Part shown: positions 1 to 35,444 of the stretch, piece after piece | How the letters are laid out: each line of letters starts with the position of its first letter | How positions within the stretch are numbered: the stretch's first letter is position 1 | IMG/VR virus record: IMGVR_UViG_3300002307_000013 | Reading direction: 5' to 3' (one strand) | DNA: 35,444 nucleotides | Origin: a virus | Translations under genes and position numbers: made by a program | Notes under the pieces: model-generated | The model's database searches: none | What the model was told of the DNA's origin: nothing | What the model saw: only the letters and a program-made list of their open reading frames with translations

Positions 1-101
1 CCCCTTGCCCAGCCGATGTCAGCCCAGGAGAATGGAAGCGGAGACGGTTCTTTACAACCGAGGGATGATGACTGATGGGAGTAGAGACAATAATACGTTT
101 A
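1..101. repeat. Terminal direct repeat, identical to 35344-35444. This is either a circular-assembly overlap or a short terminal redundancy. Bases 1-74 duplicate the 3' end of CDS 34264-35418.
   Basis: Reading both ends: ccccttgcccagccgatgtcagcccagg...caataatacgttta occurs at 1-101 and again at 35344-35444. Confidence 0.95.
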
Positions 102-1430
102 AACCGATTTGTTCCACGACCGTATCAACTTCCCATTTTTGATGCGATAGAAAACAAAGGGTATAAGCGAGTTCTTGTCATACTGCCCCGACGTGCGGGA
201 AAAGACATTAGCGCATTCAACCTCGTCATTCGACAAGCGTTACGGAAGGTGGGGGTATATTACTATATATTCCCCACCTATTCCCAGGCGAAGAAGGTTA
301 TCTGGGATTCGATGACTAATGATGGCGACCGATTTTTAGACTATATCCCGCCTGAAATCATAGAGTCTAAAAACTCACAAGAGATGAAGATTCGCTTTAA
401 GAACGGCTCACTTATACAGCTTGTAGGGTCTGATAATTTCGATTCCCTTATGGGAACTAACCCGCGCGGGGTTGTTTTCTCAGAGTATGCATTACAGGAC
501 CCGCGTGCATACCAGTTTATACGCCCTATCTTGGTAGCAAATGACGGATGGGCGCTCTTCCTTTCGACACCACGGGGAAAGAATCATCTCTGGGAATTGT
601 ATAACATAGCGAAGGAATCTCCCCATTGGTTCTGTTTAAAGCTCACGATAGAAGATACAGAACACATCCCTCTTTATGAAATTGAGAAGGAGAAGGCTGA
701 GGGTATTATGTCCGATGATCTTATTCAGCAGGAATATTACACCTCATTCGAGCTCGGCGTTGAGGGTGCTTATTACACAAAATACCTTGATCGCATGAGA
801 ACGAAGGGACAGATTGGCGTCGTTCCTTGGGAGGCTGGGTTTAAAGTTCATACCGCTTGGGACTTGGGAGTTAGGGATTCTACGTGCATCATCTTCTTTC
901 AGACTATAGGCCAGACGGTTCGCATCATCGATTACTATGAGAAGAATAAAGAGGGGTTGGAACACTATGTTAAAGTTATCCAGAATAAGCCCTACTCCTA
1001 TGGCAAGCACATTGCCCCTCATGATATTAAGGTGAAAGAGTTTGGCACTGGCATGACTCGTCTTGAGAAAGCTCGACAGCTTGGAATATCATTCGTTATA
1101 GCGCCAGACCTGAGTGTTATTGATGGTATTGAGGCGGTAAGAAGTGTTCTAAGTAAGATATGGATAGATGAGAATGTGTGCATCCCTCTTATTAAGGCGC
1201 TTGAGAACTATCGCCAGGAGTTTGATGCTAAGAGGAAGGTGTATAAAGATCATCCTTTACATGATGTATGGAGCCATGCAGCCGATGCTATGCGCTATCT
1301 CGCTATATCTTTACCAAAGACGCGGGATGGTTCGAGCGCTCAGGATATTGAGAGGCGATATAATGAAGCGATTTATGGAGGCAATGCGAATATGCCGTCA
1401 GTTTTTCGAAGTGATATTCATGAGTATTAA
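75..1430 (+). CDS. terL: Terminase large subunit
   Basis: 451-aa ORF. It has a Walker A-like LPRRAGKD and a Walker B-like GVVFSEY. The C-terminal RNase-H-like nuclease motifs are AWDLGVRDST, HIAPHD and HAADAMRYL. Its start overlaps the stop of the upstream gene (TGATG), and the portal gene follows. Confidence 0.9.
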   Translation: MGVETIIRLNRFVPRPYQLPIFDAIENKGYKRVLVILPRRAGKDISAFNLVIRQALRKVGVYYYIFPTYSQAKKVIWDSMTNDGDRFLDYIPPEIIESKNSQEMKIRFKNGSLIQLVGSDNFDSLMGTNPRGVVFSEYALQDPRAYQFIRPILVANDGWALFLSTPRGKNHLWELYNIAKESPHWFCLKLTIEDTEHIPLYEIEKEKAEGIMSDDLIQQEYYTSFELGVEGAYYTKYLDRMRTKGQIGVVPWEAGFKVHTAWDLGVRDSTCIIFFQTIGQTVRIIDYYEKNKEGLEHYVKVIQNKPYSYGKHIAPHDIKVKEFGTGMTRLEKARQLGISFVIAPDLSVIDGIEAVRSVLSKIWIDENVCIPLIKALENYRQEFDAKRKVYKDHPLHDVWSHAADAMRYLAISLPKTRDGSSAQDIERRYNEAIYGGNANMPSVFRSDIHEY

Positions 1431-1639
1431 TGTATGAGGAGCTCGCCATCGATAATCTTAAAAACTTTCTCACCTTCAATGAAGTAGCGGAAATATTAGG
1501 CCTTTCTCACCATAAGCTTATTAATCTAGACCTTACTGGAAAACTTGTTCCCTTTGTCGATCCTAAAACTAAGAAGCGGTACTATGATCCAGAAAAGGTA
1601 GAGATAGTTCAGAAAAAGATTGTCTCTAAGCGAGCGTAG
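1430..1639 (+). CDS. Small helix-turn-helix DNA-binding protein (excisionase/MerR-like motif)
   Basis: 69-aa ORF coupled to the terL stop (TAATG). FLTFNEVAEILGLSHHKLINL reads as an HTH. Confidence 0.45.
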   Translation: MYEELAIDNLKNFLTFNEVAEILGLSHHKLINLDLTGKLVPFVDPKTKKRYYDPEKVEIVQKKIVSKRA

Positions 1640-1685
1640 TTGTAGCATAAGTCGAATCTCTCCTCCCTCTTATTGAGGATAAAGA

Positions 1686-3695
1686 ATGCTGTTTCCTCAG
1701 TTAGGCCCAACATATCTCAATGAGAACGATCGTTCAATCATCGCTCGCATGGAGTCTTTCTATGCGGAAAGTATAACGATTAATCAGAGTTTCTGGGCTG
1801 AGGCTGATACGGACACCAGGTTCCACGCAGGAGACCAGCAGCTTTGGTCAGACATATACGGAAACCTGAATGCAAATCGTCGTCGTATGTTCAACTTCAA
1901 TCGCATCCGCCGTGTCATTAATATGATAAGCGGGTATCAAAGAAGAAATCGGAAGTCGACCATTGTGGTTCCTGTTGAGAATGCTGACGCAGAGACTGCT
2001 GATCAATTCACTAAGATTATGATGTGGGTGGCCAACCAAGAAGGAATGCTCGAAACTATTTCCGAGTCTTTCGAAGGGTCGCTTGTTACTGGTATGAATC
2101 TTCTCCAGGTATGGGTCGATTACCGATCGGACCCCGTGTCTGGGAATATACGTGTGGACAACTGTTCATATAATAGCTTCCTTATCGACCCATACTTTCG
2201 CAAGATGGATCTTTCCGACTGTAATTCTATCTGGAAGCGCTCATTCCTTACTAAGAGAGAGGCGGTATCGCTTCTTCCTGAGTATCGCGATGAGATTCTT
2301 GCGCTTCCCGGTAATGATAATGGGTCAGGACGTGATGGTAAATTCCAGTTCATGCCTGAGTCATATAATTATGGTATGAAGAATCTTCTTACTTACGATG
2401 AATTTTACTACCGAGACTACCGCACCCAAAAGATGCTTGTCGATTCACAGACGGGCGAAACTATGGAGTGGAATGGTGATAATGACCGCCTTAGGCAGTT
2501 CATATCTCAATATCCTCAGGTATCAGTCATAGAGAGCGAAATTCCTACCGTTAAGCTCGCTATTGTGGTGCAGGGTAAAGTATTCTACGATGGTCCAAAC
2601 CCAATGGGCATAGACAAATATCCATTCGTTCCTGTTTTCAGCTATTATGCTCCACAAATGCCCTACTTTCCTATCAGGATTCAGGGAGTTGTGCGTGGTT
2701 TAAGGGATGCTCAATACTTATATAATAGGCGCCGGGTTATAGAGCTCGATATTCTTGAGAGCCAGATCAATTCAGGATGGATCTACAAGGAGAACGCGCT
2801 CGTTAATCCTAAGGATGTGTTCTTAAGTGGACAGGGTAGAGGTCTTGCGCTTAAAGAAGAGGCGCAGATGTCCGATGTTCAACAAATACAGCCGCCACAA
2901 GTTCCACCATCCATGATCCAACTTTCTGAGCTTTTAGCACGAGAGGTTCAAGAGATATCAGGAGTGAATGAGGAGCTACTTGGTAGCGCGTCTGATAGCA
3001 AAGCGGGCATTCTTTCAATGCTCCGACAAGGCGCTGGGCTTACTACTCTTCAGGTTCTTTTTGATAACCTCGATCAAGCGCAAAAGCTTCTCGGAAAGCT
3101 TCTTATTAGCATTATTCAGGCCAACTTTACTCCTGGTAAGGTTCAAAAGATACTCGAAGGAGAGCAGCCTGCTCCTCAATTCTATAATAAAGCTTTCGGT
3201 AAGTACGATGCCGCTGTTGAAGAGGGTCTTAATACCGGAACTCAGAAGCAGATGTACTTCGCACAACTTCTCCAACTGAGAGAGGCGGGAATCCCTATCC
3301 CTAATGATGTGATTATAGAGGCTGCAACGCTTCAGAATAAGAAGAAACTTATCGAATCAATGCAACAGGCTGAACAGCAACAGGCTCAAGTTGCTCAGTC
3401 TCAGATGGAATCTCAAATGCAGGAGCAGCAGGCTCGCACAGAACTTGCTCAAGCGCGTGCTGTAGCAGATCGCGGGCTTGGTATTGAGCGCGCAAGTAGA
3501 GTTCAAGAAAATCAGGCGCTCGCTGTAGAACGTCGTGCAGAGGCTGAAAAGGATCGTGATATGGCAGTGCTCAACTTAGCAAGGGCTCTCAAGGAGCTTG
3601 AGGGAGTTGACCTAGACAATATCATGAAGCTTGCTACGCTTGCTCGGGTTGTCTCAAGTAAAGAGCTCCAACCTCAAGAACAAAACGTACAGTAA
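1686..3695 (+). CDS. Portal protein
   Basis: 669-aa ORF immediately after terL, with a GAGGA SD. Its size, position and Gln/Ala-rich C-terminal coiled coil (QQAEQQQAQVAQSQMESQMQEQQARTELAQARA) are typical of podovirus portals. Confidence 0.8.
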   Translation: MLFPQLGPTYLNENDRSIIARMESFYAESITINQSFWAEADTDTRFHAGDQQLWSDIYGNLNANRRRMFNFNRIRRVINMISGYQRRNRKSTIVVPVENADAETADQFTKIMMWVANQEGMLETISESFEGSLVTGMNLLQVWVDYRSDPVSGNIRVDNCSYNSFLIDPYFRKMDLSDCNSIWKRSFLTKREAVSLLPEYRDEILALPGNDNGSGRDGKFQFMPESYNYGMKNLLTYDEFYYRDYRTQKMLVDSQTGETMEWNGDNDRLRQFISQYPQVSVIESEIPTVKLAIVVQGKVFYDGPNPMGIDKYPFVPVFSYYAPQMPYFPIRIQGVVRGLRDAQYLYNRRRVIELDILESQINSGWIYKENALVNPKDVFLSGQGRGLALKEEAQMSDVQQIQPPQVPPSMIQLSELLAREVQEISGVNEELLGSASDSKAGILSMLRQGAGLTTLQVLFDNLDQAQKLLGKLLISIIQANFTPGKVQKILEGEQPAPQFYNKAFGKYDAAVEEGLNTGTQKQMYFAQLLQLREAGIPIPNDVIIEAATLQNKKKLIESMQQAEQQQAQVAQSQMESQMQEQQARTELAQARAVADRGLGIERASRVQENQALAVERRAEAEKDRDMAVLNLARALKELEGVDLDNIMKLATLARVVSSKELQPQEQNVQ

Positions 3696-3710
3696 GCTTA
3701 CGAGGCGCTC

Positions 3711-3935
3711 ATGAAATCCTATCTCCCCATTCTATTGGTATGCTCGTTTTCTCTTATGGGTAATGATGCACAACCGATTCCTGTAGAAAAATCATCAATA
3801 GATTTTAGAGATCCAGAGGATAACTCTTTAAATAATAGCGTCGTATACTTCATCCTTTTCTGTGTCTTAATATACGTGTGCTCAGAGAGGGACCAGGTCC
3901 ATCCATTCGGCGTCGGGTTCTATTTTGATGTATAA
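3711..3935 (+). CDS. Small secreted or membrane protein, function unknown
   Basis: 74 aa. It has a signal-peptide-like N-terminus (MKSYLPILLVCSFSLMG) and a second hydrophobic segment (VVYFILFCVLIYV). A GAGG SD lies upstream. Confidence 0.5.
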   Translation: MKSYLPILLVCSFSLMGNDAQPIPVEKSSIDFRDPEDNSLNNSVVYFILFCVLIYVCSERDQVHPFGVGFYFDV

Positions 3936-4016
3936 ATATTTCTGATAAAGTATATGAATATTTTTATACATATGATATAATTCTCATAAGAGCGGTTGGG
4001 ATTAGGGGGGAATAAT

Positions 4017-4379
4017 ATGGACGCGACGCTTATGGCATTACTTGCCGCAGCGCTGGGAGGTGTTGGTGGTGCTTCTGTTTCTGAAGTGAGAAATCATTAT
4101 AAGATTCAGAAGATTGTTGCGGCTCACGATCAAGTGGTCGAGGAGTTTAATAAAAGAGAAGATGAGGATGAGAAGACGAAGAATCTCTGCATTCTTCTTG
4201 CACAATCGTTCCCAACGAGTGAGAGTGTTCGTCAGCTTGGCGATAGCCTTGAGCGCATACAGAATGGTGCTGATGCATTAGCCCGTATCGATAAATATCG
4301 TAGAAGTATTTCGGCAAATTCCCTCCACGTACTCGTTTCTCATATAAATCAGCAGAACGCTCAAAAGAAGAATTCATAA
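4017..4379 (+). CDS. Hypothetical protein with an N-terminal TM helix and a charged helical C-terminus
   Basis: The track ORF starts at TTG 3996. I prefer ATG 4017 because it is preceded by a GGGGGGA SD. The TM segment is LMALLAAALGGVGGASV. A TATAAT box sits about 35 nt upstream. Confidence 0.6.
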   Translation: MDATLMALLAAALGGVGGASVSEVRNHYKIQKIVAAHDQVVEEFNKREDEDEKTKNLCILLAQSFPTSESVRQLGDSLERIQNGADALARIDKYRRSISANSLHVLVSHINQQNAQKKNS

Positions 4380-4502
4380 AACTCTTGTGTAGCAAAGTGG
4401 GACTCATCTACATTAGTACTGTCCTAGCGCATCAGCGGTAGGTAGTTAGAGGTTTTCCCTTGCAGCGGAAATTCCGTATGCAGTTTCTACCAGGAGAGCA
4501 TC

Positions 4503-4760
4503 ATGGCAAAAAAACGTTACCACGAAGGTTACTACGAAGGCATGGATGCCCGTCGTCGCCAAGAAATGGAAGATTCAGGAATGATCCATGAAGATCACCG
4601 AGCAATCGCAAATCTTCCTCAGGAAGTAAAAATTGCACCGTATCCAAAAACAGGACCATACATCCCAGAAGTTCTTGATGATACCATTAGTGGTGTAGAT
4701 ATGCAGATGGATGGCGATGATAAAAAACGTCGTGAGCACTTTAAGCCTAAAAAGGTGTAA
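4503..4760 (+). CDS. Hypothetical small protein (YHEGYYEG...MIHEDxxAIANLPQ motif), paralogous to 4921-5091
   Basis: 85-aa ORF with an AGGAGAG SD. It shares the block D-x-RR-x-QE-xx-DS-x-MI-xx-D-xx-A-x-AN-x-P...PK with the next-but-one ORF. Confidence 0.65.
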   Translation: MAKKRYHEGYYEGMDARRRQEMEDSGMIHEDHRAIANLPQEVKIAPYPKTGPYIPEVLDDTISGVDMQMDGDDKKRREHFKPKKV

Positions 4761-4912
4761 TGATGCCGTCGATGCCAAGAGTTCCTGGAAAGGGAAAGAA
4801 GATCGCTTACAAGCTGCTTGGTATTCCTGCCAATATAGCCGCTAAGCAGACTCCTTCTCAAAAGGAAGCTGATCAACGGCTTACCTTCCAGCAGACTGCT
4901 CGATCTAAATAG
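4760..4912 (+). CDS. Small basic hypothetical protein (50 aa, below the ORF-track cutoff)
   Basis: ATG overlaps the upstream stop (TAATG). Translation: MMPSMPRVPGKGKKIAYKLLGIPANIAAKQTPSQKEADQRLTFQQTARSK. Confidence 0.4.
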   Translation: MMPSMPRVPGKGKKIAYKLLGIPANIAAKQTPSQKEADQRLTFQQTARSK

Positions 4913-4920
4913 GAGCGCCT

Positions 4921-5091
4921 ATGTTCTTTTATGATTCAAAAATAGATCCGCGTCGAGCTCAAGAGAAACGCGATAGCCTCATGATAGAGCCTGACAAAAC
5001 AGCGATGGCTAACTGCCCGCGCCAGGCAATACATCATGAGTGGCCAAAGCTTATCTATAACCCCCACATTATTGATCAAGGAATTGATTAA
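4921..5091 (+). CDS. Small hypothetical protein (56 aa), paralogue of 4503-4760
   Basis: AGGAG SD 6 nt upstream. Translation: MFFYDSKIDPRRAQEKRDSLMIEPDKTAMANCPRQAIHHEWPKLIYNPHIIDQGID, which aligns with 4503-4760. Confidence 0.5.
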   Translation: MFFYDSKIDPRRAQEKRDSLMIEPDKTAMANCPRQAIHHEWPKLIYNPHIIDQGID

Positions 5092-5092
5092 C

Positions 5093-5329
5093 ATGGCAAA
5101 ATGTAGCAAATGCTCAAAGATGATGGAAAAGGAAGTCTCTCGAGACGAGAAGCTCTCTAAAGTCACTACCCACAAAGGTAAGGGCAAGGTTGAAAAAGTT
5201 ATGAAGGAGTTCAAAAAGGATGAACTTCATAGCGGAAGCAAAAAGGGACCTCTTGTTAAGAATCCTAAGCAAGCCATCGCCATAGCTTTAAGTGAGGGTC
5301 GCAAGGCTCAGAAGCGGCGTAAAAAATAA
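5093..5329 (+). CDS. Small Lys-rich protein, DUF6496-like
   Basis: I prefer ATG 5093 (MAKCSKCSK...) over the track start at 5036, which would overlap the preceding ORF. From memory, the motif KVMKEFKKDELHSGSKKG...KQAIAIALSEGRKA matches the KQAIAIALSEAR signature of that family. Confidence 0.6.
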   Translation: MAKCSKCSKMMEKEVSRDEKLSKVTTHKGKGKVEKVMKEFKKDELHSGSKKGPLVKNPKQAIAIALSEGRKAQKRRKK

Positions 5330-5371
5330 TAATTATCCTCTCGGGAGCCTGCTAACTCCCTAGTCCCCACA

Positions 5372-5404
5372 CCCCTGGATTTCCCTCATCATGAGATCCA
5401 GGGG
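5372..5404. terminator. Bidirectional hairpin terminator between convergent genes
   Basis: A perfect 9-bp stem, CCCCTGGAT (5372-5380) / ATCCAGGGG (5396-5404), with a 15-nt loop. It lies between the + gene ending at 5329 and the - gene ending at 5411. Confidence 0.6.
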
Positions 5405-5410
5405 CTGTCC

Positions 5411-5998
5411 TTATGAAATCTCTGGGAGCTCTTTAGTGGGGAATTTAAAAAATGAGAGTGATTTAGTTTCATGAAACCTCTCAACACTCCATCCCAATTC
5501 GTACTGATACATCTCTATAATATCCTTACTCGTCTGCTTTTCTAGACCAAGAATCGATTCTAGGTGTTGAATTGCATACTCTCGAGACGATTCTAGGATG
5601 ATGAGTGGGTAAAGTCCGGGCCACCACTCTATAAAGACGCGAGTATCAGGAGTATCTATTCCTTTTACCATCCACAATTCTCGATAGAATTCCTTAATTT
5701 GTCCGCCACTTAAGTTGAGACGGTCAAATATTTGAGAAAAATCGCGCGAAAACGATCCCCTTAAGGTGAGCGTAGAAGTCGATTTTCCATCGAAATCCTT
5801 CTCATTATTCATGCTCTCTGACGTAACAATCGTCTTTCCAGTGCCTTCTTCAATCTTTAAACATGCCTTCTTGCCTTCTGTGAAGTACTCAATAAAACAG
5901 AAGTGCGACTTTCTTAAGAGTCGAGTGGCATTGATAGCAGTAAGTCTTTTACGAACTTCTTTTGTGCAGATGGGGTAATATCGCGCCTTGTAGTACAT
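5411..5998 (-). CDS. Hypothetical protein (195 aa)
   Basis: Long - strand ORF with an AT-rich promoter-like region upstream (TATAAT near 6030-6040). It shows only a weak, uncertain resemblance to a CYTH-like fold (LWMVKG...VFIEWWPGLYPLIILES), and the EXEXK catalytic motif is absent. Confidence 0.55.
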   Translation of the reverse strand: MYYKARYYPICTKEVRKRLTAINATRLLRKSHFCFIEYFTEGKKACLKIEEGTGKTIVTSESMNNEKDFDGKSTSTLTLRGSFSRDFSQIFDRLNLSGGQIKEFYRELWMVKGIDTPDTRVFIEWWPGLYPLIILESSREYAIQHLESILGLEKQTSKDIIEMYQYELGWSVERFHETKSLSFFKFPTKELPEIS

Positions 5999-6083
5999 AT
6001 CTCTCCAAATAGATGTAAGTTTGAAATTATTATAATGTTATATTTCTCCACAATCCTTCGATTTGAGCTAGAAGTGCTTAAAA

Positions 6084-6920
6084 ATGTCCTGTATACTACA
6101 TGGCATGTTGAGTCAGGGAATTCAACATATGAAGCAGTGTCATCCCTTAATGCATGGAGTTTTTGTGAAAAAGCTTTTAATATCGATGTTATTTTTATAT
6201 TCACCAGTCTACTTATGCGGTTCATCTCATATGATCGATCCCGTATACCTCAGAAAGTCGAGAGCGCTGAGTTCACAGCAAGCTGAGGAAAGAACAATTA
6301 TCAATCTTTCACATGCTGCTCCTCGTAGTATTTGGTCTTCCCATACTATGCGCGATGTTGCTCTGTATCATGGTTCGAAGGGGTTTGCGGTTCATGAAGG
6401 AAGTGAAGTGTATGCCATTAATTACCATGATCAGGATGAGATGTCTCGTAAGATAAATATGGGCAATTTGTTAGGGTTCTTAAATTCTGGTGGTCGTATC
6501 TTTGTTTCCCGCGCTAACGATGGATCCTTTCTTATGAAAGCATCAATTGGAGCTCCTGGAGGTGGGCCTATATTAGCAAATATTATGTGTTATGGAACGT
6601 TCTTGTTAGGAGGATGCCTTCCAATACTACTTCCGAACTTTGTCTTGAATTCTTATATTTCCAGATCTGCTATTCTTAAATCATATTCCGTCTATCTAGA
6701 GTCATTGTCCTTGCAGGACTGTCAGATGGGCCATCCTGAGGCTGCTGAATGGGTTACATCAGTGATAACTTTGTCGACATCCATAGCTGGATATGCCGTA
6801 GTTTTAAATAAGTATCCACACGCTTTATCAAATTACTATAGAAAATTAATAAGAATTGCGGATATGGCATACACCAAGGGTCTCTTAATGAGATTTCCAG
6901 GAGATGAAGTCACAGCTTAG
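6084..6920 (+). CDS. Hypothetical membrane protein, true start uncertain
   Basis: Long ORF with hydrophobic segments PILANIMCYGTFLLGGCLPILLPNFVL and VTSVITLSTSIAGYAVVL. No candidate ATG has a convincing SD, and the 5' ~200 nt overlap other ORFs and promoter-like sequence. Confidence 0.45.
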   Translation: MSCILHGMLSQGIQHMKQCHPLMHGVFVKKLLISMLFLYSPVYLCGSSHMIDPVYLRKSRALSSQQAEERTIINLSHAAPRSIWSSHTMRDVALYHGSKGFAVHEGSEVYAINYHDQDEMSRKINMGNLLGFLNSGGRIFVSRANDGSFLMKASIGAPGGGPILANIMCYGTFLLGGCLPILLPNFVLNSYISRSAILKSYSVYLESLSLQDCQMGHPEAAEWVTSVITLSTSIAGYAVVLNKYPHALSNYYRKLIRIADMAYTKGLLMRFPGDEVTA

Positions 6921-6950
6921 AATTAGTATTTATACCCGTAGGAGATATGC

Positions 6951-7346
6951 GTGAATATTTTGAAATATATGATCATATTGTCGATCGGGCAGTCTTTTGG
7001 GCAACATATTCGAGCAGAAGCTATTTCTGCAAACTTACTATATGGACTCACCTATGCAACTATGTATGGAGTTGCTGGTACATTGAATATTTTCCTTGAT
7101 GTGCATCAAAGCTATAGGGCTTGGAGTTGGGGGTTGATAATTGTTAAAAGTTCTATAAGGACCGTTGATCCTATGACACCTACCCAGATAATGTCAGAAG
7201 CGTCTTTGGACTTTGCGAAATTTTTCTTATCATTTCAAGCTCATACGCTATACGAGAGAAAGATTTGGGAGCCTTTAAGAGATACATATATTCCGAAATG
7301 TGCGGATAAAATGTATGAATGGGGAATGAGGATTCCGCGCATTTGA
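6951..7346 (+). CDS. Hypothetical membrane protein (131 aa)
   Basis: GTG start 5 nt after an AGGAGA SD. Hydrophobic segments are MIILSIG and LLYGLTYATMYGVAGTLNIFL. Confidence 0.5.
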   Translation: MNILKYMIILSIGQSFGQHIRAEAISANLLYGLTYATMYGVAGTLNIFLDVHQSYRAWSWGLIIVKSSIRTVDPMTPTQIMSEASLDFAKFFLSFQAHTLYERKIWEPLRDTYIPKCADKMYEWGMRIPRI

Positions 7347-7460
7347 TATTTTTGGCTGAGGGAGCCAAAGTGAGGGGTAGTGGAACTGGTTATTTTATAT
7401 TAGCTACTGACTGATTTTAATCCAGTTACACTGCCCCTTATATAGACAAAGAGGTGCTAT

Positions 7461-7616
7461 ATGTTGAGCGAAGATATCGTATTATCGGGGACGTTCCTAC
7501 TTATTGGATTGCTTTTGGGTATTATAGGAACAACCATATACTTTTCACCTCAAAAATCTTTTGAGAGAGGCGGAGTGTACTCTCTTCGGGGAGCTACGCT
7601 AGGAATTGGCGTCTAA
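7461..7616 (+). CDS. Small single-TM protein (51 aa, below the ORF-track cutoff)
   Basis: AAGAGGTG SD upstream. Translation: MLSEDIVLSGTFLLIGLLLGIIGTTIYFSPQKSFERGGVYSLRGATLGIGV. Confidence 0.5.
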   Translation: MLSEDIVLSGTFLLIGLLLGIIGTTIYFSPQKSFERGGVYSLRGATLGIGV

Positions 7617-7648
7617 TAAGATTTGTTATGCTCTGCAGGGGGTGATTT

Positions 7649-7990
7649 ATGGAACTTTCATGGATAAAGCTTGATAAATGCGAGACAATTGCCCTAAGGC
7701 CCGGGTTTAGGGAATCAAAATCTCCTTGGCGCCGTAAAAAAATAACGTATTACTACCATACAGTTATAATACTTTTGCGGGGTGGAGAATTAGGAATAAC
7801 CAATGCTCGTTGGGGTGGAGAGAGCCCAGAGTCTGCTGTATGGGAAGGATTTCAGTTCCCAATGAGAAGTTTTCCATGGGGTCTTCGATTTACAAGGAGA
7901 GGTAAATCAGATCAGCCTGTTGGATGGATGTATTGGGAGGATCTTAAGAATGCGCTTCCACTATGGAATGAATCACAATCCACTTTCTGA
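7649..7990 (+). CDS. Hypothetical Trp/Arg-rich protein (113 aa)
   Basis: ORF with a GGGGGTG SD. I recognised no motif. Confidence 0.55.
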   Translation: MELSWIKLDKCETIALRPGFRESKSPWRRKKITYYYHTVIILLRGGELGITNARWGGESPESAVWEGFQFPMRSFPWGLRFTRRGKSDQPVGWMYWEDLKNALPLWNESQSTF

Positions 7991-8102
7991 TAAGATTTGT
8001 TATGTATTAATGATTTGAATGATAGACGCATGAGGATAGTCCAGTATTTGTTGATATTTTTATTTGTATGTTCGGTAATCGAATACTTACTAGAAGGAAA
8101 TT

Positions 8103-8258
8103 ATGAGACCAGAACACCTATTTTATAGCCTTGGCATACTATATTTTGCTACTGGATCCATGTATTTTGCTAAACAGCTGGGGGAGATTTCTCGATATGC
8201 TGCGTGTATATCAGTATCCCTGTCGTGTCTATATTTTATGTGGGAAAGTAATGGTTGA
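8103..8258 (+). CDS. Small 2-TM protein (51 aa, below the ORF-track cutoff)
   Basis: GAAGGA SD 4 nt upstream. Translation: MRPEHLFYSLGILYFATGSMYFAKQLGEISRYAACISVSLSCLYFMWESNG. Confidence 0.4.
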   Translation: MRPEHLFYSLGILYFATGSMYFAKQLGEISRYAACISVSLSCLYFMWESNG

Positions 8259-8620
8259 CGTACATTTTATAAGAAGGACGAGGCTTAGGCAGTCAATGGC
8301 ATGAATCACAATGAACTTAAGGGGCCAGTCGTTATCACTTGGAAGCCTTTTACCATGCATCCAATTCTTTGTGCCGGCGACAAAGTTTTTATAAAGGATG
8401 GATGATGTCTTCTTGAGGTCGCTATAAGATTGGAAAGCGATATAGAGAGAATGCACGCCCAATTTCTGATAATGTTAATTATGTACTGTTATGACCGACT
8501 AGATTTATAAAAATACGCTCAGTATATTGTAAGCGCATGGTTTGCACACAGTTAACATGCATGTCCCACATGCTATTCATACCTTTCCTTCCACGAGAGG
8601 ATTTTGGATAGTGTGTGGGC

Positions 8621-8905
8621 TTATCTTTTTTGAACCAATGATTTAAGAGCGCCTAAGATACGCCGCCATCCCGAGGGCTGTATGAAAAGCGCCTCAGATT
8701 CTTGGAGAGCATCTTCAAGGCTTATTTGATCAACATCCTGCTCAAGAAGGCCTTGTACATGGTCGCGGTTCCAAGAGGCCCCCTGTTCATAGGATCTTTT
8801 ACTCTGAGCGAGTGGTTGAGTTGGGGTCGGCACTGGCCGATCTTCTGATGATACGAGCGCGATGGTTGAGAGTAAGGAAAGGGAGAGTGTCTTCATAGCA
8901 TTCAC
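8621..8905 (-). CDS. Small secreted protein (94 aa)
   Basis: Signal-peptide-like N-terminus (MNAMKTLSLSLLSTIALVSS). Its start overlaps the stop of the upstream - strand gene by 4 nt. Confidence 0.6.
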   Translation of the reverse strand: MNAMKTLSLSLLSTIALVSSEDRPVPTPTQPLAQSKRSYEQGASWNRDHVQGLLEQDVDQISLEDALQESEALFIQPSGWRRILGALKSLVQKR

Positions 8906-9234
8906 TTCCTTCTTTTTGGATCTTGTAGTCTTCTTGAAGTTTTAACAGGACTTCCACTTGTCGGAAAGAGTTCTTGGGGAGATAGCCGTTGCTCAGGACG
9001 CCGTTTAGATGTTTTTGCCTTCATCGCTCTCATAACCTGTTCCATATCGGGAGACTCTGGTGTTTGGGGCAAGCTGCGTATGAGAAATTTGATATATTCC
9101 GGATCTTGATGTTGAAAAAACACTGAATATTCGATGATATCATGGACGCCGGGGCTCCTTACCAACTTTCTTGTTGGTTGCCCATCTCCGCATATTAATG
9201 ATGTCGCCATAAGAAGTGGGAGTGTATGCTTCAT
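8902..9234 (-). CDS. Small secreted basic protein (110 aa)
   Basis: The signal-peptide-like N-terminus MKHTLPLLMATSLICGDGQP resembles that of ORF 3711 (MKSYLPILLVCSFSLMGNDAQP). The C-terminus is Lys/Arg/Pro-rich. Confidence 0.6.
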   Translation of the reverse strand: MKHTLPLLMATSLICGDGQPTRKLVRSPGVHDIIEYSVFFQHQDPEYIKFLIRSLPQTPESPDMEQVMRAMKAKTSKRRPEQRLSPQELFPTSGSPVKTSRRLQDPKRRK

Positions 9235-9237
9235 AGA

Positions 9238-9266
9238 TTGTCCTTTCTAATGGGTTCAACTATACT
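9238..9266 (+). promoter_or_regulatory. Sigma70-like promoter candidate for the 9359/scaffold/capsid operon
   Basis: TTGTCC (9238-9243), a 17-nt spacer, then TATACT (9261-9266). On the opposite strand, a mirror candidate TTGTAA-N16-TATACT (9343-9316) faces the 9234 gene. Confidence 0.4.
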
Positions 9267-9358
9267 GTGCCCCGTAAACGAAAGCGCTTCGTGACAGGAT
9301 CGGCTCCTATAAGTTAGTATAAAGAACTCTCTCACACTTACAAAAGAATAGGGCTGCC

Positions 9359-9841
9359 ATGGATGAACCAAGAAAGACAGTTGGAGCAATAGTACAAAAT
9401 CTAATTGAGCTTGAACCTGATAAAAATACTGTCATGGATCAACAGAGCGGTATGCAAGAAGACTATATAAAGGAATTGATCGCATGCGCAAAAGCGTTCT
9501 CCTTAGCTCATCCTGGTAAGAACTTTTTCGTTTGTGTTCTAACTAAGAGTGAAAAATTACTTCACAATGTTTTTCGAAATTATTTTGTTGCGCGGCTGTC
9601 ATGTCCAACCCCGAACTATGATCAGACCGTGTACAGATTTGATGCTCATCATGAGCAAATGATGTTAATGTGGGTCATACCATGTAAGGAAGCATGTATA
9701 CACCTGAAAGAGAATGCATTAATCGTGGATGATTCAGAGCGCGATCTTTTAAGATTCGTCATGAGATTTTCAGATGGAACTCTGTATAGGATGTGTCGAT
9801 TCCTTAATGGAGAGAAAGATGGTGCCCCCAATATAAATTAG
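9359..9841 (+). CDS. Hypothetical protein (160 aa) at the head of the morphogenesis operon
   Basis: Clean ORF immediately upstream of the scaffold gene. I recognised no motif. Confidence 0.6.
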   Translation: MDEPRKTVGAIVQNLIELEPDKNTVMDQQSGMQEDYIKELIACAKAFSLAHPGKNFFVCVLTKSEKLLHNVFRNYFVARLSCPTPNYDQTVYRFDAHHEQMMLMWVIPCKEACIHLKENALIVDDSERDLLRFVMRFSDGTLYRMCRFLNGEKDGAPNIN

Positions 9842-9849
9842 GAGGATTT

Positions 9850-10569
9850 ATGATTGATAACGAAGTTCTTACACAAGATGAACAGCTTGAATCAACCCAA
9901 TCTACTGAAGAATCTCCTTCGCCAGAGCAACAATCTCCCGCTGTAGAGGATAAGGCAGCCTACAATTATCGTAAACTGCGCGAAAAAGCTGAGCGTATGG
10001 AGCGAGAGCGCGATGAAGCCATGCGTAAGATCCAAGAGTTCGAGGCTCGCAGTCAAGCACATAGTTCTCCTGCAGAAGACGAGGAGATTAATCTTGAGCC
10101 AGATGCCCTCGCAGAAGGAAAACATATTAGTAAGGTTTCTCAAAAGATTAAGCGCTTGGAAAACGAACTTAAGCAATACCGTCAACAGAGTGTTGTTGAG
10201 TCTACTGAGACGCGCCTTAAGGCTCAGTTTTCTGACTTTGATCGCATTGTTTCTAAGGAGAATATCGAATCTCTTCGAGAGAGCTATCCCGAAGTGGCTG
10301 CATCGATCCATGCTAATCCTGATTTATACGGTCGAGCGGTCGCTGCGTATACTCTTATAAAACAATTCGGAATCGCAAAAGACCAATTAATAGAGGCTGA
10401 TCGAGCATTAGTACAAAAGAATGCCGCAAAGCCACGCCCAATGGCAAGTATATCTCCACAACAAGGAGATTCTCCTTTATCTAAGGCAAATGCATTCGCA
10501 AATGGACTCACTGATGATCTAAAGAATCAGCTCTGGAAAGAGATGACTCAGACGCGAAGAGCTTCGTAA
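9850..10569 (+). CDS. Scaffolding protein (candidate)
   Basis: 239 aa with an AGGAGGA SD. It is acidic and strongly helical or coiled-coil (KLREKAERMERERDEAMRKIQEFEARSQ; KRLENELKQYRQQ). It sits directly upstream of the capsid gene, and I saw no prohead protease. Confidence 0.6.
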   Translation: MIDNEVLTQDEQLESTQSTEESPSPEQQSPAVEDKAAYNYRKLREKAERMERERDEAMRKIQEFEARSQAHSSPAEDEEINLEPDALAEGKHISKVSQKIKRLENELKQYRQQSVVESTETRLKAQFSDFDRIVSKENIESLRESYPEVAASIHANPDLYGRAVAAYTLIKQFGIAKDQLIEADRALVQKNAAKPRPMASISPQQGDSPLSKANAFANGLTDDLKNQLWKEMTQTRRAS

Positions 10570-10577
10570 GATTATTT

Positions 10578-10609
10578 AATATAGGGGGATTATAATGTCC
10601 CCCTATATT
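10578..10609 (+). terminator. Hairpin terminator or attenuator after the scaffold gene
   Basis: A 12-bp perfect stem, AATATAGGGGGA (10578-10589) / TCCCCCTATATT (10598-10609), with an 8-nt loop, followed by TCTTG. Confidence 0.55.
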
Positions 10610-10641
10610 TCTTGCTTCGCAAAACGGCACGGGATTATACT

Positions 10642-10728
10642 GCGTATCAGCGTATTGGGTTTCGCTACCCCATTCCGGCGTATTGGGCCTCGCCATCCCA
10701 GGCGTACGGAAGGCTCGCCACCTTCGAG
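10642..10728 (+). repeat. Tandem GCGTAY-headed repeats forming three consecutive small hairpins in the capsid-gene leader
   Basis: Units start at 10650, 10678 and 10702, with a partial unit at 10642. The hairpins are GGGT-ttcgct-ACCC, TGGG-cctcgccat-CCCA and GAAGG-ctcgcca-CCTTC. All three loops share YUCGCYA. Confidence 0.6.
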
Positions 10729-10779
10729 TAAATATGTGATCTCTTTCAAGAGTTCATAGGTTATTTTTGAGGTACAGCG

Positions 10780-10945
10780 ATGTCAATAACGACAACCAGC
10801 ACGCTGCCCGCTCCAGTTCAGCAGAGCTTTAGCTATAAGCTCCTGAGCGTGCCCGTGCCAAATATGATTCATAAAATACCTGCCATGCTCAAACAGATGC
10901 CCCGCAATGGTGGTACGACGTTAAGGATGCGACGGTATAATCCAT
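10780..10945 (+). CDS. Major capsid protein, exon 1 (N4-gp56/HK97-type family)
   Basis: GAGGT SD upstream. The N-terminal block SFSYKLLSVPVPNMIHKIPAMLKQMPRNGGTTLRMRRYNPL matches, from memory, the pattern ...L.....P.lvh......k.lp.nsG.t..fRRY..L. Family similarity is lost after 10945. Confidence 0.8.
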
Positions 10946-11150
10946 TAATATTAGTGGATGTAAAATTTTCTCTTATTGACTTGGAAGCCGTAGCGTAAGA
11001 GCCGGTGACAAGGGGCAAGCGAAAGCAGCCTGAACGACTAAGTGAGAAGACCTCGAAAGAGGATGCGATAGTCTGAACTCCATGGAAACATGGAGAGGAG
11101 CTCCCGAAGAGGACTCCCGCCTTAAAAGAGGTCTCAAAAGTAACAGAATG
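10946..11150 (+). ncRNA. Group I self-splicing intron (about 205 nt, no ORF)
   Basis: P1 pairs AUCCAU (10940-45) with GUGGAU (10954-59), placing U10945 in a G-U wobble with G10954. The terminal G is at 11150. P3 pairs 10966-72 with 11044-50. P7 pairs GACUA (11036-40) with UAGUC (11069-73). P8 is CCUC-GAAA-GAGG (11051-62) and P9 is CUCCAUG-GAAA-CAUGGAG (11078-95). An S-like GCGAUAGUCUGAAC string is present. Splicing restores one continuous 315-aa capsid ORF. Confidence 0.8.
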
Positions 11151-11932
11151 TAAACACCGCAATGGTTCCTCTTGGAAACTCTGGTGTTACTCCTCCAGCC
11201 CAAAATCTGACCGCTGTCGATATCGACGCAAAGATCAGCTTTTATGGCACCTATGTTCAGATTAATGAGCAGGTAACATTACAAAACCAAGACCCAGTAC
11301 TTAATGAATGTGCTGCGCGTCTTGGGGTATCACTTCGCCAAACAGAAGATCAGCTTACTCGCGACATGCTTGTTAGTACTGCTGCTTTCATTAACTGTAC
11401 TGGTGGTGTGAATGGTGACAACCCAACTCAAATTACACGATCAGATGTTAACACGGTGGTTCGTACGCTGTTGAACAACAACGCATATACCATCATGGAT
11501 AACATTGAAGGTGAAGATAAGTTCGGGACTGCACCAGTTCGTGATGCATACTTCGCACTTTGCTCAACAAACTTAACGGGCAACTTGGATAACGTTGCTG
11601 GATTCATTCAAAAGAACCAGTACCCAGCTCCTATGAACGCTCTTAAGTCTGAGTGGGGAGCTGTTGGAAACCTTCGTTTCCTTGTGTCTTCTATCGGATC
11701 AGTAACAGCAAATGCTTCTATGCTTGGAGCAAATGTGTACAACATTCCTTGCGTAGGTATGGAAGCATACGCATGTATCGAACAAGACGGATACTCGTCA
11801 AGCTTCGTCTATCGTCCGCCAATTTTCGATGGCCCATTGGCACTTAATGCTTCTGTAGGCTATAAATTTGCCGAAGTTCCCCGAATCACCAATGATTTGT
11901 GGGTTATCAATCTTCGCGCAACCCTTGCGTAA
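11151..11932 (+). CDS. Major capsid protein, exon 2
   Basis: This exon continues the family pattern: (L)NTAMVPLGNSGVTPPAQNLTAVDIDAKISFYGTYVQINEQVTLQNQDPVLNECAARLGVSLRQTEDQLTRDML. The track ORF 11162-11932 is its in-frame core. Exon 1 plus exon 2 total 948 nt. Confidence 0.8.
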
Positions 11933-11943
11933 GGAGATTTATC

Positions 11944-12906
11944 ATGTCGAATGGAACAATCATCCAACAGGGTTCATTTACCTCTACAGGATCCAACGTA
12001 ACCTTGAACCTTCGTTCAGGTGTTGATTGGATAGAGCTCTATAACTACACTCAGATCGTCGCTGGTGCTGTATCTACCGGTTATCAATTCTACTGGCAGC
12101 TTGGCATGCCAAATGGTGTTGGTATTGAAACTCAATCAAACGCAGGTGGAACAGCGGTTGATATTATTCCAACCGCAGCGCTTTCATTTACTCTTGTTGA
12201 TACATCCACAAATCCGAATGGACCAGCCCTTGCGATTACTGCAGGAACTAATGTCGTTCAACCTGTTTATACGGCCAATATTACTGGTCTCTCTAATGGG
12301 GATGTGGTTCGCTTGCTCAACGTGGCAGGAAACCTCAACCTCAGCGGTATGGACTTTACCGTTAGTAACGTTGTTGGCGGTACTTTCAGAATCGCAAATC
12401 CCCTTGCCAATGCGCCTGGAGCTGCTGCAGGAGCAGGGTTATATCGAAGAATCGCGTATGATCCTATCTTCTACCCACCATGGCGGTTTATTGTTAACAT
12501 CACACAGGCTGCTCAAGCCGTCGTGACAACGAGTGTTAACCATACCTACACGGTTGGACAACAGGTTCGCTTAGATACTTCTGACGCTTACGGCATGGTT
12601 GAGATCAATGGACTTACGGGAAACATTGTTGCTGTTACCGCTTCTACCTTTACGGTCGATATTAACACCACTGCGTTCACCGCATTCCAATTCCCTCTTG
12701 CTGCTGCTATTCCGTTCTCACAAGCTATCGTTAACCCAGTTGGAGAGACAGCAAATGCTACCATCTCTAACCCTAACTTGCTTGATGATGCAACAGTAAA
12801 TACCGGATATATCGGTATTCAGCTAGCAGGTGGAACCGCAAACTTGCCTGCAGGTCAAAATAACGATGTTATCTACTGGAAAGCAGGTAAATCGTTTAAC
12901 ACATAA
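11944..12906 (+). CDS. Virion structural protein with two small beta-barrel repeats (candidate capsid decoration or head-fibre protein)
   Basis: I prefer ATG 11944 after an AAGGAG SD, because the track start at 11899 overlaps the capsid gene. The repeats are ITGLSNGDVVRLLNVAGNLNLSGMDFTVSNVVGGTFRI and HTYTVGQQVRLDTSDAYGMVEINGLTGNIVAVTASTFTV. Confidence 0.55.
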   Translation: MSNGTIIQQGSFTSTGSNVTLNLRSGVDWIELYNYTQIVAGAVSTGYQFYWQLGMPNGVGIETQSNAGGTAVDIIPTAALSFTLVDTSTNPNGPALAITAGTNVVQPVYTANITGLSNGDVVRLLNVAGNLNLSGMDFTVSNVVGGTFRIANPLANAPGAAAGAGLYRRIAYDPIFYPPWRFIVNITQAAQAVVTTSVNHTYTVGQQVRLDTSDAYGMVEINGLTGNIVAVTASTFTVDINTTAFTAFQFPLAAAIPFSQAIVNPVGETANATISNPNLLDDATVNTGYIGIQLAGGTANLPAGQNNDVIYWKAGKSFNT

Positions 12907-12913
12907 AACACAT

Positions 12914-12949
12914 CTTTTCTGGGGCTCTTATATAGGGGCCCCAGAAGGG
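12914..12949 (+). terminator. GC-rich hairpin (terminator or RNA stabiliser) after the capsid/decoration genes
   Basis: A 12-bp stem, 12914-12925 / 12938-12949, with core TTCTGGGGC / GCCCCAGAA and a 12-nt loop. Confidence 0.5.
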
Positions 12950-12969
12950 TTATAAGGAGGATTTTACCT

Positions 12970-13368
12970 ATGGCACAGCAATCACCAGCATTGAGCAAAG
13001 ATAAGTTGAAGCCCAATCTTGAGTTCATGAGGAATCGCGACAAAGAGCCTGTTCGAGGGAAATTCATATTCCATGAAGTTCCTGGTGGACAGATGAGCTT
13101 TGTGTATAAAGCCTATGAAAATGATGATGTTGAGCGATTCGATCTTGTTGATGGAGAGATATATACTCTTCCGCTCGGAGTTGCTAAGCATCTTAATAAA
13201 AACTGCTGGTATCCTGTTCATACTCATACAGTAGATGAGAATGGAAAGCCAATTCAGAAGATTGGACAAAAGGTCCGACGGTGCAGCTTTCAGAGCCTTG
13301 AGTTTGTCGATATAGATGACCTATCACCTGTTGGTGGATCGGGAATTGTGACCGTTGAGAATTTATAG
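12970..13368 (+). CDS. Hypothetical virion-module protein (132 aa)
   Basis: AAGGAGGA SD and a clean ORF within the structural operon. Confidence 0.6.
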   Translation: MAQQSPALSKDKLKPNLEFMRNRDKEPVRGKFIFHEVPGGQMSFVYKAYENDDVERFDLVDGEIYTLPLGVAKHLNKNCWYPVHTHTVDENGKPIQKIGQKVRRCSFQSLEFVDIDDLSPVGGSGIVTVENL

Positions 13369-13375
13369 GTGATGT

Positions 13376-13744
13376 ATGCCCCGATGTTACGCTAATCCTA
13401 ACCCTATTTATCAGCCAGCTATGCGTCTTATTGCTTCCATTACACAATCCTTTCCCGCTATTGTTACCACAACCTTTGCGCATCAATATTTTACGGGAAC
13501 GATAGTAAGGCTGGATATACCTATTGCTGATGGGATGCAGCAAGCTGACCAATTTGTGGGGCCAATTCTTGTAACTTCGGACACCACGTTTGCGATCGCT
13601 TTGGACACTACTAACTTTGATGCATTTGCGATACCGGGCTCTCCAGCTCCATCACAAAATATATGCGCGCAGGTAGTGCCGATTGGAGAAGTTAATGAAA
13701 CGCTTCTTGCGGCTACGGTCAATGTGTTAAACCCTGTACCCTAG
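13376..13744 (+). CDS. Hypothetical structural protein carrying one copy of the beta-barrel repeat seen in 11944-12906
   Basis: ITQSFPAIVTTTFAHQYFTGTIVRLDIPIADGMQQADQFVGPILVTSDTTFAIALDT resembles the two repeats of the preceding large gene. Confidence 0.6.
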   Translation: MPRCYANPNPIYQPAMRLIASITQSFPAIVTTTFAHQYFTGTIVRLDIPIADGMQQADQFVGPILVTSDTTFAIALDTTNFDAFAIPGSPAPSQNICAQVVPIGEVNETLLAATVNVLNPVP

Positions 13745-13752
13745 GATGTCTC

Positions 13753-14871
13753 ATGCCTATTACTCCTCCCGGCAATACCCTGTCGACCATACAAGTAAAA
13801 GTACGCCGACTTACGCGCAGTCCATCTGAAGCGCAATTAACAACAGATGATCTGAACAATTATATTAACACATTTGTTGTATACGACTTTCCTGAGCATT
13901 TACGCCTTTTTAATCTCAGGACAACCTATAATTTTTGGACGAACCCATTTCAAGATGTGTATCCAACTGATATCATCTCGTTTGCGGGGGCTACGTCTAA
14001 CCCATTATATGATTTTCAAAACAGGTATCTGACCGTCCATGGCCCATTCTATATTGCAGGATTTCCAGCATTTTATTCTCAATCTCGAGAACAGTTCTTT
14101 GGCATTTATCCTCTTGTTAACAGTATTCTTAGTACTGGTACTACGGGCAACGGCACCCAGACCACCTTTTCAGGTGTAATTACTAACAATACGGGTCCTA
14201 ATTTTGTTAACCCGCTGCTCGCGAATCAGACATCAACGCTTCTCCAAAATAATGTTCTGTTTAGCTCTATAGCCACAGATCTTTCTGGATTAGCTATGAT
14301 CGATGTTCCGTTAGTCAACACGACGACGGGTAATAAGTCAGCCGTGGGAAACCTCTATGTCCCCGGATCTCAGCCGGCAACACCCCCAACAGTTGTTGAC
14401 CCTAACAATACGATCAACTATGTGACGGGACAGTATACGGTAACCTTTCCACAGGCTCCTGGTGCAGCTCAGCCCATTAATACACAGACAATACCGCAGA
14501 TTGTCGGGCAGCCACAAGCAGTTCTGTACTATGATAACAAATTCACAATTCGACCAGTTCCCGATCAGCCGTATCAGGTTAACTTTGAGTGCTATGTTAC
14601 TCCAACATATCTTATGGAGAACAATTCTACTCCTGAGCTCAATGAATGGTGGCAATATATAGCATATGGAGCTGCTAAAAAAATCTTTGAAGACCGTATG
14701 GATACGGATAGCGTGCAGATGATTATGCCTGAGTTTAAAACTCAAGAGCGGCTCTGTTTGAGAAGAACTATTGTTCAATATACCAATGATCGCACTTCTA
14801 CTATCTACACAGAACAGACGGGGTTTGGTCCTGGATGGGGTGGATGGGGATGGGGCGGTGGACCTTTCTAG
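13753..14871 (+). CDS. Virion structural protein (372 aa), possibly a head-tail adaptor
   Basis: Clean ORF in the structural operon. The C-terminus is an unusual Gly/Trp tail, GFGPGWGGWGWGGGPF. Confidence 0.55.
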   Translation: MPITPPGNTLSTIQVKVRRLTRSPSEAQLTTDDLNNYINTFVVYDFPEHLRLFNLRTTYNFWTNPFQDVYPTDIISFAGATSNPLYDFQNRYLTVHGPFYIAGFPAFYSQSREQFFGIYPLVNSILSTGTTGNGTQTTFSGVITNNTGPNFVNPLLANQTSTLLQNNVLFSSIATDLSGLAMIDVPLVNTTTGNKSAVGNLYVPGSQPATPPTVVDPNNTINYVTGQYTVTFPQAPGAAQPINTQTIPQIVGQPQAVLYYDNKFTIRPVPDQPYQVNFECYVTPTYLMENNSTPELNEWWQYIAYGAAKKIFEDRMDTDSVQMIMPEFKTQERLCLRRTIVQYTNDRTSTIYTEQTGFGPGWGGWGWGGGPF

Positions 14872-14880
14872 GAGTCTTAT

Positions 14881-15492
14881 ATGGCAATTCCTTCAGATTA
14901 TAACGCTAATATACCTCAGCCGTCTGATCTTTTATCTATATCACAGGGAAACTTACTGAATAACTTTGGAGCGATACAGGCGCTTATTGATATCAACCAT
15001 GTAGACTTTGCAGCCGTTGGTGCTGGAAAGCATACTTTTGTAGAGATGCCGGTACAAAGCCCAGTTCCTACAACAGTTGGTGGTGAGGTTGGCCTTTATT
15101 GTCAGACATCTGCTTCTACGACGCAGCCGGAACTTGTATTTGCTCGCCAAGCAGGATCTTCTGCTCCTGCAGCTGTTCAGATAACAGAGTTTACCTCTGC
15201 TGGATGGACAAATCCTGGATGGACGAAGCTTCCCTCGGGAATCATGATGAAATGGAGAGCAAATATAGGATTTGGAGGCTCAAATACGGTAACTAAAAAC
15301 CTCAACACAGACGTTCCAGGATCGCCGAATTTTACCACGGTTCTTACGATTCTTATTACTCCTATCGACACAGCGGCTACTTATAATAATGTTATAGGAA
15401 TTAGTAACGTCACCAGTCCCAGTTTTACAGTATATACTGCCTCAACTCCTCCGAGCACCGTGCAGTTCTCCTATTTTGCTATAGGATACTAA
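14881..15492 (+). CDS. Tail protein (203 aa)
   Basis: AGGAG SD. From memory, the N-terminal pattern PSDLLSISQGNLLNNFGAIQALIDINHVDF...GKHTFVEMP resembles conserved N-termini of phage tail or fibre proteins. Confidence 0.5.
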   Translation: MAIPSDYNANIPQPSDLLSISQGNLLNNFGAIQALIDINHVDFAAVGAGKHTFVEMPVQSPVPTTVGGEVGLYCQTSASTTQPELVFARQAGSSAPAAVQITEFTSAGWTNPGWTKLPSGIMMKWRANIGFGGSNTVTKNLNTDVPGSPNFTTVLTILITPIDTAATYNNVIGISNVTSPSFTVYTASTPPSTVQFSYFAIGY

Positions 15493-15493
15493 T

Positions 15494-17758
15494 ATGGCCT
15501 TCGATCGATTTCTCATAGCCCCGATGCAGTCAGGGCTGCAGACTAACCTTCGCCCATGGTTAATCCAGGATGACGCCTTTTCTCAGCTCAATAACGCATA
15601 TCTCTTTCGGGGGAGGGTGAGGAAGCGATTTGGTGGAAGATTGATGGGTAGTGGTTGGCCTTCTGCCGCCCAGGAGCCCAACTATTCCCGGTTTAGAATA
15701 GCTCTTAGTGGTGGTGCCGGCGTTGGCACAACTGATGGTTCCGGGAATGCCACTGGTACCGTTCCTGGAGCCATGGGTGCTATTGGTCAGATGTTTTCCA
15801 TAGGCACTGAACTTTACACAGTTAATGCTCTTGGAACGCCTGTTGTAATGCTTGATACGGGAGCGACAACTACCAAGACTTTTGATACCTCAACAGGCGT
15901 GTATACGTTTGCGGGCGCGCCCATCAATACACAAATTTATTTTTATCCTGCCAAACCGGTAATGGGGTTAACAAATTACGAGGTAGGTCCCATTAATGAC
16001 CAACCATCATATGGATTTGATACCCAATTTGCGTATGTCTTTGCAGGAGGATTCTGGAATAGATCAGGCTCAGGAACGACTCCGATCTGGCATGGAGATA
16101 ATACAAACTTCTTTTGGGCTACTAATTGGGAAGGGGTGACTGATAATGTGGTCATTCTCTTTGTGACCAACTTTCAAGCAGCCGTTCCTACAGCAGTTCC
16201 CGCAACTGATGATCCTATGTGGTATTTTAATGGAACCACATGGACAGCATTCTCTCCCGCCTTTAATGTCGCAGGAGCGACGGTATCGACGGTATTTACG
16301 TGTCGTATCATCGTTGCCTTTAAGAATAGACTTCTATTGCTCAATACTATTGAACAGAGTGCAGATGGCTCAACAAATACAAGTTATGTGAACCGATGCC
16401 GTTACTCACATAATGGAAGCCCGCTCGCTGCATCTGCATATCTTGAGAAGAACCAAGTTGGATATACTGGCGGTGGATTTCTCGATGCTACCACTGAAGA
16501 GGCGATTGTAAGCGCTGAGTTTATTAAGGACCGTCTTATTGTATATTTTGAGCGGAGCACCTGGGAGATGGCTTATACAGGGAATGAGATTCTTCCTTTC
16601 GTGTGGCAAAAGATTAATACTGAGCTCGGTTCTGAATCAACTTTCTCGACCGTTCCTTTTGATAAGCAGATCCTCACGATAGGAAATACTGGTGTCCATG
16701 CTTGTAATGGTGCAAACGTAGAGAGGATAGATAACCAGATTCCTGACCAAGTCTTCGATATTGTCGACAAAGCTGAAGGAGTTGCGCGCGTTGCGGGTAT
16801 ACGTGATTACTTTGTGGAGATGGTATATTGGACCTTCCCTTCAGACAACCAATTAAGCTCTGAGGTCTATCCGACGAGAGTTTTGGTCTATAATTATCGA
16901 ACTGGGACATGGGCATTTAATGATGATTGTATAACCGCTTTTGGTTATTTCGAGCAACAAATAGGTACAACATGGGCATCAACTACGACCACATGGGAAG
17001 AGTCATCATTTGCCTGGAATAGTGGAACTACTGAAGCTCAGTTTCGACAGGTTATAGCGGGCAATCAGGAAGGATTTGTCTTTATTGTTGATGCGGACCA
17101 TGGTAGAAATGCTGCTGCTATGCAGCTGACTGATCTCGTGTATACTTCTGGATCATCAAGCACCGCAACGATTATCGACCACTCACTTGCGGTTGGCGAT
17201 TACATTATGATCGAGTTTGCACAGGGGATTACGAGTGTTAATAATAATATTTATCAAGTTGTTTCGATTATTGATACCAACACTGTTGCTATCGACACGG
17301 GTGTTCTTGTGGGAACCTATACAGGAGGCGGCTTCGTTACTCGAGTCTCCAATATCCAGATCCAAAGCAAGCAGTGGAACCCGTACGACAAAAAAGGTCA
17401 AAACGTCTATCTTGCGCGAATTGATTTCGCTGTTCAGAAAACATCCTCGGGGGCGATAACGGTCGACTACTATCCCTCATCGAGTAGCGTATCGATGGTT
17501 AATGACGGTAAGGCGACAAACGCTATTATGGGCACAGGTGTTCTTGAGACCTTCCCCTATAATCCTATCTACTATCCTCTTGAGCAGTACCAGGATAAGC
17601 TCTGGCATCCGATTTACTTCCAGTCAGACGGAGACTGCATACAGCTCAATATGTCGTTCTCAGACGCCCAGATACGCAACACGGCGATAGCGTTTTCTGA
17701 CTTTGAACTTGAGGGCATGGTGCTTCATACACAATCAACAAGTGCAAGGCTACAATAA
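15494..17758 (+). CDS. Large tail protein (754 aa), candidate nozzle / tail-tubular-B-like
   Basis: This is the largest structural gene. Its size and its position after a ~200-aa protein mirror the T7 gp11/gp12 arrangement. The N-terminus APMQSGLQTNLRPWLIQDDAFSQLNNAYLFRGRVRKRFG loosely parallels the gp12-type N-terminus. Confidence 0.45.
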   Translation: MAFDRFLIAPMQSGLQTNLRPWLIQDDAFSQLNNAYLFRGRVRKRFGGRLMGSGWPSAAQEPNYSRFRIALSGGAGVGTTDGSGNATGTVPGAMGAIGQMFSIGTELYTVNALGTPVVMLDTGATTTKTFDTSTGVYTFAGAPINTQIYFYPAKPVMGLTNYEVGPINDQPSYGFDTQFAYVFAGGFWNRSGSGTTPIWHGDNTNFFWATNWEGVTDNVVILFVTNFQAAVPTAVPATDDPMWYFNGTTWTAFSPAFNVAGATVSTVFTCRIIVAFKNRLLLLNTIEQSADGSTNTSYVNRCRYSHNGSPLAASAYLEKNQVGYTGGGFLDATTEEAIVSAEFIKDRLIVYFERSTWEMAYTGNEILPFVWQKINTELGSESTFSTVPFDKQILTIGNTGVHACNGANVERIDNQIPDQVFDIVDKAEGVARVAGIRDYFVEMVYWTFPSDNQLSSEVYPTRVLVYNYRTGTWAFNDDCITAFGYFEQQIGTTWASTTTTWEESSFAWNSGTTEAQFRQVIAGNQEGFVFIVDADHGRNAAAMQLTDLVYTSGSSSTATIIDHSLAVGDYIMIEFAQGITSVNNNIYQVVSIIDTNTVAIDTGVLVGTYTGGGFVTRVSNIQIQSKQWNPYDKKGQNVYLARIDFAVQKTSSGAITVDYYPSSSSVSMVNDGKATNAIMGTGVLETFPYNPIYYPLEQYQDKLWHPIYFQSDGDCIQLNMSFSDAQIRNTAIAFSDFELEGMVLHTQSTSARLQ

Positions 17759-18297
17759 TGGCAAATCCCCAGAATTCTGGCTCATTCATTCCCACAACAA
17801 ATATATGGGACGTGGCGGGTCAGATACAGCAGCTTAATATTAGTCCTGATTTCAAAGAGCTTCTCATACGGCTTTATCAAAACTTAAACTTGATATCTAT
17901 TAACGTTAATCTGCGTGATGCCGGATACTACGATACATCTGAGTTTGTAAACGGGCAGCTCTTCTTCCCAAACCCAGCTCTCAGCTCAAGTACCTCTGTA
18001 TCTCCCGCCTATCGCCAGGTCACGCGCTTCGTTATCAACTTTGGAGCTCTCCCTAATACGGGATCAAAGTCAGTAGCACACGGCTTAACGATTACTAACG
18101 AGTATACCTTTACGAGGATCTACGCAGCAGCGTCAGATACGACGGGGAATACATATATCCCTATCCCGTACACATCTCCCACCTTGGCCAATAATATTGA
18201 GATTTTTGTGGATTCCACGAATGTAACGATCACAACTGGATCGAATAGATCGAATTACAATGTATGTTACGTGATTTTAGAATATCTCGTTCAATAA
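17758..18297 (+). CDS. Tail-associated hypothetical protein (179 aa)
   Basis: The start is coupled to the upstream stop (TAATG). The ORF is clean. Confidence 0.55.
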   Translation: MANPQNSGSFIPTTNIWDVAGQIQQLNISPDFKELLIRLYQNLNLISINVNLRDAGYYDTSEFVNGQLFFPNPALSSSTSVSPAYRQVTRFVINFGALPNTGSKSVAHGLTITNEYTFTRIYAAASDTTGNTYIPIPYTSPTLANNIEIFVDSTNVTITTGSNRSNYNVCYVILEYLVQ

Positions 18298-18465
18298 AAA
18301 CTCCGTGACTAAGGGGGTGCCTCGCCACGGAGCCTGAAGCAGCATACAAACCATTATGATGGGTTAATGCTGGCAGTGAAACTAACACGATCCTCTTATG
18401 GTTGTCAAACAACTGGCGCATTCGTATGCTGATTTGAGAAATAAAGGTTTAAGTGGAGAGAGATC

Positions 18466-19152
18466 ATGGCATTACCATTGCTTGCAGGATTAGCGGGAGC
18501 GGCCGGACTTGGTGCTGGCATTGAAGAGTTGGTGCGGAGAGGTAAGGGTGGACCGGGTGGTAATTTTCTGACGGGATATCCCGATAAGACGCAACAGGTC
18601 CAGCGCTTTACGACCAATCAGCAGCAATTACAGAATCAATCTCTCCAACAAGCGCTTTCGTTGTTGAGTGGAAATAATTCTCAGCTTGGTCAAAACTTAT
18701 TTGCTCCTATAGCAGGACGCGCGCGTACTAATTTCGCTACAAAGACGATACCATCACTTGCTGAACGATTCACTTCACTGGGAGACAGTCAGCGATCGAG
18801 TGCGTTTCAAGGATCTCTTGGAGAAGCGGCGTCTGGTCTTGATCAGGGTCTAGCAGGACTCGAATCAGGTAACACATTACAGCTCCTTCAGCTCCTCTTA
18901 GGTCTCGGTATGCAGCCATCTTTTGATACGACATATACCGCTCCCCAGCAGGGCCTTTTGCATGCGTTAGCGCCTGCGGCAGGACAAGCGGCATTACTAG
19001 CATTCGGAGCGCCACCAGGGCTTGGAGATTATTCGGGATATGGAAACCTCTTCCAGCTTCTTTCAAGTCTTCAGTCACCGCGCAATATGCAACAACCTTC
19101 CGCGATTCAGCAACAAAACGCTCAATCAGCCAATAGATTAGGAGGAGCATAA
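18466..19152 (+). CDS. Gly/Gln/Leu-rich internal-virion-like protein (228 aa)
   Basis: GGAGAG SD. The low-complexity Q/G/L composition and the position after the tail genes resemble podovirus ejection or internal proteins. Confidence 0.45.
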   Translation: MALPLLAGLAGAAGLGAGIEELVRRGKGGPGGNFLTGYPDKTQQVQRFTTNQQQLQNQSLQQALSLLSGNNSQLGQNLFAPIAGRARTNFATKTIPSLAERFTSLGDSQRSSAFQGSLGEAASGLDQGLAGLESGNTLQLLQLLLGLGMQPSFDTTYTAPQQGLLHALAPAAGQAALLAFGAPPGLGDYSGYGNLFQLLSSLQSPRNMQQPSAIQQQNAQSANRLGGA

Positions 19153-19153
19153 G

Positions 19154-20299
19154 ATGCCACAAATTATTAATCCCGGACCAAGTTTAGGATATCTTTTAGG
19201 TACAGGATTGGGCTCTGGCTTACAACAGCTTGCCCAAAATAAATTGGGCGAAATGCAGGCGAGAAGTCAGCAAGCTCGAGTTTCCCAAGGGCTTTCTGCG
19301 CTTGGCATTCCCGCCCAAGAAGCACATCAGATCGCATCGCTTCCTGAACAACTCCAAGGGTTAGTGGTCAAAAATTACCTTGCCGCAGCAGAATCAAAAG
19401 GTCTTGATGAGGCGCTTTCTTCATTGAGAGGAGAACCAGCTCAACATCCATTACAAAATACGATGTCTCCTCAAGAACCTTCTGCGCAGTTAATGAAGAG
19501 TACTACTCCTCAACAGAAGATGCAGCCATCTCAGAAATCTCCTGAAATACCTTCATATACGAGCCCAGAGGGCATGGAAAAAGGTGCTGAGAATTTTGCA
19601 GATCTTCTCAAGCGCTCTCGGCTCAGCCCACAAGATAAGTTAAAAGTAGAATCGCTACGACAAGCGCGCGATCTTCACAAAGAGAAGCTGAGTGCTAAAG
19701 AGCAGGAGCTCGTTAATAAAGAGACGAAGCCTGTCTATGACGAAATCTCTAAAGGAGCAAAGTCTGCTCAAAATAATAATAAGCGGCTTGATAGGATGGA
19801 AACTCTTGTTAAAAAGGGAAATTTAGTAGGATCACTATGGGGCTCTCTTTTAGAGACAGCAACACATGGAATATTCGGTCTTGGCATAGATCTTCACAGC
19901 CTCCTCCATCCCGATTCTCAAGAGTTTAGAAAACTAAGTAGCGATTTTTTAAAGGACGCTAAGGACACTTTTGGATCGCGACTTACTAATTATGATGTTA
20001 AAACATTTCTTTCCACCGTTCCTACTTTAAGTCAAAGTGATGCGGGAAAGTTACGTGTTATTAGAAATCTACGCTCTTTTAATGAGGCTGCATTGGCGCG
20101 CAAAAAGGCTCTTGATGACATTATTAAAGAAAATGGCGGGAGAAGGCCGGCTAATCTTGATACATTAGTTGAAGAGCGCGTGTCTCCCCTTCTTGATTCT
20201 TTGGCAACCAAGTTTAAAGAGGGGGTGCCTTCAGAAGAAGAGTCAGAAAGAACAGAGAATAAATCGTGGCTTGTTCCTGAAGCCCTTCGGGTGAGATAG
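19154..20299 (+). CDS. Internal-virion-like protein (381 aa)
   Basis: GGAGGAG SD. The N-terminus is Gly-rich (GPSLGYLLGTGLGSGLQQLAQNKL) and is followed by long charged helices. Confidence 0.45.
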   Translation: MPQIINPGPSLGYLLGTGLGSGLQQLAQNKLGEMQARSQQARVSQGLSALGIPAQEAHQIASLPEQLQGLVVKNYLAAAESKGLDEALSSLRGEPAQHPLQNTMSPQEPSAQLMKSTTPQQKMQPSQKSPEIPSYTSPEGMEKGAENFADLLKRSRLSPQDKLKVESLRQARDLHKEKLSAKEQELVNKETKPVYDEISKGAKSAQNNNKRLDRMETLVKKGNLVGSLWGSLLETATHGIFGLGIDLHSLLHPDSQEFRKLSSDFLKDAKDTFGSRLTNYDVKTFLSTVPTLSQSDAGKLRVIRNLRSFNEAALARKKALDDIIKENGGRRPANLDTLVEERVSPLLDSLATKFKEGVPSEEESERTENKSWLVPEALRVR

Positions 20300-20303
20300 T
20301 CGC

Positions 20304-20480
20304 CTACTGTCCCATAGAAGAGTTATACATCATGTATGAAACCATGACGATCCATCCGAGTGGAGTTAAGAAAAGTGCCATTCCCGCGAAAATAATAAAC
20401 ATGCACATGTAAAATAGCGCCATGAGTGACATGCCTAGTACAAAGCATATTATCCCGACTATTAATGACACAATTCCCAT
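20304..20480 (-). CDS. 58-aa double-TM membrane protein (candidate holin, superinfection-exclusion factor or membrane toxin)
   Basis: Hand translation: MGIVSLIVGIICFVLGMSLMALFYMCMFIIFAGMALFLTPLGWIVMVSYMMYNSSMGQ. A GGGGGGA SD lies upstream. The gene starts 10 nt after the RHH gene stop. It is below the ORF-track cutoff. Confidence 0.45.
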   Translation of the reverse strand: MGIVSLIVGIICFVLGMSLMALFYMCMFIIFAGMALFLTPLGWIVMVSYMMYNSSMGQ

Positions 20481-20490
20481 ACATCCCCCC

Positions 20491-20658
20491 TTATTGATCG
20501 TATTTCGACTCTTCTCTAATTCTCTTTAAAAGAGCCTGTATCACCACAATTGTGATTGAACAGTTCCTTTTATCGGCTATAGCCACAACATCCCTATAAA
20601 TTTCTTGCGGTATGAGAATTTGAAGCTTATGTCGCGGTATCTTCTTTTGTGGGCTCAT
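20491..20658 (-). CDS. Ribbon-helix-helix (CopG/Arc-like) DNA-binding protein (55 aa)
   Basis: Hand translation: MSPQKKIPRHKLQILIPQEIYRDVVAIADKRNCSITIVVIQALLKRIREESKYDQ. This reads as a beta-strand (LQILIP) followed by two helices, the typical RHH layout. It is below the ORF-track cutoff. Confidence 0.55.
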   Translation of the reverse strand: MSPQKKIPRHKLQILIPQEIYRDVVAIADKRNCSITIVVIQALLKRIREESKYDQ

Positions 20659-20689
20659 ATTCTTTGCCATTCATGTCTTATGAGTCGCT

Positions 20690-20737
20690 TTGATTGATAT
20701 CTCTATATATTATGATCATAATATGATGATAAATCAA
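20690..20737. promoter_or_regulatory. Interdigitated divergent promoters sharing an 18-bp perfect palindrome (candidate RHH operator)
   Basis: The palindrome ATATTATGATCATAATAT is at 20707-20724. The + promoter is TTGATA (20694-99), N17, CATAAT (20717-22). The - promoter is TTGATT (20737-32), N17, CATAAT (20714-09). Both share a symmetry centre at 20715/20716. Confidence 0.55.
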
Positions 20738-20807
20738 GAAATATCTTGCTTCACATCGAGCGCTATGAGCTAATGGGATCACGTATATATTTCTTGAGGA
20801 GGCTTAC

Positions 20808-21443
20808 ATGAGTGTTCAGCAATACCAAAACGTATCTTATGGGCTTACCCAACCGCTTAATGTTGAGGCAGCTCTTCCTATAGTATCAACGCGAAATCCT
20901 GGCGTTGCAGATAAGGCTCAGATTGGGACCATATGGATAAACCAGTTGACCAATAATGCTTGGATACTCACTTCCATAACTAATAATCAAGTAAATTGGG
21001 AACTTTCTGGTGGTGGTGGGGGAATAGGAGATTTTACATCAGTTGATGTTAATCCTGGAAATCTTACCATTGATGCGGGAGATCTCAGTATTACTGAAGG
21101 GAATGCTAATATTGGCGGATCATTAACGGTGGAATCTGACATAACTATGACGGCCGGAAGTCTCTCTATAACTGAAGGAGATGTCACGATTGAAGCTGGA
21201 AATTTAGAGGTCACTGAAGGAAACATCGCTGCTGTAGCCGGAGAGGTTCAAGTTGGAACGTACATTAGCTTCCTTTCTCCAGTAGGTCCAACCATTAGAT
21301 TTGGAGCTGGAGACCCTAATGGCGTTGTGGCTGCAACTCAGGGATCTCTTTATCTTAATACTGCTGGATCAACAACTTCTAATAGGTTGTGGGTTAACAC
21401 TACCGGTGTTACAGCTTGGGCGTATGTAACAACATCTGTATAA
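20808..21443 (+). CDS. Tail fibre or receptor-binding protein 1 (211 aa)
   Basis: GAGGAGG SD. The N-terminal ~70 aa are paralogous to 22026-23537 (MSVQQYQNVSYGLTQPLNVEA...). Short G-x-L-x-ITEG repeats follow. The C-terminus is GAGDPNGVVAATQGSLYLNTAGS...LWVNTTGVTAW. Confidence 0.7.
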   Translation: MSVQQYQNVSYGLTQPLNVEAALPIVSTRNPGVADKAQIGTIWINQLTNNAWILTSITNNQVNWELSGGGGGIGDFTSVDVNPGNLTIDAGDLSITEGNANIGGSLTVESDITMTAGSLSITEGDVTIEAGNLEVTEGNIAAVAGEVQVGTYISFLSPVGPTIRFGAGDPNGVVAATQGSLYLNTAGSTTSNRLWVNTTGVTAWAYVTTSV

Positions 21444-21471
21444 ATAACCCATCATTATATAGGGAGTATGT

Positions 21472-21657
21472 ATGGATATCGTTTCTGAAGTAACCCTCAC
21501 TTATAAAATCAACAATCGCGTTTATCGTCTTTCAGTTCCCTGGACCGCTCCATACTCTGAGGTTCATGAAGTTTTAAAAATATTTTCAGAGAAAGCCTTG
21601 GAGATCGAAGCAGATGCTCGACAAAGAATAGATAAATCTGCTTTGAATAATGAGTAA
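21472..21657 (+). CDS. Small hypothetical protein (61 aa), possibly a fibre chaperone
   Basis: AGGGAG SD. The gene sits between fibre genes. Confidence 0.45.
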   Translation: MDIVSEVTLTYKINNRVYRLSVPWTAPYSEVHEVLKIFSEKALEIEADARQRIDKSALNNE

Positions 21658-21668
21658 TAAGGAGTTTT

Positions 21669-22016
21669 ATGTCACTCAAGAATAGTATTAATGCGATACC
21701 TCTCACGAGCAGGGATTCCGCGACATTCAACAATACACTTCAAATATTGAGTGCAGATGCTGGTCTTCCTGGCGCATGTGTCATCCTTCGTATTGTTAAT
21801 GACTCAAACGTGACTATTGGCGTTAGTTATGATGGTGTTACTTTCAATGACTCCGTCAGATCAGGATCAGATCTACAACTCTACTTTCAAACAAATTCTC
21901 AACCAGGAAACTTTGTTGCATGCATGCCCAAGGGAACTAAGGTATATGTTATTGGGGCCGCTGCTGGAGCAGGGTTTGTATACCTTACTGGATATTATCA
22001 GCAAGAAGGTTACTAG
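21669..22016 (+). CDS. Hypothetical protein (115 aa) within the fibre cluster
   Basis: AAGGAG SD and a clean ORF. Confidence 0.55.
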   Translation: MSLKNSINAIPLTSRDSATFNNTLQILSADAGLPGACVILRIVNDSNVTIGVSYDGVTFNDSVRSGSDLQLYFQTNSQPGNFVACMPKGTKVYVIGAAAGAGFVYLTGYYQQEGY

Positions 22017-22025
22017 GAGCTTGCA

Positions 22026-23537
22026 ATGAGCGTGCAACAATATCAAAATATATCTTATGGACTAACCCAACCACTCAATGTTGAGGCGCAGATTCCTATC
22101 ACTTCAGTGCGAGATCCTCAGGTGGGAGATAAGGCTCAAATAGGAACATTATGGGTCAATAAATCATCAAATAATACCTGGGTTATTACTTCTATTGTTA
22201 ATAACCAGGCAAATTGGGAATTGGTAGGATCTGGACCATCGAGCGGAATAACTATCGCAGGCAATAGTGGAGGAGCTGTTGGCCCAAATTCTTTTGGTAT
22301 TATCAATTTAATAGGAGAAGATGGTGTTACTATAATAGGAAATCCTGGAGCAAACACGCTCACTGTAACTTCCTCGTCAGATCTCACACTCACAGGAAAT
22401 AGTGGGGGAGAGGTAGGTCCAAATTCGCTAGGTAATATCAATATTATTGGCGATGGGGGCGTTATTATCGTAGGAGATCCTGGAACCAATACTTTAACAG
22501 TTTCATCTTCTTCCGATCTTACAATCACAGGAAATGAGGGTGGAGCTGTAGGTCCAGATGGATCTGGAAATATCAGTATTATTGGTGATAGTGGAGTTAC
22601 TATTTCTGGAAATCCTGGAACACATACTCTTACTGTATCGTCGTCATCAGATTTGACGCTTAAAGGCAACACAGGATCCGCTGTTGGTCCAGATTCGTTT
22701 GGGAATATTAATATTATAGGTAGTAGTGGAGTAAGTATTGATGGTGATCCATTAACTAACACCTTAACAGTCTCATCATCTATAGAAGCTGATCTTACGA
22801 TAACGGGTAATTCTGGTGGCGCTGTTGGTCCAGACAGCTTAGGTAATATTAATATTATTGGTGATAGTGGAGTAATAATCACAGGAAACCCTGGGACTAA
22901 TACACTTACTGTATCCTCGTCCTCAGATTTGAGTATTAGTGGAAATACTGGTGGGCCTATTAGCCCTGATATTTCTGGGAATATCAATATTATTGGAAGT
23001 AGTGGTGTTACTATAACAGGAGACCCATTCTCAAATACTCTTACCGTATCTTCTTCTGCAGATCTTTCTCTGACAGGTAATACGGGAGGATCTATAACTC
23101 CAAATTCATTAGGAAATATTGATATTGTGGGTAGTGGATTGATCACTGTGGCAGGTGATCTACTTTCCAACACTTTAACTATTTCCGCTTTAAATAGTGG
23201 ATTTGTTACCGTGGTGACTACTGATGATACACCAACGATTCTTTTGACTATACCTGTTCCTTTGACAGGAAAGTCTCTTATTGTAACGGCAACTATTGTG
23301 GCAACTGAAGCTTCAGGATTTGATTCTCTGGGAGCGACTATAACGCTCACAGTTCTTTACCCTACTGGTGGAGATGTTTTAACGGTTGGAATTCCAACTA
23401 TCAATCTTAATACGACGTCAACGGCAAATGTGACCGGATATGGTGATCCAGCATCAGAGTCTGCGATTATTTCTGTGATAGGAGTTGTAGGACAAACCTG
23501 GAACTGGTCAGCTACATATCAATACATAGTGGGTTAA
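22026..23537 (+). CDS. Tail fibre or receptor-binding protein 2 (503 aa) with seven ~45-aa tandem repeats
   Basis: It shares an N-terminal anchor with 20808-21443. The repeat unit is roughly TGNSGGAVGPxSxGNINIIGDSGVxIxGNPGTNTLTVSSSSDL. Confidence 0.75.
   Translation: MSVQQYQNISYGLTQPLNVEAQIPITSVRDPQVGDKAQIGTLWVNKSSNNTWVITSIVNNQANWELVGSGPSSGITIAGNSGGAVGPNSFGIINLIGEDGVTIIGNPGANTLTVTSSSDLTLTGNSGGEVGPNSLGNINIIGDGGVIIVGDPGTNTLTVSSSSDLTITGNEGGAVGPDGSGNISIIGDSGVTISGNPGTHTLTVSSSSDLTLKGNTGSAVGPDSFGNINIIGSSGVSIDGDPLTNTLTVSSSIEADLTITGNSGGAVGPDSLGNINIIGDSGVIITGNPGTNTLTVSSSSDLSISGNTGGPISPDISGNINIIGSSGVTITGDPFSNTLTVSSSADLSLTGNTGGSITPNSLGNIDIVGSGLITVAGDLLSNTLTISALNSGFVTVVTTDDTPTILLTIPVPLTGKSLIVTATIVATEASGFDSLGATITLTVLYPTGGDVLTVGIPTINLNTTSTANVTGYGDPASESAIISVIGVVGQTWNWSATYQYIVG
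22248..23189 (+). repeat. Coding tandem repeat array, 7 units of ~135-141 nt
   Basis: Read from the translation of aa 75-388 of the 22026 gene. The units are diverged, not identical. Confidence 0.8.
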
Positions 23538-23546
23538 GGAGCACAT

Positions 23547-24953
23547 ATGTCACAAGCTGGATTTGTATTACAATCTGGTGTTGCGGGAGTTGGTCCTGCT
23601 GCATATATTGAAGATTCTTCTGGAGATAGCGTTGCTATAGGATTAAATGGATCAGGATCATTCGTGATTGTTACTGGTACTGAGCCGGTTTCAACAGCAG
23701 CTCCTCCCCAATTTGAGATAGACACGAGCGGAAATATCACATTAATCGCCGCAGACACGGTAAATATTGGACAAGGATCTCTTAAGATTACTGGAGTAGG
23801 AGGCTATCTAGTTCTTCCCCCTTCAGGATTTGGAACTCCATCTCAAGGGTTTATATCATTTGATGGAACAGGATCAACTCCGTATATTCAATTTGAAGGA
23901 GTAACAAATTCTTTCTTTGGGGCCGGAGCGGGAAATTTTCCGGGTATTAGTGGTTCGAATAATACTGGATGTGGATACAATGCATTATCGAATATTACAT
24001 CAGGAAACTCGAATTGCGCGATTGGAAGAGGAGCTCTTACATCATTAACAACAGGTATAGGATGTGTTGGTGTTGGTGATGGATGTTATAATAATATTAC
24101 CACTTCTCAAGACAATGTTGGATTGGGAACGAGCGCGGCAAGTAATGTTATCACGGGAAACAATTCTGTCATTATTGGGGCTCAAGCTCTTAATATTGCG
24201 CTCACTTGTTCTAATACTGTTGCTATAGGACAGAATTGTTTAGCGGCGCTTGGTTCTTCTACAAATAATATAGCTATAGGTCAAAATGCAGGATCAATGC
24301 TTACCGCGACAAATAGTAATAATATCATTATTGGAAGCTTGGGTGTTTCAGGTGATAATGGAGTAACTAGAATTGGTACCCAAGGAACACAAACTGGATG
24401 TCAGATTGCCGGCATATCAGGTGGAACTTTGCTTGGAGCCCCATATGTTCCTGTTATGGTAGCAACTGATGGGAGCTTGGGAACGATTGGCGGAGGTACG
24501 GATGGACAGATTCTTATTGGATCGAGTGCAACATCCCCATCTTGGGCAAATATTACTGCCGGAACCAATATAACTATCACAAATAATCCCAATGCTATAA
24601 CTATTAATGCTACAGGTCCTGCGTCATTTACATGGACTGAGGTTGCTTCACCCACATACTCTATGAGCCCCAATTCTGGCTATATTATTAATAGTTCGAG
24701 CACCGTTGTAATTACCCTTCCATTTATTATTAACGAAGGACAGATTGTTTCTATTGTGGGTAAAGGTACCGGAGGATGGAGTATAGCCCAAAATCCAGCA
24801 CAAATCATTCATTATGGAACTTCAAATACAACAACAGGAATTGGAGGATCACTCTCTTCTACTAATCAATACGATTGTGTTGATATCATTTGTACGACGA
24901 CAAATAATAATTTTGTTGTTCGAAGTTCTGTCGGCAATCTAACCGTGGTGTAG
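23547..24953 (+). CDS. Tail fibre protein 3 (468 aa) with N-x-A-x-G type repeats
   Basis: AAGGAG SD. The central NTGCGYNALSNITSGNSNCAIGRGALTSLTTG...NTVAIGQNCLAALGSSTNNIAIGQNAGS resembles YadA-head/Hep_Hag-like repeats. GTDGQILIGSSATSPSWANIT is shared with 26927 and 28247. Confidence 0.65.
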   Translation: MSQAGFVLQSGVAGVGPAAYIEDSSGDSVAIGLNGSGSFVIVTGTEPVSTAAPPQFEIDTSGNITLIAADTVNIGQGSLKITGVGGYLVLPPSGFGTPSQGFISFDGTGSTPYIQFEGVTNSFFGAGAGNFPGISGSNNTGCGYNALSNITSGNSNCAIGRGALTSLTTGIGCVGVGDGCYNNITTSQDNVGLGTSAASNVITGNNSVIIGAQALNIALTCSNTVAIGQNCLAALGSSTNNIAIGQNAGSMLTATNSNNIIIGSLGVSGDNGVTRIGTQGTQTGCQIAGISGGTLLGAPYVPVMVATDGSLGTIGGGTDGQILIGSSATSPSWANITAGTNITITNNPNAITINATGPASFTWTEVASPTYSMSPNSGYIINSSSTVVITLPFIINEGQIVSIVGKGTGGWSIAQNPAQIIHYGTSNTTTGIGGSLSSTNQYDCVDIICTTTNNNFVVRSSVGNLTVV

Positions 24954-24956
24954 TTT

Positions 24957-25832
24957 ATGGTGACCAATAATAGTATCAATAACTCCACTTTGGTAACAAC
25001 TTTTTTATCGAGCGGAACATGGAATATTAATCCTCGGACTTCTGTTGTACAACTCTTCATATTTTCGGGTGGATCTGGTGGTGGAAGTGGTCGACAAGGA
25101 TTAAGTGGTTCCGCTTCAGGGGGATCAGGTGGTGGAGGCGGTGGAGCAACCAGCCTTATGGTCCCCGCTACATATTTTAGTTCTTCTGAGACCGTTACTG
25201 TAGGAGCTGGTGGACTTGGAGCTTTTTCACAAACCTCTGCGAACACTAATGGAAATAATGGATTTGTTGGTGGAACATCTCTGGTGGGAAATGTACTTGC
25301 ACTTGCTCCCGCTCAAGGAATTGGTGGAACTACTACCACTCAAGTTGGTGGTGGTGGAGGTCTTATTTATATTTTTGGGAATGATAATAACTCTTCCGGA
25401 AATGGGGGCAATGCGAGCGCCACAGCTTTAACATCTTCAGGAAATGGTCAGAATGATTTTGTTGCTGGTGGAGGAGCGGCTGGAGGTGGATCTAATTCCA
25501 TAACTAGACTATCTGGTGGAAATGGAGGAAGTGTAGTTCTCGCTAATAACGCTGTTCTTTATTCTGGCGGAACCGCTGGTATTGAGGGTGGATTTATTAA
25601 TGGTGGAAATGGTGCTGATGCTACGAGCGCCCCATCGCATGGATGGTTTAGTTGTGGAGCTGGTGGAGGTGGAGGCGGTGGACAATCTACTGGTGGCGTG
25701 GCTGGAGTTGGTGGTAATGGTGGATTTCCTGGCGGTGGCGGTGGTGGTGGGGGAGGGTCATTAAATGGAACTGCTTCTGGGGCAGGTGGAGCTGGGTCTG
25801 CTGGGCTTATCATTATTGTTGAATACTTTTAG
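24957..25832 (+). CDS. Glycine-rich domain protein A (291 aa)
   Basis: The N-terminus FLSSGTWNINPRTSVVQLFIFSGGSGGGSG and the C-terminus GGGGGGGGSLNGTASGAGGAGSAGLIIIVEYF flank multiple poly-Gly runs. From memory, the pattern resembles the glycine-rich domains of phage minor tail proteins. Confidence 0.65.
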   Translation: MVTNNSINNSTLVTTFLSSGTWNINPRTSVVQLFIFSGGSGGGSGRQGLSGSASGGSGGGGGGATSLMVPATYFSSSETVTVGAGGLGAFSQTSANTNGNNGFVGGTSLVGNVLALAPAQGIGGTTTTQVGGGGGLIYIFGNDNNSSGNGGNASATALTSSGNGQNDFVAGGGAAGGGSNSITRLSGGNGGSVVLANNAVLYSGGTAGIEGGFINGGNGADATSAPSHGWFSCGAGGGGGGGQSTGGVAGVGGNGGFPGGGGGGGGGSLNGTASGAGGAGSAGLIIIVEYF

Positions 25833-25847
25833 GAATCAGGAGTTGGT

Positions 25848-26711
25848 ATGACGACTAATAATAGTATTAATAACACGATAGCCATCACCACATTTACCTC
25901 CAGTGGAACCTGGAAAATTAATCCAAGAACTAATTCCGTCGCAGTATTTATAATGGGAGGCGGTGGTGGTGGTGGTAGTGGTCGACAAGGCACTTCGGGG
26001 AATGCTGGAGGTGGTTCTGGAGCAGGGGCTGGAGGAATTTCCTACATAGTATCTCCAGCATCAATATTTTCTCCTTCTCAAACTGTTACTATAGGTGCTG
26101 GTGGAAGTGGAGGGAATGCTCAGACAAATGCGGGAGTTAATGGAAATGCAGGGACATTAGGAAGCTCTACGTATTTTGGGCGCATTGCTTGTAAGGGTGG
26201 CCATCAGGGCCTTGGAGGAACAGCTACGACAAACGCTGGAGGAGCTGGAATAGCGCTTTCTTCCTGGATTGTAGCGACAAGTGGAGCTGGTTCGGCGGGG
26301 GGAACAGGAACTCCTACAGCCGCTGCATCTAATTCGTGGTCTAGTGGGGGTGGCGCAGGATCTGTTGCAAACACTACGACTGCTCAGTTAGCATCAAGTG
26401 GTGGATCTATCATTGAGAACGACCATTTATCCACACTCATTTTTTTGGGAGGAGCTGGTGGTATTGAAACTGGGACTATTAATGGTGCAACGGGAATAAA
26501 TCCTATTTACCCTCAAGGTGGAATGTTTACGGGTGGATCTGGTGGAGGTGGAGGTGGAGGACAAAGCACAGGTCTTATCGCAGGAAAAGGTGGAGTAGGA
26601 GGGCTGCCTTCGGGTGGTGGTGGAGGCGGTGGAGGAAGTATTAATGGAACCGTTTCTGGAGCGGGTGGAACGGGCGGATCTGGACAGGTTATAGTGATTG
26701 AATATTTTTAG
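25848..26711 (+). CDS. Glycine-rich domain protein B (287 aa), paralogue of 24957-25832
   Basis: It has the same N- and C-terminal strands (FTSSGTWKINPRTNSVAVFIMGGGGGGGSG ... GGTGGSGQVIVIEYF). Confidence 0.65.
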   Translation: MTTNNSINNTIAITTFTSSGTWKINPRTNSVAVFIMGGGGGGGSGRQGTSGNAGGGSGAGAGGISYIVSPASIFSPSQTVTIGAGGSGGNAQTNAGVNGNAGTLGSSTYFGRIACKGGHQGLGGTATTNAGGAGIALSSWIVATSGAGSAGGTGTPTAAASNSWSSGGGAGSVANTTTAQLASSGGSIIENDHLSTLIFLGGAGGIETGTINGATGINPIYPQGGMFTGGSGGGGGGGQSTGLIAGKGGVGGLPSGGGGGGGGSINGTVSGAGGTGGSGQVIVIEYF

Positions 26712-26719
26712 GAGGTGTT

Positions 26720-26905
26720 ATGTTTCGATATGGCGTAGTAGACTCTACATCTTTCATTGTAATTAATGTGATTATTTGGGATGGCCAAACAGAATGGACC
26801 CCGCCCGACGGAACACTTGTGATACAAGATGATAATGTAGGAATTGGGGATATTTATGATACAAACTCCTCAACATTTTCTCGACCTACAGATATTCAAT
26901 CCTAA
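26720..26905 (+). CDS. Small hypothetical protein (61 aa)
   Basis: TAGGAGG SD and a clean ORF in the fibre cluster. Confidence 0.5.
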   Translation: MFRYGVVDSTSFIVINVIIWDGQTEWTPPDGTLVIQDDNVGIGDIYDTNSSTFSRPTDIQS

Positions 26906-26926
26906 TCATTTATTTGGGAGATGCGC

Positions 26927-28237
26927 ATGGTCCAAGCAACAGGGCTTACTGGTATTAATCCGTTATCGTATATGGGCGTTGATCCATACACTCCGGTTCC
27001 CTTAGTTATTTATCCAAACGCGCCCACGGTAAATGATAATAAGAACTTTGCCCTCGGAACTATATGGATTGTTGAAGGAATATCTGTTTCGATCAATGAG
27101 ATATGGAACCTCGTGTCTCTTGAAAAAGGAGTTGCAACCTGGGTACAACTCTATCCTGGTGGAGGATCCGGGGGAACTTCGATATTTAACTGCGATACGG
27201 GATCCGCTACCGAAGTGGGAGGAGTTATTTCCATCGTTGGGGGAACAGATATATCCACATTGGGCTCAGGAAGCACAGTTACTATATCGGCAAATATTAA
27301 CGTCGCATCAACATATAATGCAGATTCTGGAAGCGCAGCTCCTGTCGCTGGCGTTCTTAATATTCTAGGCGGATCGAATATTAATACCTCAGCTTCTGGA
27401 AATACCGTAACGGTAGGCACTAATGCGAATATAGATGTTACGGGAAATCTTATTGTAAATGGTACATCTACCTTTGTAGGTGGAGCAACCTTTGCTTCAT
27501 CTACTACCTTTAATGGTCCGGTTGCTATCAGCTCACTAGGACAAGGAGTTGTACAGTCAAACTCATCAGGATTTCTTTCTTCAAATGAAGGGACCAATGG
27601 GCAGATGCTTATAGGGTCTTCATCAGGAGCTCCAGCCTGGGGCAACCTCACCTCTATGGATAGTAGTGTAATGATTACGAATGGAGCTAACACCATAAAC
27701 CTGAGCGCGAGTGGTGGAAGTGTTATTACCGGAAGTTACTTTGCAGCATATCTTCTTAACGATCTTACGCTTGTTGGGCCAGGTCCTTACGCATATCAAT
27801 TGGGAAGCTCTGGTGGTCCCGGCGGAATATTAACCGTTATTAGTAATGGTGGCGGAGCATTCACTCCAGGAGATGGAGTTTCTACGCCAGCTAAATTTAC
27901 TGCTCCTGCGACCGGTATTTATTCATTTACAATATCTGTCGGCGTTAAACAGGGATCAACCTATTCAACCTCGGGATGGTTATATTTATTTACGAACGAT
28001 TTCAACTATGTTGGTGGAGGTCTTATTAGTCCTGCATTTCCCGCAGATCCTGCGATTGTTGCTGGTATTGTTCAGGCATATGGTACTTTTGCAGTTCCGA
28101 TGACAATTGGAGATGTTGCTACCTTTGCTCCCTTTTATAGCGGATCGTGTACCTTTTTAGGAACGACCCCATCTTCGCTGTATCCTACTTTTCCCGCTTC
28201 GCTTTACACATATGTTAGTGGATATCGGCTTGCTTAA
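26927..28237 (+). CDS. Tail fibre or receptor-binding protein 4 with a C1q/TNF-like C-terminal head
   Basis: The track start is 26921. I prefer ATG 26927, which lies 6 nt after a GGGAG SD. The C-terminal ~165 aa carry gC1q-like motifs in the correct order: YFAAYL, KFTAPATGIYSFTISV, MTIGDVATF, YTYVSGYRLA. Confidence 0.65.
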   Translation: MVQATGLTGINPLSYMGVDPYTPVPLVIYPNAPTVNDNKNFALGTIWIVEGISVSINEIWNLVSLEKGVATWVQLYPGGGSGGTSIFNCDTGSATEVGGVISIVGGTDISTLGSGSTVTISANINVASTYNADSGSAAPVAGVLNILGGSNINTSASGNTVTVGTNANIDVTGNLIVNGTSTFVGGATFASSTTFNGPVAISSLGQGVVQSNSSGFLSSNEGTNGQMLIGSSSGAPAWGNLTSMDSSVMITNGANTINLSASGGSVITGSYFAAYLLNDLTLVGPGPYAYQLGSSGGPGGILTVISNGGGAFTPGDGVSTPAKFTAPATGIYSFTISVGVKQGSTYSTSGWLYLFTNDFNYVGGGLISPAFPADPAIVAGIVQAYGTFAVPMTIGDVATFAPFYSGSCTFLGTTPSSLYPTFPASLYTYVSGYRLA

Positions 28238-28246
28238 GGAGATGTG

Positions 28247-29602
28247 ATGACAACAGCTAATAACCAGCGGCTTTCAGGGATTAACCCAACGGCATATTTT
28301 GGGGTAAATCCTGCAAGCCCACTCCCTCTTTATATCAGTGATGTTGCTCCTACGTCTGACAATTTTGAGAATTTCAGTATTGGAACGTTGTGGTTGGTTC
28401 CAGGAACTGGCATGACTCCGTCTTCTAATAGTGAGCTTTGGATCCTTGCGGCTATATCCAAAATAACTGCTACCTGGGTTCAGTTATATCCCGGAACCGG
28501 TAGTGGTGGTGGTGCGAATACATATGTCTGTAACACAGGAGTTGCTAATCAATCGAGTGGTGCCATTTCTGTTCTAGGTGGCACAGGAATATCTACAACG
28601 GGATCGGGTAGTACTATCACCATTAATCTTACCGATACTTCAAGCCAATCATTCCCTACGGATTCAGGCACAGCGACTCCGTCATTGGGAGTTCTTAATG
28701 TTCACGGCGGCACTAATATACAAACCTCTGGATCTGGCAACACATTAAGAATTTCTACAACCCCCAATGTCACCATATCGGGAGATCTTACTGTTGATGG
28801 AACCTACAATGCTATCGGATCTGTAGTTCTTGATGATCCTGTTACCCTTGAGGGATCGGTCACTATTCCTGGGTTAGGGCAGGGAGTTGTTCAGGCACAT
28901 ACCGGCGGTTCTCTTTTCTCTACAGAAGGAACTAATGGGCAGGTGCTCATTGCTTCAAGTAGCGGTGCTCCTGCATGGAATAATCTCACATCTACTGATG
29001 GGAGTATCACTATCACCAATGGAGCCCATACGATAGATTTAGCCTCGCATGGCAGTGGAGGAAGTCTTGTAAGCTCCAGTTACTTCTTAGCATATCAATC
29101 AGCAAACTTGAGCATCAATGTTCCTGTCACAAACTTTCCCATAGGAAGTCTTGGTGGCGCTCCTGGTATTCTTACCATAAGCAGGAACCCAGGCAGCCAT
29201 TTTTTCCCTGGCAATGGATCGACGCTTGGTGCTACTTATACTGCTCCAGCAACAGGAACGTATGTATTTATCTTCCAGGTAACTTGGTTTGTGCTTTCAT
29301 TTCAGCCAACAGTTGTTTGGAACTATATCGATACGCCTGCGCATCGCTATACAGGGTTTGGTATACCAGCCTTTCAGATACCAAGAACTCCAAGTACTGT
29401 GAGAGATGGTACTATATGCGCTTATGCAAATTATACGGTTCCTCTCACCTTAGGAGATGTAGTAAATTTTACCGTCGCAAACCCCGGTGGAAGCTTTAGT
29501 GGGGGTGGAAATGCTTCCACAATATTTGGCATTAATCCTGCTGGTATAGGATTAGCTCCTTCAGGACTCTTCACTTTTATTTCTGGATATCGCATAGCTT
29601 AA
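28247..29602 (+). CDS. Tail fibre or receptor-binding protein 5 with a C1q/TNF-like C-terminal head (paralogue of 26927-28237)
   Basis: I prefer ATG 28247, 5 nt after an AAGGAG SD, over the track's GTG at 28244. The motifs are YFLAYQ, ATYTAPATGTYVFIFQV, LTLGDVVNF, LFTFISGYRIA. Confidence 0.65.
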   Translation: MTTANNQRLSGINPTAYFGVNPASPLPLYISDVAPTSDNFENFSIGTLWLVPGTGMTPSSNSELWILAAISKITATWVQLYPGTGSGGGANTYVCNTGVANQSSGAISVLGGTGISTTGSGSTITINLTDTSSQSFPTDSGTATPSLGVLNVHGGTNIQTSGSGNTLRISTTPNVTISGDLTVDGTYNAIGSVVLDDPVTLEGSVTIPGLGQGVVQAHTGGSLFSTEGTNGQVLIASSSGAPAWNNLTSTDGSITITNGAHTIDLASHGSGGSLVSSSYFLAYQSANLSINVPVTNFPIGSLGGAPGILTISRNPGSHFFPGNGSTLGATYTAPATGTYVFIFQVTWFVLSFQPTVVWNYIDTPAHRYTGFGIPAFQIPRTPSTVRDGTICAYANYTVPLTLGDVVNFTVANPGGSFSGGGNASTIFGINPAGIGLAPSGLFTFISGYRIA

Positions 29603-29617
29603 GGGCTAATATGTTTC

Positions 29618-29646
29618 CTGGCCCCCAGGTCATCACTAGGGGCCAG
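29618..29646. terminator. Bidirectional hairpin terminator between convergent operons
   Basis: An 8-bp GC-rich stem, CTGGCCCC (29618-25) / GGGGCCAG (29639-46), with a 13-nt loop. It lies between the + gene ending at 29602 and the - gene ending at 29660. Confidence 0.6.
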
Positions 29647-29659
29647 TCCTGTTGGCAAA

Positions 29660-29887
29660 TCAACGAGGGTCTGTTAAACCCTCACAAGCAGTGATCGCCA
29701 ACCGTAAGCTCAGTAGATTATTGCCATCTTGGAGTTCCCAAAGTGGTTCATTGTCATCTTCACTTGTCTGGATGTATATCTCTTCGCGCCCCAATTCTCC
29801 TTCTATCACTCGACAAATAGTTCCCTTGGGAACCATGTCATATTGTCCTGGCTTGCTGTATCTCTTGAGAATCTTAGGGCACGTCAT
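29660..29887 (-). CDS. Hypothetical protein (75 aa) downstream of erf
   Basis: AAGGAG SD 5 nt upstream on the - strand, in an operon with the Erf-like gene. Confidence 0.55.
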   Translation of the reverse strand: MTCPKILKRYSKPGQYDMVPKGTICRVIEGELGREEIYIQTSEDDNEPLWELQDGNNLLSLRLAITACEGLTDPR

Positions 29888-29908
29888 GAGATCTCCTTTA
29901 CAATGTGA

Positions 29909-30640
29909 CTATCTCTTTTCTCCATTCCTCATAGCTTTTATTGAGCGAACTCTTTCGACCGATGCTCTATATTTCGATTTTGGCATATCGGCAAGCGACT
30001 GAAGTCGTAACCCTTCTAATACCTGTTCGGCTATATCAGGATATTCTGCCAGCTCATACTCTAACTCTGCAAGTTGATCTTTTGATATAGCTTCTGGAGA
30101 TTCCTGTCGAGAATCATATTTTGTATTTAATCCAGTACCCTTTTCATCCGAAGATCTTACGGGACTCATGGCCAACTCCCCATCATCGTCCTCTTTTGCC
30201 GCTGTGACTCCTACGAGGGCAGCGTATGAATATCTCCTGAGATACGTAATGCAACTTCCCAAAGTCTGGATATCATTTTTAGCTGGTATGATGCGCACGG
30301 TGCTTTCTATCCATTGCCCTGAGCTGTGTAGCAGTATGGTATGAAGAATATTTTGGCCATCATCGTGTACTACAACCTGCTGAACTACTGCAAGACCATT
30401 TGCCGTTAAATATTGCCGCGATGCCTTCACTACGGTCGCAAGATCGGCGTACTTAGACTTAAAATAGGGATTCTCTGAAGACTCAGATGCTACTCTCATG
30501 CCCATCTGAGCTTTTGCGAGTGCAGAGGCCAACTCATTAATCTGCTTAGATCTTCCCTTTTGTGATGATTGTTCAAGGGATGCTATAAGAGTGTCTAATT
30601 TTAACTCAAGCGATTCGATAGTTTTCTCGATATTTTCCAC
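29909..30640 (-). CDS. erf: ERF-family single-strand annealing recombinase
   Basis: GTG start after a GAGAGGA SD. Motifs: NPYFKSKYADLATVVKASRQYL, HSSGQWIES, GSCITYLRRYSYAALVGV and an acidic EDDDGE. This order is typical of the Erf family. Confidence 0.75.
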   Translation of the reverse strand: MENIEKTIESLELKLDTLIASLEQSSQKGRSKQINELASALAKAQMGMRVASESSENPYFKSKYADLATVVKASRQYLTANGLAVVQQVVVHDDGQNILHTILLHSSGQWIESTVRIIPAKNDIQTLGSCITYLRRYSYAALVGVTAAKEDDDGELAMSPVRSSDEKGTGLNTKYDSRQESPEAISKDQLAELEYELAEYPDIAEQVLEGLRLQSLADMPKSKYRASVERVRSIKAMRNGEKR

Positions 30641-30690
30641 GCATTTATCCTCTCTAAACTCGGACTTTACAATCCATTTTCCTCACTATC

Positions 30691-30719
30691 AGTATACCAT
30701 TTAGGAAAAGTATTGTAAA
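30691..30719 (-). promoter_or_regulatory. Sigma70-like promoter candidate for the erf operon
   Basis: On the - strand: TTTACA (30719-14), a 17-nt spacer, then TATACT (30696-91) preceded by TGG. It is flanked by the inverted repeat TTTTCCT (30677-83) / AGGAAAA (30703-09). Confidence 0.45.
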
Positions 30720-30792
30720 AATAACTAATCACATGTTATTTTTACGATGTATGACACACGCTTTAAAGATAAAGCAAATTTAAGGATATAGA

Positions 30793-31047
30793 ATGAATCG
30801 CCCAGCTAAAAACAGAGACACTACATACGATTATGAGATCGTAGAATTGCGCAATCGGTTCCTGCACCTTATGGATGTTCTTAAGCCACCGCGGAATATT
30901 CAATATATGGCGAATGAAATGGCGATTAGTCCAGGTAGCCTTCATGGCTTTATAAAACAAAACAAGCGAACGACGCCGCGTCTTATATTTGCGATCAAGC
31001 AATGGATTCTAGAGAAGGAGCAGCAGGAGGGTATTAAAGTAAGATAA
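30793..31047 (+). CDS. Helix-turn-helix transcriptional regulator (Cro/CI-like, 84 aa)
   Basis: AAGGA SD. NIQYMANEMAISPGSLHGFIKQNK reads as an HTH. The gene is divergent from the erf operon. Confidence 0.55.
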   Translation: MNRPAKNRDTTYDYEIVELRNRFLHLMDVLKPPRNIQYMANEMAISPGSLHGFIKQNKRTTPRLIFAIKQWILEKEQQEGIKVR

Positions 31048-31089
31048 TACTAAACATGGACCTGATGCAAAAATTGGTCTATATGTAAT

Positions 31090-31467
31090 ATGAAAGCTCA
31101 GAGAGCACTACTATTAAAAAGAAAAACGCCAGAGTTAGTCGCTCCAGCGTTTGACTTCTTCGAAACCTTTTTCCCCCAAGGAATACAATTCCTACAACTT
31201 TACGAACATACAAACAAAATCATCCCGCGCAGACGAATTGTGACTATTAACATGAATGTGTCTCCAAACCATATATACATCGAGCTCAATATACACACGG
31301 AGATTCAAACCAACTCCAACAAAAGCGAAAGAATAATCAAAGCCGAAGGGCTAAGGAGTATCAGAATCGAGAGTCGAAGGAGCAGAACGCCAAGGAAAGC
31401 ACCAAGTAAAATGCCAAGAAAGCAAATGACAAGGAAAGCCGCAAGGAGTTTACCATATGTCAATTGA
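31090..31467 (+). CDS. Hypothetical protein with a basic C-terminal tail (125 aa)
   Basis: Clean ORF overlapping the next gene by 11 nt. The C-terminus is RRSRTPRKAPSKMPRKQMTRKAARS. Confidence 0.5.
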   Translation: MKAQRALLLKRKTPELVAPAFDFFETFFPQGIQFLQLYEHTNKIIPRRRIVTINMNVSPNHIYIELNIHTEIQTNSNKSERIIKAEGLRSIRIESRRSRTPRKAPSKMPRKQMTRKAARSLPYVN

Positions 31468-32470
31468 TGCTGTTCACATCGTTAATCCTTATTCTAGGGG
31501 TAAACGAACTAAAAAGCAATACTTGCATCTCAATTTCCCACAATCTCGTATGGGAATATCTGATTTTACAGAATCGTTCATAAAATCCATTCCGTTGTGT
31601 GCACGAGAAGCGTTAGGATATCTTGCGCAACTCTCTTCCCGTTTTGGCTTTGTTTGCCCATCTCACTTCACTATAGCGCGCAAAATAGGCAGGTGTGATC
31701 GTCAGGTGAGAAGGTACCTTGATATGCTCAAAGAGAAAGGATTCATCTCTTCATTCCAAAGATACAACGACAGCTGCCTCTATAAGGTGAACCCCCTCAT
31801 TCTCAACCAAGAGGTCCGCCAGGCCTTCTCTCGCCATACGAGATCATTCCAATTTATACCCTTCCTTTTACTGCTTGGATTGCGCGATCTGGAAGAGAAT
31901 GTCCGACTAGGTTTAAGTAATATTTATATAAATAAACCTCTTACATATGTAAATCATATAGAGGGAGAGCGAGACCCCCAGGTATACCCTATGATTCCCT
32001 CACAAATTTCCCAGACCCTGAGATCCTTGCACTGCTTTAAACTCACGCGGTGGGGTCAGATGCGACTCTGTTGTTATCCCGATGAAGCGCTTCTCTATGC
32101 TCAAAAACAATTAGTAACATCGAAGGGTAAGGTTCATGATCTGTTCGTATGGTTTAAGTCTGTATGTGAGCGATATTGCTTTGAAAAGGGGCTTAGAATC
32201 CGACATGACCATGTTACCGAGCTCCATAAGCAGTTCCCCGAACCACCCTCTGCCCGTATGTTGCTGGATGAAGTGCAATCAGCTCATCCTCGAGAACAAT
32301 TCTGTCGAGCGCTTGAGTCTGCACAACAAGATCCTTCCCTTAAGTGGCTCTTTGGTTCGGCGCCCATGCCTTCTCTTCCCCAATCCTCTTTAGAGCTTCC
32401 TAAACTTCCTCAAGAGATAGCTGAGCGCATAGCTGCTCGTAAGCGCGCGAGAGGCATCCAATTTAAATGA
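31457..32470 (+). CDS. Winged-helix DNA-binding protein, candidate replication initiator (337 aa)
   Basis: FTIARKIGRCDRQVRRYLDMLKEKGFISSFQRYNDSCLYKVNP looks like a winged-helix. The gene lies between the regulator and RusA-like genes. Confidence 0.4.
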   Translation: MSIDAVHIVNPYSRGKRTKKQYLHLNFPQSRMGISDFTESFIKSIPLCAREALGYLAQLSSRFGFVCPSHFTIARKIGRCDRQVRRYLDMLKEKGFISSFQRYNDSCLYKVNPLILNQEVRQAFSRHTRSFQFIPFLLLLGLRDLEENVRLGLSNIYINKPLTYVNHIEGERDPQVYPMIPSQISQTLRSLHCFKLTRWGQMRLCCYPDEALLYAQKQLVTSKGKVHDLFVWFKSVCERYCFEKGLRIRHDHVTELHKQFPEPPSARMLLDEVQSAHPREQFCRALESAQQDPSLKWLFGSAPMPSLPQSSLELPKLPQEIAERIAARKRARGIQFK

Positions 32471-32550
32471 GGATCAATTGTGTTACAAATTATTAGGACA
32501 TGGAATACAATGCACTACCTATCCCCATTCGTTGAACTAGGAGGATCCTC

Positions 32551-32943
32551 ATGATGTATGTGTTATCTGGTAAGCCCATCTCTATTCTTAAGATGAGAGA
32601 GCAGCAGAAGAGACAGCAGTGGGATGAGCAAGCTGCGGCTAAGGCACGGCTCTCTTTTGATCTTGCCAACCAGCACGCAGATCGTCCCCTTTATGATGGA
32701 CCTCTTCATATCACGGTGGCCTTTTATTTTCAGTTCTTACAGCCCATTTCTCGAGAAAAGCTTTCCCAATTCAAGGGAATACCCCATATGATTAATCCAG
32801 GGCTTACTGATCTTATACAGTTTGTGGAATGGATAGGGAAGGGAGTACTTTTTGCGCATGACTATATAATTTGCGGAATAGATGCTAGAAAGTGTTTTGA
32901 TGACAACCCGAGAACTGAAATAACTATTAAAAGGTTGGATTAA
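32551..32943 (+). CDS. rusA: RusA-like Holliday junction resolvase (divergent)
   Basis: 130 aa with an AGGAGGA SD. The layout is GKP...PLYDGPLHITVAFYF ... TDLIQFVEWIGKGVLFAHDYIICGIDARKCFDDNPRTEITIKRL. It parallels RusA, but the canonical D-x-DN and DD motifs are degenerate. Confidence 0.5.
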   Translation: MMYVLSGKPISILKMREQQKRQQWDEQAAAKARLSFDLANQHADRPLYDGPLHITVAFYFQFLQPISREKLSQFKGIPHMINPGLTDLIQFVEWIGKGVLFAHDYIICGIDARKCFDDNPRTEITIKRLD

Positions 32944-32944
32944 C

Positions 32945-33451
32945 ATGGATGAAATTGTGCAAAGAGGTAATATAGTTAAAAAACGTAGAGTAAGAGCCTT
33001 AGAAGAACCTGTTAAACCAATAGATTTAACCAAATACAAGATGCCACTCTTTGAGCGCATGAGATTGACTCCTAAGATGGATTCTGAACTTGAGGCTATG
33101 GCCTCAGATCTTGTCACCTGGGCACAGGATGAGGATGCGGTAGTCTTTGATGAGTTTGTAGCTATATCAGGGGTTCCAACTCCTCGCCTGTATGAATGGG
33201 CTAGGAAGAATGAAACTCTTGCTGAGGCTATGGCTATAGCTAAAAGACTTATCGGTGCTCGCAGAGAGCGTAGGGGTCTTGAGGGGAAGTATAATCCAGG
33301 ACTTGTTATGGGCATGATGTGGAACTATAACGATGAGTATAAAGCTTGGAAGAGGGAGTTGAAGGAGAAGGCTCCTGAAGTTAGCAGCGGAGATTTTACA
33401 GTAATTATGGAAACTATGCCCAATTCTCCCCTTGTAGAGGAGAAGAAATAG
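32945..33451 (+). CDS. terS: Terminase small subunit
   Basis: 168 aa. FDEFVAISGVPTPRLYEWARKNETLAEAMAIAKRLIGARRERRGLEGKYNPGLVMGMMWNY matches the HTH plus oligomerisation pattern common in TerS proteins. Confidence 0.6.
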   Translation: MDEIVQRGNIVKKRRVRALEEPVKPIDLTKYKMPLFERMRLTPKMDSELEAMASDLVTWAQDEDAVVFDEFVAISGVPTPRLYEWARKNETLAEAMAIAKRLIGARRERRGLEGKYNPGLVMGMMWNYNDEYKAWKRELKEKAPEVSSGDFTVIMETMPNSPLVEEKK

Positions 33452-33452
33452 A

Positions 33453-34166
33453 ATGTCGAACAATAAGCATGGTTGGACTTGTGCGGGATTTTCAAAAGAC
33501 CCTGCGCTCTCTGTCTGGAAAACAATCATGAGGAAATCATTTCTTCCTGGCGCTAGAGGATATCGATCGGTAGGAGCGCTAGGTCGTGGGGCTCCGGTAC
33601 ATTGGAGAGATATGGCGGCATTTATCAAAGATGTCGGAGATCGTCCTAATAGGCTTTGGCTTCTAAGAAAAGATATAACTCTCCCATATAGCAAGGAGAA
33701 CTGTTATTGGGGAAATCCAAAGGATTTTCAAAAAGAAAAACCAAGGCCAGAAAATATACATGGAGTCATTGGAAAGAAGTACGGGAAATGGACCCCTATT
33801 TCCTATTTTAACAAAGGGAAGAGAAGATTTTATGTATGTAGATGTGATTGTGGGAATGTTTTTGACGTTAACTCATCTAGTTTAAAAAGTTTAGATTCAA
33901 CTCAATGTAGACTTTGTGGCCAGTTTAAAATCACAAAAAGTACTAAGGAAAGATACCAGTCTGAATGGTCTTTGATTAAGGATTCATTTATTGGACGAAC
34001 TTTTGGAGAATGGACCATAATTGGGACTCTTGAAGAATCAAAAGGCGGAAAGCATATATTTATCTGTCAGTGCTCATGTGGCAATCAGAAGGAGATGCAA
34101 AGAGGGTCGTTTTTTTATGGGAATTCTAAGATGTGTATAATTTGTTCGAAGCGAAAAAGATACTAG
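33453..34166 (+). CDS. Zn-ribbon repeat protein (237 aa) between terS and terL
   Basis: There are two repeats of G-K/E-WT-x-I...(F/Y)(V/I)C-x-C-x-CGN...C-x-x-C. The N-terminal block SVWKTIMRK...HWRDMAAFIKDVGDRPNRLWLLRKD...ENCYWGN resembles, from memory, a common phage family of HNH-neighbouring or AP2-like proteins. I saw no HNH motif. Confidence 0.5.
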   Translation: MSNNKHGWTCAGFSKDPALSVWKTIMRKSFLPGARGYRSVGALGRGAPVHWRDMAAFIKDVGDRPNRLWLLRKDITLPYSKENCYWGNPKDFQKEKPRPENIHGVIGKKYGKWTPISYFNKGKRRFYVCRCDCGNVFDVNSSSLKSLDSTQCRLCGQFKITKSTKERYQSEWSLIKDSFIGRTFGEWTIIGTLEESKGGKHIFICQCSCGNQKEMQRGSFFYGNSKMCIICSKRKRY

Positions 34167-34263
34167 ATCGCCTTTACTTTCAAGGTGCCGCACGGATACC
34201 CTGGGGGCAGCGAAGAACAGCTTAGACGTAACAGCCTCACCCTTTATAGGAAGGAGTAGTCCC

Positions 34264-35418
34264 ATGATTATTCTTTTATGGTGGCTTTTTGTATCATGTC
34301 TCTCCGTGGCTTCAGAACATAGTCTTCAATTGAAGCCAATACCTACTTACGCAGCGCTCTCTAGTGAGCAATTCGATAGAACATACCGTGACCCCAAAAC
34401 AGAGGCAGAGCTCATAATCCCCGAAGCTCCGCAGGGATTTCGTCGTCCTGTGTTGTCACATGAAATTAACCCTTCCTATTTTATGGCAGGTGGTGCGATA
34501 CTGGTGGCCGCAGGATATGCGTTACCCTACGCGATGACCGCTGTAGCTCAGGGAGTTGAGCAATCGATGAATGTGCTTTTACAGGATGTAATAAATAGCC
34601 CAGCAAAGCTGTTAAAGGCAGCAGGGATGATCACTACTCTTTGCGCTGTTGGATGGCAGCGATGGAGAAGATATGAGGCAGATATGTCGGGAATATCTGA
34701 TCAGCTTCTTTCTTACCATCAGTATGCTCTTGCATCTCGAGATGCTATGGGTGGTATGCTCGGTCTGATTAAACAATACCAAGATGTTGCATATAGGGCT
34801 GAAAAGAGATCGCTTTATACCTTTGCTGCTCTGTCTCACTTTATAGAATATAACCGCTCAGTTTCAAATGAAATGAATGCTAATATGCAGAAGATTGGTA
34901 AGCATACACATGAGCCCGACGATAAAAGGCTGTCTTCAGATCTTACAGGGGTTCGGTCACAACTTGCGCATCTTTCTTCTGAGGCAAGTCGAACATCTCA
35001 AGCATCAGCCTTTAATAAACAGAGTATTGAGGCATTGGGCGCTGAGATGAGAGTGATAGCAAGCCGCGTTTCTGAGAACTCTCATGCGCATACGCAAAGT
35101 ATTATTGCTCTTGGGGCAGAAGTGAGGTCTATGGGAGATAGATTCTCTTCTGAGATTCATACGCTTACTGAAAGGATGAATGCACCATCAGCTTTTCAGG
35201 GGGCAAAACGAGCTTTTTTGCAGACAATCACCTCAGTATCTCAACCGTCCGGGAGGAGACCGAGTTTGAGCGGCAGCAGCTCCTCGACTCCACAGATTCC
35301 ACCGAGTCCTACCCCCTCGTCATCACCGTCAGTGGCCCAAACACCCCTTGCCCAGCCGATGTCAGCCCAGGAGAATGGAAGCGGAGACGGTTCTTTACAA
35401 CCGAGGGATGATGACTGA
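34264..35418 (+). CDS. Membrane-anchored coiled-coil protein with a Ser/Pro-rich C-terminus (384 aa)
   Basis: AGGAG SD. It has a signal-like N-terminus (MIILLWWLFVSCLSVAS) and hydrophobic segments GGAILVAAGYALPYAMTAVA and AAGMITTLCAVGW. An internal repeat reads QSIEALGAEMRV / QSIIALGAEVRS. The tail is SLSGSSSSTPQIPPSPTPSSSPS. The stop overlaps the terL ATG (TGATG). Confidence 0.6.
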   Translation: MIILLWWLFVSCLSVASEHSLQLKPIPTYAALSSEQFDRTYRDPKTEAELIIPEAPQGFRRPVLSHEINPSYFMAGGAILVAAGYALPYAMTAVAQGVEQSMNVLLQDVINSPAKLLKAAGMITTLCAVGWQRWRRYEADMSGISDQLLSYHQYALASRDAMGGMLGLIKQYQDVAYRAEKRSLYTFAALSHFIEYNRSVSNEMNANMQKIGKHTHEPDDKRLSSDLTGVRSQLAHLSSEASRTSQASAFNKQSIEALGAEMRVIASRVSENSHAHTQSIIALGAEVRSMGDRFSSEIHTLTERMNAPSAFQGAKRAFLQTITSVSQPSGRRPSLSGSSSSTPQIPPSPTPSSSPSVAQTPLAQPMSAQENGSGDGSLQPRDDD

Positions 35419-35444
35419 TGGGAGTAGAGACAATAATACGTTTA
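35344..35444. repeat. Second copy of the 101-bp terminal repeat. It includes the first 27 nt of a second terL copy, with ATG at 35418.
   Basis: Exact identity with 1-101 by eye. Confidence 0.95.

Follow-up and report, generated by a model that had tools for sequence, protein, structure and literature searches.

Positions 10946-11150 of the window, the whole 35,444-nt stretch of phage DNA that was analysed, very probably (at a probability we put at about 0.92) constitute a compact, ORF-less group I self-splicing intron that interrupts the major capsid gene of an uncultivated phage of ~35 kb. The indel-free exon junction, the covarying helices and the MFE fold are far more than chance would produce. 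The original prediction had read the insert as a group I element, and this reading is supported by intron-less homologues, by covariation within a family of related introns and by the in-frame restoration of unrelated host genes. From the anatomy of the intron we infer its catalysis, its autonomy and its efficiency, and its removal may in turn gate the yield of virions.

The capsid reading frame appears in the ORF list as two ORFs in different frames, 10780-10998 (72 aa) and 11162-11932 (256 aa). Exon 1 (10780..10945; all exon and intron features described here are on the plus strand) was delimited from the ORF list and from the alignment to uninterrupted homologues, and consists of 55 codons plus one nucleotide, ending in ...RRYNP followed by U. 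Exon 2 (11151..11932) starts with UA, which completes the codon of Leu56, and ends with the stop at 11930-32. Conceptual splicing of U10945 to U11151 results in a gene of 948 nt that encodes 315 aa; the broken frame and its repair by removal of 10946-11150 agree with the original prediction in coordinates and in both lengths. The conceptually spliced protein matches the major head protein phrog_1357 (8e-31) and Pfam Phage_capsid_4, and among 5.8 billion protein clusters a search detected over 120 homologues that are uninterrupted and 314-317 aa long (85-93% identity, 99-100% coverage), several of which bear the name 'N4-gp56 family major capsid protein'. When the homologues are aligned at RRYNPL|NTAMVPLGN, RRYNPL never varies and NTAMVPLGN hardly or not at all, and the gap-free junction against more than 120 homologues is the outcome that had been proposed as a check on the spliced protein. 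An exact look-up of the spliced 315-aa protein in a collection of 15 billion proteins found no entry.

The insertion is exact, since the intron-less alleles L122 and L123 match across the junction. At the site where AATCCAT[205 nt]TAAACAC stands in the window, L123 has AATCCATTGAACAC, and comparison with the intron-less alleles showed that the insertion at the capsid site is repeat-free, with neither terminal inverted repeats nor target duplication. The spliced capsid is predicted to contain the junction peptide YNPLNTAMVPLGNSGVTPPAQ, encoded by an RNA in which ...AATCCAT is joined to TAAACACC.

The 205-nt insert, whose boundaries are exact against L122/L123, scores 128.2 bits (E 2e-27) with the family covariance model R1. 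P1 (10940..10959) pairs the exon sequence AUCCAU (10940-45) with the guide GUGGAU (10954-59) in 6 bp, closing a loop at 10946-53 and leaving a U10945-G10954 wobble at the 5' splice site; it is seen in the sequence and in the MFE fold, and is backed by the P1 test in the family. The sequence also offers a P10 of 3 bp between the guide UUA (10951-53) and the exon-2 UAA (11151-53). P3 (10966..10972 / 11044..11050) is followed by P4 (10980-83 / 11009-12), the A-rich joining segment J4/5 GAA (10984-86), P5 (10987-90 / 11003-06), J5/4 GA (11007-08), P6 (11013-16 / 11028-31) and P6a (11019-20 / 11025-26), which is capped by a GAAA loop. P7 consists of GACUA (11036-40) and UAGUC (11069-73), and its G11036-C11073 pair is, judging from the sequence, the presumed guanosine-binding pair. 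The P8 hairpin CCUC-GAAA-GAGG (11051..11062) leads into J8/7 AUGCGA (11063-68). P3 and P7 cross each other and therefore form the group I pseudoknot. The 3' domain holds P9.0 (UG 11074-75 / CA 11144-45), the P9 hairpin with a GAAA loop (11078..11095), the P9.1 hairpin with a bulged C11101 and a CGAAGA loop (11097..11117), and the P9.2 hairpin GCCU/AGGU (11119..11132), in whose loop the endonuclease ORF of relatives sits. The conserved 3' tail GUAACAGAAUG (11140..11150) ends in the terminal guanosine G11150, a boundary fixed independently by the intron-less homologues, and GUAAYAR is kept in the family.

P1, P3, P7, the terminal G and the 3-bp P10 all lie where the original prediction had placed them, and the three GAAA-capped hairpins that it listed are present at 11014-30 (P6/P6a), 11051-62 (P8) and 11078-95 (P9); P4, P5, P9.0, P9.1 and P9.2 are additions of our analysis. 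Its description of an intron without a homing endonuclease also holds, as there is no ORF within 10946-11150 and the overlapping reverse-strand ORFs have no Pfam match. Calling the element minimal in size was roughly right, but some family members are smaller, down to ~196 nt. The window copy has no P2, because only six unpaired bases (10960-65) separate P1 and P3, and no P7.1/P7.2, because P8 starts at 11051, directly after the last base of the P3 3' strand (11050); P7.1/P7.2 are likewise missing between these elements across the family alignment. A P7 motif scan and the model R1 detected no second intron copy in the window.

Two further complementarities were seen in the window copy. AGACCUC (11048-54) is perfectly complementary to GAGGUCU (11128-34), giving a 7-bp alternative to P8/P9.2; this pairing was set aside, since the family does not conserve it and it probably arose by chance. 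The invariant J3/4 UUGAC (10976-10980 in the window) is complementary to a GGUCA located after P9.2 in most family members; the window has GGUCU (11130-11134) in its place, which leaves 3 bp, and some members have no GGUCA. This could be a tertiary pairing, of a kind beyond the reach of covariation because both of its sides are invariant.

To evaluate the structure across the family, 89 distinct copies were aligned with MAFFT, which is blind to structure, and the helix assignment of the window copy was superimposed. In this alignment 88.9% of the cells pair, against 71.7% after shuffling, and both partners vary in 34 of 50 pairs. The covariation score of 0.461 compares with 0.148 for the shuffled alignments, none of 500 shuffles reached it, and sliding the partners by 1-3 columns lowered it to 0.05-0.14. 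The helices that covary are P3, P6, P8, P9 and P9.0: all seven pairs of P3 (98% of cells paired), five of the six pairs of P6 and P6a taken together, all four pairs of P8, and five of six in P9, while in P9.0 a G-C pair is replaced by A-U in two aligned copies, L119 and L086, and, on inspection by eye, in L002 as well. One pair of P5 covaries (97% of cells paired), and P9.1 shows changes on both sides in 6/7 pairs with 75% of cells paired. The covariation count for P9.2 is not usable, as MAFFT misaligned this helix. P4 (100% of cells paired, invariant or with wobbles only) and P7 (invariant, 100% paired) never vary, so that covariation is silent on both, and their invariance is partly forced by the search pattern that collected the family. 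J4/5 is invariant or nearly so, and the J8/7 columns are nearly invariant. A copy from Roseobacter phage CRP-118, which was found by blastn and not by the pattern, still scores 102.6 bits with R1. The nested MFE fold of 10940-11156 has an energy of -63.4 kcal/mol (z -3.59) and recovers P1, P4, P5, P6, P6a, P7, P8, P9, P9.1 and P9.2.

To evaluate substrate recognition, the six bases located at a constant distance before P3 were compared with six-base strings shortly upstream of them. In 60 of 95 distinct copies, with 30 different guide sequences among them, a 6-bp P1 beginning with a U-G pair forms against the copy's own exon; when the guides were permuted among the introns, 8.1 copies on average, and never more than 15, gave such a helix. 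The guide of each copy thus fits the exon of that copy, the hallmark of group I substrate recognition. At the 3' end, a terminal G is located 4 nt after GUAAYAR in 51/62 copies, and a P10 of at least 3 bp is present in 36/62.

The Rfam group I model RF00028, which the original prediction had proposed as a check, gave no match at the gathering threshold in the whole window, none at E <= 10 on 10850-11250, and none at the gathering threshold in any of 18 family loci. The same model also falls short of its gathering score of 50 on two T4 introns, td with 40.3 bits and nrdB with 35.7 bits (the T4 introns were taken from L124, 11596-11826 and 6509-6749, minus strand). Scans at the gathering threshold thus miss even textbook phage group I introns, and the negative result reflects a limit of the model and is not evidence against the intron. 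The family model R1 found no match on the T4 td or nrdB introns, so there is no model-based link of the family to subgroup IA2. No established subgroup was assigned to the window intron because P2 and P7.1/P7.2 are absent: the P7.1/P7.2 helices expected for IA2 are lacking in the window copy, and the P2 helix and tRNA anticodon loop expected for IC3 are replaced by a protein-coding host gene and a core that has no P2.

The family is large and mostly ORF-less. An exact pattern built from two conserved strings matched at least 119 IMG/VR contigs, and the model R1, which covers the P3-P9 core, detected 134 copies spread over 100 loci, with frequent pairs or triplets and no more than three per locus. 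The core measures 178-249 nt in 115 of 127 copies, leaving no room for an ORF. Only five MAG contigs matched the pattern among bacterial and archaeal genomes, which therefore gave no clue to the host; the relatives come from environmental phage contigs, one relative being from a freshwater spring and another from a marine isolate. With blastn, the insert by itself (10960-11121) matched sequences in two unrelated phages at 73-77% identity. The first of these sequences (MW202674.1, L001) has a family member between two annotated 'P22 coat protein' fragments, with the in-frame join FHVD|TQFTT, a P1 of GUGGAU/GUCCAC with a U-G wobble, and a G at the intron end. In L001 (2193-3708) two CDS are annotated for the P22-type coat gene, and the 'hypothetical protein' CDS inside the intron core (2515-2634) is probably spurious. 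Some family members, the copy in L001 among them, have a P2 hairpin, whereas the window copy has none. The second phage, Nitratidesulfovibrio phage SRB7757 (PV062637.1, L002), has a family member in nrdD, with the in-frame join EVVP|GESLG, a P1 of GUGCCU/GGGCAC with a U-G wobble, and again a terminal G. The order in this phage is the N-terminal part of the anaerobic ribonucleotide reductase, the intron match, an HNH ORF and the NrdD C-terminus; the intron measures 926 nt (L002 2482-3407), and the HNH_3 ORF (2706-3359) is inserted at P9.2. The upstream 807-aa ORF of L002 (region 82-3854) seems to hold an intein-like insert (CFGGDQ...ITHNC). In phage CRP-118 (OR420741.1 ~35075-35208; L133 2501-2634) the copy is located between two 'ribonucleotide reductase' CDS, gp44 and gp45, and the element reads as an unannotated intron in a cultured marine phage.

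A minority of the family copies have an endonuclease gene, HNH or LAGLIDADG, in their 3' domain, and most have none. A LAGLIDADG_1 ORF in the family intron of L096 (~4570-5100) is preceded by a TTGACA...TATAAT-like promoter inside the intron, and together with the HNH_3 ORF of L002 it shows that the family hosts at least two endonuclease classes. The window itself also encodes an HNH endonuclease outside the intron, in a free-standing ORF 22 kb away (33453-34166, plus strand; phrog_374, 1.3e-24, no Pfam match). In principle, such an enzyme could act in trans to mobilise the intron, which has no ORF.

Insertion sites in the capsid protein were mapped by aligning the junction peptides of family members to it. 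This procedure replaced an automated ORF-restoration test (flanks of 90-150 nt) that only 17-35 copies passed, apparently because many host genes hold several closely spaced introns. Ten positions are well supported, after residues 12, 55 (the window), 70, 93, 104, 116, 144, 176, 181 and 228, and three weaker ones lie after residues 31, 214 and 292. The capsid sites come from the IMG/VR contigs L008, L027, L028, L050, L062, L077, L080, L084-L086, L090, L092, L098, L117 and L119, and loci with two or three copies include L046, L007, L008, L080, L086 and L090. The ORF-less copies, their presence several to a gene, the site-matched guides and the ten capsid positions suggest that family members often move to new sites, perhaps through reverse splicing. 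With P2 optional, no P7.1/P7.2, an invariant J3/4 UUGAC and a conserved 3' tail GUAACAG, the family might represent an undescribed compact subclass of group I ribozymes whose ORF-less copies spread by reverse splicing; we regard this as a tentative proposal with the odds somewhat against it. If it were true, the family would be an unusually rich natural source of evidence that group I introns transpose to ectopic sites.

According to the preferred reading, the late capsid transcript would fold so that the exon AUCCAU pairs with the guide GUGGAU to form P1, and a free guanosine held at P7 (G11036-C11073) would attack after U10945. G11150 would then occupy the guanosine site, placed by the 2-bp P9.0 and the 3-bp P10, and ligation of the exons would produce the mRNA for a 315-aa capsid protein of the N4-gp56/HK97 type. 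The observations set against this reading are the lack of an RF00028 match, the absence of the exact spliced protein from the protein collection, the P10 of only 3 bp, the uninformative P4 and P7, the missing P2 and P7.1/P7.2, and the failure of R1 to match the T4 introns. Among the competing explanations, the strongest accepts group I descent and holds that the intron does not splice alone, either needing a protein cofactor from host or phage or splicing inefficiently and acting as a brake on capsid production. The very small size of the ribozyme, which has none of the P2, P5abc and P7.1/P7.2 elements that stabilise other group I cores, and the absence of a maturase or endonuclease ORF in the intron would fit such a dependence. 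However, the three GAAA tetraloops and the well-formed P9, P9.1 and P9.2 are peripheral elements of a typically self-stabilising kind, the lineage of the phage is abundant, and introns of similar size do self-splice, as the Azoarcus tRNA intron does. We consider dependence on a cofactor or a braking role unlikely.

That the insert is never removed, and that the phage makes two polypeptides of 72 and 256 aa or carries a capsid pseudogene in a defective genome, is very improbable. Gene callers do annotate two ORFs, and the ATG at 11162 corresponds to Met60 in the uninterrupted capsid protein; yet this ATG has no Shine-Dalgarno sequence, whereas the starts at 10780 (GAGGT) and 11944 (AAGGAG) have one. 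Hundreds of homologues are single chains of 314-317 aa, and PHROG scans of the window, which carries terminase, portal and virion genes, revealed no further capsid gene. The same arrangement recurs in many full-length contigs of ~35 kb from different samples: the products of the two ORFs are recorded from 64 contigs (72 aa) and 77 contigs (256 aa) of JGI, ENA and Logan assemblies, mostly of 20-50 kb, and among the samples in which this phage occurs are those of ENA ERZ19049754 and ERZ19048332 (run ERR11413649). Comparison of three independent assemblies of ~35.3 kb showed 100% identity over the capsid gene and its intron, so that the split gene is neither an artefact nor dead. An essential gene kept split in a successful lineage points to removal of the insert, and the conserved, covarying RNA structure is common to inserts in unrelated genes. 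Least credible of all is that the gap is crossed in translation, by bypassing or frameshifting, or that the insert is a mobile element of a different kind, for instance a group II intron or a MITE. The exons do lie in different frames and the gap is short, but 205 nt is far beyond the distances of ribosomal bypassing known to us, and another type of element is contradicted by the P1-P9 topology, the P3/P7 pseudoknot, the U-G 5' site and the terminal G kept across ~90 copies, as well as by the repeat-free insertion itself.

If the group I reading is correct, the annotation has to be amended, as the two 'genes' of 72 and 256 aa are one essential capsid gene, whose expression must then, as predicted from the sequence, depend on RNA splicing. 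The window intron is an entry point to an abundant intron family unseen by Rfam, and introduces no new principle. The family targets capsid genes repeatedly, with at least 10 sites in one capsid family and further copies in P22-type coat genes. Because the family is abundant, invisible to Rfam and found repeatedly in capsid genes, split structural genes are probably under-annotated in viromes. CRP-118 and SRB7757 are cultured carriers, which makes the splicing prediction testable at the bench.

Comparison with known systems indicates that the window intron joins an already known phenomenon, as group I introns in phage structural genes are established. The IC3 introns, such as those of Azoarcus tRNA-Ile and Anabaena tRNA-Leu, measure ~200-250 nt, have a P2 helix and reside in tRNA anticodon loops. 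The window intron resembles them in its size, in a simple P4-P6 without P5abc, and in the presence of P6a, P9.0 and GNRA tetraloops; it differs in passing from P1 through six unpaired bases directly to P3, without P2 and without a tRNA host. With the T4 td, nrdB and nrdD/sunY introns (IA2) it shares a phage genome, the U-G 5' splice site and the terminal G. The likeness to td extends to the P7 strands and their flanks, which are nearly identical: AACGACUA and AUAGUCUG occur in the td intron as well. The 3' tails are also alike (AACAUAAUG versus AACAGAAUG), and the family member in a phage nrdD with an HNH ORF in its 3' domain recalls the T4 nrdD intron. In contrast to these T4 introns, the window intron has no P7.1/P7.2, P2 or ORF.

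Introns in virion structural genes are also known from the Cluster J mycobacteriophages LittleE and BAKA, whose capsid and tail genes carry group I introns that are spliced out in late expression; the same report cites an intron in the capsid gene of the lactococcal phage Tuc2009 (PMC3706429). The BAKA tail-gene intron measures 265 nt and has no endonuclease gene, and in each of these introns U ends exon 1 and G ends the intron (PMC3706429), as in the window. The Cluster J introns were shown to splice by RT-PCR, whereas splicing of the window intron is predicted from its sequence; they belong to phages of other hosts with no detected sequence relationship, and the LittleE capsid intron has a LAGLIDADG-like ORF (PMC3706429). 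Closer in size are the abundant group I introns of ~206 nt in the gut Jug jumbo phages, which are mostly ORF-less, number many per genome, and were confirmed as spliced by metatranscriptome reads in 37 of 76 cases (PMC12880540), while crAss-like phages have introns in their MCP genes (PMC7886860). These introns fall in the same size class as the window intron and interrupt core genes that include MCP, terL and nrdD (PMC12880540, PMC7886860); they were found with subgroup covariance models. They differ in that the window intron is a single copy in a 35-kb genome and its family comes from environmental phage contigs.
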